In this document: piece after piece, positions 1 through 64,000 of the stretch | Layout of the letters: each line of letters starts with the position of its first letter | Position numbering within the stretch: position 1 is the stretch's first letter | IMG/VR virus record: IMGVR_UViG_2595698524_000001 | Location: 159,990 to 223,989 of that record | Strand: one strand, 5' to 3' | From: a virus | Lineage: Duplodnaviria; Caudoviricetes | Length of the DNA stretch: 64,000 bases | Position numbers and translations under genes: made by a program | Notes under the pieces: model-generated | Told to the model about the DNA's origin: nothing | What the model saw: the letters and a program-made list of their open reading frames with translations, nothing else | Database searches by the model: none

Positions 1-882
1 GATACCACGCTGGAAGCACGTATCAAAATTCAGCAAGAAGCGGTTAATGAAGCATTGCAAGCGAAGTACGACGTTGAGGGAACGCTTAAGCAAGCGCAGG
101 CGCATTTGTCTAGTCTGCAGCGTACCAAAACTGCGGTTGAGAACTTCAAGGTCTTAGAGGGGCGTTTAGAGTCTGCTCTGCGTCTTTACTCGAACAACCT
201 TGCTGTAAAAGAAGTCGAATCATTGAGGGATTCTCGCTGGGACCAATTCTCGATTGCTCGTGAACGTTATCGTTTAATGCAGCAGGAGTTGGATAAACTC
301 GCGGAACTCGAAAAAGAGCTGGAGCGTTTGTTAAAGCATCAGCACACGACCAAACTGATGGTGCAGAGTTTCTCTCCGGAGAAAGGTGTTCTGCGTCGTC
401 ACTTCTTTAACTCAATTGCACGTGTAACCGAGATGATGTCCAGCTACATCGAACATATCTGGGCGTACCCAATGCAAGTCTTGCCGTGTGATATGTCTGA
501 GGGTGACTTGGACTACCGTTTTCCGTACCGTTTAAAAGACAACGCGGAACCGGTGTTCGATATCTGCAAAGGTTCAGCCGCACAACGCGATATCTTCGAC
601 TTGACTTTCCGCTTAACGGCGTATCGTTGCTTAGGGTTGAAGCAATATCCGCTACTGTTGGATGAGCCGGGCGCAACATTCGACGAAGCTCACCGTAACG
701 AACTGGTAGACTTCTTGAAAATGCTGCTGCACTCAGACGAGTTCTCACAAATCATCGTAATCTCGCATAACTCCGAGGTTCACTCGAAGTTAGTCGGTGC
801 AGATTACTGCGTGCTGGAATCCGAAGGGATTACCCCGCCGCCTGTCTATAACCAAAACGTGAAGATAACGTACAATGACTAA
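1..882 (+). CDS. sbcC: SbcC/Rad50-like SMC ATPase, C-terminal part (begins upstream of window)
   Basis: Coiled-coil followed by degenerate signature GSAAQ, Walker B LLLDEP and H-loop VISH; frame is open from position 1. Confidence 0.85.
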   Translation, partial: DTTLEARIKIQQEAVNEALQAKYDVEGTLKQAQAHLSSLQRTKTAVENFKVLEGRLESALRLYSNNLAVKEVESLRDSRWDQFSIARERYRLMQQELDKLAELEKELERLLKHQHTTKLMVQSFSPEKGVLRRHFFNSIARVTEMMSSYIEHIWAYPMQVLPCDMSEGDLDYRFPYRLKDNAEPVFDICKGSAAQRDIFDLTFRLTAYRCLGLKQYPLLLDEPGATFDEAHRNELVDFLKMLLHSDEFSQIIVISHNSEVHSKLVGADYCVLESEGITPPPVYNQNVKITYND

Positions 883-891
883 GGAGGTAAA

Positions 892-1233
892 ATGGGCGGA
901 ACAGCTGTAGTAGTTGTCACAGCAGCAGCGGCTAATGCGGCCGCTAGTGCATCGTTAGCTGCGAGTAATGCGGCCCTAGCCGCCAATAGCTTGAACCATT
1001 CAGGTGGGGACATTGGTGAAGGTGGCGAGATTGCGCTTGCGATAATTCTGATTATTGCAGTGTTGCTTATTGGCGTGTCGCAGATACGAGATTATAAATG
1101 GGAGCGTGACTTTTACAGCGGATACGACTCCCGTAAGTCCGAGGTGGCTAGCCGTCGAATGACGGCAACGGCGGCGGTAATGTGTTTCGTGTTAGCGGCG
1201 ATTTTAATTCTGGTTATAATGGCGGTGGCATAA
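892..1233 (+). CDS. Small membrane protein, Ala-rich N-terminus, two hydrophobic helices
   Basis: AGGAGG RBS; hydrophobic segments IALAIILIIAVLLIGV and AAVMCFVLAAILILVIMAVA. Confidence 0.75.
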   Translation: MGGTAVVVVTAAAANAAASASLAASNAALAANSLNHSGGDIGEGGEIALAIILIIAVLLIGVSQIRDYKWERDFYSGYDSRKSEVASRRMTATAAVMCFVLAAILILVIMAVA

Positions 1234-1325
1234 TGAACATCATGACTTTGATTGGCCGGGTTATTAAGGCGATCATACGTGCTATGTTTTCAAGGAAGAA
1301 AAATGAAGAACGCAAAGAAAATTAA
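1233..1325 (+). CDS. Small 30-aa ORF (MNIMTLIGRVIKAIIRAMF...), not in ORF track
   Basis: TAATG coupling to upstream stop; read manually. Confidence 0.45.
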   Translation: MNIMTLIGRVIKAIIRAMFSRKKNEERKEN

Positions 1326-1431
1326 AAAGCTTACCTCGTCTCTCCCTCGCTTCATTGAAGAAGTCGGGGGTAAGAAACTCAGTAAGTGGCAGCGAGATTT
1401 GATTAAACGCTTCAAACGGAAAGAAAAATAA
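1303..1431 (+). CDS. Small basic 42-aa ORF (MKNAKKIKKL...KRKEK), not in ORF track
   Basis: AAGGAAG upstream; fills the gap up to the next promoter; ends GAA AAA TAA. Confidence 0.5.
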   Translation: MKNAKKIKKLTSSLPRFIEEVGGKKLSKWQRDLIKRFKRKEK

Positions 1432-1433
1432 CT

Positions 1434-1455
1434 CAGATATATATCATCTTAGTGA
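1434..1455 (+). promoter_or_regulatory. Putative early (virion RNAP) promoter
   Basis: CAGATATATATCATCTTAGTGA matches the recurrent ATATAT-N-TTA...RTGA motif; followed by TTGGAGCTAATCATG RBS/start. Confidence 0.6.
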
Positions 1456-1479
1456 CTATCAATCCTTTTGGAGCTAATC

Positions 1480-2175
1480 ATGTCTTATCCGTTTTTACTT
1501 GAACTAGAACAAGAACTGTTCCCTAATTTGTCTGTGAAGAAAATGTGGGAGAGTGACTACGCACAGTTCTTTTCTATTGCTGCACACGGCGGGCCTGAAC
1601 GTTCGTGGGGGTTTTCTGCGGTTGATATTAAGATTCGTCTACGTGCTTTTGATGCGCTGTCAAAGTGGTGGAAACAATTCGGTTTAAGGGAGTGCTCTGC
1701 GGACCGTTGGGTTGCTACGTGGGACGAACACCGCTTTAAAGAAGCGTATGAAGAACAGCGAATGCATCAGCCGTTCGACATGCTCAGCTTCCTCACCGCG
1801 ATGGACAGATTAACCGGCAACGATTTAATTCGCTTCCAAGGTGCGATTCTTCCGGAGTGGGTGCTGTCGCCGTCGTACAATTATGTCGATGAGCCGACTA
1901 AGCTGTACCGAGCGATGCGTGACATCTGGTATGGCCCGCGTCCGAAAAGGGAATACTTGGACTTCGGTGACGCCGCTATTCGTTACGCATGGCATCAACA
2001 CCACTATTTCCCGTATCAGCCTGAGCCTGAACTCTGGATGTACGTGGCAATGAATGGTAAACCATCCTACGTTAAAGGCCGTTTGTATGCGTACAACAAG
2101 TATCGCGACGTAACGGTTCTCGAAGAAAAGTTCCTGAAAACTTTGGTGAACCTGAACATCACTAAACGAAAGTAA
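1480..2175 (+). CDS. Hypothetical protein (aromatic-rich)
   Basis: ORF with GGAG RBS; ATG at 1480 preferred over TTG at 1468. Confidence 0.75.
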   Translation: MSYPFLLELEQELFPNLSVKKMWESDYAQFFSIAAHGGPERSWGFSAVDIKIRLRAFDALSKWWKQFGLRECSADRWVATWDEHRFKEAYEEQRMHQPFDMLSFLTAMDRLTGNDLIRFQGAILPEWVLSPSYNYVDEPTKLYRAMRDIWYGPRPKREYLDFGDAAIRYAWHQHHYFPYQPEPELWMYVAMNGKPSYVKGRLYAYNKYRDVTVLEEKFLKTLVNLNITKRK

Positions 2176-2184
2176 GGGTTTTAC

Positions 2185-2307
2185 ATGGACGGCTGGAGTG
2201 CTGAATTAATTGGGAGCGGGATATTTCTCGCTCTCTCTTTTCTCTTTCTTTACATTATACACAGACGAGATAAGAAATCTCGAAGGGGTGCGAATGACAA
2301 ACCGTAA
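2185..2307 (+). CDS. Small 40-aa single-pass membrane protein, not in ORF track
   Basis: MDGWSAELIGSGIFLALSFLFLYIIHRRDKK...: hydrophobic stretch then basic tail; AAGGG upstream. Confidence 0.55.
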   Translation: MDGWSAELIGSGIFLALSFLFLYIIHRRDKKSRRGANDKP

Positions 2308-2443
2308 AGCTATTTTCGCTATCGTTATTATCGTGGCGCTGCTAATGAAACAGTGGTGGCTTGTAATGCCGATGTTGGGCTTCGCGTTGGGTTATATTGC
2401 CCGTTCAGAAGTAGAACGTCAGCGTAAAGGTAAGCGGGTATGA
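2294..2443 (+). CDS. Small membrane protein
   Basis: MTNRKAIFAIVIIVALLMKQWWLVMPMLGFALGY; GGGG RBS; stop overlaps next ATG. Confidence 0.6.
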   Translation: MTNRKAIFAIVIIVALLMKQWWLVMPMLGFALGYIARSEVERQRKGKRV

Positions 2444-2742
2444 ACCCGCTTTTCACACCGGTGAAAGACCCGGCACTATTACCCGTCGTCGTTGAACGTC
2501 CGCAGCTGCTTTCTGCGGACTTTGACGGCGATACACCTTCCATGTCTCTGCGAAGTCCGTACGGTACTACGGGTGTCCGTCTTGCAGAGTTATTAGCTTC
2601 TACCATCCGTAGTGTCGCAGGTGCGTGGCGGAAAATGGTAACCAGTCCTGAATTTATTCGTGCAGTAAATATTGAACGGAAGCAACGCCGTTTGAAAAAC
2701 CAAAGACGTCGTCGCAAGTCTAAAGCGAACCGTAAAAAATAA
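2440..2742 (+). CDS. Small basic protein with SADFDGD motif and Arg/Lys-rich tail
   Basis: ATGA overlap with upstream gene; motif visible in translation. Confidence 0.7.
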   Translation: MNPLFTPVKDPALLPVVVERPQLLSADFDGDTPSMSLRSPYGTTGVRLAELLASTIRSVAGAWRKMVTSPEFIRAVNIERKQRRLKNQRRRRKSKANRKK

Positions 2743-2785
2743 TACCGTAAAGACATATCTATCACTATACCGTGGAGCATTCAAA

Positions 2786-3673
2786 ATGAACGAACAAAAG
2801 AAAGTCACTTTGCCGGGTAGCATCTCTAACATCCCAACCACTAACTACGCCCGTGCTTACTCTATCGTCAGTACGTGGGCACATCACTACACACCTGATG
2901 AAATGAAACGCCTACTCATCGGCCGGGGTGTTGACATTAGCGATATCGATGTTGAGGCGATGCACAAAGTCTGCAGCGCTTCTCTGGAAGGTTTAACTGC
3001 ACCTGCAGGTGGCCTTGAAATCACCTACGAAGACGGCACGAAGGAATCACGTTCCGCATCGGCCTCGTTGATGCAACCTAAGACGCCGGAAGAACAGGAG
3101 AACGCGTGGATTGAACGTAAGCGTGGTTTGATTGTTGCGGCATTGGCACGCCATCAAGGGGATGTTGATAAACTTGCCGCTATTGATAAGTTAACCCAGC
3201 GTCTGTTTAGCAAAGATCGTACGGCTTCTGAGCACATGCGGGATATGCAAGAACTTGCGGATTTGTTGGGTGTTAACACGTTGAATGAAGACTCTGCGTG
3301 GGATGCTTTTAAATCAGAAGCACTGAAGGCGGTGCCCGGAATGCATCGTAACCCAACGCCTATTCGTTTGACTGGTGAAAGCGAATTCAGCCGCATCGGG
3401 GATTATGGAAATCGTGGTCAAGGTTTCCTGAATCCTTGGAACTTGCAAGAGAGGAGTGGTCCGGGTGATGAACGCTTTTCAATTCACATGAGCAACCCGC
3501 AGCTTGGGGATATTTTCGGCATCCCTAAACCAGCGCCTGCTCATGAGAGCCCGTATGGACATGTGTTCCGTACCTACAGCGATGACTACCTGCGTGAAGC
3601 GTCCATCAAACGTAAGGCGAAACGTATTAAGAATCAGCGTCGTCGTCGCAATGCGAAAGCACGGAGAAAATAA
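2786..3673 (+). CDS. Hypothetical protein with Arg/Lys-rich C-terminal tail
   Basis: GGAG RBS; 295-aa ORF. Confidence 0.8.
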   Translation: MNEQKKVTLPGSISNIPTTNYARAYSIVSTWAHHYTPDEMKRLLIGRGVDISDIDVEAMHKVCSASLEGLTAPAGGLEITYEDGTKESRSASASLMQPKTPEEQENAWIERKRGLIVAALARHQGDVDKLAAIDKLTQRLFSKDRTASEHMRDMQELADLLGVNTLNEDSAWDAFKSEALKAVPGMHRNPTPIRLTGESEFSRIGDYGNRGQGFLNPWNLQERSGPGDERFSIHMSNPQLGDIFGIPKPAPAHESPYGHVFRTYSDDYLREASIKRKAKRIKNQRRRRNAKARRK

Positions 3674-3855
3674 TGGAACAGGTATTTCAGTTACAACCGG
3701 TGCCGTTTATCGTACGCCCTCCTGAAGAACCAGAGCAGACGGTATTACGATACCGTACAAAAACGACCATTGCCGGTAAAGACTATCTCTTATACACCCC
3801 GGGTCCGCAAGACGAGACTTCCGAGCTGGTGAAGGTGAATCTAAATGACTGTTGA
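3673..3855 (+). CDS. Hypothetical protein
   Basis: TAATG coupling; GGAG upstream. Confidence 0.6.
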   Translation: MEQVFQLQPVPFIVRPPEEPEQTVLRYRTKTTIAGKDYLLYTPGPQDETSELVKVNLNDC

Positions 3856-4033
3856 CGACATTCTGCTGTTTCAGAAGTTCCTCGGTGCGTTATGCATCGG
3901 GGTTGTTTTAGTTGTTGTTGCGTTAGCCGTTGCGGTTCTCGTCGACAAATACCGTAACCCTATTGTAGAGGAGGAATCCGATGAGTCAGCTGACGTGGCA
4001 CACGAAGCACGAGCATTACCACACTCTGAATAA
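3845..4033 (+). CDS. Small single-pass membrane protein
   Basis: FLGALCIGVVLVVVALAVAVLV hydrophobic helix; overlaps neighbours in operon. Confidence 0.6.
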   Translation: MTVDDILLFQKFLGALCIGVVLVVVALAVAVLVDKYRNPIVEEESDESADVAHEARALPHSE

Positions 4034-4301
4034 CGAAATCGGCGAGTGGGCGAAAGTTAACGTGGGTCCGAACTGGGACTTAGAAACCACGTACACTTTT
4101 ATTTGGTTTGACGGTGAAGAGCATCTGTTCCGTGAAGATGTTCGTGAGAAGGTGATGAAAAAGATGGAAGGGCATCCGCCTATTCCTGAGAATCATCGCC
4201 GTCTCTATAACCTCTACCAGAACTACAATCACAATCCGGTGAAGACGTACTTCACGTACATCGACGTACCGGCCGAAGACTGTTATCAGAAAGAGCGTTA
4301 A
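3981..4301 (+). CDS. Hypothetical protein
   Basis: GAGGAGG RBS. Confidence 0.7.
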   Translation: MSQLTWHTKHEHYHTLNNEIGEWAKVNVGPNWDLETTYTFIWFDGEEHLFREDVREKVMKKMEGHPPIPENHRRLYNLYQNYNHNPVKTYFTYIDVPAEDCYQKER

Positions 4302-4303
4302 TC

Positions 4304-4801
4304 ATGCCATCATTAAAGTTTCTCCGAGAGTCTGAAATCGGCGGGGATTTGTTCAACGCGCCTGAGACGTATAAAGTCGTTACGGTGAATCAGGTCGGTG
4401 CTATGGGTCGGGGCATAGCACTGGCGTGTAAAGAACGTTATCCCATTGTCTATCGGGAGTACCGTTGGGCATGTCGTGAGAAACTTTATTTCCCCGACGA
4501 TGTCATGGTGTTTGACGAGGAGAAGGTGATTCTCCTCGCGACCAAGCACGACTGGAAGGACCCATCTACCGTTGAAATAATTACGAGAGGGTTATATGGT
4601 TTGAGTCGCCAGTTGCCCACGTTAAACGCATCCGTTGCCCTTCCGCCATTAGGAATGGTTAATGGGTGGTTGAAGAAATCTCAGCGTGCTGAGGTTTTTT
4701 CTTTGCTGGTTGAACTTTTCTACAAACAGGATTGTACAGTGAGAATGTACCTTCCAGATGTTTTGTATGAGGAGGTACATGCAATGTACCATTCCAAATA
4801 G
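4304..4801 (+). CDS. Macro-domain (ADP-ribose binding/hydrolase, DarG/Appr-1-p-like) protein
   Basis: VVTVNQVGAMGRGIALACKERYP, ATKHDWKDPS and SVALPPLGMVNGWL are typical macro-domain motifs. Confidence 0.8.
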   Translation: MPSLKFLRESEIGGDLFNAPETYKVVTVNQVGAMGRGIALACKERYPIVYREYRWACREKLYFPDDVMVFDEEKVILLATKHDWKDPSTVEIITRGLYGLSRQLPTLNASVALPPLGMVNGWLKKSQRAEVFSLLVELFYKQDCTVRMYLPDVLYEEVHAMYHSK

Positions 4802-4805
4802 GGAT

Positions 4806-4825
4806 GGATATATATTCTCATTGTG
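4806..4825 (+). promoter_or_regulatory. Putative early promoter upstream of lytic transglycosylase
   Basis: GGATATATATTCTCATTGTG resembles the recurrent motif. Confidence 0.5.
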
Positions 4826-4955
4826 GCTAATAGGTTAGCCCGAGAACGTCTAATAATTAATCTCCGCAGGAGGCAGACTTAAGAACACCACGCCATTGGG
4901 GTAGTTGCATTGGCTACAAACCAGCGTTCAACAATTCGCACGAGGATAACCTTAA

Positions 4956-5810
4956 ATGAAACGTTTATTTTTAGGCTTAGCAATCCTGCTTACAAGCCTG
5001 CATGCAATGTCGTCGACGTCCACCGGCTCCCACTGGGACCGTCATAAGCAGACTGTCGTTAAAGCCGCCAAGAAAGTTGGCGTATCTCCAAAGCTCGCTA
5101 CCGCTATCGCCAGTCGCGAATCAAACGGTAAAGCGAATGCTAAAAATCAATACTCGTCAGCATCCGGGCTGATGCAAGTTACGCGTCCTACTGGTAGAAC
5201 AATGTTGCGTAAGTACGGTAAAGAGTTAGGACTCCCGTCTAACGCAGACATCATGAACCCAAAGGTGAACGCGCTGTTAGGGACTGTCTATTTAAGAGAA
5301 GTCCGTCAGGAAATGAATCAACGCTTGGGCCGCCCAGCTCGGGACCACGAAGTGTATCTTGCATATCACTTCTCACCCTCAAAAGCTGAGCGAATTATTA
5401 AAGCGCGTCCTTCTAAACGTATGGTTGATATTTACCCCGCTGCCGCCCGTGGCAATAAAGCGTGGTATTATCACAAAGGTGGAAAAGCAAAATCCGCAGC
5501 CGATGTTATCAACATGGCGCGGGCAAAAGTCGGCAAAGAGTCGAAGTATGGTCACGAAGCTGTGTCAGTTGCCAAAGCACCGAAGGCAAAACCCGCGCCA
5601 ACCGCTACCGCGAGCATGGGTACTACCACACCTGTCTGTTTTGCAGATTTGCAATCAGAGTCGTCAGAGCCTCGTGAACACCCTTTAACGGCAAAAGGTA
5701 AGTTAGGCAGTAGCGTCATATCGCGCTGCCGCGATACCGCTGCCATGGACCCGGAGTTTGATACTGCCATGGTGCAGTTTTCCTTGAAAGATAATTATTT
5801 GCGCTATTAA
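4956..5810 (+). CDS. Lytic transglycosylase (SLT) with N-terminal signal peptide
   Basis: MKRLFLGLAILLTSLHA signal; IASRES catalytic Glu; SSASGLMQ; NALLGTVYL; YLAY. Confidence 0.85.
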   Translation: MKRLFLGLAILLTSLHAMSSTSTGSHWDRHKQTVVKAAKKVGVSPKLATAIASRESNGKANAKNQYSSASGLMQVTRPTGRTMLRKYGKELGLPSNADIMNPKVNALLGTVYLREVRQEMNQRLGRPARDHEVYLAYHFSPSKAERIIKARPSKRMVDIYPAAARGNKAWYYHKGGKAKSAADVINMARAKVGKESKYGHEAVSVAKAPKAKPAPTATASMGTTTPVCFADLQSESSEPREHPLTAKGKLGSSVISRCRDTAAMDPEFDTAMVQFSLKDNYLRY

Positions 5811-5823
5811 CTAGGAGCAGACG

Positions 5824-6297
5824 GTGAGAACGAAACAGCCAGCCTTTGTACGGCCAACGGGCGAGGCACTACGCCTGACCGCGAACCAGGCAGTAAGTCA
5901 GACATTGAAAAGTAACTTTGGCGTGAAGAGTACCTTCTATCGTGTGCACGATTGTCAGCACACCTTAGAGCGGGCATTAGAACGCCGTAACTTTGACTTT
6001 GACACAGCGTACGGATTACTCTATTTGATGGGTCACCGTCCACAGCTATTAGAAACAGCCGATGGTTTTGCGCTGCTTCTCCTCCCGTCTGCAAGTTATA
6101 ACCGCACCATCACTCTTGACGTCGCGATTCAGGAGGCTAAAGTGTATCTGGCCAGAACGCTGAAGCTCGAAGATGAAACGAAGTCGGTGGTGAAAATGTT
6201 GAGTGTGTTCGGTAACGGTATGACGATACTGCGTGACCCGAATCTCCCTCGTGAGAAATTCCTGCTTGAGTTTAAACGCAATGAAATCGCTGCTTGA
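5824..6297 (+). CDS. Hypothetical protein
   Basis: AGGAG RBS, GTG start. Confidence 0.7.
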   Translation: MRTKQPAFVRPTGEALRLTANQAVSQTLKSNFGVKSTFYRVHDCQHTLERALERRNFDFDTAYGLLYLMGHRPQLLETADGFALLLLPSASYNRTITLDVAIQEAKVYLARTLKLEDETKSVVKMLSVFGNGMTILRDPNLPREKFLLEFKRNEIAA

Positions 6298-6793
6298 GTT
6301 ACCCCGTTTTTACAATCAACCGGATAGCATGGAAATCCTAACCGTGACCATGCCGGTGATTGTAGAGGCGTGTCGTTTAGATGTGTCAATTGAACAGACC
6401 GGTGAGATGGCTCCAACAGTTGCCACCGCGTTTGACATTGATGCCTATCTTGATTCGCCTCACTTGGTTAAGCCGTACGAGATGCGAGTAGTGGTTGCAC
6501 CTGAACACGGGGCGATTTATCAGGTTCCTCAACCTGCGCCATTGTTCGGCGATGCGTTATCGTTTGATGTCATGCGTGCAACATGGTTCCGTCCAGGTGT
6601 TGGGATGAGTTATCGCAAGTGGGCTCTTGCGACGTGGGATGACAATGCAGACACAATCACTGTGTTAGCATCACTCATTGACTCACCACTCACGCCGGTA
6701 GACGTTGTGGTCAGCGATGTCGAAGGTCGAACTAACGCATGCATTATCACCCCTGATATTTGCTACGTACGCATCGACCCAAGCAAACAATAA
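6281..6793 (+). CDS. Hypothetical protein
   Basis: ORF overlapping previous stop, ends at bidirectional terminator; start at 6281 inferred. Confidence 0.7.
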   Translation: MKSLLELPRFYNQPDSMEILTVTMPVIVEACRLDVSIEQTGEMAPTVATAFDIDAYLDSPHLVKPYEMRVVVAPEHGAIYQVPQPAPLFGDALSFDVMRATWFRPGVGMSYRKWALATWDDNADTITVLASLIDSPLTPVDVVVSDVEGRTNACIITPDICYVRIDPSKQ

Positions 6794-6855
6794 AAAAGAA
6801 ACACCTCCGTACCCTTTTGGGGTACGGGGTGCTCTTTTATTTCTTTTTATTTTTT
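6792..6855. terminator. Bidirectional intrinsic terminator
   Basis: CACCTCCGTACCC-TTTT-GGGGTACGGGGTG stem flanked by A-run and T-run between convergent genes. Confidence 0.85.
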
Positions 6856-7458
6856 GTCGCCGACGATTGCCAACAACTGTTCATTCAGCGCCGTGAGTTC
6901 GTCGTTGCGTTTCTTCGCTGACGCTAACTGCTCTTCGAGCGGGACGGCATCGCGAATATTCTTCTTACGCTTACTCTCCATTTCGATATGCTGGTCATTA
7001 TTAACCTGACCTTCATAGCGCATGGTGGAGATATACGGGACAGGTTTAATCCCTAACTTCGATTGGACGAAGTTTGAGAAGTCCCCGGTGAAGGCACCGA
7101 CATCAACATAGTCCGGCAGCAACGCCAAGTCTATCACCAACACATTACGGTTATACTTTAACCCGGTTAAACCCGGATACGAAGACAGATACGTATTGGG
7201 TACGTAACGTACTTCGCCGTCATTGGCCTTGAACACCAGTATCGAAGCATTTAACGCGGCATCTGCCTTGTAGTCTGCCTGAGTGATGTTATGGGGCGCG
7301 TAGTACGTCGAATAGACCGGCTTATTGTTGCGTTCAAGTTCCGGGAAGGTGCGTATCGCATCTAAGCGATAGATAACACCCTGCGGGAGCTCGAACGGTG
7401 AAAGGCAGACAAAGCTGCCCTCACAGTTGATAGGGGGCGTAAGTGGAGTACGCGCCAT
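6847..7458 (-). CDS. Conserved jumbo-phage protein, probably virion structural
   Basis: GAGG RBS; co-transcribed with upstream gene; structural role inferred from synteny. Confidence 0.7.
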   Translation of the reverse strand: MARTPLTPPINCEGSFVCLSPFELPQGVIYRLDAIRTFPELERNNKPVYSTYYAPHNITQADYKADAALNASILVFKANDGEVRYVPNTYLSSYPGLTGLKYNRNVLVIDLALLPDYVDVGAFTGDFSNFVQSKLGIKPVPYISTMRYEGQVNNDQHIEMESKRKKNIRDAVPLEEQLASAKKRNDELTALNEQLLAIVGDKK

Positions 7459-7467
7459 TTATCCTCC

Positions 7468-8805
7468 TTAGACGACTTCCGGCCAGACCGAAGTACGGCT
7501 GAGTACACGGTATTCCACATTTTCATGTTCGAAGATGTAGAACGCCAAGTCTTTGTTACTTTCATCAATGACCTTCACCACATCAGTGGTGCCGGCATAC
7601 GGATGGTACTCTTCAGCCGCAATCAAAGCCTGGATGTACAGACGAATCCACTCGGTGGTGGGTTTCGACACACGTGAGATTTCACTGGACGACGTAGAGA
7701 TTAACGCGTAGTCCGGAATGGTTTCATGCAGTGTCTTTTTATTGTCTGCGTTTTCAGGCCCACTGATACAGACCGCGCTAAGCGATTTGTACTGCGCAGG
7801 GATAATGCACACATCAGTGGCTGGCACTTTATGCGGAATAGTTGTGTCTGATTCAGTCGCAGACCATTCGCCGAAAGTGTCAATGGATTTCAGGATGAAA
7901 TCGTATGGAAGCATCGGGGAGTAGAGTGACGCAATATCTTCCATGTTGGGGATACCGCGAACCTGCCAACCCGGAATAAAAGTAAAGCGTGTAGTCGAGA
8001 AAAGATCGGGAAACACTTTCGCCCAATCCGCACGACTATATCCTGACTGCGACAGAACGGCGTTTTGATACGCCTCTTTGACGTATGTCGGGTTACGTCC
8101 CTGAGGGCCGTAAATGATACAGGTAAAGACGATATTCGGGATAGTGGATTCACTGTTCTCGCGGTCATGCCACGTGTAGTAATTCGTGTGGATGGCCGTA
8201 TAAGGGAATTTATTTGCCATTTCATTCACTTTATCGTGATGGTCTGGCAGATTCCATTCTTCTAATGCTTTTTCGACCACCGTCTTAACCGACTGGAATG
8301 TGTCGATAGGATTCAGCATCAAAATGACTTCGATGTCAAAGCCACGATAATCCTTGGCAAAGTCGGCATCGGAGAACCAGAGACGGATTTCGTTCTCTTC
8401 CTGCCCTTCGAGCGTGTAGGCAATCCAACGTGGGAACCAGTTCCCCTTGCCTTCAATCATCGCGCCGGTAGACACTTTAGAGATTTTGGATGAAAACTGT
8501 CCGACCAGCAGACGCTGGAATTCGACTTCGTCGTTTTTCAGCACGCCGTTAATCGCTTGTGAATAAATCCACTGCGTGACTGTTAATACGTTATCGGAGA
8601 ACGACGACGGAACAGTAATGGCTACCTTATCTCGTTTCGAGGTGAAGGCAACCAGTTCCACCTGCATGTTTGCTTTACTAAACCATTGTTTATCTTTAGC
8701 AAAGCTGGTAGCATACTCTGAGAGCTCCCCTACAGGAGCTGTAACACCGCCGGGTGTATTGTCTTTCAGCGGTCCAATATTGATGAACCCTTGTAAATCG
8801 TACAT
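7468..8805 (-). CDS. Probable virion structural protein
   Basis: 445-aa ORF with GGAG RBS; function inferred from phiKZ-like context. Confidence 0.7.
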   Translation of the reverse strand: MYDLQGFINIGPLKDNTPGGVTAPVGELSEYATSFAKDKQWFSKANMQVELVAFTSKRDKVAITVPSSFSDNVLTVTQWIYSQAINGVLKNDEVEFQRLLVGQFSSKISKVSTGAMIEGKGNWFPRWIAYTLEGQEENEIRLWFSDADFAKDYRGFDIEVILMLNPIDTFQSVKTVVEKALEEWNLPDHHDKVNEMANKFPYTAIHTNYYTWHDRENSESTIPNIVFTCIIYGPQGRNPTYVKEAYQNAVLSQSGYSRADWAKVFPDLFSTTRFTFIPGWQVRGIPNMEDIASLYSPMLPYDFILKSIDTFGEWSATESDTTIPHKVPATDVCIIPAQYKSLSAVCISGPENADNKKTLHETIPDYALISTSSSEISRVSKPTTEWIRLYIQALIAAEEYHPYAGTTDVVKVIDESNKDLAFYIFEHENVEYRVLSRTSVWPEVV

Positions 8806-8825
8806 ATAACTACTCCGAGGTAAAT

Positions 8826-9341
8826 ATGGTAGCGGGTATAATTAAGCTCCTACCACTATTGACGTTTCTGCTGGAAGTATTCAAATCTGATGATGGCAAA
8901 TTCACGGCGAAAGCTAAAGCAGTTTTCCTCGCGTTTCTGGCAATTCTCAGCTTCTCTGCTTACGTTTCGTACGCATACGTTCAGCAGTTTCACGCTTTAG
9001 TGGAACTGAAAGCTCATCAGCAGTACCTGATAAAGTCCGAAGGCGACGCCAACGGGCGGGCACTCCGGTTAGAAAACCGGGTTACCGAGTTGGAAAACAA
9101 ACTCGATGTCTGCCGCAACCGGCCGCCATATGATGGCGTGTCGGTGCGAACTCCAAAACCAACTCAGCCAGATATTATCTCTACGCCAGCCGCCGTAATT
9201 AAAACTCCAACCCCTCCCAAACATCCAGTGCCGTATAAGCCAGATGTAATTCTGCCGACTACGGCTATTGTTTCACGGGAGGATAAGGAGAAAGGGCTTG
9301 CTGACCGTATGGATAAAATCACGCGACACATAAATAATTAA
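8826..9341 (+). CDS. Inner-membrane protein with coiled coil and Pro-rich region (candidate i-spanin)
   Basis: TM VFLAFLAILSFSAYVSYAYV; coiled coil RALRLENRVTELENKLDVC; adjacent lipoprotein. Confidence 0.55.
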   Translation: MVAGIIKLLPLLTFLLEVFKSDDGKFTAKAKAVFLAFLAILSFSAYVSYAYVQQFHALVELKAHQQYLIKSEGDANGRALRLENRVTELENKLDVCRNRPPYDGVSVRTPKPTQPDIISTPAAVIKTPTPPKHPVPYKPDVILPTTAIVSREDKEKGLADRMDKITRHINN

Positions 9342-9350
9342 GAGGTCGTT

Positions 9351-9797
9351 ATGCCGTGGGTAATATGGTTCTTAGTAATAATGCTAACCGGCTGTTCATC
9401 TTTCAGTGGGTATCGTGACGGTGCGGTGTCGCAACTGAAGGATGGGCCGGACGTTACTGATTACCGTAACGCCGAATCCAGCGATGCCGTATTACGCGAT
9501 TACGTGACAGAGGTCAATCTGTACGCGTTTTATGTATTTAACTACACGAAAGCACTGAACGAGTACGCAATGAAACACGGCTGGCATCCGTTACCGATAC
9601 CGCCGGTTTGCGAACAGTACACGATGCCGGGATTAATGGACATTCCCGATTTTGTGTTCCGTCGCGGAATCAAATCCGATGACGAAGTTGACATGGCCTT
9701 AGCAAGTTATATCCGCGCACTACGGGCAAGGATGAACGAAAATGCACTGCGCGTAAATAGAGCTTTTGCTAAGCACCGTGAGGCGTGTATTTACTAA
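9351..9797 (+). CDS. Lipoprotein (candidate o-spanin)
   Basis: Hydrophobic signal ending in lipobox LTGC; Ser at +2; Pro-rich HPLPIPPVC. Confidence 0.6.
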   Translation: MPWVIWFLVIMLTGCSSFSGYRDGAVSQLKDGPDVTDYRNAESSDAVLRDYVTEVNLYAFYVFNYTKALNEYAMKHGWHPLPIPPVCEQYTMPGLMDIPDFVFRRGIKSDDEVDMALASYIRALRARMNENALRVNRAFAKHREACIY

Positions 9798-9803
9798 TAA
9801 GAC

Positions 9804-9838
9804 GGCTGTCCTTCGGGACAGCCCCTTCTTACTTTTTT
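9804..9838 (+). terminator. Intrinsic terminator
   Basis: GGCTGTCC-TTCG-GGACAGCC plus T-rich tail. Confidence 0.8.
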
Positions 9839-9859
9839 ACGCTATACCGTATTACTGTG
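9833..9859 (+). promoter_or_regulatory. Putative middle-type promoter TTTTTTAC-N15-TGTG
   Basis: Same spacing as the motif upstream of uvsX. Confidence 0.45.
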
Positions 9860-9880
9860 TATACATTAAGGAGACCCCCA

Positions 9881-10609
9881 ATGGCACATTACATTCCAAA
9901 GCTTCCGGCTATCGTCCATGCTATCGATACCGAAACCAAGGCGTTACGACCGAATGCGTATATTCTTAGCATGGGTGGCTCGACCTTTGATATTGCTACC
10001 TTATCACTGCTGGGTTGTACTTACGTGGCAGTTGACCCTAATGACCCCGAAGCAGATAAAATCTTCGACACCGACTCGAGCACCGTGGCGTGGTGGAACG
10101 GTGAAGGTGACCCGGCCTTTGCACCAACACCAGAAGCGAAAAAGGCAGCATGGTCGGGCACCACTAAAATCGATGTGGCGCTGAAAATCGTGGTCGAATA
10201 CTTCGAACAGTTTAAAAAGTTCGACTCTGTACTGGTTAGTCGCGGCCCAGAATTCGATATGCCGATTATGTGTAATGCGTTAGTTGCATGCAACGTGTTC
10301 CAAGGTATCTTCCGTAAGTTCTCAGCCTGCGAATCAGACCGTACTGTCGAACGTCTGATGTTGGCGTTCGGGTTGGATATGAATCAGGCGGTGGAAGAGC
10401 ACAACTGGGTCGGTAAAGGTCAGTGGGTTGAACATCACCCGAGCTTTGACTCTGCACGCAGTGCTTATCGTACGGCACGTGCCTATCATCTGGCGCATAT
10501 TGCCAAGAACTACGGGTTTGAGAAGATGCTGATTGCACATAAGGCGCTGTGTGAAGGCACTTATAACCCGGCTCTGGGATACAAAGGGGAATTCAATGGA
10601 GCAGGCTGA
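9881..10609 (+). CDS. DEDDh-family 3'-5' exo(ribo)nuclease
   Basis: IDTET (ExoI), FDMPI (ExoII), HHPSFDS (ExoIII); AAGGAG RBS before ATG at 9881. Confidence 0.8.
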   Translation: MAHYIPKLPAIVHAIDTETKALRPNAYILSMGGSTFDIATLSLLGCTYVAVDPNDPEADKIFDTDSSTVAWWNGEGDPAFAPTPEAKKAAWSGTTKIDVALKIVVEYFEQFKKFDSVLVSRGPEFDMPIMCNALVACNVFQGIFRKFSACESDRTVERLMLAFGLDMNQAVEEHNWVGKGQWVEHHPSFDSARSAYRTARAYHLAHIAKNYGFEKMLIAHKALCEGTYNPALGYKGEFNGAG

Positions 10610-12137
10610 TGTAGCGGTGTTGTATACGGACGGTAGCCATTTCCCTGACCCGCATGGGTCAGGTGCAGGCATCTTCGCGTACACCATCGACAAACTGGAT
10701 GAAGGGTTTGCTGAGGGTTACAGTTTCCCGGGCATCCCTGAGGCTATCACGTCGGAAGGCTTTAAGCCAATGACCGTCTCTGACCCGAAACCTCTGTTGC
10801 CTGAAGGTCGGGTGAAGTTTTACGAGGCGGTAATTCCGGTGCGTCCCTCTTCTGCGCAGGTGGGTGAACTCGTTGCCTTCATTGCCGCGTTCGACGTTAC
10901 CCCCTTCAAGGCGAAGAAATACATTATCTACGCCGATTCCAATTACATGATTAACACGGTCACGGATTGGATTTGGGGCTGGGAACGTAAAGGCTGGATG
11001 CGAGCGGACGGTACGCCGTGTGCAAACCTCGATTTACTCAAACGCATGATTACGATTCTGCGGGCGATTAAAGAGCAGGGTATCACGTTGATAGTGAGAA
11101 AAATCAAAGCGCACAACGGGCACTTTGGTAATGAAGCTGCGGATAAGTTGGCGAAGCAAGGTGCTGCTGCATCTGCATTAACCAACGAACACAACTTCAC
11201 TCCGTTCTGGCGTGAGATTTATAACGAAGCGCCGGAAGACGAGGAAACGCCGGAGGTCTTCCAGAAACCGGAACTCCCGGGCGGCGGTATGGATATCACG
11301 TCACTGCCATCGATAATGTCGCACAAGTGGCATTACCTGCTGTCGGATGAAGAAATCCCGAGCATGACGCTCGCTAACGGCGAACGTTGGGAGTACGTTC
11401 TGTCTGGCCACCACGCGAAAGACAAGAACGACTTGGTTCTGGTCGGTAAGTTCTTGCCGGACGCGATGTTCTCCGTGACGATGCACCGTGAAGCGCCGCG
11501 TAACTTGAAGTTCATCGTTGATGAGCATGCAAGACGTGCGTGGGAAGGTGTGCCGATGCTGAAACAGTATCGTGCCGTCACCATGATTAACGGCGATTAC
11601 CTCAAACGTAAGAAGTTCGTTGAGGCAGCTAAGGACGGATTGCCGGTTGACCAGATGACGTTTAAGTCTGACGGTAACGCGTGGATGTTTGAAGACACCT
11701 GTATCAGTTACATGTTACGACCGGCTCTGCTTTCTTATCGGGCGCTGGAGATTCGCGATGAGCTGGCACAGATGTTGAAGGATGTTGTCGAAGGACATTC
11801 GAGTGTGGTCTTTAATGACATCACCGATAAGTTCTTCGATGAGGAACACAAACCGAGAAAGGACTACTACCGTAACGTAGACCGCAGCATTAAGATTGCG
11901 GTTAACTACCCGGGTAGCGAAAAGCCTATTGACGTGATTCTTTCACGTAGCATAGACATACCTTCTCGTACCGAGCTTAATCGCATTTATGAACCGGGCG
12001 GACGATTCGGTGTTGCGACGTGGCGACGGGACACACATTTAACTGTCTATGCTCTGGTGTATTTGGGCAAAGACGCACACGGCTTATGGATGGGATACTA
12101 CAGCGCTAAACGTATCCTGACGTTAGAACAAATTTAA
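10596..12137 (+). CDS. rnh: Ribonuclease H (RNase HI domain plus long C-terminal extension)
   Basis: LYTDGS, AQVGELVA, YADSNY, W..KGW, NLDL, KIKAHNGHFGNEAADKLA. Confidence 0.9.
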   Translation: MEQADVAVLYTDGSHFPDPHGSGAGIFAYTIDKLDEGFAEGYSFPGIPEAITSEGFKPMTVSDPKPLLPEGRVKFYEAVIPVRPSSAQVGELVAFIAAFDVTPFKAKKYIIYADSNYMINTVTDWIWGWERKGWMRADGTPCANLDLLKRMITILRAIKEQGITLIVRKIKAHNGHFGNEAADKLAKQGAAASALTNEHNFTPFWREIYNEAPEDEETPEVFQKPELPGGGMDITSLPSIMSHKWHYLLSDEEIPSMTLANGERWEYVLSGHHAKDKNDLVLVGKFLPDAMFSVTMHREAPRNLKFIVDEHARRAWEGVPMLKQYRAVTMINGDYLKRKKFVEAAKDGLPVDQMTFKSDGNAWMFEDTCISYMLRPALLSYRALEIRDELAQMLKDVVEGHSSVVFNDITDKFFDEEHKPRKDYYRNVDRSIKIAVNYPGSEKPIDVILSRSIDIPSRTELNRIYEPGGRFGVATWRRDTHLTVYALVYLGKDAHGLWMGYYSAKRILTLEQI

Positions 12138-12156
12138 AATATATGTTATCGCGTGA
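12136..12156 (+). promoter_or_regulatory. Putative early promoter
   Basis: AAAATATATGTTATCGCGTGA. Confidence 0.6.
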
Positions 12157-12179
12157 TACCAAAATGAGGAGTATTTGCA

Positions 12180-12956
12180 ATGCAAGTAGTAATGAGTTAT
12201 GAATTGTCGAAACTGAATGTTGAGTTTCGCAGCCTTTTAATGAAACACCTCATCACGCGATACTTTGAGGAGAACAAAATCCCGGACGTTTGGGCCGAGG
12301 AAAGCGAAGTCATTATTGAAGAGCTGGACATTCCGGCTCAGTTGGTTATCAGTCGTCTGTTTGGCGGTTGGTTGGACGCAGTGGTCAACCACGTCAATCA
12401 GGGTACGCCGCTTAGCGCAGAAGAGCTGGTCGAGTACCCCCACCAGATGGACGACCTCTACGACTCGTACAGTTTCGAGTCTGAGAAAGAATACCACCGG
12501 GACTTCTCCGGTTACATGGACCAGACCGCGTGGGAATTCATGGCCAAAGCTGCCGAGTATCTGACCGAGGATGAGATGCTCGCGACGATTCACGAGTTGC
12601 TTTCAAGCATCGGTGCAGAAATCTACGGCACCTTCAAAGCGCTATCGTTGGGAAAAGTTGTCGGTCTGTGGCACTCAATGGAAAATTACGAGCAGCTTAT
12701 CTGGCAAGGTAAGCCGGTGCTGTTCGCCATTGAAGCCGATGACTACGAGGTTCTGTATACAGGGCCGAAATCTGAGGAGTTCGCAGGTTCAGAAGAATCT
12801 AAGGTCACCACGGGGCCGGGAGAATATTTCTATCTGTGGAACGGCAAACTCATCACGTACGGTAACCGCATCGTGAAAATCCCAGCTGGCGATACCATTC
12901 AAGTCTGCGAACTGAAAGACGATGTGGTATCCAAAATCGAAAGGGCTTCTGAATGA
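12180..12956 (+). CDS. Acidic hypothetical protein (probable paralog of next gene)
   Basis: GAGGAG RBS; C-terminal similarity to 12953..13759. Confidence 0.75.
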   Translation: MQVVMSYELSKLNVEFRSLLMKHLITRYFEENKIPDVWAEESEVIIEELDIPAQLVISRLFGGWLDAVVNHVNQGTPLSAEELVEYPHQMDDLYDSYSFESEKEYHRDFSGYMDQTAWEFMAKAAEYLTEDEMLATIHELLSSIGAEIYGTFKALSLGKVVGLWHSMENYEQLIWQGKPVLFAIEADDYEVLYTGPKSEEFAGSEESKVTTGPGEYFYLWNGKLITYGNRIVKIPAGDTIQVCELKDDVVSKIERASE

Positions 12957-13759
12957 AGAAAGTCATCAGTGGCGTAATCACTTCCCTCAAAACTTCCATT
13001 CGTAATGAGTGGGATACGTGGTGGGAAAGTGAATTCAGCGTGGCAACACCTGAGCATTATCGACCGTACGTTGAGGGTATCAACATCTCCGGCCAGTTAA
13101 GTATCGAGCAGGTGAAGTCCCTGCCGTACTGGACGATGGCGAACGACGCGGTGCAGGAGTTCCAGAAACGTCTGTTCGAAGCGCTGTTCAAAGAGTATAA
13201 CTTGCGGGACACCTACGACCATTCGCATTTCATGCATGTGCTGTTGGATGTGTTCGGTGAAACGTGGGATAACGACCTGCAAGTGCTGCTCGACAAAGTG
13301 GATACCCACGAGTGGGAACACCGTGATGCGTGTGACGTGTTCGTTAAGAACATGATTACCACGTTCATGGACCAGCTTGTGGAAATCATGACGTCAGAGT
13401 GGTCTGAGGCGTTCTACTTCGGCTTCTTTGAAGAGATGGATGGGATTGAGGAAAGTCTGCCAGCGTTGGGTATCACACCACTGGTCGACCTGGCCGATTT
13501 CTCTGCTGACCCACAAAGTCGTATCTGCATCATTGAGAGCGACGATGTGTCTTACGAAGCCATTAAGACGTGGGACGGTTCACAAGACGTAATCGAATGG
13601 TTACGTCAGGGGCTGGAGAACGCGCATTTGCAACGCATCATCTGGCTGGTTAATGGGCAAGTCGAACTCGACATGGCTCACCGTACGCTGAACACTGGCG
13701 ACATTATTAAGAAGTGCCTGTTAAAATTAGGAGCAAACCCAAGTGCAGTTAATCATTGA
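12953..13759 (+). CDS. Acidic hypothetical protein
   Basis: ATGA overlap; 268-aa ORF. Confidence 0.75.
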   Translation: MKKVISGVITSLKTSIRNEWDTWWESEFSVATPEHYRPYVEGINISGQLSIEQVKSLPYWTMANDAVQEFQKRLFEALFKEYNLRDTYDHSHFMHVLLDVFGETWDNDLQVLLDKVDTHEWEHRDACDVFVKNMITTFMDQLVEIMTSEWSEAFYFGFFEEMDGIEESLPALGITPLVDLADFSADPQSRICIIESDDVSYEAIKTWDGSQDVIEWLRQGLENAHLQRIIWLVNGQVELDMAHRTLNTGDIIKKCLLKLGANPSAVNH

Positions 13760-14276
13760 TTTTCGTAATAGTGACGTATCCGACGCGCTCCGCAATCTGA
13801 GCAACGGCATGAAAACCAATGTTATGCTTCTTATCGAAGAGGCATTGGGCATGACGGAAATCAAGTTGTCGGTTGACACGGGTAACGATCATGTGTTTAT
13901 CAACAACGCTAATTTGGCTGATATCGTGGAAGATGTCATCACCCGCGAACTGCAACGCATCTTCGGGCAAGCGGTAACGATTAACACCGGTAATTTCAAC
14001 GACGTGTCTGAGTTCCTCGAACTATGCTCACAACGTTTCGGTGAAATCTTTAACCGACTGGTTACCGAAGCACAGGCCACCGAACTGACAGCCAAAATGT
14101 TGGTCGACGGTCAGGCGGCAGGCGACTTCAAAGATACCTTGACCAATCTGGTGCCAGCGGAAACGTGGGCGGGGATTGAGAAAGAATTCGATGAAGGCCG
14201 TCAGCAAGCTCTCCGTATAATGCGTACATCGCTGGAAAGTTTGATGGCATCACTCGAACCGGGGTCAGTCATGTAA
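13743..14276 (+). CDS. Hypothetical protein
   Basis: AGGAG RBS, GTG start. Confidence 0.7.
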   Translation: MQLIIDFRNSDVSDALRNLSNGMKTNVMLLIEEALGMTEIKLSVDTGNDHVFINNANLADIVEDVITRELQRIFGQAVTINTGNFNDVSEFLELCSQRFGEIFNRLVTEAQATELTAKMLVDGQAAGDFKDTLTNLVPAETWAGIEKEFDEGRQQALRIMRTSLESLMASLEPGSVM

Positions 14277-14286
14277 GGAGTGGCGT

Positions 14287-14741
14287 ATGCAATACGTCTT
14301 CTCGTTAGATTACAACCAGCTCTCTATTCCCAACCGTCGTCATCTTCGCAATGCAGTGGCTCGCTTACGGCGAGCTGTTGCTTCGGGGATTGTGCTCAGT
14401 CATGGGAAAGGTCAGTGGAAAGGATGCAGTAAAGCAGTTGCTTGTCAAATGGCCGGTGAGGTTAAACCTCACTTAACAAAAACTCACACCGTTGAAATTA
14501 AACGCGTGGGGACAGCGGAAGCGGTCTTTAAAATCCTGCGCGACGCTGCTAACCTTGAAGTCGTATTGCCTGACAATATCCAATTAGATGAAAAGACTGT
14601 ACACGGTCTCTCGCCCGAAGCGAAAGGTCGTATGCAGGGTGCTTGGCACTACTTTCGTGATACCGTGAAATGGATTACGGAAGATGAGCTGCATGAGCAA
14701 GCTGAACGGATATACGGTCAGTTGATTGCCAAGAAAAATAA
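14287..14741 (+). CDS. Hypothetical protein; true end probably near 14741 (ORF as sequenced runs to 15114)
   Basis: AAGGAG RBS; out-of-frame AAAAATAA immediately before a terminator; the extension overlaps a convergent gene. Confidence 0.6.
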
Positions 14742-14800
14742 GAAACTGCCTACTACCCTCACGGGTAGTAGGTCGGTTTTATGCTTTATCTTTTTTTGCC
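14731..14800. terminator. Bidirectional terminator
   Basis: CCTACTACCC-TCAC-GGGTAGTAGG (14749-14772) with A-rich and T-rich flanks. Confidence 0.75.
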
Positions 14801-15540
14801 AGCGTTTTGATTTGGTCAGTAGTGGCGTTGATGCAGTTAGTCATCTCGTCAATCTGACGCATGAACAGGCCGAGCAGCTGAACCCACGCATCACACATGT
14901 CAACCAGTTTAACCAGCTCTTTCGACACGTTCGGGTTCACATCCGCTTCACTGATAATCTCGCACGAGCCAGAGATAGACTCGACCAGACCCAGAGTGTC
15001 TTTACGCATCGACTTAGAGATGGAGTCACGCAGTGCCTTAGCGCGGTGGAACGTGGATTCCAGTTCGCTGGCCGAGCGGTAAGTTTTCTCGAAGGCGCGT
15101 TGGTCAATTGCTGACGCAATATAGTTCTTCGAGAGTTTGCTAACGAGATCGTCAGGGTTAACATTAGACAGTGGGTATTTGAAACCTGACATGCGAAACG
15201 CTACGGGAACCGTTAACATAGCCGGTGCATTAGCCAGACCTGCCAGTTCGTTGTTAACGGGTTTCAACACACCGTCAACCACACCTTCCAGCACTTTCCA
15301 CACATCTTCGAGTTGTTTGATGTGGTCAAACACAAACGCGTTAAAGCCCGGCGGTACCGGAACCTGCATACCAAGGAAGTTGGCGTACTGCTCGCGTTTA
15401 ATCCATTTGCTGACTTCGTCGACATCGCTGTAAGTGGCCAGAACGACGTCGTCTTTGGTACCACTAAAAAAGCGTGGGACGATAGTGGTCACGTTACTGA
15501 CCATGGTGGCCATAGCTGGCCCGATGTCACGGATATTCAT
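14779..15540 (-). CDS. Conserved protein next to uvsX, probably virion protein
   Basis: AGGA RBS; TTAGTATGA late-type motif upstream; helical sequence. Confidence 0.7.
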   Translation of the reverse strand: MNIRDIGPAMATMVSNVTTIVPRFFSGTKDDVVLATYSDVDEVSKWIKREQYANFLGMQVPVPPGFNAFVFDHIKQLEDVWKVLEGVVDGVLKPVNNELAGLANAPAMLTVPVAFRMSGFKYPLSNVNPDDLVSKLSKNYIASAIDQRAFEKTYRSASELESTFHRAKALRDSISKSMRKDTLGLVESISGSCEIISEADVNPNVSKELVKLVDMCDAWVQLLGLFMRQIDEMTNCINATTDQIKTLAKKDKA

Positions 15541-15567
15541 TGGTAATCCTTCGGTTAAGGGTCGGAA

Positions 15568-15576
15568 TCATACTAA
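15568..15576 (-). promoter_or_regulatory. Putative late promoter (TTAGTATGA)
   Basis: Identical 9-mer upstream of the tail sheath gene; phiKZ late promoters have a TATG core. Confidence 0.45.
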
Positions 15577-15582
15577 AGACAC

Positions 15583-15608
15583 TTTTTACAACTTGACGAT
15601 AAGATATG
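15583..15608 (+). promoter_or_regulatory. Putative middle-type promoter TTTTTAC-N15-TATG upstream of uvsX
   Basis: TTTTTAC AACTTGACGATAAGA TATG. Confidence 0.55.
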
Positions 15609-15642
15609 TATAACTAACCCCAATAATTAATGGAGCACTACG

Positions 15643-17121
15643 ATGGCTGGTCCGAAGAAGGCTACTCAAGGTGAGGCTATTCGCCCACGTTTTAACATCT
15701 GGACTATTTTTGACCATGCGCTGGGCGAGTATGTGAAAGGCGAAGACGGCCTTTGGTACCTCAACGGCGGCTTTGGACACATCATGGGTTTCGCAGGTCG
15801 TGGTAACACTTTTAAATCCTTCCTGCTCGACTACTGCATCATGACCATTCTGCTCCGCTACCGCGCAGAGTGGGCATCGAAGTACGACACCGAAGTTTCT
15901 GCACAGCTTTCTCGTATGCAAACCGTGGTACGTTGTATCTGTAATGCCAACGGCTGGGAATATGACTACGCGGAACATGCCGTAGAAGTCCTGATGGAAA
16001 AAGGCTGCTTCAACATGCAGTCTTCCGACCTCGTGCCGGGCGAGCAGTGGTGGGCCGACTACATCCGTGATGAAGTTGAAGACCGCTACAAACAGTACAT
16101 GGGTAAAAAGAACCTGCGCGAAACGCCGTTCCCTGACCCGATTCGTAAAGAAAACAAAAAGATGCTCAACCCATGGGCATACGGTTGCGACTCGCTTTCC
16201 GAATGGAAAACGTCCAAGATGGAAGATGCGCGTGACGACTCTAACGTGGGTGACTCTGAACAGAACGCCTTGGCTGCACAAGACGCTAAGCAGAAGTCAG
16301 ACATGATGGGTCGTTGGCCAAACGCACTGGCGCGTGGACACTTCTACATGGGCTTCGTGGTTCACATCACGGATAACATGCAGATGGGTCGTATTGAACC
16401 GGGCAAAAAGCTCGATGAGTTCAAAGGCAACATCAAGTTTGCTAACGTGCCGGGTCGTGCTGTAACCTTCCTCACTAACTCCCTGCTGGTTGCCACTCAC
16501 TCTGGTGACTGTAAACAGCCTAGCAGCTTCAACTCCAAAACCGGTGTTGAAGAGCCGATGTTCCCTTCTGCGAAACAGAAAGGGAAAAGCAGTTCCGTTA
16601 ACGATTTGAAAATCATCCGCTATACCCAGTTCCGTGCCAAGTCCGGCCCGACGGGTGTGAAGATGGACATGATCTACTCTCAGGAACTCGGATTCATGCC
16701 GCACCTGTCTCTGTGGTATTACTTGAAAGAAACCTTAACCGGTGATTTCGGGTTTACACGTTCGGGGCATTTCTATGAGCTTAGCCTGCTGCCGGGTGTG
16801 AAGTTTGGTCGTACGACTATCTTCGACATGGCGCTTGAGAACCGTCGTTTACAGCGTGCTTTGGAAATTACTGCGGGTCTGGCGTATATCCAGAATAACT
16901 GGTTCCGCTTAGAGCCTGAGTACCATATCACGCCGCAGGAGCTTTACGATAAGGTGAAGGAAGCCGGGTTTGACTGGGATGAAATCTTAGACAACACCGT
17001 AGAATATTGGCAGTTCAAAGACCAAGAGACCAAAACCTCAAAACGTTGCGTCACGGTAAAAACCTTGCTGGACATGGCGTTAAAAGGTCTGAAGCCAAAG
17101 TTCCTCACAGTGAAAAAATAA
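15643..17121 (+). CDS. uvsX: UvsX/RecA-like recombinase
   Basis: LNGG before Walker A AGRGNTFKS; YDTEVS; Walker B-like GCDSLS; KSGPTG. Confidence 0.85.
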   Translation: MAGPKKATQGEAIRPRFNIWTIFDHALGEYVKGEDGLWYLNGGFGHIMGFAGRGNTFKSFLLDYCIMTILLRYRAEWASKYDTEVSAQLSRMQTVVRCICNANGWEYDYAEHAVEVLMEKGCFNMQSSDLVPGEQWWADYIRDEVEDRYKQYMGKKNLRETPFPDPIRKENKKMLNPWAYGCDSLSEWKTSKMEDARDDSNVGDSEQNALAAQDAKQKSDMMGRWPNALARGHFYMGFVVHITDNMQMGRIEPGKKLDEFKGNIKFANVPGRAVTFLTNSLLVATHSGDCKQPSSFNSKTGVEEPMFPSAKQKGKSSSVNDLKIIRYTQFRAKSGPTGVKMDMIYSQELGFMPHLSLWYYLKETLTGDFGFTRSGHFYELSLLPGVKFGRTTIFDMALENRRLQRALEITAGLAYIQNNWFRLEPEYHITPQELYDKVKEAGFDWDEILDNTVEYWQFKDQETKTSKRCVTVKTLLDMALKGLKPKFLTVKK

Positions 17122-17130
17122 CTTTTGGTT

Positions 17131-17152
17131 GGGTAGGGGGAAACCCCTACCC
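17131..17152 (+). other. Perfect GC hairpin with GAAA loop and no U-tract
   Basis: GGGTAGGGG-GAAA-CCCCTACCC. Confidence 0.7.
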
Positions 17153-17167
17153 TAAAGGACTTTAAAA

Positions 17168-17479
17168 ATGCGTTATCAAGATGTGGTAATTGAGCGCCTG
17201 CGTCAAGGTCTGGCTAGCGTTGACCACGGCATCGCGCAAACTTTTGTTGACGAGTGTAGCTCACCGGCGAGTTCTCTGTACGAGTTCTCCGACCGCGTTA
17301 ATCGTCACTTCGCTGGGCTGTTACAAACGTGCGGGGTTAAACCTCAGCCACGTGACTTCGAAGTACCGGAAGACAATGACGCAATCCCGTACTGGATTGA
17401 GGATTTGGAAAACCGGGTTCATCCTGTCCTGAAATCAACCCGAGGTAAGAAAGATGGCACTGAATCAACAGCTGCGTAG
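17168..17479 (+). CDS. Hypothetical protein
   Basis: AAGGA RBS; operon position. Confidence 0.7.
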   Translation: MRYQDVVIERLRQGLASVDHGIAQTFVDECSSPASSLYEFSDRVNRHFAGLLQTCGVKPQPRDFEVPEDNDAIPYWIEDLENRVHPVLKSTRGKKDGTESTAA

Positions 17480-18125
17480 AAAGGCAGAAGCCTACATCTA
17501 TTCTATCCTCGACGCAGTAGACCCGTCAGGCATTAACACAAAAGTGGCCAAGGAATGTATCCCGGCAATGTCTGACGAGAAATTCGTCGAGATGGCGAAG
17601 ATGGGTATTCCGATTTACCAACCGGTTGGCGGGAAAACCAAAATCGACTACAAGAATAACATCAAAGTAGCCGAGAAGATGGGTATTCCTCTGTCAGAGA
17701 AACTCTGGCTGACGGAACCGAAGACCGGGTTAACTCACCTTACCCGTCACCCTCATCTGGTACTGCTGTTGCCGATTCGTCGACAAACGCAGATGCTGGA
17801 AAAGAAAATGTCTGTGGCCAAACACGATAAGATTCGTGATAAGCTTACAGGTCAGGTGACCGGCCCGTCAAAAGCGTCGGGGATTTCCTTCCCGGAAGCG
17901 TACATCATTTACTCGGATAAACTCGATGAGTCACTGCAGGAGTTCTTGCATGCTCGTGGGGGTAACGAGGCGGTGAACCGTGCCTTCTATCAGGCGCTGC
18001 GCATGACAGGTAAAGGTCGTATTCACATTCCGGGTGCAGAACGCACGTCAGCGAAGTCTACCCGTACGTGGGGTGCTTTCTATACGGCGATGCACATCGG
18101 TAACAACTTAGGACGTCCGCAATGA
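17454..18125 (+). CDS. Virion RNA polymerase beta subunit, C-terminal fragment (phiKZ gp149-like)
   Basis: KMSV...RDKLTGQVTGPSKASGISFPEA...LQEFLHARGG resembles the RpoB C-terminal ...VTQQP.GGKA..GGQRFGEME...LQEMLT region. Confidence 0.75.
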   Translation: MALNQQLRRKAEAYIYSILDAVDPSGINTKVAKECIPAMSDEKFVEMAKMGIPIYQPVGGKTKIDYKNNIKVAEKMGIPLSEKLWLTEPKTGLTHLTRHPHLVLLLPIRRQTQMLEKKMSVAKHDKIRDKLTGQVTGPSKASGISFPEAYIIYSDKLDESLQEFLHARGGNEAVNRAFYQALRMTGKGRIHIPGAERTSAKSTRTWGAFYTAMHIGNNLGRPQ

Positions 18126-18844
18126 TTTTTACGCGTCGGTGTTTAGTTGATGTTAGTTGTTTTTTAGATGACCGCATTGCGCTGGTCGCTGTACGCCATC
18201 CTGAACTGATGGAAAAGCTCGACTACGATGCGTACCGGTTACGCATTACGGAAGTATGGGCCAAAATTATTGGTATCGATAACTTCTTAGCGGAATACAA
18301 AACGCGGGATGTGTCGGTACTGAAAGCTGCGCTACCGACGCAATTTATCAAAGCGTTCCGTGAGCGTCTCGAGGAAGACCTGTTAGCGATTAAGCTGTCA
18401 GCGCCAATCGAACGACCCACGTTAACAGTCAACCTCTATCCTTACAGCCACTTAAGCGTCCCCGAACGTAATGCGTTCAGAGAGGTGTTCAGTGAGCTGT
18501 TCCCGATGGTTCAGGTCAACGTGGTGTGTATCTCGTTAGATGACTTAACACCCGAATACCTTCGCTCGAACTGGGATAGTTGGTTCACGTACGATTTTTA
18601 TCCGTGGCTTGAGATAAACGCTAAGCGGTTATCCACACGCATTCCACGGTTTGTGATTCATCGTCCGGGTATCCTTACCGATGAGCTTACCCCAGAGACG
18701 ATTGAAGCGATTAAGCGAGATAAGGCCGATCCGTTTGCAGAGTCAAAAAAATTCCTTGCCGAGTACGTAGCTGTTGAAACGCTCAAAGCTGAGCTTTTCT
18801 GCCACGTACCCGGTTTGGACATTATGCCGAAACGTCAGATTTAA
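18122..18844 (+). CDS. Conserved hypothetical protein
   Basis: ATGA overlap; 240-aa ORF. Confidence 0.75.
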   Translation: MIFTRRCLVDVSCFLDDRIALVAVRHPELMEKLDYDAYRLRITEVWAKIIGIDNFLAEYKTRDVSVLKAALPTQFIKAFRERLEEDLLAIKLSAPIERPTLTVNLYPYSHLSVPERNAFREVFSELFPMVQVNVVCISLDDLTPEYLRSNWDSWFTYDFYPWLEINAKRLSTRIPRFVIHRPGILTDELTPETIEAIKRDKADPFAESKKFLAEYVAVETLKAELFCHVPGLDIMPKRQI

Positions 18845-19289
18845 TCTTACTGAATTCGTTGTTCATGATTTCTTCAACGTCAATCGTTTCACCCACGGAG
18901 GAGAGTTCCCCGTCGATGTGATTGGCGGCAGGGATATCAGGAATTTCTGGGTGGTAATCAGCGTTGTTTTCTGGCGGTTCATCATGCCGTGCAATCTTCG
19001 CGCCCAGTCGTTCAGTGAGTACCTGATTAATTGCGTTAGCCAAGTCGCCCATTTTCTCGGACGATTTTTCTTGAGCAGCAATACGGCGGCGGTTTGTCAC
19101 CTGTGTGTCAATACCAGACAGCATTTTGTTCAGGCTATTGATTTCGTCTTTGTCCAGATTTGCAGCTGGCTTAGACATAATGGCATCAGCCACGGTGACA
19201 CGTATCCGCTGGGTATGGCGCTCTAGCGCAACATCGTCGGCAATATCACCATCAAAGCTCTGATGCGACAGCTTTACATCCTCGCTCAT
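18822..19289 (-). CDS. Hypothetical protein
   Basis: GAGAGG RBS before MSEDV start at 19289. Confidence 0.7.
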   Translation of the reverse strand: MSEDVKLSHQSFDGDIADDVALERHTQRIRVTVADAIMSKPAANLDKDEINSLNKMLSGIDTQVTNRRRIAAQEKSSEKMGDLANAINQVLTERLGAKIARHDEPPENNADYHPEIPDIPAANHIDGELSSVGETIDVEEIMNNEFSKIKSDVSA

Positions 19290-19312
19290 ACAGTACCTCT
19301 CTAAAAGGAAAC

Positions 19313-19332
19313 GGATATATGTTATCAATGTG
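19313..19332 (+). promoter_or_regulatory. Putative early promoter
   Basis: GGATATATGTTATCAATGTG. Confidence 0.55.
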
Positions 19333-19333
19333 C

Positions 19334-19840
19334 ATGGGGTGGTTTAAAAAGCGTCTCTATAAACGTCGTAGAGAGCAGCTGTTAGCCACGTTTCATAAGA
19401 ACAGTAACAATCTATACCTGCACGTGATTACTGGCTTAGAACTGCTTACAGAGCCGTTAGAATTTGAATCGGAAAACTACATTCCCTTGTCGCTATTCGG
19501 CAACGTCGATAGTAGCGTTCCGCAATTCGACATTCTGCGTCAACGGCTCGAATGGCATTTAGAAAACTTTGAAAGGGTTATACGAGGAGGCGAATACCGG
19601 AACCTGCCTGAAGCGCTGTCGCGCAAAAACGATATGCCCCTGCCACGGTGGAAGGACCAGTTCTTCCTGACCACCAATTCCGATAATGTCCGTCGGCAAC
19701 TGGCAGTTATTAGAGAACTTCTCGTCACGTACGAAGCTGTCTATGTACAGCGTCAGACGCGTCAGGAAGAAGATGTGTTGTGGCGACAAACCCAACCCGT
19801 CTTACGCGAGTTAGAGATCATAGTGGAGCACTTTCTCTAA
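19334..19840 (+). CDS. Hypothetical protein (start uncertain, 19319-19334)
   Basis: ~170-aa ORF divergent from previous gene. Confidence 0.65.
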   Translation: MGWFKKRLYKRRREQLLATFHKNSNNLYLHVITGLELLTEPLEFESENYIPLSLFGNVDSSVPQFDILRQRLEWHLENFERVIRGGEYRNLPEALSRKNDMPLPRWKDQFFLTTNSDNVRRQLAVIRELLVTYEAVYVQRQTRQEEDVLWRQTQPVLRELEIIVEHFL

Positions 19841-19872
19841 CATCACCGCCAACCTTGGAGCAAGGATGGAAA

Positions 19873-20694
19873 ATGGACGATATTCAAGACTCGATAGTTA
19901 CCGGGACGCCGCAAGACCCGCCTACTGGTAAGTATCTACAGAAGTGTTTCTGGGAATTGTACGACCAATTAAATCCCGACCCGCGAATGTGGAAGCGATT
20001 GGTACGCGAGTATGTAGAAGACGAACGCTTTATCGGCAAGTCGACTGCTTCACCCGAAGAACGTATCTCTCGACTGACCACCGCCCTGAGTCGTGGTAAC
20101 ATTAAGCATCTGCAACCCGATTTAACGTGGAAGCGTTTTATCGAGGGCTTGGTGTTCCTCAAGATTCAATCTCTACGCGTCACGGCAACTGCCTTTCGTG
20201 GCAACTGGAAAACGAAGAGGACGGTATCCGCTGTCACTCGTCCTGAGACTGACCATCTCCGGGCTGTGAATAAAGAGGATGAAGAAGTGTTTGCTGAATC
20301 AGTCGGCCGAACACTCAACCGTTACTTCGATAACCCAGAGAAAACCGCGACACGGGTTATGGAACACATCTTACTGAAATTATTTTGGCAGGCCATCGCC
20401 CAGTACAAGATTGATAGCCGCATGTGGAAGGAACTGTTAATCGTTTACGTTAACAATCCGAAGAACTGTCCGCAAATCAAATCGCGTCGTAACGATGCCC
20501 GTCATAATCTCCAACAATCTATTCGTCGAACCAAAAAGTTAACATGGCGCTTCTTCCTTAAAGCAATGCAGGCGATTGACGTCCGCGAGCTTCGGATGGC
20601 GTTTCTCTTTACAACCGAGAGCGGTAAAGAGGTGGAGTGTTACTTTGTTGTTGATTTGACGAAGCATACGTTTAAGAGCGGTAAAGATGAGTAA
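19873..20694 (+). CDS. Basic protein made of two tandem ~110-aa repeats
   Basis: AGGA RBS; repeated L.K.FW...D.RMWK.L...YV...LTW..F motif. Confidence 0.75.
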   Translation: MDDIQDSIVTGTPQDPPTGKYLQKCFWELYDQLNPDPRMWKRLVREYVEDERFIGKSTASPEERISRLTTALSRGNIKHLQPDLTWKRFIEGLVFLKIQSLRVTATAFRGNWKTKRTVSAVTRPETDHLRAVNKEDEEVFAESVGRTLNRYFDNPEKTATRVMEHILLKLFWQAIAQYKIDSRMWKELLIVYVNNPKNCPQIKSRRNDARHNLQQSIRRTKKLTWRFFLKAMQAIDVRELRMAFLFTTESGKEVECYFVVDLTKHTFKSGKDE

Positions 20695-21937
20695 CCTACT
20701 TGATAGCGCATTGGCAGGCGCAAAAGCAGGCTGGGGTGCCGTATCCGGTAGCGGAACATCGGCAGACCAGCTTACTAAAGCCGTGGGTGGTCTTTATGAC
20801 CAAATCGCAAAGAAAGATGCAGTACAGCAGGCTGCGTCTGTAAGGGGGAGTGGTAGCGGGACAGGCCCGACTACTCGCCCGACTATCTTTGAAACCGACC
20901 CGACCGGGATGCTTCCGGAACTCGACCCGATTCTTCGTAAGGTAGCAGTGCCTTTCGAAGGGCTCGACAAGATGGGCAAACAGGTATTGGATTACCTTGA
21001 CCCGTCGGGTAAGTTAACTAACCTCGCGAAGAAAGCCGCTGACGCTTTACCGGGGGAATTAAAAGAAGCGGGTACTAAACTCGCTCGAGGCGACATCGTC
21101 GACGCCGCAAAAGGAATTACGGGGCTAAACAGCTTCAAGGATGTGAACCAGTTAATCACCACAAAGGATGGGAAGTTCGGTTTGGACTTTGCGTCGGTGA
21201 AAGGTCGCATCGAAAAATCGTTCGGTATTAACGGCGGGTTGAACGGGCTATCACCGCAAATCCAAAACCTCATCGGTAAAGCCTCAACAGAAATGTACGG
21301 CGATGAGATGGGTGGGATATTCAACAGCGTTGTTGGTGCTGTTGTCAATGCGGACTTCGATTCGGTTTCTGGCGTTACTGATGTCATCAACCGTATCACG
21401 GGTCAGTCTAAACTCTGGGATGTGTTCGATTTAGGTGCTGCGTCTGCGCTTATCTACGGGTTGACGGACAAGCTCATTGAGTGGGACACGCCAAGCCTCA
21501 TTGATGGGGTGCTCGATAAAATCACTGATGTTAAAGCGCAGAAGGCCATGCTCGATGAGCTGGCAATTCGTGCCAGTGCATCAGGTTCACTGAAGTCCAC
21601 CGAGTATTACGTGGCGAAACTCAGTGAGGAGCGCAAGAACGCGATTGCGGATTTGGTCATCAGTAACATGATGCGCAGTCTGAGCTTCTGGGCCTCAAGC
21701 GGTGACGAGGTTTCTTACGGTGATTACGGTCGTCGTCTGATAAGTCTGTTTGGCAGCCTGAATCCGAAGTGGGACCGTGACCCCTACGACCCCACTACCC
21801 CGAGCTGCTATTATTTCACCCTCATGAACGAAACTGCTTACAAGTCATTATTGACCACGGATAAGCGTCCGTTCTGCGCCGTCTTCGGCATCGTTACGCG
21901 AGATGATGTGGATACGATCATCTCCGATAGCTTTTAG
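20687..21937 (+). CDS. Probable virion protein (Gly/Ala-rich N-terminus)
   Basis: 416-aa ORF in coupled operon; role inferred. Confidence 0.7.
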   Translation: MSNLLDSALAGAKAGWGAVSGSGTSADQLTKAVGGLYDQIAKKDAVQQAASVRGSGSGTGPTTRPTIFETDPTGMLPELDPILRKVAVPFEGLDKMGKQVLDYLDPSGKLTNLAKKAADALPGELKEAGTKLARGDIVDAAKGITGLNSFKDVNQLITTKDGKFGLDFASVKGRIEKSFGINGGLNGLSPQIQNLIGKASTEMYGDEMGGIFNSVVGAVVNADFDSVSGVTDVINRITGQSKLWDVFDLGAASALIYGLTDKLIEWDTPSLIDGVLDKITDVKAQKAMLDELAIRASASGSLKSTEYYVAKLSEERKNAIADLVISNMMRSLSFWASSGDEVSYGDYGRRLISLFGSLNPKWDRDPYDPTTPSCYYFTLMNETAYKSLLTTDKRPFCAVFGIVTRDDVDTIISDSF

Positions 21938-22965
21938 TGGGAGAAGTTATGATTACCATTAACCCGAAAGTAGTACCGTTAACACGTCTGGCAGGGTTGC
22001 TGAGGGTGTTAACGCTGGGTACGCGCTACGACCATTCTTGCCAAGGAGAAGGTAAAGAGAAAGTCATTGCCCGTATCAGACACGACATGTTGTTAGAGCA
22101 GGTGTTTCCATCGAAGTTCGAAGAGGGGATGTCTGAGCTGGCGCTGCTCGAGATTTATAAAACGGGGAAATACGATGCGAAGTACGGCATAGCCATGGCA
22201 CAGCGGAACGGCTTAAACCTGCCGAAAGCGAATGCCCACGACTACGATGTGACCAAATGCAGTTTGAGGTCGCTGAGCGTACATCCCGGACCGCTGCGTC
22301 ATGACCGCGATACCGAACTGTTCGTGCATATGCGTCGTATTGGTGCGGTGTCGATTGTGGGTGAGCAGGAAGATGGTACTGACGGGGTTAACCATGTCAA
22401 TATCTATTCGGATGGGCGCACCATGGTAGGTCGTCTCGCCAGTAATTTTAGCGAAGGTCCATTCGAGACAATAGACGGTACGTTCTTCACGCTTGAAGGC
22501 TACTATCACTGGTTGCGCATTCGTGACTGGACACAGGCTACCAAATACGCTTTTAACATGGCGGCGATGGAAGACATGTATCCGGGCCTACGGAAACTGC
22601 GGACTGTGACCGGTACGGAAGCCATTCGCTTAGGGCGCACACTCAAGTCCAACATCTACGGCGGTACGAAATACCGTACAGGGCCTTTCTCGAAAGAGTC
22701 GTTGGAGCGTTTTCGTTGGGCGTTAGCCGGGAAGTTACACAAGCTGCGTTACAATAATGTGACACTGGGTAACTATTTGTCGATGATGGTGTATTGCGGT
22801 TTTCCGTTAACGCATTACTACGTGTATAACGGTAAAGTGAAATACCCGGACTTCCGCGAGTGGTTGCCTAACTTATTGTCTGGCTTGTTGGAACATATAG
22901 ACCCCAACGATTCGGACTTCGATTTAGCTGCGCTACAAGCGAAAATAACAGAGGGTTCGATATGA
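21937..22965 (+). CDS. Protein with NADAR/YbiA-like C-terminal domain
   Basis: GRLASNFSEGPFETIDGTFFTLEGYYHWL resembles NADAR LSNF...PF..DG..F.T.E.Y; EAIRLGR. Confidence 0.55.
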   Translation: MGEVMITINPKVVPLTRLAGLLRVLTLGTRYDHSCQGEGKEKVIARIRHDMLLEQVFPSKFEEGMSELALLEIYKTGKYDAKYGIAMAQRNGLNLPKANAHDYDVTKCSLRSLSVHPGPLRHDRDTELFVHMRRIGAVSIVGEQEDGTDGVNHVNIYSDGRTMVGRLASNFSEGPFETIDGTFFTLEGYYHWLRIRDWTQATKYAFNMAAMEDMYPGLRKLRTVTGTEAIRLGRTLKSNIYGGTKYRTGPFSKESLERFRWALAGKLHKLRYNNVTLGNYLSMMVYCGFPLTHYYVYNGKVKYPDFREWLPNLLSGLLEHIDPNDSDFDLAALQAKITEGSI

Positions 22966-23627
22966 CTTTTAGTCTGACTGCCATGCTCGAAGGGCTGGAC
23001 AAAGACAAGGAGTGGGGTCATCAACAGGCTGCTCAGGAATCTATCTCGGTTGAGAAAGAGAAAGAGTATTGCCTGTGGGTGAAGCCAACGTCTGCAGGGT
23101 GGCAGTGGCTGGGTGAGCAACAGAGTACGCCGACACTGGATATTCTGATGCCTATCGAAGGGGCACGTCGTCGCTGCCGCATTCGTCCGGATGGGGCGAA
23201 GTTAACGTTGAAGCAACGTATCAACAATGAGACGGTGGAAGAGAACAGCGATATCGGTTTCGGTATGGCGTTGTCGTTCTACGCAGATGGGTTTAATGCT
23301 CACCTGTTCCGCCGTATTCATCTGGAAGCCGCTCCGGAATTAATGGAGCAGGGCGCGAAACACTGGGACATCGATATTTTCCATATCGTGCCACAGCATC
23401 CGCAACTGCCGGACATTCAGGCGCTGAACGATTTATCAGACACGCTTCGCCAGACCACCGCTTACGGTGATTTGGTAAAAGTGGAACTGGAGGTGGGGAC
23501 GTTCTTCACTGACAGCATCCGTGACCTACTGCCGTTTGAAGTCGAGGAGATTTATCCTTCTCGTCCGAAAGACGAAGAAACGCAGGTTATGTTGGCTGAT
23601 TACTGGGATAACATTACCAGTATTTGA
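22962..23627 (+). CDS. CYTH-like (triphosphate tunnel metalloenzyme) protein
   Basis: EKEKEY (ExExK-like), RIR, LTLK, EEN, WDIDIF, VELEV in CYTH order. Confidence 0.65.
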   Translation: MTFSLTAMLEGLDKDKEWGHQQAAQESISVEKEKEYCLWVKPTSAGWQWLGEQQSTPTLDILMPIEGARRRCRIRPDGAKLTLKQRINNETVEENSDIGFGMALSFYADGFNAHLFRRIHLEAAPELMEQGAKHWDIDIFHIVPQHPQLPDIQALNDLSDTLRQTTAYGDLVKVELEVGTFFTDSIRDLLPFEVEEIYPSRPKDEETQVMLADYWDNITSI

Positions 23628-23632
23628 TATAC

Positions 23633-23668
23633 ACCCAGCCCCGGTGGGCTGGGTTTCTTTCTTTTCTT
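23633..23668 (+). terminator. Intrinsic terminator
   Basis: ACCCAGCCC-CGGT-GGGCTGGGT plus T-rich tail. Confidence 0.8.
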
Positions 23669-23683
23669 CCTCAGGAGTATTCC

Positions 23684-24067
23684 ATGTTTCAGGTTAAAAT
23701 CAGCAAAGAAAATGTCTTGACCGTTAACGGTATTGAGGTTCCCGGTGGTTCCCAGCCGCGTTTCCTGTCTTTGTTCTCGCACATCACCCCGAATGCCAAA
23801 GTGGTTATTGGGACACCAAAAGGCCACAGTGTTGAACATCCGGATGCGGGTACGCACTACATCGCGTTTATCCGCGCTGACCAAGCAGCATTCGATATGC
23901 TGAAGCAGTTTGTCTCAACCGAGCCGGTTGACATGGAAAACGAAGAGACGGTTATCATTCGCGACGATGGTGATTTCCATGGCAAGCGCTATGCGGAAAT
24001 CTATCACGTTATCCGCCGCCCGAAAGCAGAAGTGGTTACCGACACCGCTGATTACGACGACGAGTAA
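23684..24067 (+). CDS. Hypothetical protein, tandem family member 1
   Basis: AGGAG RBS before MFQVK. Confidence 0.7.
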   Translation: MFQVKISKENVLTVNGIEVPGGSQPRFLSLFSHITPNAKVVIGTPKGHSVEHPDAGTHYIAFIRADQAAFDMLKQFVSTEPVDMENEETVIIRDDGDFHGKRYAEIYHVIRRPKAEVVTDTADYDDE

Positions 24068-24125
24068 TTTTTAACATCACGGCAGTTAGTTATGTAAATA
24101 CTGCTTTGTCGAGGCATAAGCTTAA

Positions 24126-24272
24126 ATGCGCAAAAAGTTCTGGCGTTCGATTCTAACCATTTTAGTCATACTGTCCATCGCAGGTTACGTAAGCGCAACC
24201 CTGCAAGCACTAATCTGGTCCGGTGTATTACGAACGTCGACGTATCACACATCTCGAGGTTACAATGAATAA
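24126..24272 (+). CDS. Small 48-aa membrane protein, not in ORF track
   Basis: MRKKFWRSILTILVILSIAGYVSATLQALIW...; GAGG upstream; TTTTAAC-N15-TATG motif at 24069-24094. Confidence 0.55.
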   Translation: MRKKFWRSILTILVILSIAGYVSATLQALIWSGVLRTSTYHTSRGYNE

Positions 24273-24720
24273 ATTCGACTTGACAGACGACTGGCGTATG
24301 ACCCTAAACGGGATGACGTCAGAGCCTATCACGGAAGAGCACCGTGAGCTGTTCGCTCGCCTGAGAAAGGTGGTGAAGGGGCATGAGTTTAAAATCATCC
24401 TGACCACCAATCCGTTAGCGCCGAACCCGAAAGCGATCGATGGCATTATCTATATGCCGGTTATCGCTGAAATCGCACCGAAAGAAGCTGACTTCATCCT
24501 GACCATGGGTAAGCTCACCAACGACGTGGACGGCGACTACGGTATGCACTGTCTGAAAGCCCGCACACCCGTCGTCAAAGACTGGGAAGTGCGTGGGGAC
24601 GGTCGTGAAGTGCTGACCGGTCGTGACGTGGTACTGGCGTTCATTCCGGGTGAAGACGTTCAGGGTCGTACTTTCATTAACTTCTGGGACGACTTCGATG
24701 CCGAACAAACTGAGAATTGA
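24265..24720 (+). CDS. Hypothetical protein, tandem family member 2
   Basis: GAGG RBS before MNKFD. Confidence 0.7.
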   Translation: MNKFDLTDDWRMTLNGMTSEPITEEHRELFARLRKVVKGHEFKIILTTNPLAPNPKAIDGIIYMPVIAEIAPKEADFILTMGKLTNDVDGDYGMHCLKARTPVVKDWEVRGDGREVLTGRDVVLAFIPGEDVQGRTFINFWDDFDAEQTEN

Positions 24721-25099
24721 AAACGACGAGATTGTCATCAATGACAAACCAATCGGCAATCTCAATCTGGCACGCTGGGTACTTGACGAGCTGGAAAACA
24801 AGTTCGGGCAAGATGAGTTCTACCTGACGGTCATCGGCGTGCCGCCGAACAATGACGCATGGAAAAACCGCATGCCGGTCATGCGCGAACTCAGTGAAGA
24901 AGGGTTCGTTACGCTTTACAAAGCGGCAACCATCCGCGGGTGGATTAGCGACCCTGAAGTGGCGGCCCACCTTGCTATGGTAGCAAACAAAGCTGTCCCG
25001 TTTGCGAACGGTCACGTCCCTGCGGATGCGAACGACCTGCTGTTGTGGGCGAACCACGACATTGAAAATAAAACCACAACCTATCATCTCGTTTATTAA
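24698..25099 (+). CDS. Hypothetical protein, tandem family member 3
   Basis: GGGA upstream of MPNKL. Confidence 0.7.
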   Translation: MPNKLRIENDEIVINDKPIGNLNLARWVLDELENKFGQDEFYLTVIGVPPNNDAWKNRMPVMRELSEEGFVTLYKAATIRGWISDPEVAAHLAMVANKAVPFANGHVPADANDLLLWANHDIENKTTTYHLVY

Positions 25100-25108
25100 G
25101 GAAACCTC

Positions 25109-25540
25109 ATGGAGCAGTCAATGCTAAACACACTGGAGTACAGTGACGAAGACCTGTACGTTAATAACCTGACCATTGTGTTGGACAAGCTCGACCCTGA
25201 GTATCTCACTGGTCTGGTAAAGCGTTTCCCAGAGCCGGTTGCTATCGTACACCTGTCGCGCTTGGCGCAGATTCCTGAAAACTATGAGCTGGCCAATCTC
25301 ATGGTGAAAGAAATCGCGTCTTACGAAGCGTCCGGCATTGTGAACTCATCCAGTGCTTATTCTTTGGTTGATGACCCGTCAATCAAGAAGGCCGTCTGCA
25401 AAGAGCTTATCGGTTCGCCGCATGATATGGTGATGGCCGCGCCACAGCCGTCTGCAGACTTCGATTACAAGAATGCGTTGTACATTGTCTTTACGGCAAC
25501 CGACGCCGGTATCGAATACGCATTAGCGTATTTTAAATAA
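25109..25540 (+). CDS. Hypothetical protein, tandem family member 4
   Basis: AAGGA RBS. Confidence 0.7.
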   Translation: MEQSMLNTLEYSDEDLYVNNLTIVLDKLDPEYLTGLVKRFPEPVAIVHLSRLAQIPENYELANLMVKEIASYEASGIVNSSSAYSLVDDPSIKKAVCKELIGSPHDMVMAAPQPSADFDYKNALYIVFTATDAGIEYALAYFK

Positions 25541-25546
25541 CACAGG

Positions 25547-25582
25547 GGTGTCTCTTCGGGGACACCTAAATTTAATTATTTT
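25547..25582 (+). terminator. Probable intrinsic terminator/hairpin
   Basis: GGTGTCTC-TTCG-GGGACACC followed by AT-rich tail. Confidence 0.6.
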
Positions 25583-25598
25583 TCGTGAGGTATTCATC

Positions 25599-25982
25599 AT
25601 GTTAAAGAAATGGTTAATTGCAATCTGCTGGTCAATGCTGTATTTCTCAAGCCACGCGTATGCGCTCTCTTTCAAAGAGGTCGCGAAATGGCCTGAACCG
25701 ATACGACCATCGTTTAGTACGGTCGTTGGGATGAACGATAACAAAGTGGCAATACAGGCAGGCGCGTATATCCTGATTCGTGCGTATGCAGGCGACGCTT
25801 GTCCTGCCGGCCAGTATTTCTTGGCTAACACTGAACTGCGCACCGTTACGTCTGTTGAAATCGGGACCTGCGACGAAGATGAACTGAGCTTCGGGGTCAA
25901 CAAAGCAAAAGGCACAGGCAATAACAAATCGATAGACGTATACAGTCACGGCGATTTAGCCGCCCGTATACCGGTCTATTGA
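25599..25982 (+). CDS. Exported (periplasmic) protein with signal peptide
   Basis: GAGG RBS; MLKKWLIAICWSMLYFSSHAYA signal (AxA); Cys pair in mature part. Confidence 0.7.
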   Translation: MLKKWLIAICWSMLYFSSHAYALSFKEVAKWPEPIRPSFSTVVGMNDNKVAIQAGAYILIRAYAGDACPAGQYFLANTELRTVTSVEIGTCDEDELSFGVNKAKGTGNNKSIDVYSHGDLAARIPVY

Positions 25983-25983
25983 T

Positions 25984-26030
25984 AAAAAAATAAAAGGTAC
26001 ACCCCCGGTTGGGGGTGTATTCTTTTTTTG
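25984..26030. terminator. Bidirectional terminator
   Basis: TACACCCCC-GGTT-GGGGGTGTA between A-run and T-run. Confidence 0.85.
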
Positions 26031-26034
26031 TTTC

Positions 26035-28227
26035 TTACAGACGAGATGGGCCACCCATGAAGGCTGCCACCACACGAGCAGGCGGAGTATCCATTACCGA
26101 GTTGACAATGTTACTCACAGAAGCAGCAGACTTCCAACTCATCAGCCACTTGTTCCAGTTCATGTTAAACATCTCAATACCTTTAGTGCGCTGATGCAGA
26201 GAAGCCCCGCCCAGTACAGCCATAAAGTCTGAGAATTTGTTATCGTCATCGAACACACCCGGGTCAGTAACGAGCGGCATATGCATCACACGGGACAAAT
26301 CTTTGATGGTGACACTGATGTCAACACTCAATGGAATCCCGTCTTTACGCCAGCCTAAGTTACCCACACCGAACGTCATGCTCACGTTGGTTACCATTGC
26401 ATTACGGAACGCAAAGCGACCGCGGGAGTAACATTCGAGATAGAACGGGTGGATATACGTTTGCTTACCGGTCGACAGTGGGCACACCGCCGCAATCCAG
26501 AACGCAATAGGCACGATGATTTCTTGGAACACGTCCAAGTCATTACCAGACCACGCGCGAAGTGGAATGTTCAGTGTGAAGTCGTCACCTGAGGTGTCAG
26601 ATGAATCCCACACTTCCGGGAAGTCAACCACCGACTGACTGTACAGTGCAGCCAGCCCCGTTAAGTGGAGCGTATCCAGTGCACCACCCAACGCAGACTT
26701 AACGCCTTCGATAGCACCATCCACAAAGTCCGCACCCGTTTTCCCGCCTGATGTGTTTACATCAAGACTACGGGCAGCAGAGGTCATACTGTTCACCTTG
26801 CCAGAAATCTCCGGCTCTTTGGTGGAGTTTGACCAGCTACGTTGTGTGGTATCACGTCCGTCTATACGCCATGTAACCCACTGTGCGCCGTCTTGTAACT
26901 CAGACAATGCCTGAGTAGAGATTTTAGTGGCGAGCGTCTTCACGGCCTTCTCAGCCCCGTCTACGAACTCACCCATCAAATCCCCGAATGACTTACCGCC
27001 GGTTTCGTCGTTAAACTTCTGAATCTCTTCATCCGTTAACCCACCGGTTGCCAGCTTCTCGACGCCAGACGTCGTCATAGTCGGTTCAGGGGCGGTACCG
27101 TTCTCAACGTTCTGAGCGGTCTGGTCCTGGTTGTAGTTCGAACGCAGCTGGTTAAGGGTAGCCGTCGCCTCCTCTTCCTTCGCGTCCTCAATCCCGATAT
27201 ACCCGGCGTTCTCTTTGTGATACAGCTCGAGGTCAGCCAGAGAGATTTCATACTTCTGTGCCGCTTCACGGACCTGCTGGGTATAACGGGCGTTACGATA
27301 GAAACGCTCAAGCTTCGCCTGCACGTCTTCGATACTGCTACCGTCATTGTAAATCTGCTCCAGCATAGTCGCCTGATAGTTGGCGAGAGTCTGGTAACGG
27401 TTAATCATCTTGTAGACGTCAAACTCACCGTTAGACTTCCAGATGCCCGGCAGCATGTTATACAGGTCTTTGCGGTCACCGTAGTATTTGTTCTCCGGCT
27501 GGTCAATCCCTTTCATCTGCGCTTGCTGACGTTTGTCGTCGTAGATGTTCCACTGGCCGAGTGACTGAATAGGAACCAGTTTACGGTACAGCAGCTGGGT
27601 GTTGATGATGTTCTGCACAGCACGTAGATACAGGTGCATCGTCGGCTTGACGTAGTAATACTTCGACGTCTGTTTGTTCAGCACCATTTTGATGATGCGC
27701 GGGATAATAAGAATCGAAGCAAAGGCCACGGTTCCCACTGCAGCCCAGATTGCGGCTCCCGTTACCCACGATGCCACGGTACGAATGATACGGGTGTAAT
27801 CACCGGTACGGGCCAGATACGCAAGGTTCGAGTCGTACATGTTCGCAAAGAAGGCGACCACGCCCAAGTATTTCGGTTTCCCGTAACGACAGTGGACATA
27901 GAAGGCGTTCTCTTCGATAGACTCTTGGTAGTACGTCCCTAAGGTGTACGAGCCGGCTTCTGCTTGTGCTTGTATCTTCTCCTGTTGGTCCCCGCGGCTG
28001 TAGTTAAGCGGGTTAGCAAAAAGGCCACCTACAGAAGGGTCAGCAAAACGGGTAAACTGCGGTGGCGCATTTAATGCCTGGTTACCACCCATGGTCGTAT
28101 CCGAGGATGAAAAATACGCACTGCTATACAAGCGCAGATTGCGTAGACGGGTATCCCCCATCTGTGGTGCCAACCCGAACACGGAACGCACCCATGATTG
28201 GTCCGATAATCTTTCTGTGGTTGCCAT
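26035..28227 (-). CDS. Tail/baseplate-associated virion protein (phiKZ gp182-like position)
   Basis: Directly downstream of tape measure; beta-rich C-terminus; synteny inference. Confidence 0.7.
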   Translation of the reverse strand: MATTERLSDQSWVRSVFGLAPQMGDTRLRNLRLYSSAYFSSSDTTMGGNQALNAPPQFTRFADPSVGGLFANPLNYSRGDQQEKIQAQAEAGSYTLGTYYQESIEENAFYVHCRYGKPKYLGVVAFFANMYDSNLAYLARTGDYTRIIRTVASWVTGAAIWAAVGTVAFASILIIPRIIKMVLNKQTSKYYYVKPTMHLYLRAVQNIINTQLLYRKLVPIQSLGQWNIYDDKRQQAQMKGIDQPENKYYGDRKDLYNMLPGIWKSNGEFDVYKMINRYQTLANYQATMLEQIYNDGSSIEDVQAKLERFYRNARYTQQVREAAQKYEISLADLELYHKENAGYIGIEDAKEEEATATLNQLRSNYNQDQTAQNVENGTAPEPTMTTSGVEKLATGGLTDEEIQKFNDETGGKSFGDLMGEFVDGAEKAVKTLATKISTQALSELQDGAQWVTWRIDGRDTTQRSWSNSTKEPEISGKVNSMTSAARSLDVNTSGGKTGADFVDGAIEGVKSALGGALDTLHLTGLAALYSQSVVDFPEVWDSSDTSGDDFTLNIPLRAWSGNDLDVFQEIIVPIAFWIAAVCPLSTGKQTYIHPFYLECYSRGRFAFRNAMVTNVSMTFGVGNLGWRKDGIPLSVDISVTIKDLSRVMHMPLVTDPGVFDDDNKFSDFMAVLGGASLHQRTKGIEMFNMNWNKWLMSWKSAASVSNIVNSVMDTPPARVVAAFMGGPSRL

Positions 28228-28240
28228 TTTAAACTCCATG

Positions 28241-28267
28241 TGAAAAGGGGGTAGTTGCCTACCCCCT
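28241..28267 (-). terminator. Terminator/hairpin after tape measure gene
   Basis: Minus strand AGGGGGTAG-GCAA-CTACCCCCT followed by TTT. Confidence 0.65.
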
Positions 28268-28276
28268 CATGATTTA

Positions 28277-31200
28277 CTACTGTGTCGTGATACGTGAGGT
28301 GTTAATGGTTGGGTCACCATGTACCACCTTCGGACCCGACGGGGTTGCTGTGGACGCTGCCGCTGAACGGTCACCGACCATCGACGCACCACTGCTGACT
28401 GCTGTTGCAATCGTGATAAGCTGCGCCAACATCTGACGCTGGACATTCAAGGACTGCTGTGGAATAGACAGCGAAGCATCGTCGACAGATTTCGGTGTTT
28501 CAGTTGGCGCTGAAACGACCGGGTCACTGCCCACGGCTGCAGAAGTGGCCGCCTCTGCATACTTCTGTTTCTGTTCCGGCGAGATAGTTGGGTAACTTTG
28601 CGATACCCCCTCTGCCGCGGTCGACATCGGCTGACTCATATCTGGCGGTGCGGAGGTCGCTTTAACCCCGGCAGGGTTAGGTACACTGTTCGCTCCAGCA
28701 CTGTCAGCAATTGCCTGACCGTCACGCGCCCCTTTCTGTTCAATTACTTCGTCACGACGCTCAGCGTTTTCAGCTGGCACGTTGTTCATCTCCGGACCAC
28801 TCAAACTGCTACTTCCCGGAGCGAACTGACGCACGTTCGATTCTGCTGCGGATACTTTCTGACGCATCAGATTGTAAATCTGCGCAAACGAACGCGGGTT
28901 ACCCGACTTGTCGTAGAAGATGGTTGGGTTGGCAGATGCAGCTTTTGGCATAGCTGCCGCTGCGTTACCCGCAGGGTTTTGACGCATCGCATTGATAAAC
29001 TGCGAGACACCGCCACCGCCTAAGAAGTGGTGCATGTAGATAGCCGTTGCAGACGGATCTGTCCCGGTTTTCTTTTTCACCACACTGTGACCTTCTTTCA
29101 GGTACAACGCACCCAGAATGGCGTTCGCGACCGGGTCTTTTGGCGACGTCCCGGCTGGAATACCGTACTGGTTAGCGTAGCGGTTCATCATGCCATCCCA
29201 TGTGCGGGATGTGAACTGGAACAGACCTGTCGCACTCGAGCCTTTCGCTTTAATGCTTGGGTTCATCCCCGATTCAATCATGGCAATGGTCAGACCGAGC
29301 AGCGGAGGAATCCCCACCAGTCGACACGCAGCCGTGATGATGTCCTGAATAGAACGCCCTGCTGAGCGGATAGACATGTAATCGCCTTGTCCGCCTTCCC
29401 CCATGGTGAGTCCTTGGTCGCGCATGAACGCGCCATCACCGATAGTTGGCATTGAGCCACCGGTAACCCCACCGTTTCCACTGATGCCCGTATTGGCCGC
29501 GCTGATGGTGCTGCTGACGTTATTACGTAGCGCATCCGCACTGCCCCCAGTCATGTCGGAGTTGTACAATGACGAGTCAAGACGCTCACGTTGCTGAGGC
29601 CCGCCTCCGTTCTCGTAAACCTTCCCGTGCTTCGTCCCCATGCGTTTCGCCAGAGACTTGGCATCAAGAATGTTACGTACCGCCATATCCGCTTTCTTCG
29701 ACAGCTCTTTCAAGGTGGCGAGTTCGTCGTTAATGGTGCCAGCATCGTCGTTTGCTTCGCCTCCGAATGGGTTGATCTTAATCGTCCACACAGACTCTTT
29801 AAAGCCGTTACGGTCGGCCTGTGCACGTGAGGTCATTAACGCAACCTCGTACAGATAGCCACCGCTCAGCACGAGCCGGTTCGGGTTAGCTGCAGGCGCA
29901 TAACGCGCAACAGCGAGCACATACGTCACATATGCTGGTAAGAAACGGTATTGGAACCACGTAAGCATATCGCTCTTACGGTTGGTTGACATTACGCCCG
30001 GTACAAGGGAGTTAAGCAGGTTCTCAATGTCACCTTTAAAATTCCCACTGCGTTTATCAATACACGGCAGAACCGCATCTTCGAACAACAGCAGGGATTT
30101 GACTTGAGCAGCCTCAAGTGTTTTCAGGCCGTACGTTTTAAGACGTACCGACTGAAGCGCATCCAAGTCTTTCTTCTGCGCTTTAACTTGCTCAACTTGC
30201 ATTTCGATGATATCCGTGGACTTGATGTCCCCACCCTTCACCTCGTTATCCTTGCGTTTCTTATCCTCTTCCCGCAGCGAAGCAAACTGCTCGGATACCG
30301 CAGTCGATTCTTTAACAAAGTTCTCTTTGTTCTGCATCAGTTTGATACGGTCTTTACGGCGCAGGCGACGACGTTTAATGTCGTGCTCGACCTCTTTCTG
30401 TACCGCGACAACTTCGTCACCGTTCAACAGGTCAGGCTCTGTAAAGGTTACCGCATCCCACAACTTCGACGCCCAACCGCGGTCCACTTTACGTGGGTCG
30501 GTCAGAGTCTTCAGGAACGGGGAGTCTTTGTCTAAGGCCAGTTTACCGAAGAGGGCTTGCATGTCCTCCTTGGTTACTTTCTTCTCATCACCCAAATCTT
30601 CCAGACGAGGAGCAGATTGTAACTGACGAATCGCGGTCAACCAACGCAGGTAGATTGGAATGAAACGCTGCTGAGCAAATGCGTGGAACGCAATCAACTC
30701 ACCTTTGTTCTCCTTATCCACCCCAAATCCAACTGCCACCTTCTCAGCCTCCACAGCACTGAGGCCCCGTAACGAGGCTTCGCCGTTAGCAGAGAAGGCA
30801 ACATATTTCCGCAGCTGGTCTTCCATGTACTTCGCTTTCGCCCCATCGTCAGAAGACCACAGGTCGTAATCACGGAAGCCGTACTGTGCCAAACGCATCC
30901 TATCGAGGTAACGGGTTGGTTCACGGGTAGCAAGCTTATAGGTACCCCAGATAGCGGCCCCTGCCGCGGCAACGCCGAGAATAACCGGCCAGCCTACCGC
31001 AGTCACTACCGCGCTACCAGCGGCTAACGCGCCGCGAGCCAACCACGATACCGGAGACAGCGCCCCACCCAGAACTTTACCGGCCAATTTCAGTCCACCA
31101 CCGATACCAAACTTGGTAACGAACTTCGTCAGCCCCCATACCCCTTTACTGAGTCCGGAGATAGCCGACCACAATCCGCCCATGACGGTCATGAACATGC

Positions 31201-34200
31201 TGGACTTATCACCTTCCTCTTTCTTACCGAATAATCCAGAGAAGAACCCTTTCTTCTTCTCGCCTTCAGGCTTCGGTTCACTCCGACGCTTGAACCAGCG
31301 GAAGTAATCGCGTTTCTCCCCATCCTTGTTGAACTTCACGCGTTGTCCGAACTTAGCGAACATCCCGCGCAACATCCCTTCCGGCATACCGGCATCTTCT
31401 GAAGATTGGCGCATGGTGTTGAACCATGATGCTTCAGAGATGTCAACCAGACGAGTAAGCTTGTCCATCAAGGTTTCTTTTTTCTTCGGCCCCATGAAGT
31501 CGTCAGAGCGTTGATAACGATATGCATCCAAACGACCTTTGGCGTTGTCGAGGAAACTACCCACTCGACTTTTCGCCCCACCCACACGTTGACCCATGCG
31601 TTTCAGGATGCTGTGCGTTTGACGACGTGGACCCATAAACTCATCGGAGTTCTCGTAGCGCATGGCACCCCAGCGACCACGGAAGCGGTCGGCCAGATTA
31701 GCAAGGTCTTCATCCAAATCCTCACGAATGAGTTTCGGGTTGATTTTCCCCTTGGCCATTAAGCGTTCACGATAATAGTTGGCGACATCATCGTCACGCC
31801 CTTCGAGGTGCTCCAGAATGCGTTGCTTGGTCTCATCATCAAAGCGGTCTGGACGGTAGCTATCAATCGTTCCTTTCAGACGCGATGCAAAGCCCTGACC
31901 TTTCGCCTTCGCCCGGTTATACCACGACGAACTTGTGACACGGTCGCGATAAGCCAGCCCTTCACGCTTCGCCCGTCGGCGTGCAATCTTGGCCAGTCGT
32001 CTCGCGCGTTGAACCACCTCTTTGGCACGTTTGCCGGTGTGTCCCGCGTCTTCACCCATTTCATTAATCCAGCTCTCGTCTTCCGCTTCACCGGCCATAC
32101 GAGCGTTCAGGAGTTTATAGATACGGATGAGTATGTGGTTCGTCTTACGTGTTGCCCCGCCACCGAAGATGGTGTTATTACGGAACCACCCGTTGTTGTC
32201 CCCGGTACCTGACTCTTTGTTCAGCCAGCGAGTGATAAAGTTATCCCCGAGCCTGTTCTTAATCCCGGTAACCCATTTATTACTACGGATGCGGTTGTTC
32301 ATGCCGCGCACGAAGCTAGGTATCTTACTTAGCTTATCCATAGCGAAACGACCTACCCCAGCTATACGTCCCACCATGCGTCCCAGCGGTGTACGTACGG
32401 TACGGCCCCAACGGTCAACCAGTTTAAAGTTCGGATTCGCTACCTCATCGGCGCTGATAATCACATCACCTTTCCGGTTAACCACAGCACCCGTAATGTC
32501 TTCAGGTCTGTAGATAACTTTCCCGCCGTTTTGCAGCAGGTACTCACCCTCGCGCATCATGTTCGCACGGATACGTGGGTTTTGTTCATTCCCAACGTAC
32601 ATGTCCGGGTAATTGGTAAACCAGTTTTTGGCGCGTTTAGCCATTTCGCCGACGCTGCCGAAACCTTTACTCAAACCGGTAGTCACTTTATTCAGCAACC
32701 CACCCGCTTTACCCCCGATCATTTCCGTGACCTTCCACCAACGCCCACCTTTGTAGTAGGAGAGTTCACCTCCTGCCTTCAAAGCTTGTTTGGTGACGAC
32801 CACGTTGCCGTCTTTGTCGTAGATGTTGCCGTTGAGGTTGATATCGTCGATGGTGTAAACGGCTTTGGTGACATTGTTAATCTTCTGGAAATACTGCCCA
32901 TTTTTGAGCTTATTCCCTTCGAGAACCACATCACCATTAGAGTTATAAATGTCTCGCGCACCGATAGCGGCCTTGGCGAAAGCCCCCACCCCGCGGAAAC
33001 CAGATAGCACCCCGTCCTTGCCGAATTTAAATGCCCGCGACATAAAGCCCGGACCTTCACCACCGAACATCTTCGCACCGAGGGAACGCAGGCCACGATA
33101 ACCCCCGCGAATCCCTTTACCGATACCCTCAATCCCTTTCCCGGCAGTTTCCCCCATCAAGCCAAACCACTGGCTAATTAGACCACCCGTACGATGCAGT
33201 TGAATACGACGACGTTTCGCACGGCGCTTGGCGCGGCGACGACGCGAGTTACGTTCATCGTTGGATTCACCCGGTTCGTCCTCAGGTCCATCCACATAGT
33301 CCGGCTCACCGCTGTTCAGGAGAATACCCTGCTCGTCCATCGACTGCACGTGTTCCAAAATGCGCTGTACAATGTCTTTGCAGGAGTTCATGCGGATAGC
33401 TTCGACGATAGCGTCGCTGCTCGCACCACCACCCTGTTGGCTCAGGGTGTTCTCACGGAACAGGGTTGGGAAGTCAGTACGTTCACTGCCGTACAGGACA
33501 CCTGACAACTCACGAACCGTCAGACCAATACCACCACCTTTCGGCGGTCGTCCTTTCTGACGTTTACCTTTCGGGGCAGGACCCGGTCCCGGAGCCGGAT
33601 TAAGTTCCTCGCCGGAATCGCCGAAGCGACGACGGAGTAAATCACCCAATGCGGAACCGTTACCCATCTTGCGAGCAATCTCTTGCTCACGCGTCAGACT
33701 ACGGCCGGATTTGGTCTTGCCTTGTTGCAAGGTACCGAACGTGGTGTAGATGTCGGTCAGGTCACCGTCAGGTACCAGCTCATCACGAGCGGCATCATAA
33801 CGGAATAATCCTGAGTCGATAAGCGCACGGTCGCCGTAAATGGCACGGGCTTCTTCCACACGTTTTTGGTAAGAGGTCGCCTGTCCACGTAATCCACGCA
33901 TCTCTGCGTTGATTTTGTTCGAGAACTCAGCTGCCCCACCGGTACCGGATGAATGTTTCTCGATGAGTCCTTTGACTTTGGATGTCCCTTCTGCGCCCAA
34001 GAAACGGTTCAGCAAGTGGTCATCTTTCAGTAACGCCTCAGCGTTGAACTCACGCGCAGTCGAGATACGGTCTTCTAAGAACGCACCCAACCGTTGGCGC
34101 TGGTCGTTAGTCATCGACTTGTCCGTATCGAACATGTCAATCACTTCGTTCATGCGACCGCGCATCCTTTCACGAAGTTGGTCTGCCGCCACATGCTTAC

Positions 34201-35701
34201 GCACACGGTTACCCACTACCTTCTTATCCACGAAACCGCGGGTCGTCAAGTCGTAGGTCTGGTTAACGTTCTCACCGTAACCCCAACGAATGGAGCGGTT
34301 GATTTCGGCTAACCATGCAGGAATCACTTCGTTAATAGACAGCCACGTCCGCTTATCGAACTTGGCCACACCCGCCAGCATTTCACCGTCGCGCGCACCG
34401 ATACTAATCTTCTCGCGTTTGTACGACGGCGCAATGCCCAACTCGTTTAAGGTTCTGAAGACATTACCCAGCGTTGAGTCACGCTCGCCTGAGATTGCAG
34501 AGTTCGCAATCATCGGCAGGTTCATCAAGTTATAGGCCGCACGGTTAGCGAAAGTATTCGCACCCCGGTGGTCTTCTAAACGACCACGAATCTTGCCGAG
34601 TGCTTTGTCTCGCAGTGGGTTGATGAAGCGCTTGGCTAAGTAGCCAACTCCCAACCCGACCCCTTTCTGAGTCAGGTTGCTACGCTGTTTGTCAGGCGAC
34701 AACTCGGACTGGTCGTCCAAGTCCATGTCGTCTTCCACCATCGACCCCATGAGCATATCTGACAGACCGCGACCTTCCGTGAGCACATTCGAAATCTTCT
34801 TCTTCATGTTGTCACGGATTTGCTCAATGAACGTCTCAGCATAACGCGCTGGAGAAATCCATTCCGCCAATTTACGTTTCATCAACGCACCGGTAATCTC
34901 ACCAAACTCTTCTTTGGCGTAATCCGGCAAGGCGGTGTTCTTCACGATAGCTTCAAGAGCCGGCGTGTTGCGGTCAAATTCAGACTGCTTGAGTTTGGCA
35001 ATGTCTTGTAACGCGAACAGCTGACGGTATGACAGTTCAAGCTGTTTACGTTGGACATTAATCATGACCCCCTTCTGGAGGTTGGTGGTCATGCGGACAT
35101 CTTTGGCGATTTGAATCAGGGTAGCCTGTTGCTGGTCACCCTTCATCGTCTCGATAGTGCTACGCAGTTTTTCTTCGACTGCGTCTTCTTGCATCTCGCG
35201 CTGTTCTTCTTGTGTCTGAGGGGTACCGCCACCACCAAACACATCAGACATCGCGCGGTCAATCATCGCCTGCTGCGGGTCGTAATCATTACCACCCTGA
35301 CCGAGGTCTACCGACTTCGCCCATTTCTCCACCGGATTGACGAGCATCTTCGGCAGATATTTGCGCATCGTCGGAACCATTTGACGCGTCTGAATTTTCA
35401 GCGCGCGCTCGGTCTTGACGAGCTCCTCTTTTGTATGAGAGAAGACGTCCGAAGCAGCATCTGCGACATCTTTATAGCCGTCATATGCTTCGGAGGCAGC
35501 TTTTGGCATCCCCTTAAGAATGATACGGGCACGTTCACCGTCAGGGAAAACCGAATCGAGGGCAGACTTTCTCGCCGTGCGAGCTGTGTCTAAAATTGGG
35601 TTACGACTTTTTCCACCCGTCGAACGGGGCGGTTCGTCGAAATCATCGAAATCATCGAGATTGTCTAAGTCGAAATCATCGATATCATTTTTCTTTGCCA
35701 T
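28277..35701 (-). CDS. Tail tape measure protein with C-terminal lytic transglycosylase (phiKZ gp181-like)
   Basis: 2474 aa, helical, hydrophobic Gly-rich segment; SLT motifs AMIESG, SSATGLFQF, NAILGALYL; divergent from vRNAP genes. Confidence 0.9.
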   Translation of the reverse strand: MAKKNDIDDFDLDNLDDFDDFDEPPRSTGGKSRNPILDTARTARKSALDSVFPDGERARIILKGMPKAASEAYDGYKDVADAASDVFSHTKEELVKTERALKIQTRQMVPTMRKYLPKMLVNPVEKWAKSVDLGQGGNDYDPQQAMIDRAMSDVFGGGGTPQTQEEQREMQEDAVEEKLRSTIETMKGDQQQATLIQIAKDVRMTTNLQKGVMINVQRKQLELSYRQLFALQDIAKLKQSEFDRNTPALEAIVKNTALPDYAKEEFGEITGALMKRKLAEWISPARYAETFIEQIRDNMKKKISNVLTEGRGLSDMLMGSMVEDDMDLDDQSELSPDKQRSNLTQKGVGLGVGYLAKRFINPLRDKALGKIRGRLEDHRGANTFANRAAYNLMNLPMIANSAISGERDSTLGNVFRTLNELGIAPSYKREKISIGARDGEMLAGVAKFDKRTWLSINEVIPAWLAEINRSIRWGYGENVNQTYDLTTRGFVDKKVVGNRVRKHVAADQLRERMRGRMNEVIDMFDTDKSMTNDQRQRLGAFLEDRISTAREFNAEALLKDDHLLNRFLGAEGTSKVKGLIEKHSSGTGGAAEFSNKINAEMRGLRGQATSYQKRVEEARAIYGDRALIDSGLFRYDAARDELVPDGDLTDIYTTFGTLQQGKTKSGRSLTREQEIARKMGNGSALGDLLRRRFGDSGEELNPAPGPGPAPKGKRQKGRPPKGGGIGLTVRELSGVLYGSERTDFPTLFRENTLSQQGGGASSDAIVEAIRMNSCKDIVQRILEHVQSMDEQGILLNSGEPDYVDGPEDEPGESNDERNSRRRRAKRRAKRRRIQLHRTGGLISQWFGLMGETAGKGIEGIGKGIRGGYRGLRSLGAKMFGGEGPGFMSRAFKFGKDGVLSGFRGVGAFAKAAIGARDIYNSNGDVVLEGNKLKNGQYFQKINNVTKAVYTIDDINLNGNIYDKDGNVVVTKQALKAGGELSYYKGGRWWKVTEMIGGKAGGLLNKVTTGLSKGFGSVGEMAKRAKNWFTNYPDMYVGNEQNPRIRANMMREGEYLLQNGGKVIYRPEDITGAVVNRKGDVIISADEVANPNFKLVDRWGRTVRTPLGRMVGRIAGVGRFAMDKLSKIPSFVRGMNNRIRSNKWVTGIKNRLGDNFITRWLNKESGTGDNNGWFRNNTIFGGGATRKTNHILIRIYKLLNARMAGEAEDESWINEMGEDAGHTGKRAKEVVQRARRLAKIARRRAKREGLAYRDRVTSSSWYNRAKAKGQGFASRLKGTIDSYRPDRFDDETKQRILEHLEGRDDDVANYYRERLMAKGKINPKLIREDLDEDLANLADRFRGRWGAMRYENSDEFMGPRRQTHSILKRMGQRVGGAKSRVGSFLDNAKGRLDAYRYQRSDDFMGPKKKETLMDKLTRLVDISEASWFNTMRQSSEDAGMPEGMLRGMFAKFGQRVKFNKDGEKRDYFRWFKRRSEPKPEGEKKKGFFSGLFGKKEEGDKSSMFMTVMGGLWSAISGLSKGVWGLTKFVTKFGIGGGLKLAGKVLGGALSPVSWLARGALAAGSAVVTAVGWPVILGVAAAGAAIWGTYKLATREPTRYLDRMRLAQYGFRDYDLWSSDDGAKAKYMEDQLRKYVAFSANGEASLRGLSAVEAEKVAVGFGVDKENKGELIAFHAFAQQRFIPIYLRWLTAIRQLQSAPRLEDLGDEKKVTKEDMQALFGKLALDKDSPFLKTLTDPRKVDRGWASKLWDAVTFTEPDLLNGDEVVAVQKEVEHDIKRRRLRRKDRIKLMQNKENFVKESTAVSEQFASLREEDKKRKDNEVKGGDIKSTDIIEMQVEQVKAQKKDLDALQSVRLKTYGLKTLEAAQVKSLLLFEDAVLPCIDKRSGNFKGDIENLLNSLVPGVMSTNRKSDMLTWFQYRFLPAYVTYVLAVARYAPAANPNRLVLSGGYLYEVALMTSRAQADRNGFKESVWTIKINPFGGEANDDAGTINDELATLKELSKKADMAVRNILDAKSLAKRMGTKHGKVYENGGGPQQRERLDSSLYNSDMTGGSADALRNNVSSTISAANTGISGNGGVTGGSMPTIGDGAFMRDQGLTMGEGGQGDYMSIRSAGRSIQDIITAACRLVGIPPLLGLTIAMIESGMNPSIKAKGSSATGLFQFTSRTWDGMMNRYANQYGIPAGTSPKDPVANAILGALYLKEGHSVVKKKTGTDPSATAIYMHHFLGGGGVSQFINAMRQNPAGNAAAAMPKAASANPTIFYDKSGNPRSFAQIYNLMRQKVSAAESNVRQFAPGSSSLSGPEMNNVPAENAERRDEVIEQKGARDGQAIADSAGANSVPNPAGVKATSAPPDMSQPMSTAAEGVSQSYPTISPEQKQKYAEAATSAAVGSDPVVSAPTETPKSVDDASLSIPQQSLNVQRQMLAQLITIATAVSSGASMVGDRSAAASTATPSGPKVVHGDPTINTSRITTQ

Positions 35702-35724
35702 AACGATTTTCCGTGGAGTAAACA

Positions 35725-37356
35725 GTGAGAAAGCTGAACTGGGTAGACTTCTATTTGTTGAACGTCAACAAAAGTCTGGTATCGACCCTAAAACCGATAA
35801 CCACCACCGACACCTTCGCGGGGATGACCAAGAACTTTCACCCTGAGGGATTGTATTCGACCGAAATATTCGGGCCTGTGGGAAAAGAAGAGCGCGATGC
35901 GACTTTCGCCTACATCGACGTAAAACTGGAGATTATCTCTCCCACTGTTGCGTTGGCACTCTTCGGTCTCAAACAACTTTATGAAGAAATTTGTTCCGGT
36001 CGCCGTTATGCTACGTGGAACGAAAAAGAAAAGGACTTTGAGCCTGCCCTGCCGACGGATGCGGGCGCGGATACAGGCTACACGTTTTTCATGAAGCACT
36101 ATCAAGAATTGACTCCGGCACGCAATACGTCATTACGGCGTGATGACACGCTGGACTTCTTTTTTAAATTTCGCCAATACTCACTGAGTCGCTACGTGCT
36201 GGTGCTTCCAGCTGGACTGCGTGACCTGATGATTCGTCAGGATGGGCGAGATCAAGAAGAAGAGATTAACCCCATTTACCGTCGTCTGATTACGTTGTCG
36301 CGGGCAGTGCCTGAAAAGGCACAAGCGTCGACTATCACCGACCCGGTACGCTGGAGAATCCAGTCAACCTTTAATGAAATCTGGGATTACTTCTTTACCC
36401 TGATGGATGGCAAACGCGGGTACGCTCGCTCAAAAGTTACCAGCCGTAAAATCATGAACGGCACACGTAACGTTTTGTCATCCGCACAGGTCGGCTCCAT
36501 TGAGATGGGCCGTGAAGACCAGATTCGTGCAACGGATACCCGTCAAGGGTTACTGCAAACGTTAAAGGCACTGCTCCCGGTCGCACAGCATTACATTCGT
36601 GAACGCTATCTGGCGAACATCCGGGCAGGTGACGGTAACCTTTACGGGGTTAATGTCAAAACGCTCAAACGTGAGTTTCTGGAAGTAAGTGGTAAGGTCT
36701 ATGACCAATATGCCACCGACGAAGGCGTTGAGAAACTTATCAACCGCCTCGAAGACCGTGCTGCCAGACACCAACCTCTTTATATCGATAAGAACCACTA
36801 CGTTGCCCTGATTTATCAGGACGATAAACGTTTTAAAGTGTTCTACGATATCGACGAATTACCGTCGGACTTCAAGCGCGAGAACGTCAGCGGGATAACC
36901 CTCGTTGAGTTGCTCTATCTGTCCGGGTATGACATCTGGAACGATTACTTCGCTTTCGTTACACGTTATCCAGTTGCAGGTCGTGGTTCGACCTACAGCT
37001 CGACCATAAGATTGGAAACCACCACGCCGTCTACCATGAAAACCGAGTTAGATGAGAACTGGGAACCGAAATCAGGTAAGCCTGCTATTTCTTTTCCTCT
37101 GCGACACATCAACGACTTCGTGGAATCGATGGCGGTGCACCCGTCACGATTGGGCGGCTTAGGTGGGGACTACGATGGTGACATGACGTCAAGTAACGCC
37201 ATTATGAGTGAAGAAGCTTTGGAAGAGAACCGTAAGTGGCTTGATAGCCGCGAATACTGGTTTGACACTTCCGGTCGTTTCAAGATGAACCCGACCAACG
37301 ACGTAATTGACCGTACGCTCGCTGCACTATTGAAGCCCCCGGTCAAAAGGACCTAA
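35725..37356 (+). CDS. Virion RNA polymerase beta' subunit, N-terminal fragment with catalytic loop (phiKZ gp180-like)
   Basis: GLYSTEIFG, VLPAGLRD, TRYP, LGGDYDGD (DxDGD). Confidence 0.9.
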   Translation: MRKLNWVDFYLLNVNKSLVSTLKPITTTDTFAGMTKNFHPEGLYSTEIFGPVGKEERDATFAYIDVKLEIISPTVALALFGLKQLYEEICSGRRYATWNEKEKDFEPALPTDAGADTGYTFFMKHYQELTPARNTSLRRDDTLDFFFKFRQYSLSRYVLVLPAGLRDLMIRQDGRDQEEEINPIYRRLITLSRAVPEKAQASTITDPVRWRIQSTFNEIWDYFFTLMDGKRGYARSKVTSRKIMNGTRNVLSSAQVGSIEMGREDQIRATDTRQGLLQTLKALLPVAQHYIRERYLANIRAGDGNLYGVNVKTLKREFLEVSGKVYDQYATDEGVEKLINRLEDRAARHQPLYIDKNHYVALIYQDDKRFKVFYDIDELPSDFKRENVSGITLVELLYLSGYDIWNDYFAFVTRYPVAGRGSTYSSTIRLETTTPSTMKTELDENWEPKSGKPAISFPLRHINDFVESMAVHPSRLGGLGGDYDGDMTSSNAIMSEEALEENRKWLDSREYWFDTSGRFKMNPTNDVIDRTLAALLKPPVKRT

Positions 37357-37358
37357 TC

Positions 37359-40300
37359 ATGTTGCTGATTAAACAGTTCAACCGTTTGTTCTCGGTACGT
37401 ATGTTGCAAGAATACGGTGCCCCGAGAATAATTCCGCTGGATAAGTTAAAAATCCCGCGCGGTTCCGTGTACCATAGTTTTGACATGTCGGGGGAGATTG
37501 CTCCTCCGCAAACCCTGCCGATTTTCGAACTGGAAAAGCCGGCACAGATTCGTCACCACTCTAAACTCGCAGCCGAAGGCTTGGTGGGTCGCCCTATCCC
37601 AGTTCCGGTGCAGGGGCAAGAGCGTGCGATTCTGCAGTACCACCGTAACAACCGTCAAATGCGTCGTATGAAATCCGAAGAGGTTATTGAAAAAGACCTC
37701 CGTACGATGCTGGTTGAGAACTACGCACCGATTCTGCCACGTTACCGTTATGCGGACACCATCTTTGCATGGTACGACCGTCTGCGTAACCTGATGATCA
37801 CTTTCCGTGACCAGCTGGCGTACGATGCGGAAAAATTCCCGCGTCAGAACTACTTCATTCTGGAAGTGGGCGACACCATGCCTGCGTTCAACCGTTTCCG
37901 TAATACCTACGGCGACCGTTCGAACAAAAGTAAAATGGAGCACTTCCAGTCATGGTCTTTGCTGTGGCTGTTAGAGCTGTTTGCATGGGCGGACGGTGAC
38001 CGTGACAACTCCCTGTTCGGAAATCTGGACATTACCCAGCTGTCACGTATCAATATCATTCTCACCCACAACCAAGCGTTTACCACCATTAACCTTGGCA
38101 TGCTGGAACGTCTGCGTGCCGGTGAGAAAGGTAAGCTGTCTGATGACCAGATGGCTCGTCGTTTCTACCGCACCGTTGTGGCTGTAATGACCCAGCCGCC
38201 TGTCCAGAACATGGACACCGACTTCGTGACCCCGCACGGGGACGAGATGCACATTGAGCGTCACGACCCTGTCGAAGACGTAACCCCGATTCAGGATTTG
38301 GATGACTCTGAACTCGAAGCGGAGATTGCGCGTTTTGATGAGCAGATGTTCGATGCGGAAGAAGAAGTTAAAGCTGCTGCGCCGAAAGAAGACGTTAAGC
38401 CGACCACGATTGTCGTGGAGAAAGCCATTAACCATGAAGCTATCATTCAAAGCGAACTGGATAAGCTGGCCGAAGCGGGACGTCTGTCTGCCAAAGCGTA
38501 TCAGGTATTGAAAGAAGCCCCGGCGAAATTCAAACAGCTGCCTAACCCGTACAACCCGAAAGAGAGTTACGGTGAAGCACTGGAGATTAAACCGGAAGAG
38601 CTGGAAGTATCGCCAACGGTTGTCTTTAAAGACGCAACGTTGGTTGAACCGTCTTGGACAGAGAACACCACTGACGAGATGATTCGCCGCTACAACAAAA
38701 CCATGCTGCCTAAAGACATCTTAGGCGCAGTAGCCTCCGCACAACGTCTCGGCTTGGTGATTCATGACCACCGTGTTGAGAAGTCGTATGCGGTCACGGG
38801 TAACGTTGAGCATCACACGCTGCGCATTCAGCCTGTGGGTGGCGAGCCGACCACGGTTCACTTCTCGATGCCTATTCTCGACCGTGATGGTAACTGGCGT
38901 GCTAACGGCGTGGATTACACCATGCGTCGTCAGCGTGTTGACATCCCGATTCGTAAAGTGGCCCACGATACGGTTGCATTGACCACTGCGTACGGTAAGA
39001 ACTTCGTTACCCGCAGTGAGAAAGTCGTGAACGATTATGGCCGTTGGTTAACCAACGAGGTCGTGATTCGTGCAATCGACATCAAAGACACGCACATTAG
39101 TGATGCGCGTCTGGCGAACGTATTCGACCCGTCTTACGTCCTGCCGAAACAATACACCATGATGGCGCGTCGTGTGGCATCGTTCAACTCCATGGGGTAC
39201 ATGTGGAACTTCGATGTCAAGAAAATGGAATCGATGTTCGGCAAAGACGTTCTCGACTCAATGGAGAAGAAAAAGCTTACGCCTGTGGCGAAAGGCAAAG
39301 CGGGTCTGGTCGCAATGGATGCCCAGTCTCAGCTGTATACTGTCAAAGGCGACAAAGTCGAAGCACAGGGCAGTCTCACCGATATGCTCGGCATCGACAG
39401 TGCCAAAGCACCGAAAGAAGTCAGCGAACTGTCCGTCATGGGCAAAGCCATTCCGCTGGGCTTCGTGTTCTCTTACTACCTTGGCCTAACCGGAATGCTC
39501 AAGCACTTCGGGGTTCGCTACGAGGTGCTCCCGCCGGGTCAACGACTTGACAAGTCGGAATACGACATGGTTATCCGTCTGGCGGATGCCAAGATTGTCG
39601 TGATGTGCGATAACGACCAACAGCGCATGGTCGTGAACGGTATGGATAAATACCTCAAACACATGACCGTCTACACCGAGTCGGAGATGGAACGCGAGGA
39701 CGTGTACCTGAACTTGCTGCAGGAAGGAGATAAACTTACTGCCCGTTACATTAACGAACTGAAGCTGATGCGTAACGGCTTCGTTGACGATATGCATGCC
39801 CGTATCTTGCGTCGCATGGGCGAACCAGAGACCTTTATCGGTCTGTTGGAACGTGCGAACGAGATGTTGACCAACGACCACACCAAGCCGGAAATCAACG
39901 GCGAGGAAATGATGTTCGTGGGTAACGCACGTCTGGCGTACCACCTGTACGCAGCGCTGGCGAAGGCTAACCGTAACTATCTGAATGCACCGGCCTCAAC
40001 ACGGCGCTTTGAACTGCCGAATGAACTGGTGTGGGGGGCAATCAACTCTGACCCATCTGTGTTGGTAACGCAGGGGGCGAACCCGATACAATCGATTAAA
40101 GAGAAAGACGTAGTGACCATGGGCGGTACTGGTGGTCGCGACCGTAAGACGATGGTGAAGCACACACGTGAATTTACCAAGTCTGATTTGGGAGTGGTAT
40201 CTGGCGACACCGTGGATAACGGTGACGTAGGTATTACCGCATTCCTGTCGGCTAACCCGCAGTTTGCAACTGTGGACGGGTTGACGAAACCACGCGATTT

Positions 40301-41516
40301 GGATAATCAGCCCATCGGGAGTTTGATGTCGTTTTGTGTAGGATTGGCACCCGATTCACTTATCGACGATGACAAACGTTGGAACTTCGTAAACATCCAG
40401 ATGGGTTCTGCACAAGCTGCAGAGGGGCACGTAGTTACTCCTTATCAAACCGGTCAGGGGAAACTTGTAGCACATCGTACCTCATCCAAACATGCACGCA
40501 TTCTCGAGCAAGACGCCACGGTGTTAGACGTAACCCCTGACGCGATTCGTGTTCGCTATGCAGACAAGACTGAAGAGTCGTTCCCACTAGGACGCTGGTT
40601 CGGAGCACACGAAGGTCAACTCTATCCGCATGACATGGTTACCGAATGGAAGAAAGGCGATAAGCTGAAAGCCAAAACCGTAGTCACGTACAACAGCAAA
40701 CACTTTGCCCCGGACTACTATAACCCGACGCAAGTCAACTGGAAGAATGGCGCTTTGGCGACCGTCGTTCTGATAGAGGGTGAAGAGACGTTCGAAGACT
40801 CCAACGCAATCGATAACACGATTGCCAAACAGTTAGAGGCAGAGACCACCAAGCCGAAAGAAGTGGTAATTGGTTTTAACCAGAACATCCTCGAGGTTAT
40901 CAAAGAGGGCAGTGAGGTGGACATCGATACCATCCTATGCACCTTTAGCGACAACCTTTCTGGCGATATGGAGAACTTCTCGCAGGAAGCGGCGGCAACG
41001 CTGCATGACCTGAGTGCATTCGCACCACGCGCTGGCGTGCGTGGACGGGTGGACAAAATCGAGATTGTGTATCACGGTGATATCGAAGAGATGTCCCCGT
41101 CAGTGGCAGAGCAGGTGAAGAAATACGACCGCATTCGCAAACGCGAAGCAGCCGCCTCTAACGAGGAGCTGGCACCAACAGGTGAGGTAGATGGCGACTA
41201 CCGCGTTGATGGTGTTCCGTTGGCGTATCAGTCTATCTGCATTAAGTTCTACATCTCTCATTTAACAGAGATGGCTGCAGGTGACAAAGCGGTCGTGGCA
41301 AACCAGCTGAAAACCACTGTCCAGTATCGCATGGTCGGCACCAACGAAACCTATTCAGGTCGTCCTATCAACGTGTACTTCGGCCGTAACTCGGTAGAAG
41401 CACGTATCGTGGGCTCGCTCTACAACATCGGCACGTCGAACTTTATCGCCGTCGAAGGTGGGAAGAACGTGCTGAGAATTCTCGATGGGGAAAATATCCC
41501 ACTGCTGAGAATGTAA
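37359..41516 (+). CDS. Virion RNA polymerase beta subunit, large N-terminal fragment (phiKZ gp178-like)
   Basis: DDDKRWNFVNIQ (RpoB DDANRALMGANMQ), FEDS, GDKAVVANQLKT (GDK..RHGNKG). Confidence 0.9.
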   Translation: MLLIKQFNRLFSVRMLQEYGAPRIIPLDKLKIPRGSVYHSFDMSGEIAPPQTLPIFELEKPAQIRHHSKLAAEGLVGRPIPVPVQGQERAILQYHRNNRQMRRMKSEEVIEKDLRTMLVENYAPILPRYRYADTIFAWYDRLRNLMITFRDQLAYDAEKFPRQNYFILEVGDTMPAFNRFRNTYGDRSNKSKMEHFQSWSLLWLLELFAWADGDRDNSLFGNLDITQLSRINIILTHNQAFTTINLGMLERLRAGEKGKLSDDQMARRFYRTVVAVMTQPPVQNMDTDFVTPHGDEMHIERHDPVEDVTPIQDLDDSELEAEIARFDEQMFDAEEEVKAAAPKEDVKPTTIVVEKAINHEAIIQSELDKLAEAGRLSAKAYQVLKEAPAKFKQLPNPYNPKESYGEALEIKPEELEVSPTVVFKDATLVEPSWTENTTDEMIRRYNKTMLPKDILGAVASAQRLGLVIHDHRVEKSYAVTGNVEHHTLRIQPVGGEPTTVHFSMPILDRDGNWRANGVDYTMRRQRVDIPIRKVAHDTVALTTAYGKNFVTRSEKVVNDYGRWLTNEVVIRAIDIKDTHISDARLANVFDPSYVLPKQYTMMARRVASFNSMGYMWNFDVKKMESMFGKDVLDSMEKKKLTPVAKGKAGLVAMDAQSQLYTVKGDKVEAQGSLTDMLGIDSAKAPKEVSELSVMGKAIPLGFVFSYYLGLTGMLKHFGVRYEVLPPGQRLDKSEYDMVIRLADAKIVVMCDNDQQRMVVNGMDKYLKHMTVYTESEMEREDVYLNLLQEGDKLTARYINELKLMRNGFVDDMHARILRRMGEPETFIGLLERANEMLTNDHTKPEINGEEMMFVGNARLAYHLYAALAKANRNYLNAPASTRRFELPNELVWGAINSDPSVLVTQGANPIQSIKEKDVVTMGGTGGRDRKTMVKHTREFTKSDLGVVSGDTVDNGDVGITAFLSANPQFATVDGLTKPRDLDNQPIGSLMSFCVGLAPDSLIDDDKRWNFVNIQMGSAQAAEGHVVTPYQTGQGKLVAHRTSSKHARILEQDATVLDVTPDAIRVRYADKTEESFPLGRWFGAHEGQLYPHDMVTEWKKGDKLKAKTVVTYNSKHFAPDYYNPTQVNWKNGALATVVLIEGEETFEDSNAIDNTIAKQLEAETTKPKEVVIGFNQNILEVIKEGSEVDIDTILCTFSDNLSGDMENFSQEAAATLHDLSAFAPRAGVRGRVDKIEIVYHGDIEEMSPSVAEQVKKYDRIRKREAAASNEELAPTGEVDGDYRVDGVPLAYQSICIKFYISHLTEMAAGDKAVVANQLKTTVQYRMVGTNETYSGRPINVYFGRNSVEARIVGSLYNIGTSNFIAVEGGKNVLRILDGENIPLLRM

Positions 41517-41521
41517 TCCAC

Positions 41522-41544
41522 CCTGCCGGGTCGCTCCCGGCAGG
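41522..41544. other. GC-rich intergenic hairpin without U-tract
   Basis: CCTGCCGGG-TCGCT-CCCGGCAGG. Confidence 0.65.
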
Positions 41545-41567
41545 TTATCTAACTTCCGGAGTTAACC

Positions 41568-41858
41568 ATGGATATTATTCAACAGATTAAACTGCGCTCG
41601 GGTCAGGCAGCGGCCAACCCACAGCAGACCACGGAAACAGCGAGCTACAGCCCGGTAATGCGTATGAACTACCTTACCATGGCCAACGCCGTTGAGCTGT
41701 CTACTGAAATTGTGGCCTCCGTTATCAAAGGTAACGAAGGGATTAGTGGTGAAGTTGACGGAGCGCGTTTACTGAAACGCGATATCGCCGACATGGTAGC
41801 TGCACGTATGGCTGCCCGTTTGTCTGAAGCTGCGGCATCCAAAGGGGATAACCAATAA
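41568..41858 (+). CDS. Small hypothetical (probable head) protein
   Basis: GGAG RBS; in vRNAP-protease operon. Confidence 0.7.
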   Translation: MDIIQQIKLRSGQAAANPQQTTETASYSPVMRMNYLTMANAVELSTEIVASVIKGNEGISGEVDGARLLKRDIADMVAARMAARLSEAAASKGDNQ

Positions 41859-43300
41859 TGATTAACGTCTACTCTTTTAATGCCATTACGCAGGCTATGG
41901 ATCTCGCTAAGGCAAACAACCTGAAAATTGTAACGTGTCAGGACAGCCCGGTCGATCTGCTGAACCGCGCTGCCAGTGGCCCGTCCCTGCTCAATGCGGC
42001 GATTACGGATGAAGAGTTTATTCATCGTCTGCCGGATGAGCTGAAAATTGGTGCGGTGCTGGGTGAAGCAAAAGAAGTGGCGTACGTCAAAGACGGCGGC
42101 CATGCTTCGCTGGTCCCAATTAGTGAGCACGAGATGACTTTGCGCGAACTGGTGAAAATGGCCACGGCGCGTCTCTCGGGCCTGCTGGACTTTTCCCGTA
42201 ACGTGGCTCAGCCGTTTATTCGCTCTGTTATCGAGCAGATTAATGAGCCTGCTGTGGCTGAAGTACAGGAAGAGTGGTCGCTCGTTCCTGTCGCGCTGGA
42301 TTCCATCTTCGACGCTCCTGTTGTGCAGGGCCTGTTGAAGTCTGTCCCGAATCTGTCCGTGGCAAGCTACGAATACGACGCTCTGGAAGGTTTGAAAGTA
42401 CCTGACAATCTGCCGGTGCCGGTGACGGGTTCGAAAGCGTACGATGACCTGATCGTCATTCTGCTGCACGACCTGAAGACCACCCCGACCGAGCTCATGA
42501 CGAAAGCCATTGTCGGTGGCGGGGTGAACCCGTACCGTCCGGAATCTTGGCGTTACGTGAAAGAGCACGTGGCAACCATGCTGTTGGCAGCGTTCTATGT
42601 CGAGAATCCGTGGGAAGGTTCTGGCGTGACGTCAACGAAGTGGGATGTGTATCTGCCGCGTGTATCCGTTGCCAACATTGCGTGGCTGATGGCGTACCTG
42701 AACCAGCTTAACGAGAAAGTGAAAGCCGGTCAGACTGTACTGTCCATCGATGGCGACGCCATGAACGTATACGTTTGTCAGGAAGTCTTCTCTGCTTACA
42801 TCGAGCAAGGCGGTTGCGCTGAAGCCCTGTTGGGCGCAGTCTACACGCAAGAGTCGGAAGACGCTGGTCCGGTATCGACCAACATCGCCTACCTGCTTGA
42901 GCAGCAGAACGAACTCGTGGCAGCTTGGTCACGTCGCAGTGCGGTTACTAAAGCTGCAATGGACACTGACTGGGTCAACACGCATCGCACCAACCTCAAA
43001 AACTCGTTCTACCAGCAAATCGGTGCTGCAGAAGCAGGTCACCTCGGCTTTGCGCCGGATGTGGCTCGCAAGCAATGCTCTGAGTCTATTGACAAGTGCT
43101 TCGGCCGTCAGACTGCAGACATTACCGAATTCGCAATTGAAGTCGCGGCCCGTGACGTCTTTGGCGATGAGTCGGTAGGGCGTATTCTGAAAGCTATCCA
43201 CCGTGGGATGAAAGACGGCGTTGAGCCGGACGTTGCTGCGCGTGATGAACTGGTTGAGTACGTACTCGACTGGGTTCTGGGTAGCCTGTACGTAGAATAA
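41858..43300 (+). CDS. Probable virion head protein
   Basis: TAATG coupling; 480 aa; role from synteny. Confidence 0.7.
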   Translation: MINVYSFNAITQAMDLAKANNLKIVTCQDSPVDLLNRAASGPSLLNAAITDEEFIHRLPDELKIGAVLGEAKEVAYVKDGGHASLVPISEHEMTLRELVKMATARLSGLLDFSRNVAQPFIRSVIEQINEPAVAEVQEEWSLVPVALDSIFDAPVVQGLLKSVPNLSVASYEYDALEGLKVPDNLPVPVTGSKAYDDLIVILLHDLKTTPTELMTKAIVGGGVNPYRPESWRYVKEHVATMLLAAFYVENPWEGSGVTSTKWDVYLPRVSVANIAWLMAYLNQLNEKVKAGQTVLSIDGDAMNVYVCQEVFSAYIEQGGCAEALLGAVYTQESEDAGPVSTNIAYLLEQQNELVAAWSRRSAVTKAAMDTDWVNTHRTNLKNSFYQQIGAAEAGHLGFAPDVARKQCSESIDKCFGRQTADITEFAIEVAARDVFGDESVGRILKAIHRGMKDGVEPDVAARDELVEYVLDWVLGSLYVE

Positions 43301-43310
43301 GGAATCGAGA

Positions 43311-44033
43311 ATGAACGCCATTGAAACAGCAACGCGTGACCCTAAAAAAGTGCATGCGGATTTAGTAGACCAGGACACGATGACCATCACCAAAGGTGGT
43401 TGTTACATTTACGTCCCGGTAGGTTATGCGTCGAAAGAGATGGCGTTCATCTCTTCTGAAGTTCTGATTATGGGGATGTTTGCCATCTCCACTGACCGTA
43501 AAACGTACGGCGTTTCCAACGTAACTACGTTGATTGAAATTACCCCCACCACGTTTGAGCAGGTGGATATATTTGGGGAGCCGTATTACGAGTTTCGATT
43601 TGACCCGGGCACGGTGGTGTTCCCGAACCGGATGCTTCAATGCTTACCCGGTCACGTGTACAACATTGTCTCGTACGTCTATGACTACGGGAATGTGCCT
43701 TTTTGGATGAATGCAGTCGACCACGCCGAATTACTTGCAGATGTGCCGTTGTGGAATACGTTTAAAGTGTTCAACGACCAAATAGACCGCGACGTTTATG
43801 CCGCCCACATCCAACGTAATCCTAAAAACGTCCGTGAGTTTTTCCGCGCCAGTCTGAAAAAGGATAGCGATATTTATAACCCGGTGCAATTCATTCCTCT
43901 ACGTGACGGTTCTTTGAACAAAACGTCTCGGCTGGCGAAACTGTCCGACACGGAACTGCGCCGTGGTATCCGGTCAGCCTTAACCAACGACCCGGTTCGT
44001 GCCGAGCCGCTCGAAGACATCTTTATGCGATAA
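43311..44033 (+). CDS. Probable virion RNAP beta' C-terminal subunit (SPN3US gp244/phiKZ gp176-like)
   Basis: Position just before protease; C-terminal FIPLRDGSLNKTSRLAKLS...LEDIF recalls RpoC GITKASL.T.S..SAAS...LKENV. Confidence 0.6.
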   Translation: MNAIETATRDPKKVHADLVDQDTMTITKGGCYIYVPVGYASKEMAFISSEVLIMGMFAISTDRKTYGVSNVTTLIEITPTTFEQVDIFGEPYYEFRFDPGTVVFPNRMLQCLPGHVYNIVSYVYDYGNVPFWMNAVDHAELLADVPLWNTFKVFNDQIDRDVYAAHIQRNPKNVREFFRASLKKDSDIYNPVQFIPLRDGSLNKTSRLAKLSDTELRRGIRSALTNDPVRAEPLEDIFMR

Positions 44034-44049
44034 TATCTGGAGGATTGCA

Positions 44050-44856
44050 ATGGAAAATATGTCGTTGCGCTATAACTGCGTAGCGCTCGCGGGGGTGAAC
44101 AACCCGCAAGGTTTACAACAGGACGACAGCGGTTACTACCGTGTCCTGTTGGGTGCACTGAACGTGTTCAACTCTGAGAACATCTTCTACACCTACAACG
44201 AATCGAAGCATGTGTTCGAACGTTCGAACATCTTCATGCGTAAGATTGCCGCCGGTAACCTGTACGGTGAATGCGACCACCCTGAATGGGGTCCGGGCAT
44301 GACCGAAGCGGAATTCATGGACCGTAACGAGTGGATTGAAATCACCAACACAGCGTTCCATATCCGCGAAGTCGAGCCTATCGTTACCAACGAAATGTGT
44401 AACGGTCAGCCTGTCGTTGAAATCTGGGGATGGATTAAACCGGAAGACAACGATCTGGGTCGTCGCCTGAAAGCCGGTTTGGATAACCCGCATCAGAACG
44501 TGTGCTTCTCTCTGCGTGCCATCGTGCGTCAAGGTGTCATCGGTGGTGTGCGTACCCGTCGTATCGATAAGCTGGTTACCTTTGACTGGGTTATTGAAGA
44601 CGGCCTGCGTATCTGTAACAAATACTCCAGCATGGTTCGTGGCTCCACGGTAGCTCAGGAATCAACGCGTACCTTTATCGACCGTCCGGTCAGTCGTGAA
44701 GCCTGCCAGCAGATTCTGGCAACCGGCGCACGTCACCTGAAGGTTGCTACCGAGTCTCGCCGCCGTAACGTGGTTGACTCTGCGCGTGAATACCTGTCTA
44801 CCATCGACAGCCGTCCTCAGGTGAAACATGTTGGTTTGGGAGCGAGGGTTTGGTAA
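44050..44856 (+). CDS. Prohead (head maturation) protease (phiKZ gp175/SPN3US gp245-like)
   Basis: LYGECDHP (His), CFSLRA (Ser), VTFDWV; GGAGG RBS; AQE-S and ATE-S candidate self-cleavage sites. Confidence 0.85.
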   Translation: MENMSLRYNCVALAGVNNPQGLQQDDSGYYRVLLGALNVFNSENIFYTYNESKHVFERSNIFMRKIAAGNLYGECDHPEWGPGMTEAEFMDRNEWIEITNTAFHIREVEPIVTNEMCNGQPVVEIWGWIKPEDNDLGRRLKAGLDNPHQNVCFSLRAIVRQGVIGGVRTRRIDKLVTFDWVIEDGLRICNKYSSMVRGSTVAQESTRTFIDRPVSREACQQILATGARHLKVATESRRRNVVDSAREYLSTIDSRPQVKHVGLGARVW

Positions 44857-45474
44857 ATGGCGATTTCGCTGGCGACGTTAGAAACATGGCGTAACGGCCA
44901 GAATCCCAAACTATTCTCGCGTTTGCGGCCTCGTGGGATTGAGACCGCACCTTTGCACATCAGTGCAAGTCCTGTTCGTAAGTTTATTCCCCGTATTCCG
45001 TTGTCCTGCGCACCGGGCGAAGACCAAACGGTCGCTCGTGTCTGTTGCGCACTTTCGTTGGAGAACTGTTTTAAGGGTGCAGCCTGGAACTTTAAAGAGA
45101 CCCCTCCGAAAAGGTTCCACGTGTACGGCTTTAATGAGAACGCGGTGATTGACCCCACCCCGACTCTCACACAAGAGCCGTCTCGGAACGGTGAGGTTTG
45201 GATTGTGCCTCATCGTTTATCGAACTGGGATTTAACACCAGAGTCCGTAGGGCAAATGCGTTTGCACTCCCACACGGAAAATTTGACTCGCTTTACTTAC
45301 ATCTTGCAGACCTACACGGACGTTATCCTCAATGATGAACAGACCCTCGGCAAAGGATGGTGGCGTATCGGTGTCCATTTCAATGGCAATAACGGTATAA
45401 CCCTATCTTACGACGGGGAATCAAACAGTAATGAATTTGGTAACGCGGCAAATGTTTATTCGGTCATTAGCTAG
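44857..45474 (+). CDS. Conserved hypothetical protein
   Basis: GAGG RBS; FIPRIP...ED.TV.RVC motif seen in phage proteins. Confidence 0.7.
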   Translation: MAISLATLETWRNGQNPKLFSRLRPRGIETAPLHISASPVRKFIPRIPLSCAPGEDQTVARVCCALSLENCFKGAAWNFKETPPKRFHVYGFNENAVIDPTPTLTQEPSRNGEVWIVPHRLSNWDLTPESVGQMRLHSHTENLTRFTYILQTYTDVILNDEQTLGKGWWRIGVHFNGNNGITLSYDGESNSNEFGNAANVYSVIS

Positions 45475-45527
45475 CTTCATTCGGAGCGGTATTCGCGGTC
45501 TGCACCCCTTGAATACAGGAGTCCTCC

Positions 45528-45824
45528 ATGAAATCAGTGAACATCGAGATCCCTCCAACGTTGCGCACGCTTACGACCACTGAGCTGGAGAAGCTGGTAA
45601 TCTACACGGTCAATGGTCGCGCCGGGAAGCCGGTTTTAAGTGAAATCCTGAGTGAACGTTACGACACAAAACGTAAAGTAAATTCAGCAGTTAACAGTCT
45701 GTCGCAAGATGAGCTGGTCAAGTTCTATTGTGATGTGAATGCAGCCAAAGCCAAGATTGATTTCGATCGTGGTTATCTGCTGTTGACTGAGCCGCACCGG
45801 AGTTTTTTCGCTATCAAGCAGTAA
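45528..45824 (+). CDS. Hypothetical protein
   Basis: AGGAG RBS. Confidence 0.7.
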   Translation: MKSVNIEIPPTLRTLTTTELEKLVIYTVNGRAGKPVLSEILSERYDTKRKVNSAVNSLSQDELVKFYCDVNAAKAKIDFDRGYLLLTEPHRSFFAIKQ

Positions 45825-45828
45825 TCGG

Positions 45829-45864
45829 CACCCTCCTTCGGGAGGGTGTACTCCTTTCTTTTTT
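45829..45864 (+). terminator. Intrinsic terminator
   Basis: CACCCTCC-TTCG-GGAGGGTG plus T-rich tail. Confidence 0.8.
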
Positions 45865-45905
45865 CACATGGTTACCTAGGTATGTAGACTACACCTGTAA
45901 GGAAT

Positions 45906-46463
45906 ATGAGTAAAATGATACATTTGGATTGTGATGGCGTAATTGCAGATTGGCGTTTGTACATGGAAACGCATCACTTTAAAGAGTTCACTGTGGCGCA
46001 GTTTAACGCGATGGACCCGTGCCGTCGAAGCACAATTTTGCAAGAGGTCTATCGTAAAGACAAAGACCTATTTGCCAAATTACCGACCATCCCAAAAATC
46101 GGTCGACTGATTTACCACCTTAACCGTACGGGTGAACCGTGGGGTATTCTCACCTCGGCCGGCGAAGACCATCCGGATTATAACCATGCGGCTGAGTGTA
46201 AGAAGCAGTGGTTGTTTAACCGCTTCTCTATTCCTCGTCAGAACATCATCGTCACGGAGAGCTCCAGTCAGAAAGCACAATACGCCGATCCGGACTCATT
46301 GCTGATTGATGACTTTGGCCGCAACTGCCGTGAATGGCAAGCAGCAGGTGGGAAAGCGATTTGGGTGCACACTGGCGCACCAAATGTGGACGCTATCATT
46401 GATGCGGTGGATGACTTTATTCATGACCGTGCCATGTTTACCGAATCGTTAATTAGCGTTTGA
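45906..46463 (+). CDS. HAD-superfamily 5'(3')-deoxyribonucleotidase-like hydrolase
   Basis: HLDCDGVIAD motif I, ILTS, K..W, LLIDDF...W...GG. Confidence 0.85.
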   Translation: MSKMIHLDCDGVIADWRLYMETHHFKEFTVAQFNAMDPCRRSTILQEVYRKDKDLFAKLPTIPKIGRLIYHLNRTGEPWGILTSAGEDHPDYNHAAECKKQWLFNRFSIPRQNIIVTESSSQKAQYADPDSLLIDDFGRNCREWQAAGGKAIWVHTGAPNVDAIIDAVDDFIHDRAMFTESLISV

Positions 46464-46469
46464 TGCTTT

Positions 46470-46502
46470 CGCCTATGCTTCGGCATAGGCGCTATTATTT
46501 TT
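46470..46502 (+). terminator. Intrinsic terminator
   Basis: CGCCTATGC-TTCG-GCATAGGCG plus TATTATTTTT. Confidence 0.8.
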
Positions 46503-46525
46503 CACAAATATATTATCTTTTATGA
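46498..46525 (+). promoter_or_regulatory. Putative promoter carrying both motifs (TTTTTCAC-AAATATATTATCTTT-TATG)
   Basis: ATATATTAT core within the N15 spacer; near-identical AATATATTATCTTT at 47223. Confidence 0.6.
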
Positions 46526-46551
46526 TTACACCCATTAAAACAGGAAAAAGA

Positions 46552-47211
46552 ATGGAGAGTTTACGCAAGCGAATTCTCGAGGACGTGGCTGAATATTATC
46601 TGCACACCGACCCTGCTCATCGCATTGACCATATCGAGAAGACTATGGATAACGCGATGGTCATTCTCGAACGACTTGAGATGTCGCACCAGAAAGCGCT
46701 TATCAAGCGTGTGCTTATCGCCATCGGTTATCACGACGTCTGGTCACAGCGACGTAAATACCACCATGTGGATGCGTATTTAGAGGTGTGTAAATTAACA
46801 CGCCATATCCAGCAACGTTACGACGTCACGCAGGAAGACGTCTGGAGAATCGCCCATGCCTGTCTGGAACATCGCGCGTCGTTCAAAGGCAACTACGACT
46901 CGCTTATCTCGGAAATCACAGCGGCGGCTGACCGCGGCGTTCCGAGCACTGAGGTCGCCCCGCTGTTCTACCGCTCGTATGTCTATGCCCGTGGGATAGG
47001 CAAAGACCGCGAGTTAGCGAAGCTTCACTGTGTCGAGCACATCAAAGAGAAGTTTGGTGATGGTGGGTACGGTGCTGTGCCCGTGTGGTACAATACGTTG
47101 TTTGCTACAGAGTTAGACCAACGCAAAACTCTGATAGCGAATTTTAGTACGCACGATTTAGATGATGCTAAGCTGGATGAATTGGATAAAGCCTACGGAC
47201 TGACATCCTAA
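46552..47211 (+). CDS. HD-domain phosphohydrolase
   Basis: DPAHRIDH, GYHD, HH, LEHR, AAAD; AGGA RBS favours start at 46552. Confidence 0.85.
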   Translation: MESLRKRILEDVAEYYLHTDPAHRIDHIEKTMDNAMVILERLEMSHQKALIKRVLIAIGYHDVWSQRRKYHHVDAYLEVCKLTRHIQQRYDVTQEDVWRIAHACLEHRASFKGNYDSLISEITAAADRGVPSTEVAPLFYRSYVYARGIGKDRELAKLHCVEHIKEKFGDGGYGAVPVWYNTLFATELDQRKTLIANFSTHDLDDAKLDELDKAYGLTS

Positions 47212-47222
47212 ATATTTTCAGC

Positions 47223-47240
47223 AATATATTATCTTTGTGA
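47223..47240 (+). promoter_or_regulatory. Putative early promoter
   Basis: AATATATTATCTTTGTGA. Confidence 0.6.
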
Positions 47241-47288
47241 ACATTAACGTTAATGTTGTAAACCTAAACTATTATTGTGGAGAAAGAC

Positions 47289-47753
47289 ATGTCTACTAAA
47301 TCTCGTGAAGACCTGATGATTGAGCGCCTGTTCGGTAAACTGGAACTGGACGAAAACAAACAGCTCAAGCAGGAACCTCTGCAGCAGGTCTATGTCGAAG
47401 CGATCGCTGAAGACGACCGTGTCAAACACCTGACGCTGGAAGACATCCAGAACGTCGGTGAGTTCAACCGCGACTTCCTGAGCGCGTTCGGTCAGGTCGG
47501 TTCTGACTTTATTATTGAGCAGGCGAAAGCTGACGACGATCTCGGCGCGATGGACCTGACTGCGGATATCGCAGGCAATCTGTTCAGCGTAACCTTCTCC
47601 CGTCCGACTGGCGACAACCCGACTGAAAACGACTGGGCTGCATCCTTCGGCCTGGGTCTGGGCGTTCCGAAACCGACTGGCTTCGAAGCGTCACTGCGTG
47701 AGAAAACTCGCGCTGCCTTCTTCTCATCCGACGAGGATGAAGACGAAGAGTAA
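47289..47753 (+). CDS. Acidic hypothetical protein
   Basis: GGAG RBS; own promoter and terminator; acidic tail. Confidence 0.8.
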   Translation: MSTKSREDLMIERLFGKLELDENKQLKQEPLQQVYVEAIAEDDRVKHLTLEDIQNVGEFNRDFLSAFGQVGSDFIIEQAKADDDLGAMDLTADIAGNLFSVTFSRPTGDNPTENDWAASFGLGLGVPKPTGFEASLREKTRAAFFSSDEDEDEE

Positions 47754-47764
47754 TCCATTCTCAC

Positions 47765-47791
47765 AAGGGGCCTCGTGCCCCTTATTTTTTT
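47765..47791 (+). terminator. Intrinsic terminator
   Basis: AAGGGGC-CTCGT-GCCCCTT plus ATTTTTTT. Confidence 0.75.
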
Positions 47792-47804
47792 GTTAGAGGC
47801 TATC

Positions 47805-48325
47805 ATGTTCAACAATGAAACTAAGCTTACTCTGGAGCAGCGTGATTTCGTCATGCAACGTCTGGAGGCGATACTGACGCCGTTGTATACGCAGATGCGT
47901 ACTGCGATGATTGACGAGTCGTCGTTTGAAGCGCTGGCCCGTGAACCGCAGGATGCCATCTTAACCACCCCGAACGGTTACGAGCGTTTCCTGACCAACC
48001 TGCACAACAACGACCATAAAGGCGGGGTTATCATCTCGGTTATCTCCAACTTTAAATCAATTGCGGTGCTACAGTTTGGCCGTGACGTGCTGGAACAACT
48101 GGAGAAGGATTTGTTCCGCTTTGCGGTCACGGTAGAAGACCTACAGGCCCAACCGGGACTGGCAGCCTTCCCGGGTGCGACTGCTGGGAACGTAGCGCGT
48201 AACAGTTATCAACAGTTTGATGCGCTGGCAACCTACCTGTTCCTCATGTTCCTGAAGTTCTACATCTACGGTCTTCGTATCGACCCGCGGAAAGCGGCAG
48301 AAGTAGAAGACAAAGAGAAAAATAA
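47805..48325 (+). CDS. Hypothetical protein; true end probably near 48325 (ORF as sequenced runs to 48842)
   Basis: GAGG RBS; out-of-frame AAAAATAA before terminator; the extension is antisense to the tail tube gene. Confidence 0.6.
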
Positions 48326-48372
48326 AAGAAAAACCAACCGACCCCCAACGGGGTCGGAAGGCTTCTTTTTTT
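48318..48372. terminator. Bidirectional terminator
   Basis: CCGACCCC-CAAC-GGGGTCGG (48338-48357) with A- and T-rich flanks. Confidence 0.8.
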
Positions 48373-48380
48373 GTCGCAGA

Positions 48381-49259
48381 TTACATCTGATTGGACATGA
48401 AGTCGTCTGCAACGCTGCGGTAACCACCCAGAGTACCGTCGACATCCGGGTTCGGACCGCCTTCGTACTGTTGGCCTGGAGTAGCCCACATTTTGCGCGT
48501 CATTGGACGCAGGCCGTTGAGCTTCATGCGCTGCAGCTCTTGCTGAGCCGCCTGCATGACACCCCAACCGGTTTGCTGCTGACTAGTGAAGCTGATGGAC
48601 AGCTCGTTCGTCTGCGGACCGGTGTTAGGGTCACGCTCACCGATATCCGGGCCGTTAGATTCCGGAGCCATGTTGGTACACCACCAGGCGTTAACAACTT
48701 TACGTTGGTAAGCATCCGGTTCGAAGTACAACACGGTCATGGAATACATGTCCGGCAGGAAGTCGGGTACGTTAGGGTTGATGGCCGCAATACCCGGGTG
48801 ACCGGTCTGCGGGTCCATGACCCCGTAAATCAGCCATGCTGAGAACATGTTCTGGAAGACCTTGCCGTCTTTATCCACACCGTTGTGGGTGATGGAAGAC
48901 TGCGCTTCGGTAACCAGACCAGCTTCAGATTGCTGACGGTTGTTACGGCCCTGTTGGGTCTGCACGTATTCAGCGGTCAGACCTTTATCAAGACCCGTAA
49001 AGGTGGAGTGCACCTCGATGAAAGCCTTGATAGCCTGACGCCAAACCGCCGGGTTCGGCATGTAGTCGACCCAGCGCGGGTACTCCATCACTCGCGCGAT
49101 GAGGTTACGACGCAGACGGCTGGCGTTCGTTACGAACTTACCAGTCTGGTTCGCCGGGCCCTGCATGCCCGAATCGAACGGACGCACCATCTGGTAGTCG
49201 CCGCCGTCAATGTGCAGCCCGTCAGCAGGGAGAATTAAGCGTTCAGTAAGTCCAGCCAT
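48381..49259 (-). CDS. Tail tube protein (phiKZ gp30-like)
   Basis: 292 aa immediately downstream of sheath; YSMTVLYFEPD...AWWCTNMAP tube-like motif. Confidence 0.8.
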   Translation of the reverse strand: MAGLTERLILPADGLHIDGGDYQMVRPFDSGMQGPANQTGKFVTNASRLRRNLIARVMEYPRWVDYMPNPAVWRQAIKAFIEVHSTFTGLDKGLTAEYVQTQQGRNNRQQSEAGLVTEAQSSITHNGVDKDGKVFQNMFSAWLIYGVMDPQTGHPGIAAINPNVPDFLPDMYSMTVLYFEPDAYQRKVVNAWWCTNMAPESNGPDIGERDPNTGPQTNELSISFTSQQQTGWGVMQAAQQELQRMKLNGLRPMTRKMWATPGQQYEGGPNPDVDGTLGGYRSVADDFMSNQM

Positions 49260-49265
49260 ATCTCA

Positions 49266-51305
49266 TTACTCCTGACGATAAACACGGATGGTGGTGTTGA
49301 ACTGAGTCAACAGTGTGCCGCCTTCACAGCGCAGGTCAACAGTCACGGAATTACCGTTGCTGATGTCTTCGTCAGTGAAGCGCGCCGTTGGGATAACGTT
49401 GGCGTTACCATCCAGACGGTTGGCGAGGCGGGCGATGATATTGTTTTCAATATCCTTCGCTGCTTCAGCACGAGTCATCCCGCTCAGACCGGTGGTATCA
49501 GCCCATACGCGGTCCGTTACACGGTACACGTAGGTCATCAGGAAGTTGAACAGCGCGTTGTTCAGCACTGAACGTTCTTCCGGATAGATAGACTGAATCG
49601 CCGGGATGAACACGCGATAGTAGTCGTAGCTGCGGGCAGAGATAAGCGATACATCCCAGTCGGACGCATACACTTCGTTCCCTTTCCACGGCATAGACAC
49701 ATCGGTCACATCTTCGATGATAGTCTTGCTACCACGGTTGAAGCGGTATTCCGGTTTGCAGTAACCGTCTTTCGCACCCATGTACTTCGAGAAGAAGTTC
49801 GCGATTGAGTAAATCAGCGGCACCGCTTCTTTATAGGAGCTGTTACGGATTTTACCGGTTTGACCCATGATGAGACCACGTGCAGCCGGGGTACCGAACT
49901 TGTCGGATTCCGGCACAGCAGACACCATTTCCATCAGCGCAACTTTTGCGGACTCTTCAGCCTGCAGGTCATTACGCCCTTCGTTGTATACATGAGTACA
50001 CAGACCGAGGAAGGTGTTGCGGCTACGACCGATGAAGTTGCAAAGCACTTCTTTGGTTTCGAAGCTGAACCCGGAATCCCAGAAACAGCCCAGCGAATAT
50101 TTCAATTCGTTGTCGTAGCGAACTTTACCGTCTTCCGGGAACAGGGACATTTCACGACGAACGAGTTCGTCGAAGACGTCATTGTTCAGCGTACCGTCGC
50201 TACCGCCGCTCAGATAATGAACGTGCTGGGAGCTGAAAGTCGCTTTACCGGTTACGGTGCCTGGGTTAACGATCAGACCATCATATGGGTTCCCGTTGAG
50301 ATCCAGACCGTTGAAAATGTCAATCAGGTATGGGTCAGCAGGAGCATTGTCGATCAGACCGGCCACTTGCTCAAGCAGTGCTTTCAAGTTGGCATGGTAA
50401 ACGTGGAACTCTTCGAACGGGCCGTAGTCCGGCAGCGCGCCGATTTCCGGAATGGTGTTACGCCATGCCGGGGTCACGACGTTCTCAAAGTCCAGCTCGG
50501 TGGCCATCGGCTCGTAGTAAGCGTTCGGCTTGAAGCTGAAGTTCAGAGTGGACATACCCTTCAAGGTTTTCCAGATAACTGGAGACGATACGCCAGCCAG
50601 CGTTTCGAACCATTGCAGAGTATAAACACGACCACCTACCTTCTGCTGATAAGCTGCAGACAAGGCAGGTGAAGATTTCGCGGTAGGGACGGTCAGCTTG
50701 TAGCCGAAACCGTTCACATCGCTGGATGCATACGGGCCTTTGATATCCCACAGCGGGATAATCATCGACTTCTCACCGCCGGTACCGGTCAGTGTTCCCT
50801 GCATCTGCTTGCCGTTTTTGAACAGGCCGTTGGCGTCATTGATTTCCATGACGCGGAACACGATCTGCATGCCCGGGCGAGTTTCTTTCACCAGCGCCTG
50901 GCCAGTCGAATCGTACTTAATGCTGCCGTCGGTGTTACGCTCGTAAATCTCCACGTCAGTCAGTAAGACTTCCGCGGCCATACGTTGCATAGCGACTTTG
51001 GCATCATCAGGACGGACCACCTGAACCATCATTTCGTTGCCATTGGCATTGAACATGTTCAGAAACGGGGTGTTGAACGTAGCGTACTTACTACGGTAGT
51101 CGACGACATCGCGACCAATCAACGAAAGCAGGTTATCGCCCGAAAGCGGGAATGCTTCGTTATCGACACAACGTCCGCCGAACGTGAAGATCAGCGGCTT
51201 GTGAATCGGGTCGCCGATCGCTTGCCGCACAAGCTCAGGAACGGAGTTATCCTGCCATCCCTGCTTGTTATTCAGCGGCGAGCTGTTTCGTGGGATATAA
51301 GTCAT
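49266..51305 (-). CDS. Contractile tail sheath protein (phiKZ gp29-like)
   Basis: 679 aa; YLSGGSDG, WDSGF; sheath-tube pair divergent from tail/terminase operon. Confidence 0.85.
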   Translation of the reverse strand: MTYIPRNSSPLNNKQGWQDNSVPELVRQAIGDPIHKPLIFTFGGRCVDNEAFPLSGDNLLSLIGRDVVDYRSKYATFNTPFLNMFNANGNEMMVQVVRPDDAKVAMQRMAAEVLLTDVEIYERNTDGSIKYDSTGQALVKETRPGMQIVFRVMEINDANGLFKNGKQMQGTLTGTGGEKSMIIPLWDIKGPYASSDVNGFGYKLTVPTAKSSPALSAAYQQKVGGRVYTLQWFETLAGVSSPVIWKTLKGMSTLNFSFKPNAYYEPMATELDFENVVTPAWRNTIPEIGALPDYGPFEEFHVYHANLKALLEQVAGLIDNAPADPYLIDIFNGLDLNGNPYDGLIVNPGTVTGKATFSSQHVHYLSGGSDGTLNNDVFDELVRREMSLFPEDGKVRYDNELKYSLGCFWDSGFSFETKEVLCNFIGRSRNTFLGLCTHVYNEGRNDLQAEESAKVALMEMVSAVPESDKFGTPAARGLIMGQTGKIRNSSYKEAVPLIYSIANFFSKYMGAKDGYCKPEYRFNRGSKTIIEDVTDVSMPWKGNEVYASDWDVSLISARSYDYYRVFIPAIQSIYPEERSVLNNALFNFLMTYVYRVTDRVWADTTGLSGMTRAEAAKDIENNIIARLANRLDGNANVIPTARFTDEDISNGNSVTVDLRCEGGTLLTQFNTTIRVYRQE

Positions 51306-51345
51306 GGATCAGAGTCTCCATACATTGTTTTGAAAGACCAGATGG

Positions 51346-51354
51346 TCATACTAA
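51346..51354 (-). promoter_or_regulatory. Putative late promoter (TTAGTATGA)
   Basis: Same 9-mer as at 15568-15576. Confidence 0.45.
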
Positions 51355-51364
51355 GGATTTTCTC

Positions 51365-52279
51365 ATGGCACTTGAAAACGCATATAAGGGCTTTCATTTC
51401 ACCAGCTTCAATCTTGAAAAGATTAAGGCCGATCTCGATTTAGCCCGTGTTCAGAACCAAACGATCGCAATGTCGGAGCAGATACACTACGTCATTGAGA
51501 CAGCGACGGTCGCCGGATTCCCGTTACCGATTATTCACGATGGAATTGTGTACGTCGATGCACGCCCGTTCACTAAACTGGACCGTGAAGGTAAACTGCA
51601 GATTCGTGACGTGCTTGAGCACGACCTTCGTCTGGATGAAGCGCGGTGGGAGCTGGTCTGGACAAACCCGGCTGTAAACCGCCAATCGCTCATGTCGCAG
51701 TTCCCTTACTACCATGAGATTTTTAGCACGTGGGTGGCAGATGCTATCTCCCATACCTACGGACTAACCCCATATCAAAGTAGCCAGATAAAAGCACTCG
51801 CTGCTTTATTCAGTATTGGCCACTTTTATAATGGTGCGCCGGACGAGTTAACTGCCTACCGCTTGCAAGAGATGGTAGGGAAAGAGCTTTATTTACCGAT
51901 GCAAATTTTTGAGTCGGTAACCGGGCGTACTGAGTTCTTCATCCCGCGTGACGTGGAGGAGTTTGTACAGATGGTGGTTGCGGCTGACGTAACACCGCGT
52001 CTGAAAGACTTCAACGTCTCTGCGTTGTTGCAGAATCTCTCCGGTGCTTTCTTCGGCATTTCGTTTGCCAAACAGCTCACCAGTTCTGCGGTGGAATACC
52101 CACCGAGTCTGTTAGTGATTATGAAAGCATGTCTGGAAAATTCCACTTACAACCGTACCCGTCTGGGGCAGGTCGTGAAACGTTCGAAGGTTACGAAGCA
52201 GCATGACAAATTCGTGCGCTCGTACGAAATCACTTTGAACGAACACACCAAACCTCCGGTGGACTTTAAGGAGTTCTAA
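51365..52279 (+). CDS. Virion structural protein (phiKZ gp28-like position)
   Basis: AAGGA RBS before MALEN; synteny. Confidence 0.7.
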   Translation: MALENAYKGFHFTSFNLEKIKADLDLARVQNQTIAMSEQIHYVIETATVAGFPLPIIHDGIVYVDARPFTKLDREGKLQIRDVLEHDLRLDEARWELVWTNPAVNRQSLMSQFPYYHEIFSTWVADAISHTYGLTPYQSSQIKALAALFSIGHFYNGAPDELTAYRLQEMVGKELYLPMQIFESVTGRTEFFIPRDVEEFVQMVVAADVTPRLKDFNVSALLQNLSGAFFGISFAKQLTSSAVEYPPSLLVIMKACLENSTYNRTRLGQVVKRSKVTKQHDKFVRSYEITLNEHTKPPVDFKEF

Positions 52280-54789
52280 TGGATAACTGGCTTGTAGCCC
52301 ATGCGCAGCAATACGCATGGCAACGTCCGGGTGCGGATGGCACGCTGATTATCGCCCCACACAAAATCACGCAGAAGACCGGGGCTATAGGCCATGTCCG
52401 TGACGGACTCTCCGACATCCCCTTACCGGGTTCTGGTTGGTGGCATGCCTACCACCTCGGTAAACTGCACGTGCGGGAAGGTAACCTGAATATCCCTGCG
52501 GGGATTTGGTATAAAGTCTCAACCGTTATCAACGAACTCAACGCCTTTATTCTGGTGTACAATGAGAAAGGGCTGGGGATACCGACCGAAAGCATGTATT
52601 TCTATCGTGACCAGAATGGCGCGGTTCTGCTGGCAATGCCGCAGGGCGGGAAGTACAAGTGGCCGGATACCGAGACCCTGTTCATTAAGTTCTATCCGGG
52701 TTGGGCAGGTGGTGACTTAGCCGCCACTATTCCACCAACCACCACCGAATACATGACCGTGCCGAATTTGCTGGCACGTCAAGCCGTAATCGACCGTATT
52801 GCCAAACTAAAGGCGGAGCGGAAAGGTCACGTCTCGGTGTGGGTGAACGGGGAACTGCGTGATAACCTCAAAGTGGACGACCTTGTTACGTGGGACGATG
52901 TTGAACTGCGTGTTGACGGTCGTGCACGTCGTGTGGTTGATTACAACCTGGGCGATGTGAAGTCGTTTACCTCGACACTCGACAACAAACGTAAATATCT
53001 GCTGCATCTGCCGAAAGGTGATGATAAGTGGACCTTTAACGATGATGTTGAGATTCACGTGTTCTATCAGAACCGGGGACGGTACTACCACCACCATCGC
53101 AGCGAAGCGATTCGTAACCTGACATACAACGACATCAGCATCCCAACCGAACGCGTAAAAGACTTGCGCGTAACGTGGGGTCAGTTGACCAACATCGACG
53201 ACGTCATTGTGCGGGTTATCATTCGCGACGACTACATGGAGCAAAGTGCGCTCTTTAACACCGACCGGCTGTTTGATTTGTATCGCCTTAGCGACGAAGA
53301 CATTGTGGCGGCGATGGTTGGGGCGAACTCCAACGTGGTTGAGTGGCAGGCTGCCAATTTGGAACAGTCCGCCGCTAACCGACTGGCTGCAGCAAAGCCG
53401 CGTAACATTACGCGCCAGCTTTGTACTGACGCCTATGGCTATAACGCAGTCTCCTACTATGCCGCAAATACGCCGCAGAAGTTGGAGCTAAATGAACGGG
53501 GCTGGTTCTGCCGTTTACCGGATTTGTTAGCTCGCCGCTCAACCGTATACGAATATGACGCGTACGGTAAGCTGCTGGGTTCTTATCCGCATAACGACGA
53601 CGCTTACTACTACGCACGTAACCCGACCGCACGGTTGGTTGAAGCGTTAGTGAGCCGACAGAACACAGCGATGGACATCATTGACGATGCGCCGGACTTC
53701 CAAATGGAAGAGGGTCTGAACTACACGTTCTACCTTCAGAAGTTAAAGTCAGGTGCAGTAACGGGCGAATACCTGCCGGCTGAAAAGGGTGTGGACTATA
53801 CCGAAGAGGACGGTCTTGTTAAATGGACTGTAGACCGCACTCGTCGTCGACCGACAGTAATTACCGACCGCTACCATCTCTTTAGTTCGACCACCTTTAA
53901 AGTGGAAGACGGGGAGATTCGTATTGGTGTGACGTCTCGTGGCGCGGACGGCGTTGACCGTCCATTGTTCGTGCCGATGGAAACTGTCGAGGCATGGTTA
54001 AACGGTTACCCGCTGGTACACGGCGTGGACTTTACCGTTCAATGGCCGACAGTCACCGTGGTGAACAAAGTGTTCATCAATGACGGTGAAGTCAATAAGC
54101 TCGAACTACGCGCGCGGGGCGTCACTGGGACCTTGCGAGTTCCAGAACATGGCTTTGTAACAAGTGGCGTGTTGTCTAACAACGACCGCTACGATGTCCG
54201 TGAGGACAAAGTGGTTCGCATTGTTGCCGGTGGGCGGCTGATGCACCGTGACGACGTTGTCTTTCGCGAAGACAGCGCATTGGGCGTGGCGACGATTCCT
54301 GATGGGGTTCCTTACTCCATTGACGACCCGACCGTCCCGTTACGGACATTGGTAGAAGGGGACACGTACTCCTTGAGAGATAAAGCGCGAGACATGGATA
54401 ATCGTATTGAAGATTACCTGTCCACGTGGTTCCCAACTCCGCCCCCGGCTGCGATTGTGCCACTCCCTACGTGGTATCACTTGTACAGCCCTGTCCTTAA
54501 TAAGGTCATGTGGGATATCCAGATGGGTCGTTTGACTGTCGTGGAAGATGACGAAACTAACCGCATCTCTACCACGCAGTTGGACGAAATCATGGTAGCC
54601 TACGACGACCTGTTAGCGTTCGACCCCGCATTCATCGGGTTTGACCGGCGCTTCGTTCGTGTGCATCCACACCTGCAGTACAAAACTGTAGAGGTTGCCG
54701 AGTTGACGTACGCCCTACTCGACCGCATTAATGCGCGTTATCTCAATAACGCGGTAACGCTCAATCAGTATCTGAAAATTAAGGGTTGA
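52279..54789 (+). CDS. Virion structural (tail/baseplate) protein (phiKZ gp27-like position)
   Basis: 836 aa, beta-rich, GVDY/GVDF motifs; synteny. Confidence 0.7.
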   Translation: MDNWLVAHAQQYAWQRPGADGTLIIAPHKITQKTGAIGHVRDGLSDIPLPGSGWWHAYHLGKLHVREGNLNIPAGIWYKVSTVINELNAFILVYNEKGLGIPTESMYFYRDQNGAVLLAMPQGGKYKWPDTETLFIKFYPGWAGGDLAATIPPTTTEYMTVPNLLARQAVIDRIAKLKAERKGHVSVWVNGELRDNLKVDDLVTWDDVELRVDGRARRVVDYNLGDVKSFTSTLDNKRKYLLHLPKGDDKWTFNDDVEIHVFYQNRGRYYHHHRSEAIRNLTYNDISIPTERVKDLRVTWGQLTNIDDVIVRVIIRDDYMEQSALFNTDRLFDLYRLSDEDIVAAMVGANSNVVEWQAANLEQSAANRLAAAKPRNITRQLCTDAYGYNAVSYYAANTPQKLELNERGWFCRLPDLLARRSTVYEYDAYGKLLGSYPHNDDAYYYARNPTARLVEALVSRQNTAMDIIDDAPDFQMEEGLNYTFYLQKLKSGAVTGEYLPAEKGVDYTEEDGLVKWTVDRTRRRPTVITDRYHLFSSTTFKVEDGEIRIGVTSRGADGVDRPLFVPMETVEAWLNGYPLVHGVDFTVQWPTVTVVNKVFINDGEVNKLELRARGVTGTLRVPEHGFVTSGVLSNNDRYDVREDKVVRIVAGGRLMHRDDVVFREDSALGVATIPDGVPYSIDDPTVPLRTLVEGDTYSLRDKARDMDNRIEDYLSTWFPTPPPAAIVPLPTWYHLYSPVLNKVMWDIQMGRLTVVEDDETNRISTTQLDEIMVAYDDLLAFDPAFIGFDRRFVRVHPHLQYKTVEVAELTYALLDRINARYLNNAVTLNQYLKIKG

Positions 54790-54791
54790 CA

Positions 54792-56438
54792 ATGGCGACG
54801 ACTATTACAACCGGCATCGTGGATAAAGACCGCGGGTTACGACTCTGGGACCCGTCGGAGCTTTACAACAAAGAAACGGGGACAGGCTTTGTCCCCAACG
54901 GCGGTGACCTGGTCAAAAACAACACGTATCGCATGTTGTTCGAAATCTACGACGTTGATTACACCAACTTTACGTGGAAGACGAAACCGTACGGTAACGT
55001 GCAGGTGTACAACGACAGTGAACGCTTAGGCGGCCACTACCCGTTGAAATCGGATAAGTACCGCATCTACGTGGATAGCTCTAAACACCCAGCGACCATG
55101 GACTTCCATGACCATCTGACCTTTAACGGTCCAGATGTGTTGGGTGTGCGTGTATTCCGCGGTATCGATATCGATGATAATGCGGAAGTGCTGTCGGGCT
55201 TCTACAAAAACGGGAAGTTGGACGAAACGTTGCTGCCGGTACGTCCGGTGCGTAACGAAGGGGAAGACACGCAGGTTAACACGGCGCTACCGGGTTACTG
55301 TGTGGCGGAAGTCGAAGATGGGGAACTGGTGACGTTTGTGGCTTACGCCGATAACAACCGTGTCATTTTGACCGGTGTGGCGAAAATCATCAAAACGAAT
55401 CTGGTGATGGCGGCAGAAACGCCGGCCCGTACAATCGTGGATGTGAAACTCGAATCGCCGTTCATTCTGGATACGGACTCTCGAGTGCTGACCCTCCCGA
55501 TTAACCTGCCTATCGAAGACATTCCGATGAATGCCCTGATTATCTACACAGATGGTCAGAAGCGTTTACCGATTGACGGTAGCCGTGTTACGTTAAACGG
55601 TCTGCGTAATGCAGGCAGTCACGACACCTACTACATCGCGTCGAACGCAGGGCAGGAACTTCCTCTGGTGTTCAGTTACCGTATGGCGAAGGGAGAGACG
55701 TATGCGGGAGAAGGCTACATCAATGGCGCGATTGTCCGCGATTATAAAGCGGCGACGGAAGCAGTCGACGGCGGTTACTCGCTGAAGCTGTACGCTGTAC
55801 CGATGTGGTTGGATGAGAACCGCGGTTACCGTATCGCGTTCTTCCTGTACAACTTGACACGCGGACAGGTGTATGACGCCTCTGCGTTTGTTGAGTATAC
55901 GGCCAACACCGTCTTTGACCCGTTACTTTACGGGGTTAAGCAACGCCTGAATGTGCAGGTCGACGTCAGTAAGGTCAACCCGACTTACCGCGCGTTTGTC
56001 CATGCGCAGTCATTCCACATCACGCTCATTAATCCGGGCAGTGAACTCAACACGAACTTCTATCTGGAGTACGTGCAGGATGGTAACCGTTACGGCGAAG
56101 GCGTATTTGCGAAATTCAAATACTCCAACGTCTCGTACTCGGATATCGACCTGAAGTGTGGGGCGACCTCGCAGGCTGAATGGATTGCCAAGCTGTATGG
56201 GAACAGCTATCCGCTTTATGACCGCCGTACCGAAGGTGCTGCGCCTGAACCGACTCACTTCGAATTGCATGTGGGCGGTCAGGTACAGACTTACGCGGTG
56301 GGTGAATGGCTCAACAAGTTGACCGTTCCGTACAAAGTGCCTGAAGGTGGCACTGTTGTCATTCGTTGGTTGGCACGTACGCCGACTGACACCTTGCAGT
56401 TAGGTCTGTCTCCAATGCTTGCTCATTTAACAACGTAA
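54792..56438 (+). CDS. Virion structural protein (phiKZ gp26-like position)
   Basis: ~548 aa directly before terminase; synteny. Confidence 0.7.
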   Translation: MATTITTGIVDKDRGLRLWDPSELYNKETGTGFVPNGGDLVKNNTYRMLFEIYDVDYTNFTWKTKPYGNVQVYNDSERLGGHYPLKSDKYRIYVDSSKHPATMDFHDHLTFNGPDVLGVRVFRGIDIDDNAEVLSGFYKNGKLDETLLPVRPVRNEGEDTQVNTALPGYCVAEVEDGELVTFVAYADNNRVILTGVAKIIKTNLVMAAETPARTIVDVKLESPFILDTDSRVLTLPINLPIEDIPMNALIIYTDGQKRLPIDGSRVTLNGLRNAGSHDTYYIASNAGQELPLVFSYRMAKGETYAGEGYINGAIVRDYKAATEAVDGGYSLKLYAVPMWLDENRGYRIAFFLYNLTRGQVYDASAFVEYTANTVFDPLLYGVKQRLNVQVDVSKVNPTYRAFVHAQSFHITLINPGSELNTNFYLEYVQDGNRYGEGVFAKFKYSNVSYSDIDLKCGATSQAEWIAKLYGNSYPLYDRRTEGAAPEPTHFELHVGGQVQTYAVGEWLNKLTVPYKVPEGGTVVIRWLARTPTDTLQLGLSPMLAHLTT

Positions 56439-56446
56439 TCTCGCTA

Positions 56447-56472
56447 AGGTCTAGGGGGCAACCCCTAGACCT
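56447..56472 (+). other. Perfect 11-bp hairpin with GCAA loop and no U-tract, upstream of terminase
   Basis: AGGTCTAGGGG-GCAA-CCCCTAGACCT. Confidence 0.7.
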
Positions 56473-56492
56473 ATACCGGGAGGTATGGCAAC

Positions 56493-58598
56493 ATGATTCT
56501 ACGTAAAGGTGACTGGGCCCGTTACCCGGGTGCCATCATTCACAACACCACAAAGAACAAACACTTTCTCAAATTTGCAGACACCCTGAAGAAACTCGGT
56601 GTAGAACACTGGTACGTTCACCTTGCGTTGCACAACCCACTCTTACAAGACGTTGACCCCTTTGACCCGATGCTGACCGTTAAACAGCAGATTATGGTCA
56701 CCGAAGAGTGTGCAGTAAACCCATGGTATTATTTCCGCGAATGTGTACGTATCCCGGCGGATGGTTCAAACGGTGTTCCGTTCCGTATCGACCGTGGTAA
56801 CTTCGCGATGTACTGGATTTTCTTTAACAACATTGACTCCGGTGTCGAGTTCCTGCGTCAGCACGGTAAGACCATCGGTATCTGTGGGTTAGAGAGCTGG
56901 CTGATTCGTTTCTTGGAGAACTCCCGTACCATTCACGTTACCCGTGGGCCGGTACTGCGCGAGGAAACCATCGTTACACTGAAACGTATCCGCGATAACC
57001 TGCCGGCGTATCTGTGGCCGCACCATCCAGACGACCCAGATAACAAAGAAGCGTTTGCATGTCTGGCGCAGGGTAACAAACTGATTACGGCTATCGGACA
57101 GAACGATATCCCATCAGCAAACGGTGTGGGCCGTGGACTGACTGCCGGTCGTCTCATCTCGGATGAAGGCCCCTTCACCAACAACATCCACCACATTTTG
57201 CCTGCTGCATTCGGTTCAGGTACAGCGGCACGTCGCATCAACGAAGAGCACGGTGTTCCCTACGGCAACGTCATCGCAACGACGCCGGGGGACCTTGCGA
57301 CAGAAGAAGGGGTGTATATTCACAACCTGATGACATCGGGTATTGTATGGGACGAACGATACATTGATATCCCATCCAGGAAGATGTTGATTGACCTAAT
57401 CATCCGCAACGCAACGTGCGAGCAACCCCGTTTGATATTCTACGTTAAGTTGAACCATCGACAGCTGGGTACCTCGGACGCTGAACTCGCGGCAATGATA
57501 TCGAACGCCACAGGTACACGTGATCAGATTCTCCGTGACTACGGGGGTACGTGGACTACAGGCGGGCTCAACAAGCCGTACAGCGAAGAGGACGCGCGTC
57601 GTATGACGCAGTCACGGATGTCTCCACTGTTTAAGGAAATCTCTTCGTCCGGTTATGTGTTAGATTGGTTCTACAAAGAATCTGAGCATGCGTCTAAGAT
57701 GCGTACAAGGCACATCATCGGTCTCGATACATCAGAAGCAGTAGGTCGCGATGCGATTGGCTTTACGATGATCAACTCCGAGACCGCTGAAACTGCCGCG
57801 AAGCTGAACGTGAAGGAAACGAACGTCATCGGCTTTGCTAACTGGCTGGCTGGGTTTATGGAGAAGTATACCAGCACGGTGTTAATCCTTGAGCGACGGT
57901 CCACCGGGTCGTCTGTGGCAGACGCGTTATTGCTTGTGCTACAGAACAAAGTGCGCGACCTGCACCGCCGCATATTTGTGCGAGTCACCCAGGATGCTTC
58001 TCGTTACGATGACCTCTTTAATGAGTTCCGTCGTGGCCCCGGGCCAGTGCCTGAGAAGTTCTGGGACAAGTTCCGCAAATACATTGGATTCTCCACAGAC
58101 CAGGATAAACGTCGGAAGCTTTACGGTGAAGTGTTCACCATGGCTCTACGCATCTCGGCCCACCTTATCCGGTCTGGTGAACTTATTGACCAGATTCTCG
58201 GGTTGGTGGAAAGGGGTGGCCGCATCGACCACGTACGTTCGGGGCACGATGACTTGGTAATTTCTTGGCTGTTAGCGATGTGGCTTTTAATCTTCGGCAA
58301 GAATCTTGGTCATTACGAAATTTCTAACCACCGTGTGATGATACGTCATCAGAACATGGTCAGTGGGAGAAAAGAGGATGACGAAGAGAAGCAGGTGCGC
58401 GAAGAGCAAGAGCAGCGGGAGTTGATGGTTAAGATTGAAGCTCTGTCACGTGAAATTCAGGCAACACGGTGCCCAGTTAGAACGATGCAACTGCGGTCGA
58501 AACTGCAGTCGTTGGTTGGGGACCTTAACACTGACCTTCAGAATGTCGCAACGATGGAGTCTTTAAAAGAGCTCCTCGCACGGCAGAGGATGAAATAA
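56493..58598 (+). CDS. terL: Terminase large subunit
   Basis: NPWYYFRE, Walker A RQHGKT, GRG, Walker B ISDE, ATTP, nuclease IIGLDTS and HDDLV. Confidence 0.9.
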   Translation: MILRKGDWARYPGAIIHNTTKNKHFLKFADTLKKLGVEHWYVHLALHNPLLQDVDPFDPMLTVKQQIMVTEECAVNPWYYFRECVRIPADGSNGVPFRIDRGNFAMYWIFFNNIDSGVEFLRQHGKTIGICGLESWLIRFLENSRTIHVTRGPVLREETIVTLKRIRDNLPAYLWPHHPDDPDNKEAFACLAQGNKLITAIGQNDIPSANGVGRGLTAGRLISDEGPFTNNIHHILPAAFGSGTAARRINEEHGVPYGNVIATTPGDLATEEGVYIHNLMTSGIVWDERYIDIPSRKMLIDLIIRNATCEQPRLIFYVKLNHRQLGTSDAELAAMISNATGTRDQILRDYGGTWTTGGLNKPYSEEDARRMTQSRMSPLFKEISSSGYVLDWFYKESEHASKMRTRHIIGLDTSEAVGRDAIGFTMINSETAETAAKLNVKETNVIGFANWLAGFMEKYTSTVLILERRSTGSSVADALLLVLQNKVRDLHRRIFVRVTQDASRYDDLFNEFRRGPGPVPEKFWDKFRKYIGFSTDQDKRRKLYGEVFTMALRISAHLIRSGELIDQILGLVERGGRIDHVRSGHDDLVISWLLAMWLLIFGKNLGHYEISNHRVMIRHQNMVSGRKEDDEEKQVREEQEQRELMVKIEALSREIQATRCPVRTMQLRSKLQSLVGDLNTDLQNVATMESLKELLARQRMK

Positions 58599-58840
58599 TG
58601 ACTACAGCTTATGTAACTGCGATCTTAGCGATTTGGCTCTGTGTCGCTCTCGGTCTGCGCCACTCGGTGGCGTTGCTCAATTCGGGTAACGAGCTGACCG
58701 GTGACTCAAAAGTACAGCTTAATCGCAAAGCAATGATGTTAGTCGTTTTTACCATTAGTACCAGCGCGGGCATGACATACGTGATGACCCAGATATACTT
58801 CTTGCACCAAACCACTTTGCAGCTTGCGGGAAACTTATAA
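58598..58840 (+). CDS. Small two-TM membrane protein
   Basis: TAATG coupling; two hydrophobic segments. Confidence 0.6.
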   Translation: MTTAYVTAILAIWLCVALGLRHSVALLNSGNELTGDSKVQLNRKAMMLVVFTISTSAGMTYVMTQIYFLHQTTLQLAGNL

Positions 58841-58886
58841 TTTCCCTTTAAAAACAACTGGTTCCTCTATTATGGAGGAATAACAG

Positions 58887-59075
58887 ATGTTAATGTACTT
58901 GTGCGTCTGGTCTTGGTTATTCTGCACTTCGGTGTTGGTATGGCTAGGACTGAACCCAGCTGCAGACATGGTGAAGCCCACACCGCCTCCTGATGACTAT
59001 TCTCGCACTGAGCGCAATCACCCGGAGAACGAGTACCGCGTGCTTAAGGTGTACGTATGGACTTGTGGGCACTAA
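58887..59075 (+). CDS. Small membrane-anchored protein
   Basis: GGAGG RBS; hydrophobic N-terminus. Confidence 0.6.
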   Translation: MLMYLCVWSWLFCTSVLVWLGLNPAADMVKPTPPPDDYSRTERNHPENEYRVLKVYVWTCGH

Positions 59076-59077
59076 GG

Positions 59078-59115
59078 GAGAGGGCTTCGGCCCTCTCTTC
59101 TTATTTTATTTTTTT
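59078..59115 (+). terminator. Intrinsic terminator
   Basis: GAGAGGGC-TTCG-GCCCTCTC plus T-run. Confidence 0.85.
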
Positions 59116-59117
59116 AC

Positions 59118-59138
59118 GGATATATGTTACCGGTATGA
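59118..59138 (+). promoter_or_regulatory. Putative early promoter
   Basis: GGATATATGTTACCGGTATGA; followed by TTGGAGCTAATCATG. Confidence 0.65.
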
Positions 59139-59166
59139 GAAATAGTTATGTATTTTGGAGCTAATC

Positions 59167-59760
59167 ATGCTGGTAAAAATTTATAATAGCGTTGAAAAAC
59201 TAGAACGTTGTGAATTTGCACGGACTGCAGGTAACTTTGCAGAAGAGTTAAAATTTGGTATTGAGAAGGCGAAGCGCCACACGCCAGACGGTGCTCATTG
59301 GTTATGGTGCGCGTTCATTCGACCGAATAAGGTTGAGCTTAGCCATTTCATGATGAATATGAGTCGGCAATTTATCGTGCGTCGTACCATACGCAATAAC
59401 TTACAGATTAGGCCATTTTGTTTGGCGTTGGAAGAACTGTACCCCGGTTATCCTGTCAAGATTATTAGGCGCGTCGATTTTTTCGACCGCAGTCGCGACA
59501 CGCTACTGTTTCGTTTCAGTAATCGCTATACCACGAAAGAATACGAACAGAAAAAACCAATGCCGAGAGAACCGTTTCACTACGTCACTGAAGACAACTT
59601 CGGCGACAAGTGGAATGAACTGATGGAAATTGAAGGCACCCACACCGTTGAAATGCCGGCATCGATAGCTGCCCGAGAAGACGTTATGGAATACCTAGAC
59701 AGAAATGGCTTTATTGCTTTTGAAGAAACGTTACCTTTAACATTGGGGAAAAGACGATGA
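59167..59760 (+). CDS. Hypothetical protein (paralog of next gene)
   Basis: GGAG RBS; shared C-terminal L[DE]xNGFI. Confidence 0.75.
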   Translation: MLVKIYNSVEKLERCEFARTAGNFAEELKFGIEKAKRHTPDGAHWLWCAFIRPNKVELSHFMMNMSRQFIVRRTIRNNLQIRPFCLALEELYPGYPVKIIRRVDFFDRSRDTLLFRFSNRYTTKEYEQKKPMPREPFHYVTEDNFGDKWNELMEIEGTHTVEMPASIAAREDVMEYLDRNGFIAFEETLPLTLGKRR

Positions 59761-60329
59761 GTTACGTATATTTTCGCGATGTTGATGCCATGATAAACAG
59801 TGAGTTCGACCACCGTAAGGCCATCAACTGGGAAGCCATTAACAAACACAACCCACTGACCCGTAGCCCCGGGGTTAATCATCATTATCTCTTAGGCTTG
59901 CGTAAAGACCAGAAGTGGGAAATTGTTCCAATCCTGTACAGTACCGGGCGAGCATACATCAACGTTGATTTACGCCAGCACGACCTGAAGGCCATGTTCG
60001 ATACACTGCAATACGTCTGCCCACACTGCATCTTACAGGTCTTGCACAAAATCGACACCACGCCCGAAGGGTTCGTAGTTGAGCAGCAAGAGTTCACCAA
60101 CGGACATTGTGCGCAAATTAACCAGAACACACCGCCGACGTATATGTTCATCAGTGGCGAGTCGTGGATGTCTGACCTGATGAGCGTGATGGCCGAACAC
60201 CAACGCGGTAAGCATATCTCAGTAACCGTTCACAAATACCACCTCGACCCGGGCGGTGCGGTAATGATGAACCTTGAATCTAACGGATTCATTGGTTATC
60301 GTTCCTGCATCTTCAAGAACTTTCTCTAA
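59757..60329 (+). CDS. Hypothetical protein
   Basis: ATGA overlap. Confidence 0.75.
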   Translation: MSYVYFRDVDAMINSEFDHRKAINWEAINKHNPLTRSPGVNHHYLLGLRKDQKWEIVPILYSTGRAYINVDLRQHDLKAMFDTLQYVCPHCILQVLHKIDTTPEGFVVEQQEFTNGHCAQINQNTPPTYMFISGESWMSDLMSVMAEHQRGKHISVTVHKYHLDPGGAVMMNLESNGFIGYRSCIFKNFL

Positions 60330-60354
60330 GGGGCTTCGGCCCCTTTATTTTTTT
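60328..60354 (+). terminator. Intrinsic terminator
   Basis: AAGGGGC-TTCG-GCCCCTT plus T-run. Confidence 0.85.
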
Positions 60355-60357
60355 GGC

Positions 60358-60397
60358 AAAAAAAGAAAAAAAGCCCTACTCCAAAAGTGGAGTAGGG
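60358..60397 (-). terminator. Intrinsic terminator (minus strand)
   Basis: CCCTACTCCA-AAAG-TGGAGTAGGG preceded by A-run on + strand. Confidence 0.85.
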
Positions 60398-60403
60398 TCG
60401 GAA

Positions 60404-61726
60404 TCAATTATTAACTGATGCCAAGGCGCGTATCATGAAATACAACAACAGTGCATTTCGTAAAGCAGCTAAGTCAGCGTCACGGCGTAAATGGGTATGT
60501 TTCTTCGCTAACTTTTCAATCCGGGTTCTGAGGGTCAGAATATAGGGATCTGTTGTTTTCGAAGCCATGTACAGCGCACGCAACTTATTCAGCAAGAATG
60601 CCACATCAGTGAAGTTGACGCGATTGGTGGTGACGTAATCAAATGCATGAGTCAGCGTGTCCACCATTATCTGTTCAACCTCACCACGCTCTTTCCCGTA
60701 AGGTAGACTGGTGATATAAACGATGATGGTCTTCAGAGCGTTTGGGGACGCCTTAGGGACGATTTCTAACACAACCCGGGCTAACTCCTCCTTGTACATG
60801 CTTGAAAGCGACATAGAGGCTTCCAGGAGGTTTTGCTTGGCAGTGTTAAAAGCTGAGACACGGTCACGCAGGATAGTCTCCCCGTTGACGTCAACCATCG
60901 CCGACTGTACCAGCATACGCGAGTTATCACGACGCACCACATCGAGGATAGCGTAGTAATCTTTCACGGTTTGTTTGGTACGCGTATTCAGGTCGGAGAT
61001 GAAGTAGATAATCTTCGGGGTATCCTGAAAACGTTTGATGTTGTCGTAATGCGGGGATTCTTTCGACACGAAATACTCAGCACGCGCACGGATATGTTTG
61101 CCCCAAGAGCCGACTTGTTTAATGTCGAACTTCATGGACAGTGCAGCATACGTGGCTTCCGCTGCCGGTAAGTCAACCGGACGCTTAAAGAAGTGCGAAT
61201 AAATCGAGGTGTAGAACTTAAACTGCAGTAACTCGACTAACGACACAATTGCATCATATGCTAATTTATCTTTATCGATTAGCGAAAGGTAACGATGCAC
61301 GAGGTAAACAACCGTTAAGTTGAATACGTCGCCTGTGACGTTCCATTCCATCACCATGTCTGAAAGCTTTTTATCGTTCAGCAATTCGGTCAGATAATCT
61401 TCATCCACCTGAATCACTTCGTCGAAGAAACGGTCACGGTCTGTGTCGTAAAAGCGGATGGTGTGCACGCCGAGAAGAGCAGAGCCGAACCATTCGACGT
61501 TGGTATCCCGGCTGAAGATAGTTGACACGTAATGCAGAATACGTTTATGCATTCGAACATCAATGGTTACTTTACTGAACAACTGGTCGTAAATCTTCCG
61601 CACCGAACTTGGCATCGCTGATTCCGTACCCAGTACACGGTTGGTCAACTCATACACGCCGGTACTGAAGTTATAGCGTAAAGGTTCATCTTGGTTATCC
61701 CAAGAAGGCGGGTCGTAGGTACGCAT
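60404..61726 (-). CDS. Conserved helical jumbo-phage protein, possibly virion
   Basis: 440-aa ORF, AAGGG upstream, own terminator. Confidence 0.75.
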   Translation of the reverse strand: MRTYDPPSWDNQDEPLRYNFSTGVYELTNRVLGTESAMPSSVRKIYDQLFSKVTIDVRMHKRILHYVSTIFSRDTNVEWFGSALLGVHTIRFYDTDRDRFFDEVIQVDEDYLTELLNDKKLSDMVMEWNVTGDVFNLTVVYLVHRYLSLIDKDKLAYDAIVSLVELLQFKFYTSIYSHFFKRPVDLPAAEATYAALSMKFDIKQVGSWGKHIRARAEYFVSKESPHYDNIKRFQDTPKIIYFISDLNTRTKQTVKDYYAILDVVRRDNSRMLVQSAMVDVNGETILRDRVSAFNTAKQNLLEASMSLSSMYKEELARVVLEIVPKASPNALKTIIVYITSLPYGKERGEVEQIMVDTLTHAFDYVTTNRVNFTDVAFLLNKLRALYMASKTTDPYILTLRTRIEKLAKKHTHLRRDADLAALRNALLLYFMIRALASVNN

Positions 61727-61755
61727 AGCTTGCCCTTAATTGTGAAAAGTTTTTC

Positions 61756-61775
61756 GGATATATGTAATTACGTGA
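61756..61775 (+). promoter_or_regulatory. Putative early promoter
   Basis: GGATATATGTAATTACGTGA; TTGGAGCTA RBS downstream. Confidence 0.6.
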
Positions 61776-61797
61776 CATTCAATTGGAGCTATTAAAA

Positions 61798-62976
61798 ATG
61801 ATTAGAGATTACCTGAAGAAAACTGACTGGTCCAACCGCATCGGTAGCATCATCCCTGAGAACGAACCGGTTGAACTCTGGGTTTATCCCCACGGCTGTG
61901 TCTGCTCCGTCATGCGAGTAGACGGCGTATCCGTTATCAAGAACGGCCATTATACCGCGGTTAACACGACCCTCGGTAACATGCTGCTCGAAGCAGGCAT
62001 CGAAGGTGAGTTCATCCTGTACTCGACCGAAGCCATTCCACAGAACACCTCTCGTTGGTTGACTTGGTGGTTAAGTAACCAGCCGGGTCCGGACGATGAA
62101 AAGATTTCCACCATTCAGGTCACCACCTTCGGCATCGTGCCGAAGAAGACCTTACCATTCCAGGTCACTGTAATCCGTCCGCAGTTGATGCGGGCTATTG
62201 ACGTCACTCCGACGGTGATGACTAAATCACGCGACCGTCGGGTCAGTATTTTCATCGTCAAGCGTAGCAACGGTGAAGCATACGAGCTGGAACCTTCCCG
62301 TCGTGTGGAAGCGACCATCCTCTCTTACACCGACTACGGCTATATCGTTCGGACATCCCCGGACAACGCCATCTTCCGTGTTCCACGCATCGCTCGTCGC
62401 GTACTCGACGCATTGAACCGTGCGCGAGTTACAGCGAAGGACTTGTGTGGTCAACGGGTCACCATCCAGTACACGATGAAGACTGACGGTCTGAGACTGT
62501 CCAGTTATAAATCACCGCTTCTTCTTCGGGCACACAACCTCGAGGAGATTAACGATGGGGAGCAAAGTGATGTTCCCTCATACGAAAACCAATATCCGTT
62601 TAACTACGCGCCGAGTGTAAAATCGGGCAGCTTAACACCGACACGTTGCTCACGTGCTTCTATCCGTCTTACGGAGAACGGCATTGAGGGTTACGAAGAC
62701 GGTACCAACACCGTGCTGTTCACATTGAAGCCGACAACTGAAGAAGGGTTGTACGTTGCAGCATTGTCGAAAGGCGAGGGGTTGGAGCTGTGGGGCTTTG
62801 AAAGCGACTTCGCAATCGATAGCCTGAACCCGAAAGCGTTCGTGCGTTGTGTTAGCGATAACCTGTTCCAACAAACTGGCTATACGCTGGATACGTTGGG
62901 GCTGTATTACTCGACTCCAGAAGGTGCCTGGGTAGGCGACCGTTCTCTGGCAAGTGCAGCAACCGCTGCGGCTTAA
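61798..62976 (+). CDS. Hypothetical protein with degenerate ATP-dependent DNA ligase-like architecture
   Basis: IEGEFI, FIVKR, ELEP...EATIL and GQRVTIQY...SPLLLR occur in ligase motif order; motif I Lys absent. Confidence 0.5.
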   Translation: MIRDYLKKTDWSNRIGSIIPENEPVELWVYPHGCVCSVMRVDGVSVIKNGHYTAVNTTLGNMLLEAGIEGEFILYSTEAIPQNTSRWLTWWLSNQPGPDDEKISTIQVTTFGIVPKKTLPFQVTVIRPQLMRAIDVTPTVMTKSRDRRVSIFIVKRSNGEAYELEPSRRVEATILSYTDYGYIVRTSPDNAIFRVPRIARRVLDALNRARVTAKDLCGQRVTIQYTMKTDGLRLSSYKSPLLLRAHNLEEINDGEQSDVPSYENQYPFNYAPSVKSGSLTPTRCSRASIRLTENGIEGYEDGTNTVLFTLKPTTEEGLYVAALSKGEGLELWGFESDFAIDSLNPKAFVRCVSDNLFQQTGYTLDTLGLYYSTPEGAWVGDRSLASAATAAA

Positions 62977-63000
62977 CTCCATTAGATATCGAGGTATAAA

Positions 63001-63453
63001 ATGACTATTGCCCTGAGTGTTGGCGAAGAACACTTTAAATGTGACGCAGAATTAACGTTTGACTTCAACCCTAACTGGTTACTGTTCAACAACCGTGCTA
63101 CCCGCAATGCGGTGGTGCACAAATTTGTAGATGCCATCAAAAACCCGGACTTCGTTATCATCGAACGGACGTTGGTTGTCGATGGGAAGTGTCAGAGCAC
63201 CTGTTATATCTTCAACGGTGCCAAGATTGATAACCAGAAGGTTACGTTCTGGGATGAGTCTAAACAGCAGTATTGGGTTAACGGCATCTGGCTCAGTGCT
63301 GCCAAAGAACTGAGCTATCGTCTGCGTTACATTGCCAGTAACAAGGAGCAGAAGACCATGACCATTCAACCGTTCGCGGGCGCTACCTTTATCGATAGCG
63401 CGGTGATGGAAATCGTAAAGGAATACCTTGTCGGTCGTAAAGACTACTGGTAA
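63001..63453 (+). CDS. Hypothetical protein
   Basis: GAGG RBS; followed by terminator. Confidence 0.75.
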   Translation: MTIALSVGEEHFKCDAELTFDFNPNWLLFNNRATRNAVVHKFVDAIKNPDFVIIERTLVVDGKCQSTCYIFNGAKIDNQKVTFWDESKQQYWVNGIWLSAAKELSYRLRYIASNKEQKTMTIQPFAGATFIDSAVMEIVKEYLVGRKDYW

Positions 63454-63462
63454 GGGCAATAC

Positions 63463-63498
63463 GGCAGGTACCCTTCGGGGTACCGCCTTTCTTTTTTT
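63463..63498 (+). terminator. Intrinsic terminator
   Basis: GGCAGGTACCC-TTCG-GGGTACCGCC plus T-run. Confidence 0.85.
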
Positions 63499-63504
63499 GA
63501 TCGG

Positions 63505-63641
63505 AGAAAAAAGAAAGCCCTCCCCAAACGGAGAGGGCAGTTCCCGGTAAGCGAGGGAACATGAAAAAGACATATCTCGAAGTTCACCTGCTGCTACAGG
63601 TTCACTCCTATACCGGCTAGAAGCAACGCAAAACTTCCAGC
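63505..63641 (-). ncRNA. Candidate ~137-nt structured small RNA
   Basis: Promoter motif TTTTTTAC-N15-TATG ends at 63641; three hairpins; terminator GCCCTC..GAGGGC + U-run at 63505-63538; no credible ORF. Confidence 0.5.
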
Positions 63642-63667
63642 ATATTAAGCAGTACAGTTGTAAAAAA
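63641..63667 (-). promoter_or_regulatory. Putative promoter TTTTTTAC-AACTGTACTGCTTAA-TATG
   Basis: Same architecture as the motif upstream of uvsX. Confidence 0.55.
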
Positions 63668-63714
63668 GTTTTTGGGAAGACCCCTTCGGTTGACTTCCAG
63701 AGACTGAAAATTAC

Positions 63715-63742
63715 TTTTTTTACAACACATTCTTATCCTTTG
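63715..63742 (+). promoter_or_regulatory. Putative divergent promoter TTTTTTTAC-AACACATTCTTATCC-TTTG
   Basis: Near-perfect inverted copy of ACTTTTTTACAAC; N15 spacing; imperfect TATG. Confidence 0.4.
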
Positions 63743-63743
63743 G

Positions 63744-63764
63744 AAGGGGGGATCAAGGGGGGAT
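63744..63764 (+). repeat. Direct repeat AAGGGGGGAT x2 heading a C-depleted AT-rich tract
   Basis: Copies at 63744-63753 and 63755-63764. Confidence 0.85.
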
Positions 63765-63935
63765 GGATAAATTAGTTATTAGTTAAAATGGATAATGAGA
63801 TTGAAATGAATGGATTAATTGATGGTAATCAATTAGGAATGAATGTAAATCGAATTAGACAGTTAACTAATACCCTATAGTCAGGTAGGGTAAGATAGGT
63901 ATCCTTACAGGGATACCGTTATTGCTTATTTTTTC

Positions 63936-63956
63936 GGATATATATTACTTCAGTGA
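63936..63956 (+). promoter_or_regulatory. Putative early promoter for a gene beyond the window
   Basis: GGATATATATTACTTCAGTGA contains the phiKZ early consensus TATATTAC; TTGGAGCTAACC RBS at window end. Confidence 0.7.
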
Positions 63957-64000
63957 GAGTTAAGCCAATTCTCAACCTATCCCTTTACTTGGAGCTAACC

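Follow-up and report, generated by a model that had tools for sequence, protein, structure and literature searches.

The window, i.e., the whole stretch of 64,000 nucleotides that was analyzed, corresponds to the final 64,000 bases of the 223,989-bp genome of an Erwinia jumbo phage. From its DNA and protein matches, this phage was assigned to the genus Derbicusvirus, in which seven matching records represent four distinct phages: pEa_SNUABM_38, Derbicus, EarlPhillipIV, and Phobos. An initial annotation of this DNA had described the phage as SPN3US-like. This description is correct, since the 397-aa gene neighboring the locus, which has homologs in 61 phage records, is ~40% identical to its homolog in SPN3US (annotated SPN3US_0263), and since gene order is common to the window phage and the SPN3US-like phages.

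At the end of the window, a gene-free spacer separates a 150-aa gene from gene 1 of the genome (Table 1). According to crude ORF calls, this 547-nt spacer is the longest tract of the genome without an ORF of at least 50 aa, the runner-up measuring 535 nt. A long non-coding tract is found at the same place, past the terminase-proximal gene block, in SPN3US, ChrisDB, Wellington, and phiEaH2. The neighboring genes are all located on the plus strand. A 164-aa antisense ORF overlying the 150-aa gene was rejected as spurious because its reading frame crosses two terminators and is shifted in the relatives. A search of the window for tRNA and tmRNA genes returned none.

Within the spacer, the terminator of the 150-aa gene stands back to back with a second one in the opposite orientation, and the tails of the two are perfect inverted repeats of each other over 11 nt. 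It had been noticed initially that this minus-strand terminator has no gene to terminate, an observation which was borne out. Indeed, an independent scan identified it as an intrinsic terminator with nine pairs, seven of them G–C, and the tail TTTCTTTTTT, and no real minus-strand gene lies upstream of it. The stretch which does lie upstream contains the elements of a candidate small RNA (sRNA) unit and, beyond these, of a second candidate unit on the plus strand.

Table 1. Features of the spacer and its surroundings (window positions; identities from pairwise alignments with Derbicus and Phobos)
Feature	Position	Strand	Identity, Derbicus / Phobos	Basis or detail
150-aa gene	63001–63453	+		Full-length match to phrog_23397
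Gene-free spacer holding both candidate RNAs	63454–64000 (547 nt)			Between the 150-aa gene and gene 1
Terminator of the 150-aa gene	63467–63497	+		Terminator scan; stem 63467–63484 and T-run
Predicted ~137-nt non-coding RNA body	63505–63641	−	90.7% / 69.5%	MFE, conservation, indels in ORFs
Intrinsic terminator, GCCCUCUCC-GUUU-GGGGAGGGC and tail UUUCUUUUUU	63505–63538	−		Terminator scan; hairpin 63538–63517
Hairpin H3, GUUCCC/GGGAAC	63540–63560	−		Folds; 63560–63555 with 63545–63540
U-rich stretch GAGAUAUGUCUUUUU	63562–63578	−		Invariant columns G64–T78; single-stranded or weak 4-bp hairpin in folds
Hairpin H2, outer GGAGU/ACUUC, 2x2 GA/GA internal loop, inner ACCUG/CAGGU, invariant apex CCUGUAGCAGCAGG	63579–63608	−		Folds
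5'-terminal hairpin H1, stem GCUGGAAG/CUUCUAGC	63616–63641	−		Fold; 63641–63634 with 63623–63616; loop core UUGCGUUG invariant
TATG, predicted +1 = G63641	63641–63644	−		Invariant; start by analogy with phiKZ T-3ATG+1
T-run and AC box TTTTTTAC, predicted −26 to −19	63660–63667	−		Invariant in 5/5 Derbicusvirus sequences
Minus-strand promoter, as aligned		−	83.9% / 87.1%	Pairwise alignment
Inter-promoter spacer	63673–63712 (40 nt)		48.8% / 27.5%	Pairwise alignment
Twin promoter-like motif TTTTTTTAC-N15-TTTG, predicted +1 = G63742	63715–63742	+	96.7% / 76.7%	Motif scan, inverted repeat
Second candidate RNA, ~195 nt	63742–63936	+	87.2% / 78.1%	Tandem AAGGGGGGAT, long imperfect AT-rich hairpin, terminator hairpin 63898–63917 and distal T-run
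Gene 1 of the genome	Begins right after window end	+		Gene calls; ATG = first base of record
DNA of the 397-aa gene			80.2% / 70.6%	Pairwise alignment

Promoter-like motif and predicted fold of the minus-strand unit

Read on the minus strand, six T (63667–63662) and AC (63661–63660) are followed, after 15 nt, by TATG (63644–63641). This is the arrangement TTTTTTAC-N15-TATG initially proposed as a phage promoter, and the same arrangement was also recovered, as had been claimed, before uvsX, i.e., upstream of the UvsX-like gene (window 15583), but with five T and not six. The motif is real and recurrent in the phage genome: TTTTTAC-N13-15-TAT[AG] occurs at 15 sites, versus a mean of 0.75 and a maximum of two in 20 Markov-1 simulations. 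A looser pattern retrieves 20 sites, in which the purine is always found 20 nt past the A of AC. An SD-preceded ORF lies 39–96 nt downstream at 11 of these 20 sites and 226–334 nt downstream at five more; among the remaining sites, one fronts the spurious antisense ORF at the sRNA locus and three, including the plus-strand twin, have no ORF.

A PHROGs scan was applied to 14 of the 16 ORFs downstream of the motif, the two at 294 and 334 nt being left out. Seven of the 14 correspond to DNA polymerase (two ORFs), DnaB-like helicase, DprA-like, SbcC-like, UvsX-like, and nuclear-shell-like proteins, the last assignment being a secondary PHROGs match (E 1e-8), and the other seven have no assigned function. 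Given these replication and recombination genes, the motif marks the replication and recombination gene class. It is kept in all five Derbicusvirus sequences, whereas the DNA just upstream is not.

In phiKZ, late promoters are described as carrying T-3ATG+1 and as being read by the non-virion RNA polymerase (PMC7598289), which agrees with the initial statement that the G of TATG-type promoters is +1. Early promoters possess a T-rich element upstream of −19, and middle promoters possess TACT centered at −22 (PMC7598289, PMC8244752). The Derbicusvirus motif resembles a fixed-spacing combination of these elements. Common to both are TATG or TAT(A)G, in which a purine occupies the presumed +1, and a T-rich/TAC element ~20–26 nt upstream. 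In contrast to phiKZ promoters as presented in these reports, the two elements are combined with a constant spacing of 15 nt, and the motif precedes replication, recombination, and shell genes, not late genes as does the phiKZ T-3ATG+1. By analogy with phiKZ, which is only distantly related, transcription of the minus-strand unit would start at G63641. A literature search returned no paper on transcription of Derbicusvirus or SPN3US and no mapped Derbicusvirus start site; supplementary tables of the phiKZ papers might list comparable units.

The predicted 137-nt RNA folds with an MFE of −56.2 kcal/mol (z = −4.34), and none of 200 shuffled sequences folds as well. The same layout was obtained by independent folding of the sequences from Phobos, Derbicus, and pEa_SNUABM_38 (z = −3.28, −5.14, and −5.89, respectively). 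The fold is strand-specific: in the four phages tested, the complement folds worse by 19.4, 10.8, 15.1, and 17.0 kcal/mol, and in the window phage, the plus-sense fold of the same stretch reaches only −36.8 kcal/mol (z = −2.2). A weaker fold of the complement is expected if the minus-sense RNA uses G–U pairs.

The three stems initially predicted, GCUGGAAG/CUUCUAGC, ACCUG/CAGGU, and GUUCCC/GGGAAC, are present at their proposed positions, with G63641 opening the first hairpin. In Phobos, the H1 stem is altered by a 2-nt deletion and three unpaired cells, and the loop bases T11–T20 are invariant. In H2, two outer pairs swap G–C and G–U in Phobos and the five inner pairs show no variation. The AUAGGAGUG linker, initially considered as single-stranded, is so only in part, since its GGAGU pairs with ACUUC in both the MFE and the consensus fold. 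H3 shows one compensatory U–A to G–C change and one unpaired cell in Phobos; in the MFE structure of the window phage itself, an alternative CCGGU/ACCGG pairing competes with this hairpin. The terminator is kept in five of five sequences, with one compensatory pair and two C–G to U–G changes. The invariant blocks are largely located in unpaired parts of the predicted RNA, namely the H1 loop, GCCGGUA-AGGAGU, the H2 apex, and GAGAUAUGUCUUUUU.

A divergent candidate unit on the plus strand

The promoter core of the minus-strand unit belongs to a perfect inverted repeat, GTTGTAAAAAA/TTTTTTACAAC, whose 11-nt arms at 63657–63667 and 63716–63726 are separated by 48 nt. The second arm is part of the twin promoter-like motif, whose TTTG variant was also found 87 nt upstream of a protein gene at genome position 5236. 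The candidate RNA which follows holds the only copies of the tandem AAGGGGGGAT in the genome and folds with z = −4.19. Its sense strand again folds better than its complement, with MFE values of −49.9/−29.8, −46.8/−28.7, and −41.2/−32.2 kcal/mol in three distinct sequences. This unit also includes a 120-nt window which ranks third in the genome for AT content (25.8% G+C versus 50% overall).

Given the inverted promoter core and the second terminated, structured unit, two candidate RNAs are thus oriented divergently within the spacer. This pair is new in the present analysis and was absent from the initial annotation. The plus-strand unit sits upstream of gene 1 on the same strand, as do 5'UTR-derived ncRNAs. 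Such an origin was rejected for the minus-strand unit, downstream of which there is no minus-strand gene but only the antisense of plus-strand genes. Directly after the plus-strand unit, a promoter-like motif of gene 1, TTTTTTCGGATATATATTAC, was observed; it belongs to a set of five CGGATATAT sites that are found exclusively on the plus strand.

Conservation, searches, and alternative readings

The spacer aligns along its whole length across the five phages. It is kept between the window phage and Derbicus, even though no DNA match was obtained for gene 1 and the 150-aa genes are alike only over their first 185 nt. The 40-nt stretch between the two promoters has no significant fold (z from −1.5 to +0.46 in four sequences), and the idea of a "variable hairpin" at this place was rejected on this ground. 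Since it is not significantly folded, this stretch can serve as a neutral yardstick, and against that yardstick, the RNA body is under constraint (Table 1).

Of the 193 pair cells in a model-guided alignment, 96.9% are paired, versus 43–57% when the partners are slid by 1–3 columns. The reading of a structured unit kept across the genus was supported. Two compensatory pairs, of which H3 and the terminator each contain one, and five one-sided changes keep the pairing. The six unpaired cells are all found in Phobos, mostly in H1, the H1 stem of this phage being the weakest point of the alignment. No variation is seen in 27 of the 39 pairs, and the observed compensatory count was reached by 19 of 500 shuffles, in a test that covers three lineages with an alignment itself fitted to the structure. 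Covariation across these lineages is weakly suggestive of an RNA structure.

No Rfam 15 family reached its gathering threshold on the window stretch, a check that the initial annotation had called for. The closest scores were those of Betaproteobacteria_toxic_sRNA (20.5 bits versus 50) and suhB/mmgR (18.1 versus 41), and these subthreshold matches span only the 3' ~70 nt (63502–63572), i.e., H3 and the terminator. In four other genera, a single Rfam match on the syntenic tracts passed its threshold, namely a tRNA in phiEaH2. Two IMG/VR pattern scans retrieved only Phobos and Derbicus as relatives, and a protein-anchored scan retrieved Derbicus only. Four extra IMG/VR matches to a C-rich block were discarded, only this 19–20-nt block being alike with no other significant similarity, as was a single chance match from one metagenome scan, alike over only 35 nt. 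The covariance model R1 scores 119–176 bits on the five known copies. In the records of SPN3US, ChrisDB, Wellington, and phiEaH2, no score exceeds 21.6 bits, and none was obtained at the syntenic site. The comparison across SPN3US-like genomes that had been proposed thus shows the unit in five of five Derbicusvirus sequences, and no homolog was found outside this genus.

An antisense role, one of the functions initially envisioned, did not receive support from the searches for complementarity. With blastn-short, exact matches or complements of the RNA in the phage genome do not exceed 13 nt, a length expected by chance, and a duplex scan of 825 crude start regions of this genome placed spurious ORFs on top, with no credible outlier. 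Pairing of the sRNA with the plus-strand RNA or with the gene-1 leader is not beyond chance either. The longest complement between the two candidate RNAs is 6 nt with Watson–Crick pairs (matched or exceeded by 195 of 200 shuffles) and 11 nt with G–U pairs allowed (111 of 200). Type I toxin–antitoxin pairs consist of a small toxin mRNA, which encodes a small hydrophobic ORF, and a divergent sRNA complementary to this mRNA. Such a pair was considered and rejected here, as the 30-aa plus-strand ORF is broken in the relatives and complementarity between the two RNAs is at chance level.

The TTTTTTACAAC arms, being inverted, might simply make a bidirectional promoter, with a purposeless start on the minus strand, a terminator that serves only to shield the plus-strand block from this and any other leftward, antisense transcription, and a functionless RNA. 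Such a by-product would be in keeping with the perfect 11-nt repeat of the promoter cores, with back-to-back terminators forming a two-way stop, with neighboring genes all on the plus strand, and with the absence of a target in the phage genome, the twin RNA, and the gene-1 leader. A functionless body should, however, drift like the 40-nt spacer, yet it is much better conserved in both Derbicus and Phobos, with long invariant blocks outside the terminator. In addition, the internal hairpins are maintained through compensatory and G–C/G–U changes, and 100 nt from the start site to the terminator would be superfluous in a plain insulator. We consider this explanation unlikely.

Alternatively, the constraint could act on the DNA itself, the spacer being a replication origin or a packaging-related region in which the promoters open or prime the DNA and the hairpins are incidental. 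Promoter-primed phage origins, such as T4 oriF and oriG and the T7 primary origin, combine a promoter, an AT-rich unwinding element, and a persistent unterminated transcript. The locus is reminiscent of these origins by its promoter of the replication class in a non-coding stretch and, for the plus-strand twin, by the AT-rich tract directly downstream; the length of the spacer and its kept position in SPN3US, ChrisDB, Wellington, and phiEaH2 also speak for a role of the DNA. It differs from them in that both units are terminated, unlike R-loop primers, and fold as RNAs, and in that the minus-strand body, with 50% G+C, is not AT-rich. The strongly strand-asymmetric folding of both units through G–U pairs points to selection on RNA. 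Furthermore, cumulative GC skew shows no turn at the site, and the spacer contains no canonical DnaA box, ATGGATAA being found also outside it. A promoter-primed origin was rejected for the minus-strand unit, given its base composition and strong terminator, and the plus-strand twin is AT-rich yet also terminated. Together with the absence of a GC-skew switch at the site, these properties make the case for an origin-associated role of the minus-strand RNA, also suggested initially, a weak one, and a constraint at the DNA level has, in our judgment, a low probability.

A third possibility is that the hairpins are the read-through tail, or 3' UTR, of the plus-strand 150-aa gene and that no separate minus-strand RNA is made. 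This possibility arises from RNA-library data: 24 public runs with near-identical DNA were listed, and four RNA-library runs were compared with the genome. One of them contains the whole genome as a single 224,364-nt contig (~95.5% identity) and is therefore uninformative on transcription. The three others provided short unstranded contigs (63352–63585, 63165–63540, 63277–63513, and 63755–63931) of low and patchy depth, which leave 63586–63754 uncovered and touch the sRNA only in its 3' part (63505–63585); at such a depth, the gap speaks neither for nor against the RNA. The contigs reaching 63513, 63540, and 63585, in three runs, are unbroken from inside the 150-aa gene, as a read-through tail would be, but they are unstranded and the libraries may contain DNA. 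Moreover, the stretch folds much more weakly in the plus sense, the T-tract of the second hairpin is present on the minus-strand side only, and the conserved promoter motif is oriented for a minus-strand RNA, making a 3' UTR very unlikely. The remaining contig (63755–63931) coincides with the plus-strand unit and, being unstranded, gives only a weak hint of expression.

The unit is non-coding. Indels of 1–2 nt among the relatives shift all its small ORFs. Small CDSs are annotated in two of the four relatives, pEa_SNUABM_38 and Phobos, on opposite strands, and are not counterparts; in Derbicus and EarlPhillipIV, no small CDS lies wholly inside the spacer, the downstream gene (gp239 and gp240, respectively) overlapping its distal end only. 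That a small protein is encoded by one of the minus-strand ORFs of 37, 47, and 57 aa, as the 45-aa CDS annotated here in pEa_SNUABM_38 might suggest, is hardly credible, considering these frame shifts and inconsistent annotations, the lack of the ATG of the 37-aa ORF in Phobos, and the fact that two of the ORFs cross both terminators.

Known phage RNAs and the proposed role of the unit

In phiKZ, small intergenic and 5'UTR-derived RNAs have been reported by ONT-cappable-seq and confirmed by northern blot, including the 141-nt transcript of TU237 and a ~71-nt RNA located before PHIKZ221 (PMC10914365). Like phiKZ, the window phage is a nucleus-forming jumbo phage with its own RNA polymerases. 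As with the phiKZ small RNAs described there, the predicted molecule is a short structured RNA (~70–200 nt) with a phage start site, an intrinsic terminator, and conservation within the genus, although no sequence or model similarity to these RNAs was detected. Most of the phiKZ candidates are presented as products of premature termination within the leader of a gene on the same strand (PMC10914365), whereas the minus-strand unit faces away from every gene; only the plus-strand twin resembles these leader-type RNAs. In addition, the phiKZ RNAs were detected experimentally, while the Derbicusvirus unit is a candidate predicted from sequence. The locus is a credible candidate with clear boundaries for a new phage small RNA, of a kind already known from phiKZ (PMC10914365). 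The same report describes ncRNA1 and ncRNA2 of PAK_P3 as abundant, processed 3'UTR RNAs, conserved in their genus and without their own start site (PMC10914365). The Derbicusvirus candidate is similarly a small, genus-conserved phage RNA but, unlike these, has its own promoter-like motif.

Hfq-dependent enterobacterial sRNAs possess their own promoter, a length of ~50–250 nt, a seed located at the 5' end or internally, a single strand rich in A/U beside a hairpin, and a U-tailed intrinsic terminator. Judged from its letters, the candidate is similar to them in its predicted promoter, size, invariant unpaired patches, U-rich strand, and terminator U-tail. Unlike them, it is encoded by a phage and presumably transcribed by a phage polymerase, and no target complementarity was found for it in the phage genome. 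Its 5' hairpin, its invariant unpaired patches, and the U-rich strand by a U-tailed terminator would fit a stable trans-acting regulatory RNA of the replication phase.

We consider, with somewhat better than even confidence, that 63505–63667 on the minus strand is a self-contained non-coding phage transcription unit for a ~137-nt RNA, most likely a trans-acting regulator in the replication phase. One of the phage's own RNA polymerases would start at G63641, from a promoter of the class driving replication, recombination, and nuclear-shell genes (T-run and AC at about −26 to −19, TATG at −3 to +1), and would stop at the intrinsic terminator near 63505–63510. The resulting RNA would start with a hairpin at its 5' end and would further contain two internal hairpins, the invariant U-rich stretch as a single strand, and the terminator hairpin with its U-tail. 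It would most likely act in trans during the replication phase, pairing with RNA or being bound by protein through its invariant unpaired patches, i.e., the H1 loop UUGCGUUG, GCCGGUA-AGGAGU, the H2 apex, and GAGAUAUGUCUUUUU. The inverted promoter core located 48 nt away would direct the synthesis of a second structured RNA from the plus strand.

A broader proposal, which we regard as quite unlikely, is that the divergent pair of terminated RNAs marks a control region for genome replication, or for another genome-wide process, in SPN3US-like nucleus-forming phages. It relies on the promoter class common with replication and recombination genes and on the longest non-coding tract, whose position is kept across the SPN3US-like group. 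The AT-rich plus-strand side would then be a primer or an activator, and the minus-strand RNA would be its regulator. If true, this would offer a first entry point to the site and mechanism of replication initiation in such phages.

To our knowledge, the cataloguing of ncRNAs in nucleus-forming jumbo phages has just begun, essentially with phiKZ, and none has a known function. The locus offers a clean and testable case in another branch, the SPN3US-like Erwinia phages: with its own promoter-like motif and terminator, the unit faces away from genes, has been kept while the flanking genes were swapped, and is paired with a second candidate RNA unit. Annotation can also draw on the well-supported promoter motif which, in Derbicusvirus, marks the class of replication and recombination genes. 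Should the RNA not be made, it would still have to be explained why a gene-free tract of 0.5 kb is so strongly conserved; if it is made, it would be a small and easily deleted target for asking what a phage sRNA does.

An orphan unit divergent from the minus-strand RNA candidate

Divergently from the minus-strand RNA candidate, a second orphan unit is observed on the plus strand, for which the predicted fold is far better in the plus sense and which shares 87% identity with Derbicus and 78% with Phobos. This unit contains a tandem duplication of AAGGGGGGAT, a sequence of which the genome has no other copies. As read from the alignment of the spacer across five phages, a mini-ORF of 7-10 codons, MD(K/N)(L/F)VIS, follows 3' of this repeat and is open in all of them; it could encode a leader peptide or have arisen by chance. 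Another promoter-like motif, CGGATATAT(G/A)T, occurs at five sites, all on the plus strand and most of them preceded by a T-run, two being located immediately upstream of gene 1 and of the 397-aa gene.

Positions of the features discussed (window numbering unless marked G000:C1, whole phage genome, or L014, Erwinia phage Wellington)
Feature	Position	Strand	Context
Promoter-like motif TTTTTTTAC-N15-TTTG	in 63715-63936	+	start of second orphan unit
AT-rich structured stretch, ~195 nt	in 63715-63936	+	second orphan unit
Terminator hairpin	63898-63917	+	second orphan unit
Tandem AAGGGGGGAT, two copies	63744-63786	+	second orphan unit
CGGATATAT(G/A)T sites	63928-63950, 61755, 59117, 19312; G000:C1:55508	+	
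Weak match of RNA model	60360-60478	-	3' end of 440-aa minus-strand gene
120-nt G+C minimum	G000:C1:13243-13362		311-nt gap
Facing T-run+AC boxes	G000:C1:69733-69790	both	191-nt intergenic gap
Syntenic non-coding tract	L014:6396-6748		Wellington
Terminator	L014:6722-6739		Wellington tract
150-aa gene	63001-63453	+	flanks spacer
Gene 1	G000:C1:1-495		flanks spacer

Related elements in Wellington and elsewhere in the genome

In Erwinia phage Wellington, which belongs to another genus, the syntenic tract also carries a TTTTTTAC-N15-TATG motif, followed after ~315 nt by a terminator, with no annotated gene on that strand. An extremely AT-rich stretch lies immediately upstream of this motif-to-terminator unit. 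The tract has a fold z-score of -2.4 and gave no match in Rfam. Within the genome under study, the covariance model of the RNA candidate returned a weak match (15.9 bits), which most likely reflects a generic hairpin-plus-terminator likeness.

Of all 120-nt windows in the genome, the one lowest in G+C (20.8%) falls in a gap bordered by the DNA-polymerase gene block on one side and a nuclear-shell-like gene on the other. As a candidate origin, this window may be preferable to the spacer. Another gap contains two T-run+AC boxes which face each other on opposite strands, ~50 nt apart at most.

Distribution and genomic setting of the spacer

DNA near-identical to window 63300-64000 was found in sequencing runs labelled as money, wastewater, food, gut and freshwater metagenomes (63-74% of sampled 31-mers), and one RNA-library run contains a 224,364-nt contig with ~95.5% identity across 60001-63994. 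Close relatives of this phage appear widespread. The gene pair flanking the conserved spacer is not the same in Derbicus: no Derbicus DNA matches gene 1, and only 185 nt of the 150-aa gene find a counterpart there. The conserved spacer looks like a fixed point within a hot spot of gene exchange.
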